From NCBI GenBank assembly GCA_951406725.2, contig OX597822.1, forward strand, positions 82,212,001 to 82,276,000: a stretch of 64,000 nucleotides of DNA, given 5' to 3'. The notes below the pieces were generated by a model. The model did not search any database and had not been told where the DNA came from. It worked only from the letters and a program-made list of their open reading frames with translations. This stretch comes from Octopus vulgaris. Its lineage: Eukaryota. Positions 1 through 64,000 of this stretch are shown one piece after another (position 1 is the stretch's first letter; every line of letters starts with the position of its first letter). The position numbers were made by a program, and so were the translations under genes.

Positions 1-1166
1 CAGCCTATCAGATCTGGTCAAACCATCCAACCCATGCCAATTTCTGAAATTTTTTTATGGGTTATATATGAATACACACACAAAATAGATGTATACAGAT
101 TTCAGCCCTTGGACTGCAGCTATGCTGCAACACCTCATTGAAGGGTTTTAGCCAAACAAATCAACCCAGGTACTTATATACTTGTTTTAAGACTGGTATT
201 TATTCTATCAATCTATTTTGCCAAACTGCTAAGTTATGGGAATGGAAACAAACCAACAATGACATACATGCATAAACATATGTACATATATATATATATG
301 ACAGGCTTTTCAGAGTTTCCATCAACCAAATTCATTCCCAATGCATTGCTCATCCTGGGGTTATAATAGAAGCTACTTGCCCTAAGAGCTGTTTAATGGG
401 ACTGAACCTGATACCACATGGTCACAAAGTGAGCTTCTCAACCACACAGCCTTACCAGCACCTATGTTGAGATATTTCTACATTTTTCTATTTATCGCTT
501 TATGGCCGAATCACTTCAAAAGGAATCAAAGACTTATTCAGTGACTAAAATAAGAATTCTTTGATGGACAGAATTCTTCTCCAGAAATCTCTATAAAATG
601 TTGTTGACTTTTAGCTATCTTGCTTCGACCTTTCGTTGTCATTTCACAACAGACGAAGGCTAAAGGCAATTTTTTTTTTACCCAAGTTTTTAGTTGTTGT
701 TTATTTTTTAGACCAAGAGACTTTGTTGTATTTCTCCATCAAAAGGACAAAAATATAAAATGACATGATTTAACATAGAAACATTGGTAGACGATGTTGA
801 GTTATTTAGTCACTTGTCGTCCAGGTATGATAATAAATAAATAATTATAAAGGTAGCAACAGAAAATATCACTGTAACAGGCAATGATGAAGCCAGTATG
901 TAGTTTCATGACCTACAAGAAATAACAGCCAAATCCCCCTTGAATCACATCCCGATCAAGAACCTACTGGATGATGTACTTCTAAATACACTGTTTGACA
1001 ACACAAACAAAAATACACTATGTGATTGCACCAGTACAACTGCATCTCTGTACTTATTTACTCATGTCTAAAATGGCCAAAAAGATATCATAAGCACATG
1101 AAAGTGAAAGGGCAATAACATGGTTATATATTTGTGATGAGCAATGGAAGCAGTTTTAGTTCAGAA

Positions 1167-1383
1167 CAGTAATCTGTATATCTTATTATCGACATACTGT
1201 AAGAAAGTCACAAAACAGTGGGTTTTGTCTTGAGAAAGCATCTCATATAGATGTAAAGTATTAAAAAAGTTCTGTGTATTTTTAGCACTATACATCTATA
1301 CAAGATGCTGTCTTGAGACAAATACTCCAGTTCTGTGGCTTTCTTGCAGTATCTCTACATTTAGTAAGATACACAGATTGCCG
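1167..1383. repeat. ~215-bp imperfect palindrome (fold-back/MITE-like)
   Basis: aatctgtatatcttatta...gcatctcatatagatgtaaagtattaaaaa (1171-1267) is the reverse complement, with scattered mismatches, of tttttagcactatacatctatacaagatgc...taagatacacagatt (1279-1379); short loop. Confidence 0.85.
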
Positions 1384-2239
1384 TAACCATGCATAGTCTA
1401 ATGATATTTCAGAATAAAATTCCTTCCTCAGATATCCCTAGGAATTGATGGAGTCACTGCTATAATCAGTTTTCTAACAACTTTTCTTTTTTTCTTTGCG
1501 GAAGAGTCTCAGCATTGATCTCACGAATCTCTTTCCAGAATTCCTCATGAGAAGTGCGTGAGGTCAGCTATGTCTCAATCTCATGTGTGCTGGCAAATCC
1601 ATAGTGCTGCTTCTAAGTTACGCATTATATGTGCAGCTTCCTTTTTTTCGATTCTTTTTTTTTTTTTTTTTTTTTTGTTATAAACAGTATATGAGCATGT
1701 TATCAAAAACGAACCTACATGCATCCAGATGCAGATAAATAATGTATTGATTACCAACCTCCAGCCTGTTGTTAATTTAGGGCTATTCTTTAAAAGACTA
1801 AAACATTTGATAATTTTAAAGAAAAAGACTGAGAATCTGTGATGGTTATGCCTTTCTAAATGATATTATTGATTTAAGGGCAGTGAAATGACTCCAAATA
1901 GAAAAACAAAAACAAGACTGGTCAGCAGCAGATACTTGGATAACTGAGATCAAAACACTGTATTAGGACATCTAACCATTAGAAGGAACTTCTCTATACT
2001 TATATGACTGCTAAAAGTAACAACCAAATCACACTCTAATATCATGCAAAGGAGATGATAGTTGATGATGTAGCCCTAGATAATATATCTAATACACACA
2101 CAACAAAAGTGGTAATATTTCAGATGGAAAATTTTTGATTATATATCTACTGATACATGGCTGACACATGATTAAACAAAACTAGCATACTGTCATGGCA
2201 ACATGAATAGCAATAACATGCCATACATATACACATATA

Positions 2240-2914
2240 GAATGTCTAAGAAGGGGAGTTTATCATGCTGAATTCTATAGTGATTTGAATGTGAGGATTT
2301 ATGTTGTTTATAAAAGACTGGAATTGTTTCAGGTTATAAAAATGTTTCCTCCATAAAATGTAACAATCATCTAGAAACCTCTTCCAGTTTTCTTTCAAAT
2401 ATCAGCTGAAATTTTCACCAAAAGTTTCAGAAGATTTTTCATAGAGTTTTATTTTGTGATACCAGATGGTTAAGTTGGCATATGTAGGGGAAACTTGTTC
2501 CCATGGCTATTCTGAACTTTTGTTGATAGGCTATGTTATCAAATATGAAGCAGCTGTTCTCTAAGATGAATTGGAAGCATTCAATAATAAATTTTCTATC
2601 TATGCACCCTGGTGTTTTATATGGAAATGAGCCTAGCCAATATTCTACAGCTTCAATTCCCTAACTGTGAAGGATGTTGCTATATAGGTTCACAAAATCA
2701 AATGTGATCAAATAGGTGTTTTTATTTATTTTGTTAGGTAGATGGTTGAATATGTCCAAATTATCTTGTAAAAAGCTCTTTATATATTTGAGGAGCGCTT
2801 TTAGTAGAATGTCTAGGAAATTAATTAAGCAATGTGTTTCACACAATGGGCCTGTTACAATAAGTCTCAGTTTTAGATCTGATGGTTGTGGAATATTAAC
2901 GCAACTGTGTTTTG
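2240..2914 (-). mobile_element. Penelope-like retroelement reverse transcriptase fragment (decayed)
   Basis: Minus-strand peptides across frameshifts: LKLRLIVTGPLCETH, FLDILLK..YIKSFLQD, LITFDFVNLYSNI, IAMGT, WKRFLDDCYILW, PFLDI. These are PLE RT motifs in the correct order. Confidence 0.85.
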
Positions 2915-2915
2915 C

Positions 2916-3135
2916 GGATCTTTACCTTTTGACCGACAGATTTGAAAACATTTTTTTGTAACAAAACACTTTCAAACTTCGTATACTGGTAGAATGTGTC
3001 ACATAAAACACCTTTTACTCTTGGCGTTGTTGAGAAAATTCTGTATTTTGCAAGTTATTTCTTGTTAAAGTTAAGGTATTTCGGTAATTTCAACCAATCA
3101 ATGACGTGTATTCAGCTGAATAAAATTACTGCCAT
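2916..3135 (+). mobile_element. Truncated copy of the MITE found intact at 53235-53669
   Basis: Starts ggatctttacctttgaccgacag (like TIR ggatcttttctgtttgaacggcag) and shares aaacttcgtatactggtagaatgtgt...ttgagaaaattctgta...ttcaaccaatcaatgac with the 53-kb copy. Confidence 0.75.
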
Positions 3136-3287
3136 TGTTTGTCAACAACAACTATCAGCAGTGTATATTTCGTTTGTCACTGTTATTTATGATATATTTC
3201 ATCTTAGTTACGTTTGTATGAATAAACAAGTGTATCTGAAGCATGTTTACTTCACCGCATCACCATAATAGTATATATATATATATA

Positions 3288-3516
3288 TCATCATCATCAT
3301 TGTTTAGCGTCCGCTTTCCATGCTGGCATGGGTTGGACGGTGCAACTGGGGTCTGGGAAGCTAGAAGGCTGCACCAGGCCCAGTCTGATCTGGCAATGTT
3401 TCTACGGCTGAATGCCCTTCCTAACGCCAACCACTCCATGAGTGTAGTGGGTGCTTTTTACATGCCACCTGCACAGGTGCGAGACAAGTCTGGCAAACGG
3501 CCATGGTCGGATGGTG

Positions 3517-3520
<4 letters not shown>
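3288..3520 (-). mobile_element. SINE/LINE-tail family C ((GAT)n tail; ttggcgttaggaagggcatccag motif)
   Basis: catcatcat...ttccatgctggcatgggttggacgg...gcccttcctaacgccaaccactc. Many copies in the window (about 1-40, 7683-8045, 8185-8482, 12232-12585, 14590-14800, 18590-18762, 22113-22372, 24650-24830). Confidence 0.85.
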
Positions 3521-3558
<38 letters not shown>

Positions 3559-3560
<2 letters not shown>

Positions 3561-4430
3561 TAGCTAACGTACCCAGTAATTCCTGGAAAAGCGGGATTAT
3601 CCCTTGGTTCCATTCTCAATTATTTCGCTAATGCAATAACAACAATACAAAGTATGTAGCCCTTAAAATGGTTTTTGAGCATTTACAGAGAATACCGAAC
3701 TGTCTTACAAAGGATCTTGTTTTTAAGAATTCCCAATAAATTATGAATACCCAAATTGTGAGGTCAGTTATTTAATAACATGAAATTAGTTACCCAATAG
3801 TAAGAATTCAAATAAAGTTGCCCTGTAAAGGGTTTTAATGCATTCTCAGAGTATATAGAAAATATGAGGAAATACTAGTAAGGTATGTATACTAAAATCC
3901 TGAAGCATGTTGCGTAATAACAGGCCAATCAGATATGAGATAATAACAATTCAAAGTAAATAACTCTGAAAAGGGCTTTTGTGCGTTCCCAGAGAATATT
4001 ACCCTCAGGGGCGCTAGTGTTGGTATATTCGTGAATAAGTCACTAACCGAAATAAGAGGATCTATTGTTTAGGAAAATACTATTTACTTGTTTAAGGGTT
4101 CTACTGGATAAATTGTGAAAATAACTAACATTTCAAATACTAAAAAATACGCATACTCAATTTGATTTATACCAAATGATTTAGGAAAATGAATGGTTTA
4201 TTTCCCTTGGCTGTTAAAATAAAATATATTAGTTATATATAAGGATCCCTTCCAGGGGCCCTATTATTGATTTTATTTCAACAATCTGAGTAAGCCATTA
4301 GGTTTCCAGATATGAGTTCTACTCCTGTGTCAAGTTTCATCAAAATTGATAACACAATGTAGAAGGAGTTAGCTAACAACTCCGCAAGCAAACGCACCCA
4401 CAGACAGAATTTCCCACATATGTAGTAGAT
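3559..4430 (+). mobile_element. Non-autonomous Helitron-like (Lep1/DINE-type) element
   Basis: Begins actagctaacgtaccc and ends aagtttcatcaaaattg...ggagttagc...acagacagaattt...tatgtagtagat, with (TA)n on both sides. This terminal architecture resembles invertebrate non-autonomous Helitron-like elements. Confidence 0.55.
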
Positions 4431-5192
4431 ATATATATATATATAATTGTATGCATATGCATTTGTGTAAATAACTGCCAAGCTGCCAACTAGAGAGATA
4501 GACATACAAATTCCTTGCATACATTCAACCATGCACACACACACACACATTGCAGAGAAATCTCTGTTTTGATTCAAACAAGAAACTTCTGACATTTTGT
4601 AAGTGATCAGCTTTTATTCTTTTAAAAAGTCCAAAATATTGCACTAAGACACCATACATATATACATCCTTTCCATACCTGCAACTACACAGACACACAC
4701 AAATGTGTATACACAAATGTCTGGAACTAAATTCAAACAAGAAAGTCTTGTCACTTTGTTAGTGACAGGCTTTTATTCCGTTAAGAACTTCAATATAGTT
4801 CCAGAAGAACAATATTTATGGACACGCATACACACATTTAAAGCAGTGGGGAAGACTTTTCTGAAGGAAACTGTTAAAACAGGAATCATTTTGTTTTTAA
4901 AAATTTCAGTGCATCAGCATATATATATATATATATACATATATATTTGCACACTTACAAATTTGTGTGTGTGTTTGTCACTTTTGAGTTATCTCTACAG
5001 ATATTCTATAGAATTTAGAGCTGGCACTGAAAGTTATGATTTGTATATGAATACATCTATGTAAAGAATATGTGATCAATAATAGAAAAATGTATTACAT
5101 GAAAAGGTAGCACAATACTGACTTATAAACCTTTAATATACTTGGTAGAATATGTCATGGTTGCTAAACAAAATATGATGTCCTTAACAGCA

Positions 5193-5231
<39 letters not shown>

Positions 5232-6647
5232 CGCACATATAGATGTGAGTGTGTGTGTATTTATTAAACATTTACATGTAGAGGGGTAACAGTGTGTTTC
5301 AAGTTTTAGTCTGCTAGACTTCAGTGTACTATAATACACTTGAGCTTCTTTTGGCTTTATGTAATCTTTAGCAAGTTGTTTTTCTGGGGTAAATGGAGTT
5401 ATGTAGGCTTTGTGTATGTAGATACAGGAAGTAGAAGTGTAGGAAGGAGGAGAGAAAAGGATAGGGAGAAAGTAGGTTTGTAAGGTGTGGGCTGGTAGAA
5501 AGTTATTGTTGGAAGGTTTTGTTTGTTCAAAGTTGGAGTTGTGTTATTGTTCAGAGTTTGGTCCAATGTGGAAGTAAGTATGAATATAGGTGTGTCCATT
5601 TTAGGTCTGTCAGAAAGTTTGATATTGTTATTCTTCAGTATTCACAAAATTTTTTTTTTACATGAATTAGACGTACAAACATATTTGGTGACAAGAGGTT
5701 AGAATATGAAAGGTTAGGAGGAGGCATCTAGCTGTGTTATTGAAAAAATATGCAGACAACATTATTAAAAAGAAGATTCTTTAAATATAATAAAATAAAT
5801 TACTTGACAACCATCTCAGAACATAAAATTTCAGTTGCAAATAAATATTCTACTTTTTAAAAATTTTGAAATATTAAACACATACATTTTCTCTTCATGT
5901 TAAAAATAAATGTTCTCTTTCCCCTCTGTTGAAGGGTTACTGTCTGAAATGTCAAGTGCATTCACTTTTTTCCTTCCTTACAGCATAAAATTAACAACTA
6001 GACATTGTTTACTTACTTTTTAATTTGGATTCTCTTTTTTACTTGATTTTGATAAGTGACTGGAATTCTGCAAAAATGAAAATTTGAAGAAATCTAGAGT
6101 GTTGGTGTTTTACAAAAATTTTATTCAGTTTATTTTTAATTAGGGAAGCAAACAAATGTGTATGCTCAAACATTCACTAATAAACACATTAACAACATGT
6201 AGCATTTTTAACTGTTTTTTGCCTTTTATTTATTTTTGTTGCAGTTGTTATTGAGTTGCTCATTACGGAAAATTTCTTTGTTATTACATCTACACAGTTA
6301 ATTATCTACACACACATGCATAGACACAACTACACATCACACACAGTTTTGTACACGATCAATCTATAATAATTATAATGAACAACCTTCTATAATGGCT
6401 TTTGAATATAAACTCAGCAACTTAAAGCTGGTGTGGAGTGCAGAAACAAATGTTGCGATCTACTATTAAAGTCCAATATCCTCCATCCTTGTGTTGTATT
6501 AATCTTATGCAAAGAGGAGTTGCACTTGAGTATCCATTCCTGGAATATCTGCACTGTAGGATATCATGTGGTAGCCATATAATAACATAAGAGCTCATGT
6601 AGGCATGTTACGAGGCCTTCACCCGAATTGTACTAAATATATGCAAG

Positions 6648-7136
6648 CATGTGTTTGTGTGTGTGTGAGAGTGAGAGTGTGTATGTATGTGTATGTATGT
6701 GTGTGTATGTGTGTGTATGTGTGTATATATAAGTATGTGTGTATATGTGTGTGGGTGAGTGTGTGTGTGGGTGAGTGTGTGTGTGGGTGAGTGTGTGTGT
6801 GGTGAGTGTGTGTGTGGGTGAGTGTATGTGTGGGTGAGTGTGTGTGTGGGTGAGTGTGTGTGTGAGTGAGTGTGTGTGTGAGTGAGTGTGTGTGTGAGTG
6901 AGTGAGTGTGTGTGAGAGTGTGTGAGAGTGAGTGAGAGTGAGTGAGAGTGAGTGAGAGTGAGTGAGAGTGAGTGAGTGTGAAAGTGAGTGTGTTTGAGCA
7001 TGTGTGTGCACAAGCGGGATCATGCGATTGCATGAGTGTGCATGCACACAAGCCTGCATGTGCATGATCCCGCATGTGTGTGAGTCTGCATGTGCGTGAG
7101 TCCGCGTCTGCGTATGTGTGTGTGTGTGTGTGAGTA

Positions 7137-7168
<32 letters not shown>

Positions 7169-7205
7169 CATGTGTGTGCATCTGTATGTGTATCTTTATG
7201 TGTGT
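6648..7205. repeat. Compound (GT)n / (GTGA)n / (GTGG)n microsatellite
   Basis: Direct inspection; source of the spurious His/Thr ORFs. Confidence 0.95.
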
Positions 7206-7682
7206 GAGCTATGGTTAGTTATCATTCAATTAATTACTTTAACGAAAGTCTAGCTTTGTATCATTTTATTTTACTTTTCATAATGTTGCAGTCATGTTGT
7301 TATTGTTGCTGTTGTGTTGGTTATTGGTCCATTTTTTGATTTTTATATTTTTCGTTTTAGAAATTTTTTTTTCCTCATTAATTAAAATGGACCAAACTTC
7401 CACATTCAACAGACTTTTAGATTAACAAGCTAATTCCAACATTTTAAAGAATAAACCAGAAACTAACAAGTCATCCTCTCAACTACCCCTACTCCTACCC
7501 CTTCCCCATCCCCTACACACATCCTCTCATCTGCATCATCCACCCTTAGTTTTGATCATAATAACAATGCCAATTTGAGATCTCCACTCAGAAATGCAGA
7601 CACTGTTTATGAACAAGAGTCGAGACAAATGATTAGAGTCACAGAGATAATCTATTAGAAGTGACCAATACACAAATACATA

Positions 7683-8045
7683 TCATCATCATCGTCATCA
7701 TCATTTAACGTCTATTGTCTATGCTGGCATGGGTTGGACGATTTGACCAAGGCTGGCATGCTGGAAGGCTCCACCAGACTCCAGTCTGATTTCGCATGGT
7801 TTTCTATGGCTACATGCCTTTCCTAATGCCAACCACTCTGAGAGTGTAATGGGTGCTTTTATGTGCCACCAGCATGGGTGCCATTTGCATGACACCAGAG
7901 TACTTTTACATGCCACCACAAGTGTCAATTTGTGTGACAATGGTATCTGCCATGACTGCGATTTTGCTTGGCTTGATGGGTCTTCTTCTCAAGCAGGACA
8001 TAATGCCAAAGGACTCGATCATTGCCTCCGTGAGGCCCAACACTT
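7683..8045 (-). mobile_element. SINE family C, long variant
   Basis: Family C tail plus internal ctcaagcaggacataatgccaaa...gtgaggcccaacact block, also present inverted at 12232-12585. Confidence 0.85.
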
Positions 8046-8100
8046 GACAGGGCCTCAGCCACTTTGCCTCTGTGTATGTGTATATATACACAGGCATGTA

Positions 8101-8142
<42 letters not shown>

Positions 8143-8184
8143 CATACATACATACATACATACATATGTATCTATATAGATACT

Positions 8185-8482
8185 AGCTGATGCCAGTACT
8201 CCCTGAATGCCACCCCACCCCCTGTGCCAGTGGCACATAAAAAGCACTATCAGAACGTGATCAATGACAGGTTCACCTGACTGGGCTCCTGTGCTGGTGG
8301 CACGTAAAAAGCACCCACTATGCTCTCGGAGTGGTTGGCACTAGGAAGGGCATCCAGCTGTAGAAACATTGCCAGATCAGATTGGAACCTGGGTACAGCT
8401 GCTGGCTATCCAGACCTCAGTCAAACCATCCAACCCATGCCAGCATGAAAAACAGAAGTTCAACAATGATGATGATGATGAT
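8185..8482 (+). mobile_element. SINE family C
   Basis: gtggcacgtaaaaagcaccc...tggttggcactaggaagggcatccagctgtagaaac...caacccatgccagcatg...(gat)n. Confidence 0.85.
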
Positions 8483-8490
8483 ATTCATAC

Positions 8491-8548
8491 ATGTCGACAC
8501 AAGGAATACTGGTAAAACATTCCTATCAAGACTTCCACCTCGTGACAT
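8491..8548 (-). CDS. Putative first coding segment MSRGGSLDRNVLPVFLVST (phase-1 intron follows); product unknown
   Basis: ATG at 8548 is open for 19 codons plus 1 nt up to the GT donor. No downstream coding exon could be identified in 1-8490. Confidence 0.4.
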
Positions 8549-8826
8549 TACAATAGGTTCAATATAATTGTTTGGGACAGAGAAGAAAATCTATAAACAG
8601 TCACAGAGGTCAGCTGCCCAGCAGATGTGAATATTTCTTCCAAAATCAATGAGAAGAATATTTATACACAGCTACTTCAAAAGCTGCAGCTTCAAAGAGG
8701 AATTTCAAATTCTCATAAACACCAATAATAAGTGGTGCGCTTGACTATGTTACAAAATGTTTCAGTGACAAATTCAAAAAGCTAGGAAGGAAAGTAACCA
8801 GGTAAAACACACTTTGTAAATAAATT
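8491..8826 (-). other. Candidate exon (5'UTR plus start codon) of the minus-strand host gene
   Basis: Acceptor atatttttattgttccttttacAG at 8828-8827 and donor cat|GTATGA at 8490. Unique non-repeat sequence that retains CpGs in a CpG-depleted background. Confidence 0.55.
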
Positions 8827-8892
8827 CTGTAAAAGGAACAATAAAAATATGCAAGACTTTTCTAAATTTTAACAGGTGGTACATTTTTACAC

Positions 8893-9309
8893 GTTTCAGT
8901 AATTTGACTGCAGCCATGCTGGAGCACTGCCTTTAGTTGAACAAATTAACCCCTGGACTTTTTCTTTGTATGTCTAGTACTTATTCTATTGGTCTCTTTT
9001 GCTGAACCGCTAAGTTTTGGGGACATAAACACACCAACATCGATTGTCAAGCAATAGTAGTGGGGACAAATACACACACACACACATATTATATATATAC
9101 CTACCTATATATCTATATATATATATATGTACATATATGTATATACACGACGTGCTTCTTTCAGTTTCCGTCTACCAAATCCACTCACAAGGCTTTGGTC
9201 AGCCTGAGGCTATAGTAGAAGACACTTGCCCAAGGTGCTACACAGTGGGACTGAACCAGGAACCATGTGGTTGGTAAGCAAGCTCCTTACCACACAGCCA
9301 CACCTGCGC
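8893..9309 (-). mobile_element. tRNA-derived SINE family A (CORE-like central domain)
   Basis: Reverse complement gives gcaggtgtggctgtgtggtaag (A box)...ggttcagtccc (B box)...gcaccttgggcaagtgtcttctactatagcctc (CORE-like)...gtgctccagcatggctgcag. Other copies at about 300-462, 23624-24058, 29372-29790, 31140-31508, 31868-32026, 32265-32592, 33060-33380, 36535-36730, 37660-38020, 62355-62570, 62640-63050. Confidence 0.9.
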
Positions 9310-9491
9310 TTTATTGATTTTCCTGTCCAAATTCTAGCAATAGAATTATGTTTCCTTGTTTCCAGCTATTAAGAAAAAAGAGAGAAACCTGCATACGTAC
9401 ATAGATACATACATGCTCATACACATATTCATATATGCATATCTTCATGCACAAATGTATATATATACACACACACCCTCACACATGCATT

Positions 9492-10473
9492 ATGATGGCC
9501 ATCCACTCGTGACCGAGGAAGACCATTGCCGACCTTCAGGAACATTGTGCGCTCTAAGACTAACTTATATTTTGCATTTGCAGCTCCATTGGTGGCTAAT
9601 GAGCCCTGCTCTTGACAAGCATACACAACTGCAAACATTGCAGACCAAGCTTTCCCCATTCACTATACGAGCCGTGCGCTTTCGCGCAGCTCGCTTAAGT
9701 TCTTCATGCTGGATACGTGCTCTCTCAAAAGTGTCAATCCCCTCCTTAACCTGCTTCCTCCATCTGTGGCGATGACAGGCATTGTTCTCCCAGTCAGTGT
9801 CCTGCATATCAAAGGCCTTTAATGAGGACTTGACACAGTCCTTAAATCGCAGTCTTGGTTTCTGCCGGAGTCTCCTTCCATTCACAAGTTCTCCATAGAG
9901 CATCTGCTTAGGAATCCTTCTATCCTCCATTCTAATAAGGTGTCCAATCCAACGCAACCGATGCTTGTGTACCATCGCCTCAATACTCAAGATATCAGCT
10001 GTCCTCAGGATCTGTGTGTCTGGAATTTTTGAGGTCCAGCCAACATTGAGAATGTGTCTGAGACATCTCTGATGAAAACGTTCAAGGACCCTGACCTGAC
10101 ATTTGTACAGAGTCCATGTCTCACATGAGTAGAGAAGCGATGTCAGTACACAAGCACGGTACACAGCAACTTTTGTTCTCCTTGCGATGCCATGTTGGGA
10201 CCAGACACGAGACTGAAGAGACCGGAAGGAATTAGTTGCTCTCTGCAACCTGAAAGATATTTCCTCATCCAGGGAGCAAGAACGGCTGAGTGTGCTGCCC
10301 AGGTAGACAAACTTGTCTACTACCTTCAGAATCGTTCCTTCAACCAAGATAGCTGGTTCTATATATGGATGTCCTGGTGCAGGCTGGAACATTACAACAG
10401 TCTTGTCCAGGCTAATGCTGAGTCCAAATGCCCTGCAAGAAGCAGAAATGCAATTCATGAGTATTTGCATGTC
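9492..10473 (-). mobile_element. RTE-clade LINE 3' fragment (end of RT, thumb, C-terminal Zn finger, 3'UTR)
   Basis: ORF 9565-10611: FGLSISLDKTVVM, VDKFVYLGSTLS, LLYSCETWTLY, LERFHQRCLRHIL, RLRWIGHLIRMEDRRIPKQMLYGEL, CNVCSCVCLSRAGLISH. Homology begins at DMQILMN (about 10473). Confidence 0.93.
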
Positions 10474-10700
10474 AAGGTATATGATGTTGTGGTTAGGAAA
10501 GAGCTTCAGACTTGCTTGTCCAGCATTGAAACTGCTGCAGGATGGGAAGATTTTCAAGACCAGGTTGCTCAATGTGCAGCCGAAACACTGGGGTATGTTA
10601 CTGCCAGACACAGAGACTGGTTTGATGAGAATGATGCTGAAATTTAACGACTATTAGTGGTGAAGCTCCATGCCCACAGTGTGTTGCTGCACAGAGAACT
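10474..10700 (+). mobile_element. Inverted upstream segment of an RTE LINE (endonuclease-RT linker)
   Basis: Plus-strand peptide WEDFQDQVAQCAAETLGYVTARHRDWFDENDAEI*RLL..K..AH, the characteristic RTE linker motif (DWFDEND). Confidence 0.85.
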
Positions 10701-10964
10701 ATGAAATGAATATGAAATCCATATCAGAACATCTCCATGTAAAACGAACCTTCCCAAGCCCAAGCCCAGTGCAAAGCAGATTCAATAAAACTGAAGAATC
10801 ATTCTGACAAAGGAGGTATTAAAGCAGATCATTTGCTATTTAGAAACTCTCTTTCCAGTACACACACACATAAACACACTTCGTTGTAATGTGGTGTCGG
10901 ATGAACTGTTTTAGCAAATTATTGCTAAAACAACTTCAAAGCATGACCAACAAATGTAGAGAAG

Positions 10965-11490
10965 ATTATTTTAGTCACATATATTTGTATTTGTGGTTTG
11001 ATACTGTAAATGTGAATATATTTTTTACTTGTGTCTCAGGAGGTCATTATGCCAATAATAAACACATGCACTGATTCTGTTTCACTTCTTCATCATTTTC
11101 TTTGACAAATGGTTAACTATTTAGCCAATTAACTAATTGACAGATTAATTGTTTGGTCAATCAATCAATCAGGTTTGTCAAAGGCCTTTTGTCATCATTC
11201 ATGACTGGGAGTAGAGAGGGAGAATGCTATTGATACGGTTGCAAACACCAATGGAATTTCTTTCACAAACCTAAATCATTGATTGACTGAAAGATTAATT
11301 AAACAATCGACTACTTAACTGATTAAATAATTCATCAATAAACAAATAATGATAAATGAAGTGAAACAGAACCAGTGTGTATTTATTATTGGCAAAATGA
11401 CCCTTCCAAAAGTCAACAAAATCTGCATCAACAGATGAATTCACATCATGTGTTGATTTGCAAACCAAATACAAAAATGAATAAATTAAT
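10965..11490. repeat. Long imperfect inverted repeat (old MITE-like)
   Basis: ggtcattatgccaataataaacacatgcactgattctgtttcacttc (11042-) pairs with gaagtgaaacagaaccagtgtgtatttattattggcaaaatgacc (-11402); inner gtcaatcaatcaatcaggtttgt pairs with acaaacctaaatcattgattgac. Confidence 0.8.
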
Positions 11491-11569
11491 TTCAATTTGA
11501 TATTCATACATTCAATAGTTTTGCTTAACTGTATCAGATTAAATGTAGAATCTGTATAAAATAAGCATT

Positions 11570-11705
11570 TTTCTTAACTGTTTAAAAATCCAAACTTCAT
11601 TTAATGGAAGCTGCTTGGTTTAATGATGCCTCTGATTCAGATTCATTCAGCCAATCTTAATTATGAGAATAACGATTCTTCATCTATTATGACAAGTTCA
11701 ATGCA
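11570..11705 (-). other. Possible non-coding (5'UTR) exon; downstream boundary uncertain
   Basis: Very strong acceptor ttttttttagtttttttttatttcAG at 11707-11706. No convincing donor and only tiny ORFs. Confidence 0.3.
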
Positions 11706-12231
11706 CTGAAATAAAAAAAAAACTAAAAAAAACAGAATAAGTTTCCTAATTAGTCAGTGAGAAAACTGAAGTAAATCTGCAAGTTTACTTTTACCATTCC
11801 ATTTGATTATTGTAAATCCTTTAATTAAAAGTGTATTGGATGTTGGAATCAATGTGAAGAATTTGATCAACCTTAAACATTCAGTCATTCAAAAAAAGTT
11901 GAAGGCAAGCGTAGAAGAATTACTCAAGTGGAATTGGTAGCTTGCAAGTATTGGAATTAAGGTATATTGGAAATATCCTGACAATTGGATCACACTGAAA
12001 AAAGACTTAGTCATTCATAAAATGTCATGGTAACATGATAAGGTAGTAATAAGGAATAAATTTGTGTATGTGTGCATGTGTATATGTGTGTGTGTGTGTA
12101 AATTATGTATAAGTATGTATATTATGTATAGAAAGTCCTTGGTACACTATAAAATATTTGAAAAAGATGAACAGAAATGGTTTTTCTCATAATTTTTCCA
12201 CAATTATTAGGTGTGGTGGCTGAGTTCCTTT

Positions 12232-12585
12232 TGAGTGTTGGGCCTCACAGAGGCAACAACCAAAACTTTTGGCATTATGTCCTGCTTGAGAAGACACTTC
12301 AAGCCGAGCAAAATTGCAGTTGTGGCAGATACTGGTATCATGCAATTGGCACTGTGCTGGTGGCACGTAAAAGCACTCCAGTATCACACAAATGGCACCT
12401 GTGCCAGTGGCACGTAAAAGCATCCATTACACTCTCAGAGTGGTTGGTGTTAGGAAGGGCATCCAGCCATAGAAACCATGTGAAATCAGAGTGGAGTCTG
12501 GTGCAGTCTTCCAGTGTGCCAGCCCAGTCAAAGTGTCCAATCCATGCCAGCATGGATAACGGATGTTAAATGATGATGATGATGA
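12232..12585 (+). mobile_element. SINE family C, long variant
   Basis: Reverse-complement match to 7683-8045. Confidence 0.85.
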
Positions 12586-12644
12586 TAAATATATAATGTC
12601 CATATACACATGAATAATGGATGTACACATGTATGTACATATAG

Positions 12645-12703
<59 letters not shown>

Positions 12704-13467
12704 TTTGAAGTAAATAAATTTCAGTGTAAAACTAGAACATGAATCTATAAATACTGGTTTCAAATTTTGGCACAAGGCCAACAATTTCAGGGGATAGGGC
12801 AAGTTGATTGCATTAACCCCAGTGCATAAATGGTACTTATTTTATCAAACGACTGAAACAAGTAAAAGAATAGAAGAACAAAAGAATATGTGATGTGTGA
12901 ATGTTTGGTTACCATGGATCTTCACATGACTCAGTTACGGTGACAAGAATGTCACATCCATGTCTGCTGCAAACAGTAAGTCCTGTTGCTTGGCATTTTC
13001 AAATTCTGAAGACCAGAGGAAGGGAAAATACTTTAGTTGAAAAAAAAACACGCAGTATTTTAAAAAAGCAGGGCATCCAGTTGTAGGATCCTGTGGCCAT
13101 AAATACAGGACAAACATATCAGCAATAGGAAAAAAATGACGAGCACATATATATGTGTGTGAGAGATCAGCATTTTCCCACACAGACATTCACACACATT
13201 CACACTTGAAGTGGAAGCATCTCAATTTAAACAACAGAGTCTTATGAGTTTGTGACAAATTTCAATCTGTTGGAGTTGAAGCAAAATACAAAATATATAA
13301 ACACATATATACCATATGTGCATCTCTTTTAAATTAATGAAATATAGTCAGGATTAGTGAGACAAGTATTTTAATTATTCCTAAATATAAGGAATTTAGA
13401 AAAAAATCATGTTTATATGAGATTGCAGCAATTCTGTATACTGATTGTGTGCAGGCATTCATATATG

Positions 13468-13701
13468 TATTTCTTTACTACCCACAAGGGGCTAAACATA
13501 GAGGGGACAAACAAGGACAGACAAAGGGATTAAGTCGATTACATCAACCCCAGTGCGTAACTGGTACTTAATTTATCGACCCCGAAAGGATGAAAGGCAA
13601 AGTCGACCTCGGCGGAATTTGAACTCAGAACGTAACGACAGACGAAATACTGCTACGAATTTCGCCCAGCGTGCTAACGTTTCTACCAGCTCGCCGCCTT
13701 A
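13468..13701 (-). mobile_element. tRNA-derived SINE family B (Meta-like core), young copy with TSD
   Basis: Reverse complement: aaggcggcgagctgg...gagttcaaattccgccgaggtcgactttgcctttcatcctttcggggtcgataaattaagtaccag. CpGs intact; flanked by agg(c/t)attcatatatg direct repeats. Confidence 0.92.
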
Positions 13702-14089
13702 AGGTATTCATATATGAACACACATACATGCATGTGCATATGCAATGCGCTTCTTTTAGCCTTTTGTCTTCCAAATCCTATTTCTTTACTACCCAAAAGG
13801 GGCTAAACACAGAGAGAACAAACAAGGACAGACAAATGGATTAAGTCGCTTATATCGACCCCAGTGTGTAACTGGTACTTAATTTATTGACCCATAAAGG
13901 ATGAAAGGCAAAGTCGACCTCAAATCCATTTTCAAGAGGTTTTAGTAAAAGACACTTGCTTGGAAGTGGAACTGAACTTGAAACCATGTGGCTGGGAAAC
14001 AAACATTTCAACTGCACAGTCATGCCTGTGCCTACATGTATATACACATACATACATGCATGTATACATACATATGTACGTACATGTGA

Positions 14090-14129
<40 letters not shown>

Positions 14130-15506
14130 TGGTGTCATGAAATTTGATTTAATTTCCAGACAAGTATAAACAAGCTCCAAATATTATTCAAGACATGTTT
14201 TTGTGCTTGTGGGTGAGGAATGTGTGTGGGTGTGGAACAAGTGCGTGTGATGCCTCTGTGTGTGTGTGTGTGTGTGTGTGTGCATGCATGAGTGCATGCT
14301 TCTGCGCATACTGAAATTCTGGCCAAAGGTTTTCCCTCTCAGAAACTGGTGGGCATATATGTAAATATTTTGGCATCTGCATCTATATATACATGCGTAT
14401 AGCCTTTATTTAAATGTCTGTGCAAGATATTACTAGTATCTATATACTTGAATGTTTGTGTGAGTGTGTGTACATACATGCTTCAATTTGTAGAATAGGA
14501 TGTGGATGCAGAGAATTGTATGACAGACAGACAGACAGAGAGGAAGAGAGAAAGAGAAAGAATATGTTACACATATATAGATATGTGTATCATCATCATC
14601 ATCATCATCATCATGTCCCTGCTTCATTCTGGCATGGGTTGGATGATTTGACAGGATCTAACAACCCCAAGGACTAGAACAGGCCCCAGTGTCTGCTTTC
14701 ATAGTTTTGACAGTTGGCAGTCCTTCCTAATGCCAACCACTTTATAGAGTGGACTGGAAGCTCTTTTTTAATGGCACCAGCACTGGTGAGGTCACCATGT
14801 AATGTGCCAGGTTATGAAGCCTGAGAGGGATGGTCTGCTGTGAAGAGACAAGTACTTAAGGTATGAAGAAGGGGTCAGAGCAGAACAGGTTTCTTGTTGT
14901 AGAGGGGGTTATGTAATTACATTTTAGAAGGGAGGGTGGCATAATCAGGGTGGGGCTGTGAAGCGATAAAAATAGTGGTGATGAGGTGTGTGTATGGACT
15001 CTCAAGGTACAAAGTGAGTAGAAGTGAATGGGAGAGGGTGAGTGTACATGAGTAGAGGTTCCAAGAGTGAATTGGAGCATGAGATATGAGGAATGGATGA
15101 AGGAAAGAATAGAGTGAAAGAAGTGTTGATTGATGATACGTAGGGAAAGTGGGAGAAGAGTAGGTGACAACTGTAGAGATTGGATAAGGCTGAGGGGTGG
15201 ATGTAGTGCATGGTTGATAGGGAGTAAGGGGGTGACCAAGGGTACAGGAGGGTTGGGTATATTGCAAAAATGATGGAAGGGGAAATGCAAGTGTAGTGCA
15301 TGGCAAGAGTAAGAGATATATGGTGGCTGGTGGGGGATGTAAAATATGGTAGGAGAGAAGGATATTAATGATGAGGGTTGCATATTAAATGAAGTGGAAC
15401 CTGGTAGTGAGAAAGATTAGTGATATCAAGGAAAAGCTTAGAGATAAAGTGTGGTGGGGTGTTTTAAGGGAGAGATTAAGCAAAGGGTATAGTAATACAC
15501 ACACAC

Positions 15507-15545
<39 letters not shown>

Positions 15546-15650
15546 CACACCTGTGCACATGCATGCATGCATACATACATAAACAGAGCACAACCAAATC
15601 TAGTTTTGCCAAGTTGGTCATTTTGAAGAGTGCATCTTACCAGTCATCCT

Positions 15651-16620
15651 CATCCTTTGTCATCACCTCTGCAAGATTCAGTGTCCTAAGTTTTGTTGCC
15701 ATTCCATCATCCCAGATCTTCCCCCATCTCCCTATTCTGCAAGCTCCATCCACATTAAGTGATCATCACTTCTTCATATAACTGTCCCCATCCATACATA
15801 CCCCTATCCAAACCAACACAATCTTCTTTCCTGCACACTACATCTGATTCCTCTTAAGTTCAGTTTTTCCCTCAGCACTATGTCTTTCAGTCACACTTGC
15901 ATTGCACATCCAATGGAGCATGCTAGCTTCATTTCTTTCCAGTCTTCTCAAGTCCACTGCATTTGACCTATTAAGTCCCAGAGTACTTAAATTTCTGAAT
16001 ATTACTTTGAAATTTTTACAGATGATTGAAAATAGGTTAAAATGGAAAAAATAATTATTAAAACTCTAGAAATGGAAATACTTGGTGTCCCTATAAATAG
16101 GACACTGGGACAATGTGATATAGCTTATTTAAGGTTTTCATTTAGTGTCCTATTTATAGGACAATGGGACTTAATGGGTTAAGGCCCGTGTATCTCACTA
16201 CCATGCAGCATTACAGTCCTAACACAAGCATCATACAATCTGTCCTGCACTCTCATGGAAAAGATCTTTGTTGCTTGTAGGAGCTAAAGCTTCCTGAACT
16301 TTTTCTAGCCTGTTCTTACCCTGGCTACCTTACTTTTAGAACAATCACCTTACTCATTGTTATGTCACCTAGGTAACAAAAGCTATCAACTAACTTTAGC
16401 AACCCACAAGTATTGACTGAGGATTGAACCTTGGTGAACTAACTTCATGTTAGATTTGTCACTGACATTGTTGACTCCCATTTTACTTACTGCATCTTTG
16501 TACATAGCTTGTACAGTCTTCAGGAGCTACTGATCCACACCTAGTTTCCATAGTGACTATCAAATTACAGAGCATGGGACCCTGTCAAACGTCTTCTCCA
16601 AATAAATGAAAGCCAGAAGT
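15651..16620 (-). mobile_element. Decayed, internally deleted RTE-like LINE
   Basis: Minus-strand peptides LAFIYLEKTFDRVP, VHQGSILS, RLYDACVRTVMLHGSE, LRRLERNEASMLHWMCN. Confidence 0.8.
15967..16178. mobile_element. piggyBac-like MITE inserted in the LINE
   Basis: TIRs cctattaagtccca / tgggacttaatggg, flanked by ttga / ttaa. Removing it with one TTAA restores the LINE sequence (..ALNAVDLRR..). Confidence 0.8.
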
Positions 16621-18248
16621 AATGGATTAATACATATATACATTCATACATATATACATACACATTTTATGAGATACTTGTATGTATGTATGTAAATATA
16701 TTTATATATTTGATATATGTGTGTGCTTCTATATGTATGTATGTATGTATGTATGAATGTATGTGTGCATGTGTATGTTTGTGGGTATATGCATGTATGT
16801 GTATTTGCATGCACTTGCACATACACCTGGACATGCACACCCACACACACTCTTAGATATAAATTTTGATTAATACTTTTGGATGGAATTCAAAGAATTT
16901 AATTTTGTTTTCCATTTGGAATGTTTTCCAGTTTTCTTTCTATTTTTGACCCATCTGAAGCAGCTGGTGGGATTGGCGCTATTTTTGGTCATAACCATTA
17001 TCTTTTGCTAATTTGTGCTGTTTTCCTTGAAGTTGTTATGTGAGATGCCTTTGTGGTCGGAGATGTTGTTGTTGCTGCTGTCATTGTTGTTTAGCCCCTG
17101 GTTAATAAGATCAAAAATATTCAAGACACATCCATGATGTCATTTTGTTCTCAGGTAGGATATAGCTCCAACCATGACCACCACTATCCAATAAATCATT
17201 CCCTACCTCATCTCTCCACTTTATGGTTTAAGATGCTAGGGCAGTGGTTTTCTATCTTTTGTGAGAAACTGGAAATTAAAAAACATGACTTAAGATTAAA
17301 TCTTTATTTTTTTTTTTACTGTTTCAATCATTGAACAGGACATACTGGTTATGGAAGACATAAATAGTGTATCAATATTAGTCAGAGATTGGCAATGCAA
17401 AAACGCGCAGATATAAACACATACATGCAAACGCACACACAAACACACATACATGTGTGTGTATGTATCATCATCATTTTAATGCTTGTAGCTTTTTCCA
17501 TGCTTGCAAGGACCAATGGATCAAATGAGTGTGTAGGAAAACAAACTTTTTCCCACTTGCAAACACGCTTCCCAATGGGGGTAATAATCTCGATGTCCAT
17601 TAGACAACAAACCCATGACCCAACAATCTGGACCCCAATGTCCAAATTATTAAACTATGGGCCCTTTGTCAGCTACCCTACAAAGGTACTTTATCAAATC
17701 CAGAAAGATGATAAAGCTGACCTTGACAAGATTTGAACTTGGATTTCAAAAGCCAGTTGAAATACTGCAAAGTACTTCATCTGATGTTTCTTCCAATTTG
17801 TTGTCTATCTTATTAATCAGGGTACTGGTTTGAAAGCAAGAACAATGGTCTTTCAGACCATTTCATTAGTAACAGTCATGAGAGAGTTGCTTTTAAATTA
17901 AATTTTAACTTTGAACACTGCCAAAATATATTGATGAAGGATAAATTCTGAAGCAATTGTCTGATTATAGCAAGAAAAATAAAATCCATACCTGGACAAA
18001 AATAATTCTTAATCTATTGGCACAATATATATATATGTATATGTGTGTGTATTTGCAGAGAGAGACGGGGGAGAGAAAGAGGGAGTGAGAGGGGGGGAGA
18101 GAGAGTGGGGCTGCAAATAGGGAAATCATTAACCATTAAAAGTTTGAAAAATAAAAATGGTTCCTAAACAAAATAAAATTATCAGAAAAAAAGCAATCCT
18201 AGAACCCACATGTACATGCGTGTATATATGCATACCTATGTGGATGTG

Positions 18249-18281
<33 letters not shown>

Positions 18282-18916
18282 ACATATATGGATGGATGTA
18301 TACATGCATGCATAGATAGATAGATAGATATACATAAATACAGGTTAAATGGTTGAGTTGATGTTCTCAGCAGGTATTTTCATTGTTTCTATGAAAGACA
18401 TGATGTGGAACAGATAGTATTAATGGTCAGTTGATAACGTCATATACACATACAGGATCACATATCTTCAAATACACATACACACATGTATGTATGTAAT
18501 AGGGATTTACAAATACAGGCAGATATCTTATCAGCACTCTGAAGCTATCCAAACTTGGCTAACTATAATGATCAACAGGTGTAGCACTACACAAAAAGCA
18601 CCCAGTACACTCTGTAAAGTGTTTGGCATTAGGAAGAACATCCAGCTATAGAAGCCATGTCAAAACAGACAACTGGAGCATGGTGCAGCCCCTGGCCTAG
18701 TCAGTGCCTGTCAAACCGTCCAACCCATGCTAGCATGGAAAACTGACATCAAATGATGATGAGGTGGAGTTCATAAAATCCAAATATAATTTATATCTGT
18801 GGTTGTACTCCTAGTTTGTTTAGTAAATCTAAAGTTCACTTAGGAAAAGCTCCAAAATTCCAGAGCATATTAGAAAGACATTAACTAGAAAGAATAACAA
18901 TAAATTTTCAATACAT

Positions 18917-19360
18917 GATTACACTGTAAAAAAAAAAAAAAAAAAAAAAAAGAAGCCAACACGTGTTTCTGCTATGTAAGTATCTTTGGATATAATAATT
19001 CATTGGTACAAAATACAAATCAATCCATATCGAATCAATTGTGATATCAGATTTTTCACAAAAATTTATGCTAACAAAAACTGTTAAAGGCAACCCACTC
19101 ACATGGAAATCAAATAAAATCTGAGATTTTAGCATCAATACAGGGAACTAATCAAATATATATTGATGCTAAAATTCCAGTCGTTGTTTGATTTCCATGC
19201 AAGTGGGTTGCTTTGAAAAAATTATGCTAGCATAAATTTTTGGATATATCTTATAAAACAATTGATTTGATATGGACTAATTTGTAAACTTGTGCCATTG
19301 AATAATTTTTAAAGATATTTACATAATCGAAACACGTGTTGACTTTTGGTATGGTGTAAT
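18917..19360. repeat. ~440-bp imperfect palindrome (fold-back MITE-like)
   Basis: caacacgtgttt...ggcaacccactcacatggaaatcaaat...attttagcatcaata mirrored by tattgatgctaaaat...tttgatttccatgcaagtgggttgc...aaacacgtgttg; loop about 19141-19160. Confidence 0.9.
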
Positions 19361-20804
19361 CCTGTTTTAAAGATGTGTTGTTCTTCATTCTAGTTAATGC
19401 CATTATATATTGCCCCCCACCACTGACATACACACACATACCACATAAAAATATGCATTCATAAACTGAAACATACACAGTTGTATAAAAACCTACATAT
19501 CTGTGTGCAGACACATATATAGATGCATATATACACTTAAAAACAAATATGTACACACAGATATGTACACAAACATTTGTGCACACACATACACATCTCT
19601 CTGATACAACTAGATATTTATTAAGAATTTCATAAGTTCACCAGCTATCCCATTTATTCACTCATTAAGGGCAACATGTAGGATGGTGGAGAGTGATGGG
19701 TAGTTTAGAACATTGTGTGATGAGAGGAGCAGCAATGGTGATGAAAATTCTGGGTCAATAAACAATTTCATTTTTATGTCTTTCATCAGCCCAAGCACAT
19801 CATGGCATGCCAAGTCACATATTTTTAAATTTATCTCAACAGATTTTCTACAGAATTCAGAACTAACAATGAAAGCCAGTAATTTTGAGGGGTGGGCATT
19901 AACTTATAACATTAACCTGTTGATTGACTGGTACTTTATTTTATCAACTCCAGAAGAATGAAAGGCAAAGCTGTATCTTTCAAGTTATCCCCTTATTAGC
20001 TGTTATAATGGTAGCTACATTGAGTGTGGTGGAGTAGTATAACTTAATGATATTCCTATTGAAAATACCATCATATCTACGTTACAGAGGATACTTATTT
20101 TCAAAAGGTACGCCTCAGAATTGTTCTAGTCCACCACACATACACAGATACATGCACACACACACACAGATACATGCACACACACACACAAACGCACATT
20201 GCATGCATGTGTGTGCATGTGTGTGTGTGTGTGTGCAGTCATTTCATCCTAGTGAGGAATGAATTTAACATGTAAATAGTTGTAGGAAATACCACGTGGT
20301 ATTTTGTCTAATGATTCTGGCAATCCATCTTCCATTAATGATGAGGATAATGGCCATGGTGGTGATAGTGATGGTGGTGTTTCTGGTGGTGGTGGTCATG
20401 GCAGTAGTGGTAGTAACGAGGATGATACTGTAGTTAGTTGTGATGATAGTGGCGGGTATGGAATTGGCAGCAGGGGTGGGGTGGAGGCAGCAGCAGTTGA
20501 GATGATGATGGCTGTAGTGATGATGATGGTAGCTGCAGCAAGGATGATGATGGTGGAGAGAGTGGTGGTGGTGATAACAATTTCTAATTTAGGCACAAGG
20601 CCAGCAAGCTTTGAAGAGAAAGGTTGATTTATTATAATATTACTCCAGTTTCAAATAAAATTATCTATCAAGTTATAAATAATTTATTGAAGAGATAAGC
20701 AATTAAATGAAGTGATAGATAAATAAATAATTAACATGAAATTAAAAATTAATAAACTCTGAATTCTAACACTTATAGATTAGATTAATTCGGATTACTC
20801 CATG

Positions 20805-20856
<52 letters not shown>

Positions 20857-21222
20857 CGTGCACAGTCACATGTGTTCATCTATGAGAGAGGAGGGGAGAG
20901 AAAATAAAAAGATATGATCTATTTGTATATCGATCTGTGTGCATGCATTTGTGTGTGTGTGTAAGTGTATGTATCTTTGTACGTGCACATGTGTGTGAGT
21001 GTGAATGAAACTAAAAGTTAATGAGTAACGTGTATTTATATTCAGGTGCATGGAGGGTGAGGCATGGGCAGAGTATGTCTGAGCCTATAGACGTGTGTGT
21101 GAGTGCATGCATGCCTAACTATATATACATATATATAAATATACATACATACATGTACACACACACACACACACTCATGCGTATGTATACATATATAGCA
21201 TCATTTACTATCATGTATATAT

Positions 21223-21267
<45 letters not shown>

Positions 21268-22706
21268 CATGCATATGCATATGGTGGGGTGTATGTATTG
21301 ACAAACAGACAGACAGATACTTTAAATGGGTACACAGAAAGGTGTGACATTACTTAAGAAATTAGGTATGACTGAAATACTCTACACTCCATTCCTATCC
21401 TCAACACATTATTATATCTCTAGAAAAGCTGCTGTGCAGAATCCAAGCTATCATATAAAAGAAATATAACTGTATTTTATGCTTTGTGGAATGTATACAT
21501 GTTTCAGTAAGCTAATTGTTATTACACAAGCTGGTTGGCCATATTATGCAATAACAGTTGACACACTTCTTCAGCATTATCATCAAAAATACAACACAAA
21601 AAAAATTGTAATGCCTTGTATGCAAATTATAATACCAATATGCAAATTGAGTGCTGTTTGGTTAATGTAACAGAACGGCAGATGGAGGAAGTGAGAGGGT
21701 AACGATGTACAAGACAGAAATGAGATAGGTTGGAGATAAAAAGGTTGTCAAGGTCTAAGCCTTCACTCACTTGTACTCTGGTGGACCAATACACTCTTGC
21801 ACATGCTTGCAAAGGTACACATAGGCTTATTGGACTTATATAGTAAGAAGGGAAAGAAGAGCAACATGAGGTGCAGGTGGGGGGTGAACTCCAAACAACA
21901 TTGTATCACTAGTAAGAACAATAGTTACAAACAACAATAATATCAATAATAAAATAATGATAATAATAATGATTTGAAATGTTGGCACAAGGCCAGAATT
22001 TCTGGGAGAAAGGTAAATCGATTGCATCAGTCTTAGTGCTCAACTGGTCCTTATTTTATCAATCCCAAAAGGATGAAAGGAAAAATTGGCCTGAGCAGAA
22101 TTTGAACTCAGCACATCATCATCGTTTAACATCTGCTTTCCATGCTAGCATGGGTTGGACGGTTCAACTGGGGTCTGGGAAGCCAGAAGGCTGCACCAGG
22201 CCCAGTCTGATCTGGCAGTGTTTATACAGCTGGATGCCCTTCCTAACGCCAACCACTCTGTGAGTGTAGTGGGTGCTTTTTACGTGCCACCGGCACAGGT
22301 GCCAGACAAGGCTGGCAAACAGCCATGATCGGATGGTGCTTTTTACATGCCACCGGCACGGAGGCCAGTCAGGGTCGGTCGGAAGAAATGCTGCTATACA
22401 TTTATCTCAGCATGGTAATGTTTCTGCTAGCCCCCACACCCATTAATAATAATGGTTTCAAATTTTGCCACAAAGGTAGCCATTTTGGGAGGAGGGGATG
22501 AGCCAGTGCGAAACTGGTACTTAATTTATCGACCCCGAAAGGATGAAAGGTACAGCTGACCTCAGCAGAATTTGAACTCAGGACACGAAGATGGATGAAA
22601 TAGCGCTAAGCATTTTGTCCAGTGTACTAACGATTCTGCCTTAATAATAATAACGATGAACATTATTTACATTTGACGGATATTTGTCCTCATCTTGTTT
22701 GTTGTT

Positions 22707-22752
22707 AATACAACGTTTCGGCTGATACACCCTCCAGCCTTCATCAGGTGTC
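22707..22752 (-). ncRNA. Minimal type I hammerhead ribozyme
   Basis: Reverse complement: gacac-CTGATGA-a-ggctg(gagggtgtat)cagcc-GAAAC-GTT-gtatt. Confidence 0.75.
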
Positions 22753-22931
22753 TTGGGGAAATTTCAAACCGGGGTTCTCATTCCTAAGGTATTAGGGCTA
22801 CTAACCCCAAGATTCCGAGTTCGATTCTAAGCAATGACCTAAATAATAATAATAATAATGATAATAATAATAATAACAACAACAACGGAAAATACCTTAG
22901 GAATGAGAACCCAGGTTTGAAATTTCCCCAA

Positions 22932-22977
22932 GACACCTGATGAAGGCTGGAGGGTATATCAACCGAAACGTTGTGTT
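22932..22977 (+). ncRNA. Minimal type I hammerhead ribozyme
   Basis: gacac-CTGATGA-a-ggctg(gagggtatat)caacc-GAAAC-GTT-gtgtt; stem I gacac/gtgtt; palindromic ACGT in place of stem III. Confidence 0.75.
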
Positions 22978-24322
22978 AGCAACAATCAAGATGAGGACAA
23001 ATATCCGTCTAATGTAAATAATGTACATAATTCCTCATCTCTTAAATATAGAACTGAATGACGATGATAATATTAGCAAACAAATAATCAATATTTCCAA
23101 TTTTAGCAGTAAGTTGGTCATCTTTGAAGGTTGTAGTCAATTACATCAAGTCCAGTCTTCAATTGGGACTTATTTTATTGACCCCTGAAAGAATGGAAGT
23201 TGAAGTCAACCTGGACAAAATTTGAACTCAGAATGTAAAGAGATGAAAAGAAATGCTCATTAAGAGTTTCATAATTAACCCATTACAATACAGGTAAACT
23301 TAGGCATCCTTGAGATTTAGGGAAATATGTAACATTTACAAGCTGATAAGTTTGAACGGGGCATGCCTTCCTAATAAATGTAAAAGATTTCTTAGGGGAA
23401 GAAAGAGGGAAAAAGAAAGCATATATATAATGTATATACAATGGTGGTGCTCCAGCATGACCGCTGAAATGAGTAAAAGAGTAATTGAAACATGTCTGTC
23501 TGACGAATGCCATCAGGCAGAAATTTCAAAGCCAACTTTGCTCTTCTTGTAAGAGTTTAATAAACATGGGCTCTAACTGCAAAATATTGAGTGATTTTTC
23601 AGTTTAATGGTGAATGGTTTCGACACAGGCATGGTTGTGTGGTTAGAAGCTTGTGTTCCAACCACATGGTTCAGAGTTCAGTCCCACTGTGTGGCACCTT
23701 GGGCAAATGTCTTCTACTATAGCATCAGACCAACTATAGCTTTGTGAGTGGATTTGGTTGATGGAAACTGAAAGAAGCCCATCATGTGTGAGTGTATGTT
23801 TATCTGTGTGTGTGTGTGTGTGTGTATGAGTGTATGTTTATCTGTGTGTGTGTGTGTGTGTGTGTGTATCATCACTACCGCTTCACAACCAGTGTTGGTA
23901 CCTTTGTGTGCCTGTAACTTAGCAGTTCAAGAAAATGGAATGATAGAATAAGTACCAGGCTTAAGGTAATAAGTTAGGGGTTCAATTCATTCAACTAAAT
24001 ATTCGTCAAGGTGGTGCTCCAGCAAGGCCACTTGACTGAAACAAGTAAAAGATAAAAGAACTTGATGTAATAACATTTACACACACACACACGTTTGTTT
24101 TTATATGACGTGTGTGTGTGTGTGCATTTTGTATATATCAATATATACATGTATGCGTAAATGTGTATGAACCTAACAATGTATTGTACTTCGTTTATCA
24201 GCAACCCACTTCTGTGTCCTTGTGTAATGATGTAGGACATATCTGTGTGTGTGTGTGTTCTTTAAATTCAATTCTGTTTTTCTAATTCACACTGTGCTAT
24301 GCATAAACAGATTATATATACA

Positions 24323-24366
<44 letters not shown>

Positions 24367-24369
24367 GTG

Positions 24370-24535
24370 ATGATTTACAAAACAAACAAAACAGGTGTGT
24401 AAACAACAGATGTATTAGTTTAACGCTCGGGAAGTGAGAAAGTCTTTTACGTTTCGAGCTTACGCTCTTCAACAGAGAGGAACACAGAAATAAACAGGGA
24501 GAGAAAATAGAAAAAAGTATAGTGGCTAGCGATGA
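24370..24535 (-). mobile_element. Short PLE-pLTR-like unit with hammerhead motif (24442-24480) and (TA)n tail
   Basis: Reverse complement: CTGTTGA-a-gagc(gtaa)gctc-GAAAC-GTA-aaagac...gagcgttaaactaatac...(ta)n. Confidence 0.7.
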
Positions 24536-24608
24536 CTTGTTTCAGTCATTAGATTGTGGCCATGCTGGAGTACCACGTTGAAGAATTGAACCCCTAACTT
24601 GTTACCCT

Positions 24609-24647
<39 letters not shown>

Positions 24648-24828
24648 CACATCATCATCAATTAATGCTCTTTTTCCATGTTAACATGGGTTGGACCATT
24701 TGACAGAGGCTGACTATGCAGAAGACTGCACCAAGCTTCAATGTCTGTTTTGACATGGTTTTTACTGCTGGATGCCCTTCCTAACCCCAACCACTTTACA
24801 AAGTAGACCAAGTGCTTTTTATGTGGTA

Positions 24829-24862
<34 letters not shown>

Positions 24863-24865
<3 letters not shown>

Positions 24866-25155
24866 TGTGACCGACAAGGCTATCAGATGTTGCTACACAT
24901 TGCTGGTCACAATGCGCTTCGCATTGTTTTAGCCTTCAAATGATGCCACCCTGCTGGCTAAGCGAGCAGGCCACCAGAAGAAACAATGAGAGAAAGTTGC
25001 GGTGAAAGAGTACAGCAGGGGTCGCCACCACCCCCTGCCGGAGCCTCGTAGAGCTTTAGGTGTTTTTGCTCAATAAACAACGCCCAGTCTGGGAATCAAA
25101 ACCGCAATCCTACGACCGCAAGTCCGCTGCCTTAACCACTGGGCCATTGCACCTT

Positions 25156-25157
<2 letters not shown>
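24863..25157 (-). mobile_element. tRNA-derived SINE family D
   Basis: Reverse complement begins gaaggtgcaatggcccagtggttaaggcagcggacttgcggtcgtaggattgcggttttgattccc (tRNA-like head). A 3' fragment recurs at about 42945-43050. Confidence 0.8.
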
Positions 25158-25236
<79 letters not shown>

Positions 25237-26273
25237 TGCTAAAATGGTCAACCAAGCCAAAATGACCTGACAAGAAAAGCATTCCATGCAACCATCCCAC
25301 CTGCAACTGGCCAACATCGACAGGTGGGTCTTCCAATCAGCATAGAATTGCTGACAACATATGGTTAGGCTTCATCCAAGAATGAATTGATGAGATTGAA
25401 TGGATGGATATAATATGTGGGTTTCTATGTGTTTAATTGTATGTGTGTATGTATGTACAGACAGACAGACAGATAGATGTGTGTTTGTATAGATTGGTGG
25501 GTGGTGTCTATAAAGAGAGAGGGTAAAAGAAAAATATAATCTGTGTGGATGGGTGTGGGCGTGTGTGTGTGTGTAAGTTGCATGGGTTTCTTTGGTGATG
25601 TATTTATATGTTCTTGTTTCTATATGTGTATATGTTGGCATGTATGTGGGTGTGTAGATGTATGTAGGTGTGTGAATAAACAAAAAAAGGGACGAAAAGA
25701 ACAAAGGTGAAGAGTGAAGACTGTCTCTGAGTGTATGTATGTGTGTGTGTGTGTGTATGGTTTCTGTGTCTATGTGTGAGTAAATGAGAAAGAGAAAGAA
25801 GGGAAAGGAAGACAGAGAGGAAAGAGAGTGATGTAGAAATATATCAATGTGTGTCTGGATCTGTATGTGTGTGTGTGTATGTGTGTGTAAATAAGAGACA
25901 GTGAAAAGAAGAGGGGAGAAAGAGTCTGAAGAGGAAATATATTGTTGTGTGTGTATGTTGTTGCCCATATTGGGCAGTTATTATGAATAAAGGCTTTCCA
26001 GCTGTGACCATCCTGTCAGTTCACTATATGTAAACTACCCAACACTACATTATCCAAATCCAATGTGTCCTTTAAAGGTCATTGAAAGGGACTTAAGGGA
26101 GACTTTCTAACAGGTCGAGCAACCACATTGGTATGTGTGAACATTGGAGAAAAATAAAGAAGAGAGATAGACAGACACACAGACAGAATGAATGAATGAG
26201 AGGAAGAAAAGGAAAAAGACAGGAAAGAGTGAGAAGGTGAAACATTTATATGAATATCAATATATTTTATGTA

Positions 26274-26308
<35 letters not shown>

Positions 26309-26616
26309 ATAAGCGAAAGAGAGAGAGGGAGAGAGTAGGGAGGAGGGTGAAATATACTTGTGTGTGTGTGTGTGTGTAAAATGTTATATATTACTTCTGA
26401 TTAATCTATTTTAGCGAGTGATCCTACATATTGGTTTTTCACTTATCAGTCTGTCTATCAGCTTTCATGTTATAGAGATATGGAGAGGGAGAGAGAGAGG
26501 GAGAGAGAGCAAGAGAGAGAGAAGGAAAGAGAGAGAGAGAAAGAAAGAGAGAAACAGATAAACTGATAGAGACTGAGCAGCAAATGGACAGCAGAGTGGA
26601 TGGACAGACACACACA

Positions 26617-26650
<34 letters not shown>

Positions 26651-26684
26651 TAATATTAATAATAATAATTATTGCTGTTGTTAA

Positions 26685-27885
26685 TAGGGTGGGTGGATGG
26701 ACAGAATCATTAGATCGTCAGATAAAATGCTTCATGGTATTTCTTCTGGCTTTTTATGATCCGAGTTCAAATACTGCTGAGGTCAACTTTCTCTTTCATC
26801 CTTGTGGGGTCAATAAAATGAAGAACAAGTCAAATACTTAAGTTGATGGTATTGACTAGCTCCCAGCCTCTAAAACAATTAGTCTCATACAAAAACCACA
26901 AAGAGCTGCGATTATTATTATTATTATTATTAAGGCGGTGAGTTGGCAGAATTGTTAGCATGCCAGCCGAAATGCTTAGCAGTATTTTTTCTGCCACTAC
27001 ATTCTGAGTTCAAATTCCACTGAGATTGACTTTGCCTTTCATCGTTTTGGGGGGTCGATAAAAATAAGCACCTGTTAAGTACTGGGGGGGTCAATGTAAT
27101 CGACTCATCGCCCTCCCCCAAATTTCAGGCCTTGTGCCTATAGCAGAAAGGATTATTATTATTATTATTATCATCATCATCATTGCTATTATTAAGGTGA
27201 TGAGCTGGCTGAATAATTAGCCAACTGGGTAAGATGCTCAATGGTATGTCTTCTGTTTTTATGATCCGAGTTTGAATTCTGCCAAGGTTGACTTTGCACT
27301 TCATCATTCTGGGATTGATAAAATAAGTACCAGTTGAGCACAGGGGTTGATTTAATCGACTTGCCTCCTGCCCCAAAACTGCTGGCCTTGTGCCAAAATT
27401 CAAAAGCATCAACATTATCATTATTATTATTAAAGTAGCGAGCTGGCAGAATCATTAGCATGCTAGGTGAAATGCTTAGTGGTATTTCGTTTGTCTTCAT
27501 GTTCTGAGTTCAAATTCCACCGAGGTCGACTTTGCCTTTTATCCTTTCGGAGTCGATAAATTAACTACCAGTAAAACACTGGGGTCTATGTAATCAACTG
27601 GTCCCCTCCCCACAAATTTGAGGCTTCGTGCCTCCAGTAGGAAGGATTATTATTATTATCATTCCTTTCAAGGAAGATAGTAAGCTGACAGAATTGTTAG
27701 CACTTTGGACAAAAATGCTTAGTGGCATTTCATCTATCTTCATGTTCTAAATTCAAATTCTATAGATGTCAACTTTGCCCTTTATTATTTCAGGGTTGAT
27801 AAAAGTGGTTCCAGTTTAATACCGGGAATGATGCAACTGACTTACCCGACCCTTGAAATTGCTGGCCTTGTGCTAAAATTTGATA
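26685..27885 (+). mobile_element. Head-to-tail cluster of five family B SINEs
   Basis: Five copies of the ggcagaatcattagc...gagttcaaatt...actttgcctttcatc module (starts about 26685, 26931, 27193, 27430, 27675), separated by (ATT)n tracts. Confidence 0.88.
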
Positions 27886-28994
27886 TCATTCTTTTCCACA
27901 ACTTGCACAAAGCCTAAAATTATAGGGGAAGGAGGCTAGACAACAGGTACTTATTTTATCAACCCCTAAAGGATGACAGGCAAAATTGATCTGAACACAA
28001 AACTTTTCCTTTCGATAATAGAAATTATTTATAATAACCAAATTTCCAGTTGATTTCATACTAGAAGTCGAGAACCAGTCTCAGCCCTCACCAGAAATAG
28101 CTGAAAGGAATAATATGACATGGGCTCTTGGTCACAAGAGGCTTGGAAATGTCACTTCCAGTTTGTAGGTCTTATGACCACTGTAAAAAATTGGAACAAA
28201 ATTCTTAGGAGAAATCACCCAAGTTAAATGCAGAGAGAAAAATATTTAGTTCATTGGAGTTATGTCCCTTGCATTGGGACCCAAAAGGACCACCCCCAGC
28301 ATGCAAGATATTTGCTTGTAGGGTGGGGACATGCAACCTAATTTTGATTCTTCAATGTGTAAAACTTGTTTCTCTTTGTATGCATCCCTAGTGGTTTCCA
28401 GAAATTGATTGCTGTTCAGTTTTACCCTCAAATCACACCATATTATCTCTGAAATATAGGGATTTATTGAATAACCCAGTCCTAGATACACTTTAAAAAG
28501 AGAGGGGATTGGAATACCTTTGATGATAGATCTACTCAGTCAGAGTTGTTCTGGGACTCAACAACAACCATACATTCACCTGGTCCTCGGGTGAGTTTAA
28601 CAAAGTTCTCTCTGTCGCATGTATTTAGACCAGAGTCTGGGTTCCTACTCTGCCCCTATTCTCTCTACATACATTGACTCACAGATATTCAGACACAGTA
28701 GCAGCCAATATCATTTCTGAGAGTTTACAAAGGTCATGGACACTTCCTATTCTCCAATTAATTGCATAAAGAAAATTAAACATTTAATGAAGTAGGTGTG
28801 TGACCTGATTTCCATTCACTGAAATGTAACCATTTAATACATTCCGCCATTGTGCTGTTGTCTTTAGAAAGGGTTACAGTTATTGTTGAGTTCAGAACCA
28901 GATCGGCTGTTTGTTTCCCCTAGTTTGGTAACTGCTTGTTTCCCCTATTTTGGTGACTGATTATTTTCCCCTAGTTTGGTCAAACATATGTAGG

Positions 28995-29037
28995 CATCTC
29001 TGATGAGAATCCAATAAGATTTGAAACTGATTAAGGT
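28995..29037 (+). ncRNA. Decayed hammerhead motif
   Basis: CTGATGA-gaatc(caataa)gattt-GAAAC; stems I and III are poor. Preceded by three ~25-bp tandem units (28907-28982). Confidence 0.45.
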
Positions 29038-30111
29038 TGTTCATTACTTATTCAAAATATACAAAAAAAGGCTACCCCAGTATGCAAGATATTTGATTGT
29101 AGGGCAGGGACTTGTAACCTAGCTAGCCCTGTTTATAAAGGTGCTATATACATTGCATAAATCATATCATACCTTGATACTGTGTGAATGTAGATTCCCA
29201 TTGAGAAACCCCCAACATTTACAGTATGTAAATTAGCAATTCAAGTTTCCTGTAGCTGGGCAGCTGTGTGAAGAAGTGTCACACCCTAACAGTGGATGGA
29301 ACCTGTGGAAGAGGTACACCCAGGAAGACATAGGATGAGGTGCTGAAACACATCCTTCAAACTTTGGGCCTGAAACGGAAACTGAAAGAAGCTCGTCGTA
29401 TATACATATGTGTACATCTTTGTGTGTCTGTGTTTCCCCCCGCATCATCGCTTGACAACCGATGTTGGTGTGTCTATGTACCTCCGTAACTTAGCAGTTC
29501 AGCAAAAGAGACAGAATAAGTACAATGAATAAGTTCTGGGGTTGACTAAAAGTGGTGCTCCAGCATGGCTGCAGTTAACTGAGTGAAACAAATAAAAGAG
29601 TAGAGGTGTATATATACACACAGAGATGGACTTCTTTCAGTTTCTCTCTACCAAATCCATTCACAAGGCTTTGGTTGGTCCTCGGCTATAGTAGAAGACA
29701 CTTGCCCAAGGTGCCATGCAGTGGGACTGAACACCAAATCATGTGGTTGGCAAGCAAGCTTCTTCCTACAGCAGCCACACCCGTGCCTATATAAAGCATT
29801 CTTGAAAACGTTCTGCAATAAAGTATAGGCATAAAAGCCACAACACCACATTTAAAACAAAACAAAAAAATCGAATAATATTTCCCTGACAAAAACTGTC
29901 TAATGTTAAATGTCTCATCCTCATTTAACATCCTCTTTTCCATGCTGGCATGGTCCAGAAAGAATTTGGTTGGGGCAGATTTTCTATGGCTGGATGCCCT
30001 TCCTGTTGCTAACTTTCATCTGTTTACAACTACAGTAAGGGTTACCCATGACCAACTTCCCTCGTATGATGATAATGCTTGGTTACGACCATAACGTGAT
30101 GTCTAAATGAG

Positions 30112-30522
30112 AATATACGGAAACACATATATACACGCACACATATACACACACACATATATATATATATATACAAACACAGGCGCACAGGCACATATAT
30201 ATGCACACAAACACAGGCACATGCATGCACGCACACAGGCACAAGCACACACAGACAGGTATATGCACATGCACAGACAATGCATGCAAACATACGCACA
30301 TGCACCATGTATGTACACACACGCACATGCATGCACAGACACAGGCACATGCACACACAAACAGTCACATGCACACACAGGCATGTGCACACACAGACAT
30401 GTGCATGCACACAAGCACACGCACACACAGGCACATGCAGGCATGTACACACACACAGGCACATGCACACACAGGCACGCACACACACACACACAGACAT
30501 ACACACATGCATGCATGCATGC
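30112..30522. repeat. Degenerate (CA)/(GCACAT)-rich minisatellite
   Basis: Repeats of acacaggcacatgc-like units. Confidence 0.9.
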
Positions 30523-31514
30523 ACTGGGGTCCTTTAGGTTTTTGTCTGCTAAATCCACTCACAAGGTTTGGCCAACACAGGGCTATAGTGAAAGATATTT
30601 ACCCAAGGTCCATGCAGTTAGATCAAACCTGAAATCCTGTAGTCACACAGCAAGCTTCTTAACCACACAGCCATGCCTGTGGCTGTATCTAATTCACTTA
30701 TTAAAAGAAAGGATCACAGAAGATTATTGATTTTCCAAAATTGTGTTCCAATGCCAAAACATTAGAAACTACCAACTAAATCGTTCGACTATGATGGCAC
30801 TTATGTCCCACAAGATCCAGTTTCACTTCCAAGATATACAAAGCAGAACCAGCTTGCTTAATGCAAGTTTAAAGTTTCCTCACACACACACAAGAAATCA
30901 ATATTTTGACAAGCATTTCCTCAAAGTATTGCTGTGGATTAACTCAAAGACAGAAGCTATTTGAAAATGCATAATTCACAGCTCATTTCTTCCACCATAA
31001 CTAACAGTATCACAAGACATGAGAGCCTCTACATGGTAGCTCAGCCAGCTAGAAATAGCAGCTGAACATATTTCAAATAATATTCTGTTGTTATTTTTAC
31101 TTAATGTTATTTTATCATATATATATATATATATATATTCTTTTATTTGTTTCAGTCATTTGACTGCAGCGATGCTGGAGCACTGCCTTTAGTCAAACAG
31201 ATCAACCCCAGAACTTATTCTTTGTAAACCTAGTACTTATTCTATCGGTCTCTTTTGCCGAACCACTAAGTTATGGGGACATAAACACACCAGCATCGGT
31301 TGTCAAGCAATGGTGGGGGGGGACAAACACACACACATATATATGACAGGCTTCTTTCAGTTTCCATCTACCAAATCCACTCACAAGGCTTTGGTCAACC
31401 CGAGGCTATAGTAGAAGACACTTGCCCAAGGTGCTATGCAGTAGGACTGAACCTGGAACCATGTAGTTGGTTAGCAAGCTACTTACTACACAGCCACTCC
31501 TGTACCTACTCACC

Positions 31515-31708
31515 ACACAGCCATTATTTTATTTTTATTTTCTCTCTATGCTTATTTCTGTGTTCCTTTCTGTTGAAGAGCGTATGCTCAAAACATAAAA
31601 GACTTTCTCACTTCCCAAGCATTAAACTAATACACCTTTTTGTCGTTTACACACCCATCTTTATCTTTTGTTTTGTTTCTCTTTTGTAAATTCCAACTAT
31701 ATATATAC
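31515..31708 (+). mobile_element. Short PLE-pLTR-like unit with CpG-decayed hammerhead (31565-31603)
   Basis: ctttCTGTTGAagagcgtatgctcAAAACATAaaagac; paralog of 24370-24535. Confidence 0.65.
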
Positions 31709-32326
31709 TTTTTATAATGATTGTTTACTTCTGACATCTTGAAATGTTGTAGCAAAATTCAGCGCTGGCTATAACCTCTATGGAATATCTGTAGAAATAA
31801 CCATAATAATATATATAAATACATACATACATACATACATACATACATACACTAACACACACACACAACAGACTTCTTTCAGTTTCTGTCTACAAAATCC
31901 ACTCACAAGGCTTTGGCTGGCTGAGGCTATAGTTGAAGACACTTGCCCAAGGTGTCACACAGTGGGACTGAACCCATAACCATGTGATTGGGAAGGAAGC
32001 TGCTTACCATACAGCCACGCCTGTGCTTAATGTCTACTTTTCCATGTTGGAATGGGTCAGATGGAATTTATTGATGTGGATTTTCTGCAGCTGGATACCC
32101 TTCCTGTCACCAACCCTAACCTGTTTTCAAGTAAGGTAATATTTCCCCCTTAACCAGACAGGTTTTCAGGAAAGATTGATAATGAAGGCCACCACCTGCA
32201 TAATAGTAGCACTCATGTATAATAATCACACAATGTTAAGGTAAAGAAATAGGACTACACACACGACAGGTTTCTTTCAGTTTCTTTTTACCAAATCCAT
32301 TTCTAATGCTTTGGTCAGCCTGGGGG

Positions 32327-32492
32327 CAGGGCTGGCCCTAGGGTTGCTGGTGCCCTGGGCAAGCTTAACTTCGGCATGTACAAGGTGACAGTCATGGAAA
32401 TTTCCTTGTCTTTGTCATGCCCTCCTTTGCACCTCCTAGCACATGGTATCCCAGGTGATTGCCTGAGTTGCTGGCACCTTGAGTCAGCCCTG
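32327..32492. mobile_element. hAT-like MITE nested in a family A SINE
   Basis: TIRs cagggctggccct / gagtcagccctg; degenerate 8-bp flanks cctggggg / cctagagg; SINE sequence continues on both sides. Confidence 0.7.
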
Positions 32493-32685
32493 CCTAGAGG
32501 TATAGAAGATACTTGCCAAAGGTGCCACATAGTGAGACTGAACCTAAAGCCATATGGGCAGAAAGCGAACTTCTTACCACACAACCAAGCCTGATATATT
32601 AATTTAAATCGATGCGTCTGACCACAAGAAGAGGGAGGAATAGAGGAATATATATATCACTGTCACATCAGTACCTGTGATAAAA

Positions 32686-32728
<43 letters not shown>

Positions 32729-32733
32729 ATGTA

Positions 32734-32766
<33 letters not shown>

Positions 32767-32846
32767 GTATAAATGTGACCACATGTGTACCGTTGGCGAT
32801 TTTTTTTTCCTCTGTCTTCCCTTCTCTGGATCTTTCCTTCTCCTAT

Positions 32847-32881
32847 GTTTCTGACGAAGAGCTCCGCTCGAAACGTTAAAC
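32847..32881 (+). ncRNA. Minimal type I hammerhead ribozyme in a ~210-bp unit (32770-32980) between (TA)n tracts
   Basis: gttt-CTGACGA-a-gagc(tcc)gctc-GAAAC-GTT-aaac: canonical core with perfect stems I and II. Confidence 0.8.
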
Positions 32882-32971
32882 CCTCCTCTTCCTTCTTGAG
32901 CGTCCAATAATACTATATTTGTTCCACGTCCTCGCGTGCTGTGTTTTCTCTTTGTGTTTTCATGTTTGGAT

Positions 32972-33020
<49 letters not shown>

Positions 33021-33024
33021 ATGT

Positions 33025-33058
<34 letters not shown>

Positions 33059-33559
33059 GAAGCAGGAGTGACTGGGTGGTGAGACGCTTGCTTCCAAACT
33101 GCATGGTTCCAAGTTCAGTCCCACTGTGTGGCACCTTGTGCAAGTGTCTTCTACTATAGCCTCAGGCCAACCAAATCCTTCTGAGAAGATTTGGTAGACG
33201 GAAACTGAAAGACCATCTTTCACACACACACACACATCTGTTTTTGTTCCTCACCGTTGCTGGACAACTGATGTTGGTTTGTTTACATCCCCATAACTTA
33301 GGAGTTTGACATAAAAAAAGCTGGTGGAATAAATTCAATGCAGTGCTCCAGCATGGCCGCAGTTCAACGACTGAAACACATTGTTATGTATAGCAGAGAG
33401 AATGACCCAATTTTTTTAATTCCAACCCAATTCCATTACGATCCTTCCTTGAACTAATTATTTCTCTCTATAGATGGGCATGGATGGATGTCACATAATT
33501 TGTATTCTCAGTCTCCCAACACTACCACCACCACCACCACAACAACTCTATAATTTTGC

Positions 33560-34980
33560 GGCCAAGTATTTCGTGTAAATAAAGAAACAAATAAACGAAT
33601 AGATCGATATTGTCAAGGTCAGTGTAATGTAGGATAAGTTGGAGGTGACGATGACGACGATGATAGCGAAGGTATCAACATCGCCACCTGTAATCAGTTC
33701 TCTTTGAAGTCGACCAAGTCAGCTGAACGACCAGCCAGAAAACCAGCCAGCGAGCTACTTTCGCCAGCCGCGTTTTCTTTTTAACCACCCCCACCCCGAA
33801 TCTACCCCCGCCACTGAATGCACGTCAAACATAATCATACACACACACACACACACCATATATCGATCTGTTTAGCTAAGCTTAGGTAAGTCTAGTCTCT
33901 CTCTCTTCTTAACACACACACACAAAAAAAAAAACAAAAAAACGAAATGCTAGTCAGGTGCTGCAGCTTGAATTCGAACACCGCTCCAACCACCCCCGCC
34001 ACCACTACGACAATCTCAAATACCATCGCTGCTACACGCTCCACTCCAATCCACCGTCACCGTACTATGACCAACACTACAATTATCACTGTCATAACTG
34101 CAACCACCACCACCGTAACAATTTCACAATAACCACCACAACTACTACCATCACTATCATCATGTCCACAACTACCTCCCTCACCACCACCACCACCATA
34201 ATAACTATTTCACTGCCAACGTCACCATCTCCACCACTGTGAACACCACCACCACCACCACCATTATCATGACACTCACCTTCCCCAAATCAGCTTTTTA
34301 CACTGTGTTCTATATATAGAAAGACAGACCTATAAGTAGAATGACTTCGCCCAAAATCACAGCTAAAAATAGAACCGAGAAAATATTCAACTTGTGATTG
34401 CAGTGAGGGCGGCGGCGGCGCTGGCGCCGGCGGACGGACGTGGTGGCGGCGGTTGTGTTGATGGCTGGTGATGGAGGTGGCGGTGACTTGATGATGGTGT
34501 CGGTGGTGATCGTCTGATTTGTTATTGGTAGTGGCGGCAGCGGCGCTTTTGGTAGTGTGGCAGCGCTTAAGGTTGTAAGACGGTAATGGTTACCTGATGA
34601 TGATGATGATGGCGTTGGCGGTGGACTGATCGTGTTTACAATTTGGTGGCGATGGTGTTAGTGGTGGGGGGGATGGCAGGTGATTTGCTCGTGTTGTTGA
34701 TCTGACCGTAACATTTAATGATGATCTCAATGAGGTGGGGGTGGGGGTGGGTGGCGATGATCATACGATGGATGGTTGAGATTTGATGGTGCCTATGAAT
34801 TTTATTTTTGTTGTAAGAGGTAGTTGAGGGATCAATGGTATTTTTGTTGGTGTAGTGGTGATGCTTATTGGTGGTATTAAGGTCGTAGTATTAGCAGCAG
34901 CGACACTAGTAGTAACAGTAGCAGTGGTAGTAGTAATAGTGGTGGTGGTGGTGGTGGAGGTGGTTTTCATTTTTACGAGC
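33560..34980. promoter_or_regulatory. CpG-rich promoter-like region at the boundary of the CpG-depleted domain
   Basis: Abrupt appearance of CpGs, a (GGC)n tract at 34408-34450 and (ACC/GGT)n low-complexity flanks. Confidence 0.6.
34280..34450 (-). other. Candidate non-coding first exon of the minus-strand gene (5' end uncertain)
   Basis: Perfect donor AAG|GTGAGT at 34280/34279 downstream of a GC-rich tract; no ATG seen. Confidence 0.55.
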
Positions 34981-36734
34981 CGAAGAAGGAAATTTCGACT
35001 TGCAAGAAATAGCAGCCAAATTCCTTCAAATCACACCTTACCATTTTGAAAAAGACAGAACACGTTCTATAACGTAATCCTGCGGGACTGTCGTGGATGG
35101 AACGTTTTTGATCATAAGTCTGCTCAATCAGAGCCAGCAACGTTGGCAGTGATGTTAGTTAATGTTGTTGTTGCGGCGGTGGTGGTGGTGGTTGTAATAA
35201 TGATGTTAACAATGCTGTTTGCTGAAGTCAGCGATGCAGTAGTGATCATTGTTATTATTATTATTTAACCCCAGGTCGACTCTGGTCAAACAGATCAACG
35301 ATCATATGTATTCCAGCCGTGGCTATCCCCTGTCTTTTTCCTATGAACAAGGAAACAAGGTCACCTTATCCGGCGTGTGTTCAGGTGTAGGTCGTTATCA
35401 TTTAGTCCTACGTCAACCTTATCGTCTTTAAGACAAAGGTAGGGTATGATTTAAAGCGATTTGGCTGCTATTTCTAACATGCGGCAAGGCCACGCGTAGA
35501 GACTCCATCATTAGCTCGGTGTAGTCGTAACAAACATGATTGATGATTTTCGGGTGTTGTTGCGAACAGGTGTTCTTGGTAGTTTCCTGATGGCGGTGAC
35601 GTTTGTTGGTGGTGATTGCCCAAGGCTTGTTACTTCAGCGAATTTCGTTTGGTTATCGATTCCACCGGCACAACGCCCACAATTCTGCGTCGATATCGCC
35701 CATGCAAAAATGATTCTCTCACAAAACGTCTTGTGAAGGGCGTTTGGGAAATACGAAGGCCGTGTGCGTATGCGTGTGATAGTGTACGTGTGTGAGTGTG
35801 ATAGTGTGGGAGTGTTAGAGCGTATGTGTGTGTGTGTTAGAGCGTGTGTGTGTGTGTGTTAGAGCGTGTGTGTATGTGTGTGGTAAAGTGTGTGTGTGTG
35901 TGTGTGGTAAAGCGTGTGTGTGTGTGTGTGTGTGGTAAAGCGTGTGTGTGTGTTAGAGCGCGTGCGTGTTAGAGCGCGTGCGTGTTATAGCGCGTGCGTG
36001 TTATAGCGCGTGCGTGTTATAGCGCGTGCGTGTTAGAGCGTGTGTATGTATGTGATTCTGTCTTGCTTAGCTCTGATCCAACAAACCAAGGATCAAAAAT
36101 AGTTTAAACATAACCAATGAGTCTTTTATTCAGGTATAGTCTATCTAAGACTACATCATCTAATATCTTCTTTCTATGTTTTCTTTTCCTTTCATTTTGT
36201 TTCATTTTTTTTTTTTACATGAAATAGCGGGGATTATGATCTGAAGGAGATTTGGCTGTTCTTTCTAGCAGATCGAATGACCGGACTTGTTGGTATTGTG
36301 ACGGTGATGGTGGTGTTGGTTGTAGTGGTGATGGTAGCGGTGTTTAATGAAGACATCATCTAAAGTGATTGATTATCTAAAATATCATTCAGCTGTTTAG
36401 TTGTGCATCCATGCAAATATTTACTCACATACACACACCTGTCACACACACGCGCGCGCACACACACACACATACATGTATACCACATAGACAAACATAA
36501 TTACTACAAATACGTTGGCGCAAATATGTGCCACGGGTGCAGGCGTGGTTGTTTGGCATGAAGTTCGCCTTCCGATATGGTTTCAACAAGTGTTAGTTTG
36601 TTTACGTCCCACGCATGTCTGCGTCAGTCGTACTGCGTGACACCCGGGTGAAATATCTCCTACTATAGCCCTGGGCCGAACGAAGCCTTGTAAGGGGATT
36701 TGATAGACAGAAATTGAAAGAAGCCTCGCTGTGT

Positions 36735-36863
36735 CAGGAGCGATCCCAAGTGGAGTGATGATAGGCACGTACCCACTTCAAGAAAAAAAAAAAAGCGCCC
36801 TTTTCTCCTGCAATTCTATTCCCTTCTGACTTCCCCTTCGAAAAATTCCTGGGACCGCGCCTG
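36735..36863. mobile_element. Small MITE
   Basis: TIRs caggagcgatcccaag / cctgggaccgcgcctg. Confidence 0.55.
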
Positions 36864-37129
36864 CGTGTAATCACTCTAGTTCCTTGAAGCTACTGGATTC
36901 GTCGTGTATCTGAATAGTTTGGTTGCTTGATTCTTTGAGATTGGTCAAGTGATGTAAACACCTCTCATGAGAACCCAATATTGACTGAAAATCGATAACG
37001 GATGTTTATCGATTTTTTAATCTACGGAGAAATTGTGAAACTTGCCCTGCTTACGTATCCACTTCATACGTTACTCACAAATACTCACATTTTGGATCTT
37101 TTCAGTTTGGTTACCAATTTTCGAAAATT

Positions 37130-37290
37130 CAATAATAATAACATCGAAAAATACCTTAGTAATGAGAACCCAGGTTCGAAATTTCCCCAAGACACCTGAT
37201 GAAGGTGGGCGGGTTATCAGCGGAAATGTTGTGTTAACAACAAACAAGATGAGGACAAATATCCGTCAAATGTAAAATAATGTAAATAAA
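37130..37290 (+). mobile_element. Solo copy of the hammerhead-bearing arm of the 22660-23056 element
   Basis: (aat)n-aacatcgaaaaataccttag...gacacCTGATGAaggtgggcgggttatcagcgGAAAtgttgtgtt...tatccgtcaaatgtaa; the HHR is partly degenerate. Confidence 0.85.
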
Positions 37291-37815
37291 TTCAAAGTTT
37301 ATTGAAGATCTTAAAATTCGGTACATTAATGTAATTCAGTTGAATCTCCTGAGATATTTAACATTTTTCAGGAATTTTTTTAGAAAAAGTTATAGAGGTT
37401 TAAAATTTGATGATAATTTTCACCTAGTCAGAAAACAGGATTTGGAAAATGTCATTTTGTGCGTGAAAGTACGAGTTGTCAACTATAAAAAATAAACGAA
37501 ATCAATTCGAACAGAAATTTAAGAGATTGAAAATTGGCAGCCAAACGGGGAAAAAAATGCCACATTTCTCTCTCTCTCTCTCCCTTTCTGTGTGTGTGTG
37601 TTATGTTTGTACCCAACCACTGCTTGACAACCGGTGTTGGTTTGCTTACGCCCCCTGTATAGCTGCATAGTTAAGAAACTCGCTTCACAACCACATGGTT
37701 TCGGGTTAAGCTATCTACTGCGCGGCACTTTGGTCAAGTGTTGTCTGCAATAACTCCAGGCCGACCAATGCCTCGTCAGTGAATATTTCGTACACAGAAA
37801 CTGTGCGGAATCTCG

Positions 37816-37850
<35 letters not shown>

Positions 37851-38059
37851 AGAATCGGTAATGGTTTGTTTATATCCCCGTAATTTAGCGGTTCGTCAAA
37901 AAAAGAGATAAAATAAGTACCAGACTTAAGGAAAAAAAAAACGAAAGTGCTGGTGTTTATCTGTTAGACTATTCTTTAAAGGCAGTGCTCCAGTTTGGCC
38001 GCAGTCTAATGACTGAAAACAATATAAAATAAAGGGAAGGAGAGTAGCCATGGTGTTTG

Positions 38060-38360
38060 CAGGCGTTCTTTGACTGATGAGACTAACGCCATTAATGTTC
38101 TTCTTGAACATATACGGGGAAAGACAGGAGCGATGAGAGAATTCCAGTGGGGTGACATTCTGGAGAAAGAAGGGCTGAATCTAGTACACTGGCTACAACA
38201 AGTATAATGGAAGGGGGAGAAAAGAGTGAGATAGGCGTGCTCAAGTGGAGGGAACATGAGCTCAGCTAGTTCCAAATAGCAGAAACTATTATAGAAGCCG
38301 TGGAGAAGGCAGAAAGTGGAGACACAACATGCTTGTGGGCCACAGGCTGAAGTATGCCTG
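38060..38360 (-). mobile_element. CR1/L2-group LINE 3' fragment (decayed)
   Basis: Minus-strand PSFSRMSPHWNSLIAPVFP and FKKNIN match the SF..R...WNSL...FK C-terminal LINE motif. Confidence 0.6.
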
Positions 38361-38747
38361 TGAATGACATTATGCCAATCAGTCAGGTATCCCTTCTTTA
38401 GATGTGATCATGGATTGCTCACAATGGCATGCTATCAGATATTATTTTTAGGCATCTCCCTTCTGGGATTAAATATGAACTCTCATGGCATATGGTCAGT
38501 TCCCCTTAATAAAAAGTGTCGAGTTCATTGCATAGTCTAGACAATCGCCAAATCTCGTCTGTCAACATCAAAATAGCTGCAGCTTCGGATAGATATCGTG
38601 GTAAGTACAGGGCTGGAAACACTCCGCCCTACACTCCTCCTGACACATTTCGCGAGATAGTATATGGTAGATGGCAGCTGTAGCAACTGCGACCTCTTCT
38701 CTCAAATATCTGTACAACGGATGGTTTAGCCAAATCTTTCTTTAATA

Positions 38748-38950
38748 TCCTTTCTACTGTAGGCACAAGGCCTGAAATTTTGGATGGCGGAGATTAGGTC
38801 GATTACATCGACACCAGTGCTTAACTGATATTTATTTTAACGACTCCGAAAGGATGAAACGCAAAGTCGACCTCGGCGGCATTTTGAACTCAAGAACGTA
38901 AAGACGGACGAAATGCCGCTAAGCATTTTGCCCGGCGTGCTAACTATTCT
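38748..38950 (-). mobile_element. SINE family B inside Gypsy
   Basis: gaaaggatgaaacgcaaagtcgacctcggcgg...gaactc. Confidence 0.85.
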
Positions 38951-39244
38951 ACCTGGATGTTGGGTTATTTAAGTTGCAGGTCTTCACTAACGTATTGTCT
39001 AGCTGGATACCTTGTCTGCAGATTTCATAGCCTCGGAAGATCAGCTTCTCTGCACGAAAGACACTTCTTTTCGGTATCAGCAATGCTATAGGTGCTGAGT
39101 AACTGCCTTTATTTTCTGCTCCAGCTTAGCAGTAGTGCGGCCACTAGTGAAAATGTCGTCCTAATAAATTATTATCCCGTTGACATCGCCAAATATATTT
39201 TCCGTAGAACATTCAAATATGGCGCTTGTCGCTTATATCCTGCA

Positions 39245-39466
39245 AGGCGGTGAGCTGGCAGACACGTTAGCGCGCTGGGTGAAATGCTTGGCGGTATTTC
39301 GTCTGTCGTTACGTTCTGAGTTCAAATTCCGCCGAGGTCGACTTTGCCTTTCATCCTTTCGGGGTCGATAAATAAAGTACCAGTTTCGCACTGGGGTCGA
39401 TGTAATCGACCTAATCCCTTTGTCTGTCCCCTCTATGTTTAGCCCCTTGTGGGCAATAAAGAAATA
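39245..39466 (+). mobile_element. SINE family B, young, with 11-bp TSD tatatcctgca
   Basis: TSD at 39234-39244 and 39467-39477; full head and core. Confidence 0.93.
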
Positions 39467-39932
39467 TATATCCTGCATGACACACATGTCGAACGTAATA
39501 ACATAAAGGAAGTACTCACAGTTGTTACTTTCTGAATTTCATCAGAAATTGAAATCATTGGCAAGCTTCTTATCTGCCAGCATGAATTATGCCGTCAGGG
39601 TAACAGTCAGAATTTACTCCTACGTTGTAATCTATGCAAATATGTAAATTACTATCGAGCTTGCGCCCAATGGTGAAGCCTACTTCTTTCTGATTCAGCT
39701 CTTTTCATTAAGCCATTGATTGGTATTTACTTCAATTTTGCTACAAGAAGATAAATATGTACAGAAATTTGTCTCGACGATAGGTGAGTGTTCAGCGTTA
39801 GTTTTTAATTTTATTTCGGCTTTAAAACCTTTTAAGCACCCTTTAGATTGTGTGTGATGAATAAGTGAAGGGCTATTACATGTAGGCACCATTCTTTCCA
39901 ATATGATCAATCAACGGCAGTTACGGAAATTA

Positions 39933-40132
39933 TCGTATTTGATGGCATATACAAAATACACTTTCCAAATAAAAAAAAAAAAATTCTGAAAAATATCACC
40001 TGGGTCCTATACTATACGAAATAGGGCCTCCTATAAACTTTCATACACTAAAAGCCTGTCTTCCTGAATATGCGCTGCTAAAATGGCGAGGAATCAAATA
40101 TGTTCGGGCGTCTTTTATGCCGTCAAATACGG
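39933..40132. mobile_element. pogo/Tc1-mariner-type MITE with TA TSD
   Basis: ta-tcgtatttgatggcata ... tatgccgtcaaatacgg-ta. Confidence 0.7.
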
Positions 40133-40441
40133 TACATCGTAATTTCCGTCGCCCAAATGGTCTGAAAATTTCGAAGCAATTGGATGATTGAGCCATTTAA
40201 TTGCTTGAGTCTGCCAATGCAAGATTCCAGATCGTGAGCCATGTTTCCTCCAGACATTTTCGAGATAATGGTGACGTCGCTGACCGTATCTGCTTGCATC
40301 TGTTTTTCAACATTGTTTAATTTAACGGAGGTTGGTGAGTTGGCGTCACTGTCCCTAGATCTGAAGACATTGCTCAACCCTTGGTCACTATCTGCATCAG
40401 CATCAACTGGGAGCATTTCTCAAAGTCTTAACATGTGGCAC

Positions 40442-40586
40442 TCAGTAGCATAGTTAGGGGAGGGCGAGGGGGGGCGTCCTCCCCATTGTTCTGCTGCATA
40501 AGCATGTATAGACTTGTGGGCCCAGAGGGAGGCAGAGACAAACTTAAGTGCCGGATCGGGTGGCACACACTCAAGTTACTTCGCTG
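40442..40586. mobile_element. Small GC-rich MITE
   Basis: Ends cagtagcatagttagggg / caagttacttcgctg (degenerate cagtggcgtagctag-type TIR). Confidence 0.5.
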
Positions 40587-42559
40587 GTGCACTGACAATT
40601 CTATCAACACACTATCATTATGGAACTTCTGTTTATCCTTCTGCCTTTTTTAAATGTTGCTTTCGCGCATTTTTCCAGTCTAAACTCCATCCCCACATCG
40701 GCGGAGATCTGGTAGAACCGTTAGCACGCCGGGGGAAATGCTCAGCAGCATTTCATCTGTCTTTAGGTTCTGAGTTCGAATTCCGCCGAGATCGACTTTT
40801 TTTTTTTTATCCTTTCGGTATCGAAAAAATAAGTGCCAGTTAAGCGGTCAATGAAACCGACTTATCCTTTCCCCTAAAACTGCTGACCTTATGCCAAAAT
40901 TTGAAACCATTATTATAATTAGTAGGAACCAAAATAAAATCAGTAATCGTTTCAAATTGCTATTACCAACAACTCGGTAATAGCATTTCCTGAAACTGCA
41001 AGTGTTCTAATATTCTAGAACGATATGCAGAATTTTGAAGTCCATCAATTTGTTGCATTTGTATAAGGTCATCTTCAGCAGATTGTCCTTCTGCCCCTAA
41101 GTTATCAGCTTCCCAAAAACGGTTTCTCTCAGTAGTTTATCCATATCGATGTATTGGTTCCGATGGCATCTACTTTCGTGTCCTTTCAGCAATAAACAGC
41201 TTCATTGATTTTACAGTATGATATTATAGTTTCCTTTATGTCTGCGAAGTTCATTTCTTCCAACACTTTAGGGTACACCATCACAGATACAATATTCTCA
41301 AATCCTACTTTGGCGAAGAAATAAAAGATCGTTTATTTCTCTTTTATCAACAGAGCCTTTGAGTTACTTTGTTCTAGAACTGGCTGAAAGACATCGTAAC
41401 AAGGATTTAATCAAATCGGAATCAGACAGCATTAGTTCTCCACAGCTGGTCGATAGCGCCATTGTTATGTCTTCCACTTTTCTTCCCATGGCCACCAGTT
41501 CGTGTCACATGACGTCGTCATGCAAAACTCGTGCAACACTTCTGTTATAAAACAATAATAACACTACGCTTAATTCACATGATATCGCTGGGTGAAAAGG
41601 TCGGTTGGATCAGAGTTCGAAGTTCAGTTAAAGAGGCAAGTATTTTACATCAAAAGTATTTTTCCATAATAATGTAGGCCTCTAGCAAAAACTGATTGAA
41701 AAATGCATCGAAGAGAAAACATGCGCTAGATCAGAGATCGAATACGATATTTGATGAGACATGGGGAGCAGAAAGAAGAAAATATATGAGAGGGATATCA
41801 AAAGTGATACAAGTGCATATTGGAAAAGGGCAAATTTTGCAAAATGTTCGTTCAAAAGTACGTCGGAAAGACGAACGACATGAAACATTTACGATAATAC
41901 GTCATAGAACAGCCATGCATACATATACACACACATACATAAATACGTACAGACATAGACCACATACACATAAACACGCTGACACATACACACGCGCATA
42001 CATATAATAATGCACACATGCATATACATACAGACGCGCAAACACACACACACACATTCATATAAAAATACACACATGCATATACATAGACATGAGTGCG
42101 CGCACACACATGTATTAATACACATGTACATATATACAAAAAAAAAACATACGAACATGCACATCTATACTCATAGGCATTGAACCAACAAAGGAGCTTC
42201 TTAAGTGGTCATTACACCAGCTAGAAATATCAGCCAAATCTTTTACAAATGACATACCACCGTTTAAAACAAAAGAAAAAAAACACATTTCACATTCACA
42301 CTGTGTCTAAATAAAAGGCGGGATGTTGAACATAAGTGGCCTGCTAGCTCAAAACTGGACATCATTATCATCGAAATGTGTGTTCGTGCAGACAGATATG
42401 CACAGACAGATATATATATATATATATATTCACACTACCTTAAAACCTGTCAAATTTCCTGAACAAGACGAGATGACAGCTAAACGTCACGACTGGCGTA
42501 TTGAATACCAAATGTACTCTTATACATCAGTCACACTAAACATCACTTATGCATTCCGT

Positions 42560-42775
42560 TGGCACATCAAGGCCTTGACGCGAGTTCAACTTCGTCACAG
42601 CGCACCATCTTGAATATCAGATGGCAGGATCGCATTACTGATGTAGAGGCCCTGCTTCGCGCTGGCGCAATCAGTGTGGAGGCGCTCATTACCTTATCAC
42701 AGCTGCACTGAGTGGAAGATGTTTGCAGGCTGGAGGGCGGCCGGCCCCCAAGGGCATTTTTCTATGCTGAACTTC
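42560..42775 (+). mobile_element. RTE LINE fragment
   Basis: HIKALTRVQLRH / TILNIRWQDRITDVEALLRAGAISVEALITLSQLH*VEDVCRLEGGRPPRAFFYAEL. Confidence 0.8.
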
Positions 42776-43744
42776 GTACAAAAATAGCATATCAGTTGAA
42801 TTAAAGTTAAAACACAGACTGGTTTTAGCGTTTTTTATTAAGGTATTTTAACAATATATATATATATATATATATATAATATGGTATTTTAACTATATAT
42901 ATATTATATACATATAAATTACATATATCTCACGAGATGACATTACCGACCAGACAATCAGAAGTCGTTTCACATCGCTGGTTACAATACGCTTTGCATC
43001 ATTTTAGCCTTCGAATGACATCATCCTGTTGGCTAGGCGAGCAGGCCAATATGTGTGTGTGTATGTGTGTGTCTTTATTGTATGTCAAGTTATATCTAAA
43101 ACCAATTTTTACCTTAAACTAAAGGATTAAGCAGCACTTTTGTAGAGTAGATTCTTATCGTATTTACACGAATAGTGCTGACAGTGACTCTGAAGTTTCG
43201 GCCTCCTTGGTCTTCAATGCAGAGTCTGAACAAGGTTAAGCTGGCCGATACTTCGAAGCCATTGTAAGCACTATTTTTTTTTTTTTTGTTAGAGAATAGG
43301 GTGTATGTGACCTAGTGGTTAGGATAGGCATGAGTCACCGTTTCCAAGAAGTGAGCTGCATGAGACATTGCTCATTATCAGACGGGCCGCACTACAAAAA
43401 GAAATTCAAAGTAATTTTTGATTGGCGTGCCATCCAGAAGGTCACACTAGAGGCTGGTTGTCCATGACTGTATTAGAGTGTTGTACTCACGATTGCGTGA
43501 TTGAAGTTTTGATTTCCGGATTGGGCAGCGCCTTGTGTTTTTGAACTAAAGACCTCGTCTCCTGTTATTCTGCGTTCATTTTGACATCTGACATATGAAA
43601 CACAATGTACCTGTTCAGGCAACATCGATTTGTTGGTGGGAGGGACAAACATCTGATCCCTATAAACAACTCGTGTGTGCAGGTTGTTCAAGAAAACATT
43701 GTAGAACCCCTTATCTCTCGTTCACGACAGGAGAGTCTACCGTA

Positions 43745-44006
43745 TAGACAAATAAAGAGACAGACAGACACACAGGCAGGCAAATAGACAGATAAACAGG
43801 CAGGCAAACAGACAGATAAACAGACAGACAGATAAACAGACAGACAGGCAAACAGACAGATAAACAAACAGATAAACAAACAGACAGACAGACAAACAAA
43901 CAGACAGACAAACAGATAAACAAACAGACAGACAAACAGATAAACAAACAGACAGACAAACAGATAGGCAGGCAAACAGACAGGCAGGCAAACAGATAGA
44001 CAGATA
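43745..44006. repeat. (ACAG/ATAA/GCAG)n tetranucleotide array
   Basis: Direct inspection. Confidence 0.95.
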
Positions 44007-44014
44007 ACTTAAGT

Positions 44015-45460
44015 GAGGCAAAGGATAAGTTATCAAAATATATTGTTTTAAAATCATATGCACTAGATTATATGCTAAAACTGAAAATATATATGAAAAT
44101 ATGCTCAAAATATATTTAAAATACATTGAAAATATAGAGATATAAATATTTTTTTTAAATATATCGAAACTGTACGAAAATATATAATCACACTTACTTT
44201 TCAAAACGATTTTAAAATACGAAATAAAAATATAACGTATTGTCAATCCAAAAGTTTTGTATCTCGCTTAAAATGTAGGTATATAAAAATGGCTGAATCA
44301 ATTTGTACGATTACAGTTCTTTTGAGTTATGGCGGGTTTCTGATAAGGATATGAAGCTACTCTTAAGAAGAAGCTATTTATAATATTAGAGATGGTAAGT
44401 TGATTTTATTACTACCCACAAGGGGCGAACATAGAGGGGACGATACAATCTGATGTGGGGTCAGACATACGGATGGTTTTTACAAAAAATCGGATTTAAA
44501 AATAACATGAAATTACAAGAATATACACAAAATCGAATGATGAAACAGACCGGAAGATGGTCCAACCCAAATTTTGTATTTCATATTTATTGGAATTATT
44601 ATTTTATTGTGTGGAGTTAACTAGAAGTTTAAGGATCGAATAGTACCTACGTCTACCAGAAACAATGGCGTCCGAAAACCTATTCAACATTAGGGAGTTA
44701 TACGTACACAGAATAGTCAGGGATTCCCTAATACAAAAATTACATTTACGTGTGTATGAATTATAAGGGGAGGTTTCTGTTACTATTGACCAGGATAATT
44801 CATACTGTATGTTCTGCATTTTAAAATTGTGGATATGTGTAGCTAAAGAAGTAGAAAATCTCGTTCTAATGTTAATAAAAGAATTCAAATGTGCCCGACA
44901 TCTAATAATAATTCCAATAACTATGAAATACAAAATTTTGTTTGGACCATCTTCAACCTACCATCTCTAATATTATAAATAGTTTCTTCTTAATAGTAGC
45001 TTAATATATTCATAAAGATTTGTCAGAAACGGATCGCCCATTACCCAAAATAAATGTAATCGTACAAATTGAATCATCCTTAATGAAGGAGACGGTGGTA
45101 TTGAGTTAACTTAAGTTCATTTTTGCATAATTGTTCCCTCAGAAACGGCCGTCGGATGTGAACCCCTGGATGTTATACTTCTAAATGGATTCATTTTTAT
45201 ATACCTAGATTTTAAGCGAGTTACAAAACTTTTGGATTGACAATTCGTTATATTTTTATTTCGTATTTTAATATCGTTTTTAAAAGTAAGAGTGATTATA
45301 TATTTTCGTACAGTTTCGATAAATTTTAAAAATATATTTATATCTATATATTTTTAATGTATTTTAAATATATTTTGTGCATATTTTCATATAAATATAC
45401 TCTTAGCACATAATGCATGATTTTAAAAATGAATATATTTTGATAGCTTATCCTTGTCTC
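44015..45460 (-). mobile_element. Penelope-like relic: GIY-YIG endonuclease C-terminal fragment (44610-44903) between long inverted arms
   Basis: RCRAHLNSF...STSLATHIHNFK...LSWSIV...PY...KCNFCIRESLTIL...LNR is the PLE endonuclease C-terminus. Arms 44015-44603 and 44903-45460 are reverse complements, each with one private insertion. Confidence 0.8.
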
Positions 45461-45554
45461 TCTTTAGTATTCTCTATTTCTTTCTATAGCTCAGTCACGC
45501 TGAGTGCTTCCATGGGAGCTATATAGAGAGATAATTCTGTCTCTAAAAAATATA

Positions 45555-45600
<46 letters not shown>

Positions 45601-45694
45601 CCTTCCCCTCCCCTTCTCTCCCCCTCTTCTCCCCCTCCCCCTCTTCTCCTCACTACACCACACGACTTTACACATCACATCATATATGATGTGC

Positions 45695-45970
45695 CATACT
45701 AATACATACACCAACCCTATACATACACACGTCCAGACCCCTCATACGCACTTATACTCTCTCATACACACACACACACACTTATACATACTAATACGTA
45801 CTAATACATACTAATACATACTAATACATACACCAACCCCATACATACGCACGTCCAGACCTATCCTACGCACTAATACTCTCTCATACACACACACACA
45901 CCCTTATACATACTAATACATACACCAACCCTATACATACACACGTCCAGACCCCTCCTACGCACTAATA
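45695..45970. repeat. Three-unit minisatellite (~95-115 bp)
   Basis: catactaatacatacaccaaccc(t/c)atacatac(a/g)cacgtccagacc...tacgcact occurs three times. Confidence 0.85.
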
Positions 45971-46138
45971 GCTGGTCATTCAACCCTATTATCAACCCTA
46001 TTATCTCCCCTTATTTCGCTCTCGCGTCTCATGTTTGATCTTTGACCTCTGGCCGAAATCAGATCGCCATGTTGATTCGTTAGTTACTGCACGCATTTTT
46101 TTTCTCTCCTTCTTTCTGTGTTTTTTTCTCTCTGTGTA

Positions 46139-46176
46139 TCTTTCTGTTGAAGAGCGTAGGCTCGAAACGTTAAAGA
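46139..46176 (+). ncRNA. Hammerhead motif with CUGUUGA core in a ~200-bp unit (46090-46290) ending in (TA)n
   Basis: tcttt-CTGTTGA-a-gagc(gtag)gctc-GAAAC-GTT-aaaga; perfect stems I and II. Confidence 0.7.
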
Positions 46177-46442
46177 CTTGTTTTATTTATATTTCCTGAG
46201 CGCCATACTAATACAATTGTTTGTTTGTTTTCCACCTGCCTTCGTCTTTTGTCTATTTTCATAAAGCTTCCCGTTATATATATATATATGTACATACATA
46301 TACACAAACACAAGGACGAAGTCAAAACTCATCACTTTGACCAAAACTTTCTTCAGGCTGGCTGCGCTTCCTTCGGCGCTCGTGTGCTGAAATATTGTAC
46401 TCTGGCGGTTACATAACCGAGGTTTGACTTTGGTCGCTCCAG

Positions 46443-46479
<37 letters not shown>

Positions 46480-46759
46480 CACGACCGTTTCATTGACTGT
46501 CTTGCATGAAGGAAGACAGAGGTCAGTAACCATATTTCTCTGGTCTGAAGATGTGTCAAGGGCTGAAATTTATTGTAGACTTTTAGTATAATACGGAGAC
46601 AGCACCAGTAGCAGCTCGTGTATAGGCACTGCAGAACTGCAGCCACCCCCCTATTTTTACTTAATATTATCGATAACATTCAATATAATGAGTCCTTTTT
46701 TTCTTTAATTCTTTCTTTATACTTATACATTAAAATCCTTAAGTTTAATGTCAGTAGCC

Positions 46760-47690
46760 ATCCCCTAGTTTATGAAAAAATACAAAAATCCCGTATAGAA
46801 ATATGCGCTTCACAGTTCCAGGGATGCAGTGTTTGGCTGTTGTACGCATGCTCACATGTCCAAGATAGGAAGCTTCTCGCTAGGGAGAGAGAGCACTGTG
46901 ATTCACGCAGTTTCAACCCTGGTGAGCTGGTGAAAGGTAGTGATTCTTTTTGACTCCGCATGTGTTGTACTTAAAAACGTGTTTATATTCTTGAATGTGA
47001 TAAAGTGTAGAATTAGATTATCATCCTGCTTCCAGTGTTGCTGCCAGGATTTGAAAATATATATATATACAGCGTATTTAGAGAGAATAGTTACAGGAAA
47101 TGAGACTTGGATCCATCACTTTGAGCCAAATTCCAAATAGCAGAGTATGAAGTGGAAAGATCTGGAATCGCCAGTGAAAAAGAAATTCATGACTCAGCCC
47201 TTCGCAAGAAAACTGATGCTAACCATTATTTGGGACGCAAAAGGGTCCATACTGAAAGGGTCGCCTGGAAAAGAAGTCTATAGTCACCAGTGTCGGGTAC
47301 AGTGAAATGATGGCCAACAAACTGGAACCAACAATTTGCACCAAACGCCGGAGTCTATTGTCAAAGCAAGTGTGATTGTTGCACAGCAATGCACGCTCAC
47401 ATACGGTCGTTTGCACCGTTGAAACCATTAAGAAATTGGGTTTCCAGTTGCTAGAACAGTCTGCAAACAGATCCTGATCTGGCCCTGTCGCCTCTTTGGA
47501 CCGCTCAAACATCCTTTACGAGGTGGTCGATTTGCCGAGGACTAAGAAGCGCAGGAAGCGGTTCATAAATGGCTGCACAAGTCGAAAACCTTCTCCTCAG
47601 ATGAAATAAGCAAGCTTGTGGACCGCTAGAAGAAGTGTATCAAAAAGCAAAGAGACTATGTTGAAAAATGATGTAATTGTTCAACCCTTA
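46760..47690 (+). mobile_element. Decayed mariner (DD34D-type) transposon
   Basis: LERIVTGNETWIHHFEPNSK*QSMKWK...KLMLTIIWDAKG...LLHSNARSHT...GFQLLEQ. Confidence 0.88.
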
Positions 47691-48190
47691 CATACACACA
47701 CATTTATATATATGTGTGTGTGTGTATGTATATGAGAGAGGGAGGGCAGACAAGCGGACTTGTTACGTATAAGCTATTGTACCAATGACTGAGGTACAAG
47801 ACTATTCCGAATGTGGTCTTTCAAGGTGTTTATTGTATACCAAACTCTCTGTATAAGACGGTTACAAGCTTCTCATCAGTTACAACAAAAACCTGTTTAA
47901 TTATTACGCCTACATCAATATAATGTGTACATAGATACATCATAATTCAATAACTGGGCCGATTTTAGTAGCCATCACTTTGTCGTTGTTAAATGCGGTC
48001 TTGACACTACTGTACATTGCGGGTCCCATCGATTTACTTTCATTTATCTAATACTTTTGTTCTTTTTATAAAGAAATATGACACACTTCTCAATATATAT
48101 GTGTGTGTGTCTGTGTATCGAGAAGTGTGTCATCATACTTCTCTCTCTCTCTCTCTCTCTCACTCCCCATCTCTCTCATATGTATATATA

Positions 48191-48256
<66 letters not shown>

Positions 48257-48259
<3 letters not shown>

Positions 48260-48530
48260 CAAATAAGAAAATGGAGAAACAAATTTAGTTCGTTCATCAA
48301 CCTACGGATATTATAATGTTAGATTATTTATTCATTTTACAAATGAGGACATCAAAAGCATACAAAATATTATATAAATCAATAGATAAGATAATAATAC
48401 AAATACAGATTTTAAAAGTCATATTATAAATTATTGAAATCCAGAAATTACTTCTTACGGCTGTTTCAGCCTATGGTCAAAATGATATCCCATAGTGGGT
48501 TACACCCATAACCCCTATCTTACTTTGTAC
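48257..48530 (-). mobile_element. PLE-pLTR-like repeat (paralog of 63437-63690) between (TA)n tracts
   Basis: Shared tacaaataagaaaatggagaaacaa and tatccc(a/t)tagtgggtt(a/g)cacccataaccccta; residual half hammerhead GAAAC-AGCC-GTA at 48455-48467. Confidence 0.6.
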
Positions 48531-48917
48531 TATATATATATATATATAGTTAAAAATTATACCAAAACAATATACAGAGACAGGTAACAACAAACAAAGT
48601 ATATCAGTTTGACGCTCAGGAAAACTGGAAGATATCAAGAGAAAACAGGTGGAGAAAAAATGGAGGGAGAAAAATGTGCGTGAATTATATGTATAACGTA
48701 GAGCTTAGAAAGTTGGATAATATCTACTTTCTATGTTCTTCGTTATATATTTTAATAATTACTGGTATTTTTGTACTTTATATTTTATATATGTAAAGCA
48801 TAATATGTTATACATGTATGTATATTGTTATAATTGTCTTTTTAAAAAATAAATAGACGTAATATAATGTCTAAAAGTTGATGAATACCACCTCATGATC
48901 CCTCCATTTTTTTATTG

Positions 48918-48957
<40 letters not shown>

Positions 48958-49524
48958 ATATAAAATTGTGTTTACTAGGTTAACAAAAGAACTCTTGACT
49001 AGATACACAATCTAACACAAACCAAGGCCATTACTAAGTCTACGATCTATCATCGATTCTTCTGATCTCAACAAGTAACTGATATCCTTTTTAATTGATC
49101 ATAGAAGGATGAACAGAAAAATCAGAATCGGTGGGATTTGAATTGAGAAAGTAAAGGAAACGTAACAAAACCTTAGAAAACATTTTATTCAAAGCTCTAC
49201 CACTTTTGCAAATCCATTGGCTTAAATGTTTGTAGATATCAGAGGGCTAAATTATTATTGTTGAAGACTTGACCTTTCATTCTTCCTGGATAGATAAAGT
49301 AAGTATCATTTAAATACTGGAATCGATGGAGTTGATTGTTCTCTCCTCTATAAACGTGTGGCTTTCTCGCTTTGTTAGAAGCCATTAATATTGCTTTGTT
49401 AATTATCAGTAAATAACTTGACCATCTCGGCATTTCTGCCCTGCAATGGCTGATATATCATACTCCCTCTCTCCCTCGCTCGCCATCTGTCTACCCACCC
49501 AATCCATCTATCCATATCTGTCTG

Positions 49525-49646
<122 letters not shown>

Positions 49647-50523
49647 TCTGTCTGCCTGTCTGTCTGTTTAGCTAAATTTTTCTCGGAGGCCCTGTGTATA
49701 TGGGATTACAATATCTAATGTACCCTTTATTTTTCTTAACTATAGAAGGAATTGATTTGAGGGAGGTTTGGGTGTTATTTCTTGCATGTCAAGCGATCGC
49801 TTTGAGGCTACCTGGTTGGCTTCGTCTCCAGAGTTTGAAATATTCGATGAAATCATGTTGTTTTGTTTTTATCTGCCTTTACTCTTTTGATGGTTTAGTC
49901 AGGAGAGGAGAGGCAGTGACCATTATCCTTTTTTCAGCATCTCACAGACTGGTAGCCAATGTCGTCTTAAGGCACGAGCATATGGGGCAGTTGTCCAGGA
50001 GCCTCACGGGTCTAGGGATCCAATTTTGACCTATGTATGTTGTGGTTTGCTGTCAATAAATAAATACTCTACGGAGCCGAGCATCGATTTTTCCCGTTCA
50101 ACCTGCTATAAACAGTAGACAAATCTCTCTTAAACCACTCTCTATCACCTTGAAAAAAGAGTACTGGTGTTGTAGTCTTGGTACAATTATACCAGAAAAA
50201 AGATGAGTTGGTCATCGGCGAAGGTTTCCTAAGCTTGGGCCGATGTGGGCTTAAACAACAACTGGCATTTATTGCTCGAGTACAATGTTAGAATATAGAA
50301 ATCGGGATGGGGGGAGGGTGCTTACGAATGATTAAAATTTTGAATTGGCAATTATGTCATGCTTAATGTGTACATCCTTGATAGGCCATTTACTGCAATG
50401 TTTGTCCAGAGATGACACAATAAATATCAGTCATTTGGCTGGTTGCGTGTACGCGACATTGAAAATGCTCAAAAAGGCTGAAATGCACCCGGCGTTCACT
50501 CTGGTCGTTGCTGAGACAAATTT

Positions 50524-50524
<1 letters not shown>

Positions 50525-50559
<35 letters not shown>

Positions 50560-50730
50560 GTAATGAAATTATTGTATACAGTGCTCAGGTGCACCACAAC
50601 TTGTCAAAAGTGCGTATAAAGCATATGCAGTAATGTACAAATGTCTGGAAAGGGAACAGTGTATGAGTCAGATACATGCTTGCGTGTGTATGGAGGGGAG
50701 AAAATCAGGTGTAGTGTTCTGATAATTTTT
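50525..50730 (-). mobile_element. LINE 3' end with (ATT)n tail (CR1/L2-like)
   Basis: Reverse complement ends ttgtggtgcacctgagcactgtatacaataatttc-(att)n. Confidence 0.55.
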
Positions 50731-51909
50731 GTGTATTTAGCACAGCAACATCCATAAGAGATGTTGTCTCGGGACGAATATCGCAGTACCAGGTCTATCG
50801 ACAATGTTTATGCATTAAGTATGATGCATAGATGGCTATTTTAACTTAATACGTACCTCCACTACGTAAACCGGATTTTGACAACAGTTGTAATCAGAAC
50901 TGGAAATAAAATAATATAAAATAAGAATATTAAGCGAGGAGTATGACACGAGTGTCTGCTATTGCTGTGCCTGTTTTCATTATACCGTGATATAATAACG
51001 CTATCTGTTGAACTTCTAACACGTATGCAGATAGGAGAACAAAGCATCAACGAAACAGTTGTCATAGTAACATCAGAAAAAGATCCACAAATATTAGTTA
51101 GTACTACTAATAGCGAGAGTAAAAAAAAAAAGATGGGTCTGGATTTACTGACCAATGAGAAAACGGTATTCAGACAGCAGTATTGGTTATATCAAGTGGA
51201 ACACAAAAGAACTTGGCTTTGAAACGATGGTAGCGAAGTGTCGCTATTCTTTTCCTTGACAGGTCAATATCACTGGAACCAACAAAATCTATTTTTCTCT
51301 CGTAAAGAAATCTTATTGTAACCGGACTTCTATAATAAAGATGCATTTAAGCTGAACAAGAGATCAATTCACTGTATCCACAATTCCCTGGAGTTCTTGT
51401 TCCGCATATGCTATTTTCTTTTCCGTTAATCTAAATCACATTATCCACTCTCGCCACACATGCCAGTCAAAAGAAACTTTAATTCAAAATTACATTTATA
51501 ACGCTATTTCTTCAACATCGGTATAATCATTTCATTTTACGAAAACGAAATTATGTATTTACATTTTCTACAGAAAAATTATGCAAATCTAGTTTCATTT
51601 AAATCATAGTTTGAACGTTTTATTTCCTTTGAATGCATTGCTCTGTCTTATCCAGATCCATACTTCACCAACCATTGAAATAACTGGTGCTATTTAACTA
51701 TTTATTTAATTATAACACCCCCAGGTCGGAAGAGATCTACACTTCTTGTAGTATGCAGAAAATTGTCGTCATATTTCCACATCCATGTTTTCTATACGAT
51801 CCTCTCATCTGAGTTCCATGCCATTTTCAACCTTTCTAGCGACAAAAGCTACGTAACGAGAATCTGATTAGCAAGAAATAAATAAACACTGCTTTGACAA
51901 AAGCCAAAC

Positions 51910-52372
51910 GTATGTATGTATGTATGTATGTATGTATGTATGTATGTATGTATGTATGTATGTATGTATGTATGTATGTATGTATGTATGTGTGGGGGGG
52001 GGAAGGTTGATGATAAGCTGACCTTTCCATTGTTAAAAATAAAATCAATAATTTACTTAAATGCATCAAATGGTCTTTCAGTAAATATTTGATTGCCTTT
52101 ATGTCTGTTTTTACATAAAACACAAACATACAATTTTAAACAAAGTTTCAATCATGTTTAATAAGCCATTTTAGTCTAGACGTCAAAATAGACAGCATGG
52201 CTAATCTTTCGGAGTTTCCGTAGGGAAAGTGAAGGAGATGGAGTCACCACTATGTATGTATGTATGTATGTATGTATGTATGTATGTATGTATGTATGTA
52301 TGTATGTATGTATGTATGTATGAATGTATGTATGTATGAATGTATGTATGTATGTATGTATGTATGTATGTA
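51910..52372. repeat. Two (TATG)n arrays (51910-51990, 52251-52372)
   Basis: Direct inspection. Confidence 0.95.
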
Positions 52373-52563
52373 TAGCGATGCAAAGATGGTAACGCACATT
52401 AAGTGGGGCTCTAACAGCTGAAAGTCATCGATTAGTTGTCTCTATGTTTCCCACCCACTCCTTTGTTATTTCGAGTCTCTTGGTAAAACCAAAGGGTCAT
52501 TTTTATATTTATCAAACATGATAGTAACTTTGTTTACAAATCTATCTCATGTTTCACTGTCAG

Positions 52564-52627
<64 letters not shown>

Positions 52628-52659
52628 GCATTTCATTTTTTAAAATTTAATAGAATCTA

Positions 52660-54184
52660 CAGAGAGAATTCCATTGTTTTATGAATGCCTGTTTTCAAAC
52701 TAACGACCATTCTGGTTCTTTGTAACGTTCACTGACTTCCCTCAATTTCTCGTATGTTGCCGGTTTTGTACCATAAGCTTTATCTTTTAAGCATCCGCAT
52801 GAAAAAAAAAGTCTAGTGGTAGTAGGTTCGGTGAACGCAGAGGGTATTTTACAAAATCTCTTCGTCTAATTCCCCTGTATGAAAAAATCTCAAGGTAGGT
52901 CCTTACATTACTATGGTAACGTGGTGGTGGGGATACCATCTTGCAGGAAATAAAATTCTGTTTCTTCAAAGTCCTCTTAAATGTTTGGCATGACAGATTG
53001 TTGCAGCAAGTTCAAGTAAATGAGACCAGTCACAATACCGTAAAAAAAAAAGGTCCATTTAATCCGTTTCATAATAAGCCGGACCCTACTGTAACTCCTG
53101 GTAAATGAACATGATATTCCTTCGTAATATGCATATTCATAGATCCTGAGTAGATGCAACTGTGGCAGTTAAACGAGCCATTTAAATGTAGCCTCATCAC
53201 TCCAAAGAATCCGCGTTGGAAAGAGTGCATCTTCGGATCTTTTCTGTTTGAACGGCAGTTTTTAACTTAATTTCTAGGTAACTAAAAAATTTTAAACTTC
53301 GTATACTGGTAGAATGTGTTTATAAAACATCTTTTTCTCTTGGCTTTATTGAGAAAATTCTGTAGTTTGTAAGATATTTGTTGTTGTTTTTTCTTCAATT
53401 TCTGCAATTTCAACCAATCAATGACCGTCTATTGAGGTAAAAACATTCTGTGCCGTATGAATATGTTCCTCGTTTAAGAAACAGATTAGGTTTATTTACA
53501 TTTCTGAAGAAAAAAAGATACTCATCCCCCCACCCCTAATCCTAACCCTAACCCTAACTAACCCTAACCCAAAAACAGATTGAAATGCAATAGATCGATA
53601 CTAGGGTCATAATTATGGGTGACAATTTCACACCGCTAGAAAAAACTGCCGTTCAAACCGAAAAAATCCTCATCTTCTACATGTCTTGCCAAGTACAACT
53701 CGCAAAACTCCACTCTTCGGTCCGGATGATCATCATTGAGATCAAGGACTATTCTTGGAATGTAACTTTTCCAATGACAGCATTTGAAAATGCAGCGGGC
53801 GCTGATTTTGAAATTCCCATCTCACAACGCGCTGGCAATACGTTTCTATTAGCCATTCCTACTTTGCGGGGCTCAGCAAAACCCGCCGTCTCATAGAATA
53901 TTCCTTGAGAATATTCGGATCAATTCCATCTACTTCAAAATTATCTCTAATTCGAGTAAGGGTATGTCGCGTTGATGGATCTGTTCGAAACGCATCCTAA
54001 ATTGTCTTGACATTTTGATTGTGTTTCAAAATTCCAGTTGCACTTTATTCTGAATTTTCATTGTTCAAAGCTTAGTTTGTCTTCCCTCATTATTTTCAAT
54101 GGGTTAAATCTTTTTTTTTAAAAGGATGAAAATTTAGTGAGTTGTCAACTGTTAAAGTCTGTATACGTTTTGGGGGGATACCCT
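52660..54184 (-). mobile_element. Decayed Tc1/mariner-superfamily transposon
   Basis: RILWSDEATFK, FFYGIVTGLIYLNLLQQSVMP, FLQDG..PPRYHSNVRTYL, YPLRSPNLLPLDFF; terminal cagggtatcccccc at about 54184. Confidence 0.85.
53235..53669. mobile_element. Intact MITE with ~29-bp TIRs, 7-8-bp TSD and internal (CCCTAA)n
   Basis: ggatcttttctgtttgaacggcagttttt / aaaaactgccgttcaaaccgaaaaaatcc; flanks gcatcttc / tcatcttc; telomere-like tract 53534-53570. Confidence 0.9.
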
Positions 54185-54214
54185 GCACATTTATCTTTCA
54201 ATACGCACCACGCA

Positions 54215-54527
54215 CGAGCGCAAGCTTTCCGTCGGTTTCGACGACGTGAATTAAACTTGATCAACGGAACAGCCTCCTCGTGAAATTAACGCGCAAGAAG
54301 CTGACATGCGTACCCTTGACATTGGCCTCAGGGAGGTTCAGCGTGACACAGATTGTGACAAGGCTGATCCTTGAGAATTACAGGTCCAACTCATTTTTTG
54401 CCAGCTGTGTGGACTGGAGCAACGTGAAATAAAGTGTCTTGCTCAAGGACAGCACGCACCACCGGGAATCGAACTCCCGATCTTACGATTGTGAGACGAA
54501 TTCTTTAGCCACTAAGCCACTCGCCTT
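54215..54527 (-). mobile_element. tRNA-derived SINE family E (V-like core)
   Basis: Reverse complement: aggcgagtggcttagtggctaa...gagttcgattcccgg...gtccttgagcaagacactttatttcacgttgctccagtccac. A decayed relative lies at about 43443-43690. Confidence 0.8.
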
Positions 54528-54955
54528 CTCTCTTTACTCACCCACCCCCCTCTCTCTCTCTCTCTCTCACACATACACATTTTCATTCATAAATTCATAA
54601 TTTGTTTTATGGGGTTATTTTTCACAGCAAACATCGAATCGAGGTGGGCCGCCTTACTGTAGCGGAGACAAGAATATATAATATTTATAGGTGGCGTTGC
54701 ATATGTCCCGTTATGCTAATTATCTTGCAGGGATGAAAATAAAATAAAATATAAGAAAACAAAGCAAAATGAACAAGTAGAAAATAAATTCAAGTACATT
54801 ATTTGAGATCGATGGAATGGCTGTGGCAGTGATCTGTAACACAACTGCCTGGTAATCGATAAATACGTGGCTCAAGTCCAGCCAGTGAACCGTCCTTTCT
54901 TTTCTAACGCAAGTTGGTTCTTACGTGAATATTTTATGATGCGCGTATGTGTGTG

Positions 54956-54987
<32 letters not shown>

Positions 54988-54989
54988 TG

Positions 54990-55060
<71 letters not shown>

Positions 55061-55102
55061 GCGTGTGTGTGTGTGTGTATTTATACATACATGAATACAT
55101 AC

Positions 55103-55136
<34 letters not shown>

Positions 55137-55616
55137 ATATATATGTATATATGTATACATACACAAAACTATATATGTGTGTGTATGTGAGTGTGTGTAT
55201 TTATACATACATGCATTATATATATATATGAATGCATGTATGTATTCGTGTATGTATAAATACACTCACTCACATACACACATATATATAGTTTTGTGTG
55301 TATACATAAATACATACATACTCACACATATATATATATTCATGCATGTATGAACACACACACATATATCACATTGAGATCACCGCCGTTTCACGTGATC
55401 GACCGATTAATCGACAGCATCAACGTCAAGCCATCACGGGATTCAACTTTCTAGAACTTTCTAATAAGCCCTATAAACAGATAGGCTTTTGGCGGTAACT
55501 TCAGAATGTCGAGGTTCTGACATTTTACAAGGTAGGATTCAATCTGTTTTCGCAAACAGCCACCTCTCTGCCAAATCACCTGTAATAAGTAGAATGTTTC
55601 AAGATGCAGTTCTAAG

Positions 55617-55666
55617 ACCACTATTATTTATCATAACCCTATCAGATGATGATAAATAATAGTGGT
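55617..55666. repeat. Perfect 18-bp inverted repeat with 14-nt loop
   Basis: accactattatttatcat...atgataaataatagtggt. Confidence 0.9.
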
Positions 55667-56454
55667 ATAAGCTCACAGATATTCCCAGCCAATCTAATGA
55701 GTTATGCCGATGGCTATCCAAATTCTAGAAGCAGCTGTCACACACTAGAATGAGCTAAATCTCATCTATCAATGGGCAAATGATAAAAATGTGAATTCAG
55801 CATGTCGAAATTTCAAGTTCTTCATTTTGGAATTGACTTGCACGGTACAAATTAGTTGACACCAGAAATCACAACAATTAAAACTCTATACTGTTTACAT
55901 TATCAATACCATATACTTAACTTATGTGTATAGACGAAATACTGCCGTTTCTGGCGTTTAAACAACACGCGTGTTAAATATATGGAATCAAAAATGCTTA
56001 TACAATAAGCTGCTTTTATAGCATAATCTAAATTTATTCTGCTTCTACGACACCATAGCAAATCAACAAATATTTTATACACTTTCTGTATATACTTCAG
56101 ACAAACGATTTTCTTTAAGAAGTGACGCGAGTAGGCGGCATTGATAAACTGCAACTACAGCGAAATACGGTATCTGCCACTTTCGCGATCAGTTCCGGTG
56201 CGATTTCATTTCGCTTAGCTCTGATGTATATTGAATCTTTTTTACTCTATACACCTTGAAATGGATTTTTCCCAGGCAAAAACCTGTAGCCTCTAGTGTT
56301 TAAGCACATGTATACTTTAATAAGTATCTGGTATTGATAATAATGTTTCCTGTCCGTCTTTGTATCGTCTACCTGTCCGTATGTTTTTTATTGTCGTCTG
56401 TTACGTTGTTATCCCATTTTCTGGATATATATATATATATAAATAAATAAATAA

Positions 56455-56499
<45 letters not shown>

Positions 56500-57099
56500 C
56501 AGTATTCAAATATAAAATTTTATATTACATATCGTTGCTGTTATGTAAAAGTGTCGTAAGTCCAAAACGTTGTTTTTTTTCGGAAAATGAACAAATAGTT
56601 TCACCATTCAATAGCAAAACTGTTGTACTACACTTTGACAATTTTCAGTATTTTGGCATCTGAAGCAGCTGCCAAGAACCGGTTATTGCAAGCAAAAATA
56701 AATATTGAAACAAATGCATTTGGCCAAATTTGGATATACAACGGTTTAACATAATAGCAACGATATGTATGTTTTATACATATATAATATTATGTGTATG
56801 TAATAGTATACTATCTATGAATATATATGTATAAGTACTCACACACACACATAAATATGTATGTGTGTGTTATAAACCACAGTCTAAATGTAAAATGCTT
56901 TTATTCAATCTATTTTGGCACCATCCATCTTGAGTCCGTGAAAAGCCTCATGCTGTAGTTGCGCAACGACGAAGAATAAATGACAAAGCAAGAAGCGCAC
57001 TGGTGCTGATGCACCCAACAGCAGCTGCCACATTGTACGGAATGTGAGAATTAAACATAAACATGTTAGAAACGACAACAGTGATGGTTCAAATATATT

Positions 57100-60000
57100 T
57101 ATCGCAGTTTTCCAAGCTAAGTGAAAGGAATAGAAATGGTCGAGGTAAGAGAGTGGAATGTCAGGAGAAAACTTGAGTAGAATTTATCGATTAATAACGA
57201 TATTTGAACTGGTAGAAATGTCAATAATAATTCCTATCGTTTTGGTCGTCTGATCTCATGTCCACTTGTTCTTACGGGTGGATTTTCCTTGTCAGTAGAA
57301 ATTTCGCTCAACGCCAGAGTAAGTCGGCCTTTCTCGGTTCGTTTTGAATATTATGGAGTTTCCAGTTGAAGGTTTGGTTCTATTGCTGTGTGTTGGAGAA
57401 GAACTGGGGTAGAGAGAATCTTTCCTGCATGCAAAGAAAGTTGTTACAATAGTTATTGGTGTATATAGAGAGAAATGTTTCTGCAGTTGTTGGCGTATAT
57501 AGAAAGAACTGTTTCTACAATTATTGATGTGTATAGTTTATGAAGAGTTGAGACTGCGTCTGTTACTGTTCCTGTAGAGTACTTATGCAAAGTTTGGAAT
57601 TAATGTTTCTTTAAATGTTACTATTTCCACTGTTGTCAGTGTGTTTATTCATTTTGCAGTCGACCAAAACAGATTAAACTATTGTGATGAATGCCATTTA
57701 GATGAGAGAGCAAATTGTGGTTCTGGTTCCTGCTGAGAATGGTCAAAAGCTGGCTGTCAAGTGGCAAGAATTACATTTGATTTGAAAGAATTACATTTGA
57801 TTGCTTTCGCTAGCAATTTCCTTAAGGGGTAATAGGGTGTGGTGCGAGTTTTTACGTTGGAGAATTGTTTTGGTTCTTGACCCCTTCAAACTGCATGCCA
57901 TCATCTAAAAGAATGCAATTTGGTAAACAGGACAGAAGAAATAATGGAGAGAGCCAATCATAATTTTCTCATATGAGAATCCGAAAGTGTATTGTAAGTT
58001 TTCGAATAACAGCAGTAAATGAAGACCTTCAGGTGCAGACCCCAATGGTCGAAAGAAGTCAATGGATGTTACTTCCTACATTGAACGTGCGTGCGTGTGT
58101 TAGTTGTTTTTTATCTATAGAACTCTGGTTTGAGGGTTTCGTAAATTTAGCAGTCCTTGGTTATTTTACAACTTTCTGTGAGTAAAAACGGTAGTTTTAG
58201 AGTCTTATAATGGTGGAACATCATAAAGCATCCTTTCACATGAGAAATATCATTCGTCTTGGCGCATTTGGATAAAAAGTAATAATTCTAATCGATGAAT
58301 TCACAAATGAAAATCTTTCGACAGAGATTTTCATTTGTGATTCTGGATAATCGTCCAGTGTTAGAAAAGATAAGAAATTGAGCGTTGGTCTTCGAGAAAA
58401 GTAAAATAAGATAGTAATGGAACAGTGATCTTCACAGTCTATTGCCTTCTACAACTGCAGCACTTTCCTCATCAATAGGTGACTGGTCTTCCGCCGACAG
58501 AGAGAGGGCGCAAAAATAGAAAACCCCTGGTCAACAATTTCGACAAGAAATTCCATCTAGAGAGTTCTATGATGCGTGTTTCTTGTGACATAAGTCTTTC
58601 AGGAATCGGTATTGAAAGAGTAGTATGTAAGAAGTTCTGTTTTGAGTTCTTATATCACTTTTGGTTCCCAGCGATAGATAGCTACCTCTAATATTAATTT
58701 CGTGAGTCTTGTGTATCTCCGTCAGAATAATAGGCAAAGAATCCTTCAAATCTGTTCAGCAGTTCACAGTTCAAAAGTTTTAATTTCTGGAAAATCTACA
58801 AGGGGTTGGTATCTTGAAGATTCGGATCTTACTGTGCTAGTTTCGATTATGTATTCAAGAACAGAGATAGATTTCTAAGATATTTTATATTTTGATTCGT
58901 TGAACTACATACCAAATTTTGAGAAGCCGTCATGAAATTAGATTAATATTATGTTCTTCCTGTGTTTTAGCTACAATCATAATGTCAAGATAATTCTAAG
59001 TTCGTTGAGGCGTATTTTTCTGAATGAATTCGTCAATAATTCTTTGAAATATGGACACAGCGCTAACGCTGCCAAAGAGGAGTTGGATAAACTTGTACAG
59101 TTGGCCTTGTGCACTTTGAAGCAATAGACAAGTTTTATGACCGATTATATATTCGTGATAATACATAATCCAGAGGGTATAAGGCGACGAACTAGCAGAA
59201 TCGTTGGCACGCCGACAAAATGCTTAACGGCATTTCGTCCGACTTCACATTCTGAGTTTAAACCCCACCGAGGTTGACTTTGCTTCTCATCTTTTCGCGA
59301 TCAATAAAATAAGTACCAGTTGGACACAGGGGTCGTTGTAATCGATTTATTTGCTCACCCGAAATTGCTGGCCTTGTATCAAAATTTGAAACCAATGTAT
59401 CTTTCAGAGGTCTTCTAGGCGACTAGAAACTTGATGAATCGCACTCTCTAAGCTGATATGGTTAAAAATATCAAGGCAGTCTGAATAAGTATGGTATCGA
59501 TAGAGGCTGGAGGATATGAGTCGAAAAATAGATGTTGATTGTGTAAGAATAGCGTGTGATTCGATCCTTTGTCTATATTTAACATCGGGATCTCTAGACA
59601 CTACTGCTTTGTTGGATAGCACAGTTCTGTAGCATTTTGCCCATCATTACACAGTTGAAATTCTAGTGTTTGAAGGAGAGTCTTGGAGTTGCAACGGATA
59701 TTAGTTTTGAAATATTTACGCCTTGATTACTCCGTAGCGGTATTTCGTCTGCCGCTACGTTCTGAGTTCAAATTCCGCCGATGTTGACTTTGCCTTTCAT
59801 CCTTTCGGGGTCGATTAAATAAGTACCAGTTACGCACTGGGGTCGATGTAATCGACTTAATCCGTTTGTCTGTCCTTGTTTGTCCTCACTGTGTTTAGCC
59901 CCTTGTGGATAGTAAAGAAATAGGTATTTTGTCTGTCTTTACGTTCTGCGTTCAAATTCCGCTGAGGTCGACTTTGCCTTTCATCCTTTCGGGGTCGATA

Positions 60001-61500
60001 AATTAAGTACCAGTTGCATACTGGGGTCCATCTAATTGACTGGCCTCCTCCCCAAAAATTTAGAGCCTTGTGCCTAGAGTAGAAAAGAATATTTATTTAT
60101 TCACACTGTTTTGAATTAATTATACATTATCTCGTAGTTTCGAGATTTCAAATGATGTGTTTGTTCATTTCTAGAATGACATTGTAGGACAAGTGTGAGA
60201 AATCGGATCAGTCCGGTTTGAACATAAGACAGGTGGAATATTTGAGCCGGACATGGTCAGTTTAAATGCTAAAGTTTTTTTTTTTTTAGAAGTTGGATCC
60301 AGTGATAATGAACAAGTAGTTGGAAATTCACATTTCTTTACGAGAGAATACTAGTTTTGTGAGTAATAATTGTCGCATGAAGGTATTGTTGTCATCCAGA
60401 ATGTGTTTTCCATTCAAGATGTTACCTGAGTCAGTAACAATTAATTCTTTGACCTTTAAATCATTAACAAAATTACCTGATAACTGGTTGCCTTCTAATA
60501 CAGATACAAGGTTACTTGACATTATGCGGCATTTTTCTTCATTCTCTTGGTATTCAGACAATAATGTAGGTTGTCCGTTAAAAGTGAGGGCAATGCTTCT
60601 TTTAAGGTAACATTCGGGTTGTGGTATAGAGATTTCCTTTCCTTTTTACGAGACAAACGTTTGTCCAGTGCCCTTTTCTGTTGTTGCACAAACGGCTGCC
60701 TGCAAAGCACATACCTCGTTTAGGGCATTGATCTTTTCAATTGTTTCTTCTTGACAATGCTTCCACCACGGGAAGCCTTCTAGATGAGTGTGCAATCAAT
60801 TTAACATCGTCTATTCTTAGTTCAATAACTTATAATGATTTTCTATAGAGAACTTTCAACAAGACGTTGTGCAACAGAACGTGACTATGTATTCAAGATA
60901 AATATATCTTCCGTGAGATTGTACTAAAGTTGGCTAGCGTTTAAGGGAAGTTGAAGTACATCCATAAAAATTTATCAATGTTTTTCACCTCAGTTTTTTT
61001 GTTTACGTAATCTCATTAACATATCATTATAGCCAATGATTTTTGAGAGTATTTTGTTTCTAGTCTAATAATTTCATTCTCGAATATAATCATTTAATTC
61101 CAATCTAGAAGTTAACATGGTGGCTCGTTTTCTTTCTACGAGATTGGAGTCATTAGCTCGTCATCAAAGTGAATCTTCGTTGTGTCTTTTCTATAAATGT
61201 TTCCAGGACCATTTGCTCTGATGAATTTTCTGGTTTATTACCTTCTGTGAAAACCTTCAAACACATCACCAGCTTCTCTTCCATCGTTTTTCTGTTGAGC
61301 TTCCTGTTAGACATGTTTTTTTTTTATTCTAAGGACTTATTTTCTCGAACATTTACTTTCTGGAGCTTACTATCATCGTCTTGTCTTCCTCTGGGCTACA
61401 CTATTTAGTCCCTTGACCTCTCTGTTAATCGACATCTTTTAATTTTATAGACCCCCTTTTTTCCTATTTTGTAGTTCGTTAAGTTACAATGGCCTCAAGC
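57100..61500 (-). mobile_element. Heavily decayed Ty3/Gypsy retrotransposon (gag-PR-RT-RH-IN order)
   Basis: Zn knuckle KGHWTNVC (about 60670); RT GQLYKFIQLLFGSVSAVSIFQRIIDEFI...YLDIMIVAKTQEEHNINL (59110-58940); RNase H GGRPV, EESAAVVE, EDQRSISYLF, RITNEN; integrase DDGMQF...TTPYYP. Confidence 0.85.
59180..60090 (+). mobile_element. Family B SINEs nested in Gypsy (59180-59395; tandem 5'-truncated pair 59735-60090)
   Basis: Three gttcaaattccgc.ga.gt.gactttgc.t.tcatc-like cores. Confidence 0.85.
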
Positions 61501-62066
61501 TTGTTTCAGACAAAATCATAAATAAAAGTAATGTTATTCTACTATTGGATGGCGTCTATGTGTAACTCTTAAACAATTTGTTAATTTCCTACAATAATTA
61601 GCGTACAATATCATGCATTTATTTGCTTAATGATTTTTTTCATCACGACTTTCGTAAGTACGATCAAATCTATGCTTTGCTGAAGAGGTTTGATATATCT
61701 TGTGATATCTCCTATATTAGCAAGGAATAATTAAAATAATATTGTTAATTATTGACAACTAGTATCTCTTCTTTGCTGCATAATTATTTTTCATTAACTA
61801 TTAACATTTCAGTGTATTGTGTTAACACTTAAGCGGGTAACTGAATGCTAGAGCAACTTGAATAGACATCGCAGAAACCGACGGAGGATCCATTTACTTA
61901 CTCTATGTGCTATATTTATGTATATTTGTAGATATCTATTTTATAAATAGATACATCCTTCAACTTTGACTTAAATGGATTAATCATACAATCAACTTTA
62001 TTAGATGTACCGATTACCCATTGTTCCTACCACAAAATTAAACACAAACACACACACATGTGTGCG

Positions 62067-62154
<88 letters not shown>

Positions 62155-63089
62155 TTAGAAGTTTGTGTTTATAAGTATGTGTACGTACATGGTGATATTA
62201 CGAACAGAGTGAAAAAAGAACTCAATACCGAAGTAAAGTGAATATTTAATGTGGTTTATTTTTCCTGCTTACGGCATCCTGGAGCCTTGCAGTTGGTCGG
62301 AGAGCCTTAACCATTCGGCCAAACTACATGAAAGACAGACAGAGCAAACCGTTAAATTAAGGGACGTAAACAAGCCAACACAAACTCAGATACACACACA
62401 TATACGATGGGCTTCTACACAGTTTCCATCTACTAGAGTCACTAACAAGGGCTCGATCAGTCCGAGAATATAGGGAAAAAAACACTTGCCCAAAGTGCTG
62501 CGTAGTGGGACTGAACCCTAAACCACGTGGTTGCAAAGCAAGTCTCTTAACCACACAGCCATGCCTGCACCTTCACCACATTAGTTAACCCCGGGTAAAC
62601 CAATCGACTAAAAGACCCCTTGTCATAGAACAAACTTGTTTCAAGAATTGACCCCAGTACTTCTTTTTTTAAGCCTGGTACTTATTCTGTTGGTCTCTTT
62701 GCCGAACCGCTAAGTTACGGAAACGTAAACGCACCAACACAGGTTGTCAAACAGTTATTGGGGACAAACGAACACAAAGATACACACACGCATATACATA
62801 CATACATACATACATACATACGTATGTATGTATGTATGTATGTATGTATGTATGTATGTATGTATGTATGTATGTGTATGTGCGTGTGTGTGTGACGGGC
62901 TTCTTTTCAGTTTCTGTCTAGCAAATCCATTCACAAGGTTCTTGTCGGCCTGGGGTTATAGTAGAAGCCATTTACCCAAGGTGTCACGCAGTGGAACTGA
63001 ACCTGCAACCATGTGGTTGAGAAGCAAATTGCTTACCACACAACCACATATAATCATATAAAAACAAATCAATAGAACAATATATATAT

Positions 63090-63371
63090 AATGTGAGGTA
63101 TATTTGCCATCTCAATATGGCTAACCACTAAGGGTGGGTGTTACTGTAGCCTGTAGCCCCTGGAGAACATCTCCTCCAGCTGGCTTTAGGCACACTTTCT
63201 GCCTAAAGCCAGCTGGAGATGTTCTCCTGGGACTACAGGCTACAGTAACACCCACCCTTAGTGCTTTGTACCTAAAGCCAGCTGGAGGAGATGTTCTCCT
63301 GGGGCTACAGGCTACAGTAACACCCACCCTTAGTGGTTAGCCATATTGAGATGGCTAGTATACCTCACATT
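63090..63371. repeat. Near-perfect inverted triplication (A, partial A', full A')
   Basis: Arm 63090-63192; reverse-complement copies at 63200-63263 and 63271-63371. Confidence 0.92.
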
Positions 63372-64000
63372 GTCGTGCAGTTACTGTTTACACCTCGTTC
63401 AGAGATTTATTATTGAATATATATATATATATATATATACAAATAAGAAAATGGAGAAACAACCTAGTTTGTTCATCAAGTTTCGGATATTAGAATGTTG
63501 AATTATTTATTCATTTAACAAAATGAGAACCTTAATAGCACACATATATATCTTATAATTCAATACATATAAGATAAGAATACAAATTATAAAAATCATA
63601 ATATAAATTATTGAAATCATTAAGATCACTCCGGATAAATACTATCCCTTAGTGGGTTGCACCCATAACCCCTAACCCCTAACTTACTTTGTGTTATATA
63701 TATTGGTTTGTGTCTATGTTTTCGTTTCTCATTGTGTTCGACGTCCCTTTGGTGTCCTGTACTCATATATGCGTGTATATGTACATGTAGAGGTAGGTAC
63801 GTACATATATGTTTATATATATGCATATATTTTATTTTATTTATTTATATATATATATATATATCAAACAGAACAGAATTATCATTACAAAACCCCAGAA
63901 CTTATTACAAAAACAACACATCACACACGCACGCACACACACACACACACACACACATACACACACACACATACACACACAAGCACCCATACCAATGGAA

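What the first reader, a model, noticed from the sequence alone, without database searches (positions are those of the whole stretch)
22660..23056. tRNA-like segment joined to twin inverted hammerhead ribozymes in one TSD-bounded 397-bp mobile unit
Seen: an 11-bp TSD (1 mismatch) and two 134-bp inverted arms, each with a complete minimal type I hammerhead (CUGAUGA/GAAAC/GUU). Between the arms lies gggctactaaccc-caagatt-ccgagttcgattc, which looks like a tRNA anticodon arm plus T-loop/B box, followed by an (AAT)n linker. A solo arm recurs at 37130-37290. Known: minimal hammerheads with palindromic stem III mark the pLTRs of Penelope-like elements, PLE insertions often have inverted 5' ends, and Schistosoma Sm-alpha combines a tRNA-type Pol III promoter with a hammerhead. 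Inference: a Pol III-driven, self-cleaving, non-autonomous retroelement (SINE/retrozyme hybrid) mobilised by a PLE in a cephalopod, with a ribozyme on both strands.
Basis: partly seen in the sequence, partly recalled or inferred. Interest (0 to 1): 0.82.

Follow-up and report, generated by a model that had tools for sequence, protein, structure and literature searches.

The report
Penelope transposon carrying tRNA-derived start region

Summary
In detail: 94% inverted arms, a minimal hammerhead in each, a tRNA-like B-box piece, and a 10/11 TSD. The 'non-autonomous SINE/retrozyme' reading is not supported. The unit is the pseudo-LTR (pLTR) of an autonomous Penelope/Poseidon-type element: other copies run upstream into an RT + GIY-YIG ORF, and the hammerhead arm encodes that ORF's N-terminus. 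Inverted arm + one 32-nt tail + TSD is the published Penelope insertion form (55 of 86 sampled insertions are inverted; 42 of 48 pairs have exactly one tail). Short copies form no separate subfamily. This copy lacks the A box.

The new part lies in the parent element. Its pLTR starts with a 73-nt tRNA-derived A/B-box segment. Of 48 insertions reaching that segment, 37 stop within 30 nt of its start, with a wall about 13 nt before the A box. Genome-wide, exact 21-mer counts fall from 4006 to 863 across that point. The sense strand has no TTTT in 2.35 kb; all 21 long control ORFs have 3 or more. This fits a Pol III-type promoter but is untested, and the RNA-seq was uninformative.

The parts
22649..22659 (.). 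left target-site duplication
   Evidence: 10 of 11 identical to 23057-23067
22660..22793 (-). inverted, 5'-truncated, untailed pLTR arm (ends at the first 3' end class)
   Evidence: 3' ends of arms are bimodal
22707..22752 (-). minimal type I hammerhead motif; one stem I mismatch; predicted cut after 22712
   Evidence: architecture as described in PMC4209133
22795..22839 (+). 3' 45 nt (positions 29-73) of the 73-nt tRNA-derived head of the pLTR; the A box is lost in this copy
22819..22827 (+). B-box-like motif (T-loop)
   Evidence: seen in the sequence
22840..22885 (+). (AAT/AAC)n tract, a fixed but length-variable part of the pLTR
22886..23024 (+). forward pLTR arm; holds the ORF start codon (22903) and first codons, with a premature stop at codon 6 in this copy
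   Evidence: tblastn 52% to residues 18-59 of the 847-aa relative P0004, E 7e-7 in a 500-nt subject
22932..22977 (+). minimal type I hammerhead motif overlapping the coding frame; one stem II mismatch; predicted cut after 22972
23025..23056 (+). 32-nt Penelope 'tail'; in full-length copies it continues directly into the ORF
   Evidence: tail concept from PMC11167929 and PMC8557442
23057..23067 (.). right target-site duplication
37131..37289 (+). second, solo, untailed arm of the same family with a damaged hammerhead

Best explanation
The locus is a truncated, partly inverted copy of the terminal repeat (pLTR) of an abundant protein-coding Penelope-type retrotransposon, whose tRNA-derived head likely marks the start of the element's RNA and may work as an internal Pol III-type promoter. 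Shown: the parent is pLTR (tRNA head - AAT tract - ATG - hammerhead - tail) -> about 830-codon RT + GIY-YIG ORF -> pLTR. Most insertions are pLTR-only with one inverted arm, one tail and a TSD, and their 5' ends stop just before the A box. Inferred from the in-vitro work on anole Poseidon: the protein nicks both strands of AT-rich DNA and starts reverse transcription at two internal sites in the ORF's 5' part. That gives one tailed and one untailed cDNA; both run back toward the RNA 5' end and join head to head by microhomology, making this twin-hammerhead form from uncleaved RNA. Inferred: the minority of copies that pass into the ORF come from tandem or hammerhead-circularised templates. Inferred: this copy is dead, having no A box, nothing beyond the tail, and a long self-hairpin.
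For: ORF linkage: 24 of 30 head-selected loci share 78-930 nt of upstream sequence that translates to RT C-terminus, thumb and GIY-YIG; that query held 14 upstream bases, so it favours ORF-linked copies. Full-length layout seen in natural copies. The majority of 49 long copies is one 783-codon open frame. Relatives carry RT (PF00078) and are 51-68% identical at best. Insertion form, 86 insertions picked only by an exact hammerhead 36-mer: 55 inverted; 42 of 48 pairs with exactly one tail, 0 with two; bimodal 3' ends. This matches passages of PMC8557442 and PMC11167929. 5' wall: 43 of 141 arm ends at -9..+9 (2.3 per nt) against 12 over the 780 nt upstream; 37 of 48 insertions stop at -20..+9 against 5.5% expected from the upstream rate. 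None of the 50 junctions printed keeps native sequence beyond about -6/-7. Exact 21-mers: 4006 inside the head, 863 just upstream. tRNA origin: best matches are host tRNA-Arg, z 8-9 against shuffles, among 35 tRNA sequences. Terminators: 0 T4 runs in the 2355-nt sense majority; all 21 long control PLE ORFs have 3-22; 23 of 30 host tRNA genes show T4 or more within 35 nt downstream.
Against: No direct evidence of any promoter. RNA-seq depth from three runs of a related or same-labelled organism tracks DNA copy depth, is strand-symmetric, and shows no start at the head. The lack of T4 is only modestly significant (P 0.019 base shuffle, 0.037 synonymous shuffle, about 0.08 from run-length decay), was noticed post hoc, and 2 of 44 control ORFs (both short) also have none. 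Two small palindromes at -6..+4 and +4..+9 could set some junction positions. The head does not fold as a tRNA and hits no Rfam family. An uncapped Pol III RNA would be a poor mRNA. The one dissected Penelope promoter resembles the TATA-less Inr/DPE promoters of LINEs (PMC2377424, passages). Hammerhead columns are no better conserved than their neighbours and show only 4 compensatory changes in 1496 pair cells, as expected for dead copies.
Confidence: 0.75

Rival explanations
1. The tRNA-derived piece is a passive relic of a SINE or tRNA inserted in the pLTR. The element is transcribed by Pol II from an ordinary internal promoter that starts at about the same place, or the small palindromes at the head make cDNAs fold back there.
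For: D. virilis Penelope has a LINE-like internal promoter in its pLTR (PMC2377424 passages). An Inr-like 7-mer lies at about -20 (seen in the sequence; consensus recalled). Many junctions use the two palindromes. The T4 statistics are weak. The head is as close to host SINE heads (score 62-63) as to tRNA-Arg (62).
Against: The wall is at -6/-7, not at the Inr-like site. About half of the 50 junctions join to a different point of the partner arm or to flank and so are not symmetric fold-backs. The same 6-nt palindrome recurs about 75 nt upstream with no pile-up. All 21 long control ORFs carry T4 runs.
Confidence: 0.4
2. One reading: an independent, Pol III-driven, self-cleaving non-autonomous SINE/retrozyme mobilised in trans by a PLE.
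For: About three quarters of the copies reaching the head start there, so they look like 300-bp tRNA SINEs. 44 of 106 complete heads keep both boxes. Schistosome Sm-alpha pairs a Pol III promoter with a hammerhead (PMC6765202 passages).
Against: Head, AAT tract, arm and tail are all native parts of the autonomous pLTR. No diagnostic column separates 55 short from 45 ORF-linked arms: 2 of up to 248 columns reach p<0.01 and none survives correction; 36 other arms were left out. In anole Poseidon the RNA needed for insertion extends past the initiation sites (PMC11167929), so tail-ended copies would lose it. No head-to-tail tandem arrays of the short unit dominate the sample.
Confidence: 0.07
3. 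Division of labour: Pol III from the head makes the template RNA (short or full length), while the protein is translated from separate Pol II read-through RNAs. Internally deleted masters (pLTR + ORF 5' part) could act as a nascent SINE-like parasite.
For: It reconciles the wall and the T4 absence with the translation problem. One natural copy joins head position -5 to an internal ORF position, as a template jump from an RNA end would (L193).
Against: No family of internally deleted masters was seen among the 30 loci picked by the ORF 5' part. No expression evidence.
Confidence: 0.2

Closest known systems
Penelope/Poseidon-clade PLEs, e.g. anole PAc (PMC11167929) and D. virilis Penelope (PMC2377424)
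   Same: Single ORF with RT and C-terminal GIY-YIG; pLTRs; hammerhead overlapping the ORF start; two 3' end classes with a 30-40 nt tail; AT-rich targets; inverted 5'-truncated partner (PMC8557442).
   Different: The pLTR begins with a 73-nt tRNA-derived A/B-box segment at which most copies start. No such segment was found after 28 distant PLE ORFs with 500 nt or more of downstream DNA, and none is mentioned in the passages read.
Minimal PLE hammerheads (PMC4209133)
   Same: 5-bp stem I, extra base before a 6-bp stem II, palindromic remnant of stem III; opposite-strand pairs 100-700 bp apart are already reported.
   Different: Nothing essential; the predicted cleavage triplet here is GUU.
TRIMp3: Cassandra, Helenus, Ajax (PMC10886601)
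   Same: A small-RNA-derived Pol III promoter captured inside a terminal repeat.
   Different: Those are short non-autonomous LTR elements. The paper argues that autonomous partners must use Pol II. Here the tRNA piece sits in an autonomous, non-LTR-type element.
Schistosoma Sm-alpha and animal non-LTR retrozymes (PMC6765202; bioRxiv 10.64898/2026.07.22.740005)
   Same: Pol III promoter plus type I hammerhead (Sm-alpha); derivation from PLE pLTRs (retrozymes).
   Different: Those are non-coding head-to-tail tandem units. Here the units are dispersed, head-to-head, and not a lineage apart from the coding element.

Membership tests
Penelope-like element (EN+, Penelope/Poseidon type) | Single ORF with RT followed by a C-terminal GIY-YIG endonuclease | tested here: met
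   Translations of natural copies; 783-codon majority frame; RT Pfam hit on relatives. The GIY-YIG call rests on recalled motifs; Pfam gave no hit on P0001.
Penelope-like element (EN+, Penelope/Poseidon type) | pLTR flanking the ORF, holding a minimal hammerhead | tested here: met
Penelope-like element (EN+, Penelope/Poseidon type) | 5'-truncated and inverted insertions with a 30-40 nt tail at one end | tested here: met
   55 of 86 inverted; 42 of 48 pairs with one tail, none with two
Penelope-like element (EN+, Penelope/Poseidon type) | Placement in the Penelope/Poseidon clade by RT tree | not tested
   No tree with named references was built; 50% identity over 118 aa to an unnamed anole protein.
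tRNA-derived SINE | tRNA-related head with spaced A and B boxes at the 5' end | tested here: met
   Met in the family; the A box is missing in the window copy.
tRNA-derived SINE | Independent non-autonomous lineage, with a head not part of the partner's own sequence | tested here: not met
   The head is native to the autonomous pLTR, and there are no diagnostic variants.
tRNA-derived SINE | Transcription by Pol III | not testable with these tools
   Indirect only; RNA-seq uninformative.
Non-LTR retrozyme | Head-to-tail tandem non-coding units, each with a type I hammerhead | tested here: not met
   Units are dispersed and inverted, and the arm is coding.
Active hammerhead ribozyme | Self-cleavage | not testable with these tools
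   Motif only; 26 of 136 arms keep an intact core with at most one mismatch per stem. In this locus the long hairpin dominates.

The most novel reading that the evidence does not exclude
An autonomous, protein-coding Penelope retrotransposon has captured a tRNA-type Pol III promoter as its own. Its whole 2.7-kb sense strand is purged of TTTT terminators so that Pol III can read through the ORF, and run-off at this start site has filled the genome with over ten thousand SINE-look-alike, hammerhead-bearing hairpins.
Probability: 0.3. Interest if true: 0.75.

Novelty: new variant of a known kind. Interest (0 to 1): 0.42.

Why it matters
The flagged twin-ribozyme unit is textbook Penelope debris and should be annotated as PLE, not SINE; automated pipelines could easily file such copies as tRNA SINEs. 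The tRNA-headed pLTR matters more. Pol III promoters in terminal repeats have been described for short non-coding elements, with the stated expectation that autonomous ones need Pol II (PMC10886601). A Pol III-driven coding retrotransposon would challenge that and offer a route from PLE to SINE-like elements. Independently of the polymerase, the sharp 5' wall plus the one-tail rule gives a genomic test of the internal-initiation model and of what template (linear, tandem, circular) PLEs copy.

Tried and rejected
Rfam and ARAGORN: no hammerhead or tRNA hit; the miRNA-family hits only reflect the long hairpin. Local folding of single arms gave no stability signal (z -0.1 to -1.4). Pfam on P0001 and on two window ORFs gave nothing useful. 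A single-protein scan of metagenome contigs and an alignment scan of viral contigs found nothing. A search for sister families in the host with P0004 returned only this family in all 30 loci. No DNA could be seen for the closest outside relatives (P0002-P0005), so whether they carry the head is open. Sequencing runs: no RNA holder on record; 20 rows from 5 coded organisms hold 0.24-0.57 of the words. The lay of three RNA runs was uninformative about start sites. The first pile-up frame missed a 40-nt segment and was replaced. The stem I test had an index slip, corrected. The head HMM came from only 2 sequences and was rebuilt from 79. Donor of the head: tRNA-Arg and host SINE heads score alike, so it is unresolved; tRNA-Arg(ACG) was not among the tRNAs retrieved. 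Earlier scan findings: three look-ups returned nothing. Rejected: hammerhead cleavage as the source of copy 5' ends, since inverted partner arms show no pile-up at the cut site. PDB search gave only weak RT hits.

Full report
Observation. The window shows 138-nt arms at 22656-22793 and 22891-23028, 94% complementary. They are flanked by an 11-nt repeat with one mismatch. Each arm has the minimal type I hammerhead layout described in PMC4209133 (parts 1-2 of 4 read), with one helix mismatch each. A third, damaged arm lies at 37131-37289. Rfam and ARAGORN recognise neither a hammerhead nor a tRNA. The whole unit is predicted to fold as one hairpin of -230 kcal/mol, z -29.

It is a repeat family. 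The unit gave 5771 first-look candidates in the host genome, of which 40 were scored. An exact hammerhead 36-mer occurs 2730 times, against 0 for the reversed control. With 5-7% divergence from the majority, the family has on the order of ten thousand or more arms (my estimate). Other copies carry a complete 73-nt head with A and B boxes. The host looks like an octopus from recalled repeat types; this was not tested.

It belongs to an autonomous element. Of 30 loci picked by the head, 29 have the arm downstream and 24 share 78-930 nt of upstream sequence. The query held 14 upstream bases and so favours such copies. That sequence translates to the end of a reverse transcriptase, a thumb region and a GIY-YIG-type domain (motifs recalled), with the stop about 30 nt before the head. 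At the other end, full-length copies show the same pLTR and tail running straight into the ORF. The majority of 49 long copies (56 extracted, 7 duplicates dropped) is one open frame of 783 codons. The arm itself encodes the first codons: 52% identity to residues 18-59 of an 847-aa relative. Relatives carry PF00078 and reach 51-68% identity. All 30 loci found with that relative are this family.

The insertion form is canonical. I took 90 loci from the first 100 listed exact hammerhead hits, all on contig C1, and dropped 4 as duplicates; 10 listed hits were not fetched. Of the 86, an automated parse found an adjacent inverted arm in 55; it missed a few more. Of 48 pairs with both ends called, 42 have exactly one tail, 6 none and 0 two. 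The 3' ends fall in two classes, and exact flank repeats of 8-16 nt are common. PMC8557442 (passages) describes the inverted 5'-truncated partner and the one-sided 30-40 nt tail as general PLE features. PMC4209133 already reports opposite-strand hammerhead pairs. PMC11167929 (parts 1-2 of 4) shows for anole Poseidon that both strands are cut and extended, that reverse transcription starts at two internal sites bounding the tail, that uncleaved RNA is the main template, and that sequence up to +172 of the ORF is needed. Applying this here is inference.

Not a separate SINE. Among 136 arms with head and arm both present, 55 short and 45 ORF-linked ones share the same majority and minor variants. 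Two of up to 248 columns reach p<0.01 and neither survives correction; 36 other arms were left out. Short arms are slightly closer to the majority (5.4% against 6.8%), which may reflect how they were picked. The window copy keeps only head positions 29-73 and so has no A box.

What is unusual. The head aligns best with host tRNA-Arg among 35 tRNA sequences (z 8-9) and equally well with host SINE heads; it no longer folds as a tRNA. Copy 5' ends pile up at its start. Of 141 arm ends, 43 lie at -9..+9, against 12 over the 780 nt upstream. Of 48 insertions reaching that zone, 37 stop within 30 nt, where the upstream rate predicts 5.5%. None of the 50 printed junctions keeps native sequence beyond about -6/-7, which is 13-14 nt before the A box. 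Genome-wide, an exact 21-mer inside the head occurs 4006 times and one just upstream 863 times; the two words may decay at somewhat different rates.

The sense-strand majority has no run of four T in 2355 nt. The expectation is 4.0, 2.6 or 2.6 by three nulls, with P 0.019, 0.037 and about 0.08. All 21 control PLE ORFs of 700 codons or more have 3-22 such runs, while 2 of 44 ORFs of 330 codons or more have none, both short. Two other host PLE relic families have T4 runs. Of 30 host tRNA genes, 23 show T4 or more within 35 nt downstream. No A/B-box pair was found after the 28 control ORFs with 500 nt or more downstream, but these are distant relatives.

Against, and unresolved. Three RNA-seq runs laid on a full-length copy follow DNA depth, are strand-symmetric and show no start at the head; they neither support nor exclude a promoter. 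Small palindromes at the head shape many junctions. The dissected D. virilis promoter is LINE-like (PMC2377424, passages). How an uncapped RNA would be translated is open. My odds: truncated PLE copy 0.95; RNA 5' end at the head 0.8; Pol III promoter about 0.45; Pol III reading the whole unit about 0.3.

Literature. Ten full-text searches listed no paper whose title or abstract start describes a tRNA-derived segment or Pol III promoter in a PLE. One search, with all four such terms, gave 0 papers. The nearest cases are TRIMp3 elements (PMC10886601, passages), schistosome Sm-alpha (PMC6765202, passages) and PLE-derived retrozymes (bioRxiv 10.64898/2026.07.22.740005, part 1 of 5; its supplements are closed). 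An octopus repeat annotation lists 190 Penelope-like families without structural detail in the passages and supplement rows seen (PMC13282606). Repbase, Dfam and subscription journals were not searchable, so the family may already be catalogued.

Verdict. The flagged structure is real but is known PLE architecture, and the SINE/retrozyme reading fails. The tRNA-headed pLTR with a sharp 5' wall is a new variant worth a direct promoter test. Interest 0.42.

Noticed in passing
window 2273-2879 (-): Degenerate RT fragment of an older PLE family; other copies 66-81% identical. Used only as a T-run control.
   Followed up: partly
window 44300-45090: Another PLE-like relic: a GIY-YIG C-terminal-like ORF at 44604-44957 (-) with inverted ends, next to a 160-bp repeat (44398-44557) that is 90-99% identical at many loci and so looks recently active.
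   Followed up: partly
window 32852-32877 (+): A further minimal-hammerhead-like motif in an unrelated repeat; a weaker one lies near 29000.
   Followed up: no
window 9565-10650 (-): 361-codon stop-free frame resembling the C-terminal half of an RTE-type LINE ORF (resemblance recalled; no Pfam hit).
   Followed up: no
L193, oriented 1436-2375: A copy in which head position -5 is joined to an internal ORF position, as expected from a template jump at an RNA 5' end.
   Followed up: partly
L066, L069, L070, L073, L081, L082, L089 (contig C31): The same insertion with shared flanks recurs many times on one contig, i.e. inside a larger duplicated block.
   Followed up: no
family-wide: About two thirds of sampled insertions are long inverted repeats, so read-through transcripts would form many long double-stranded hairpins, candidate editing or Dicer substrates; not tested.
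   Followed up: no
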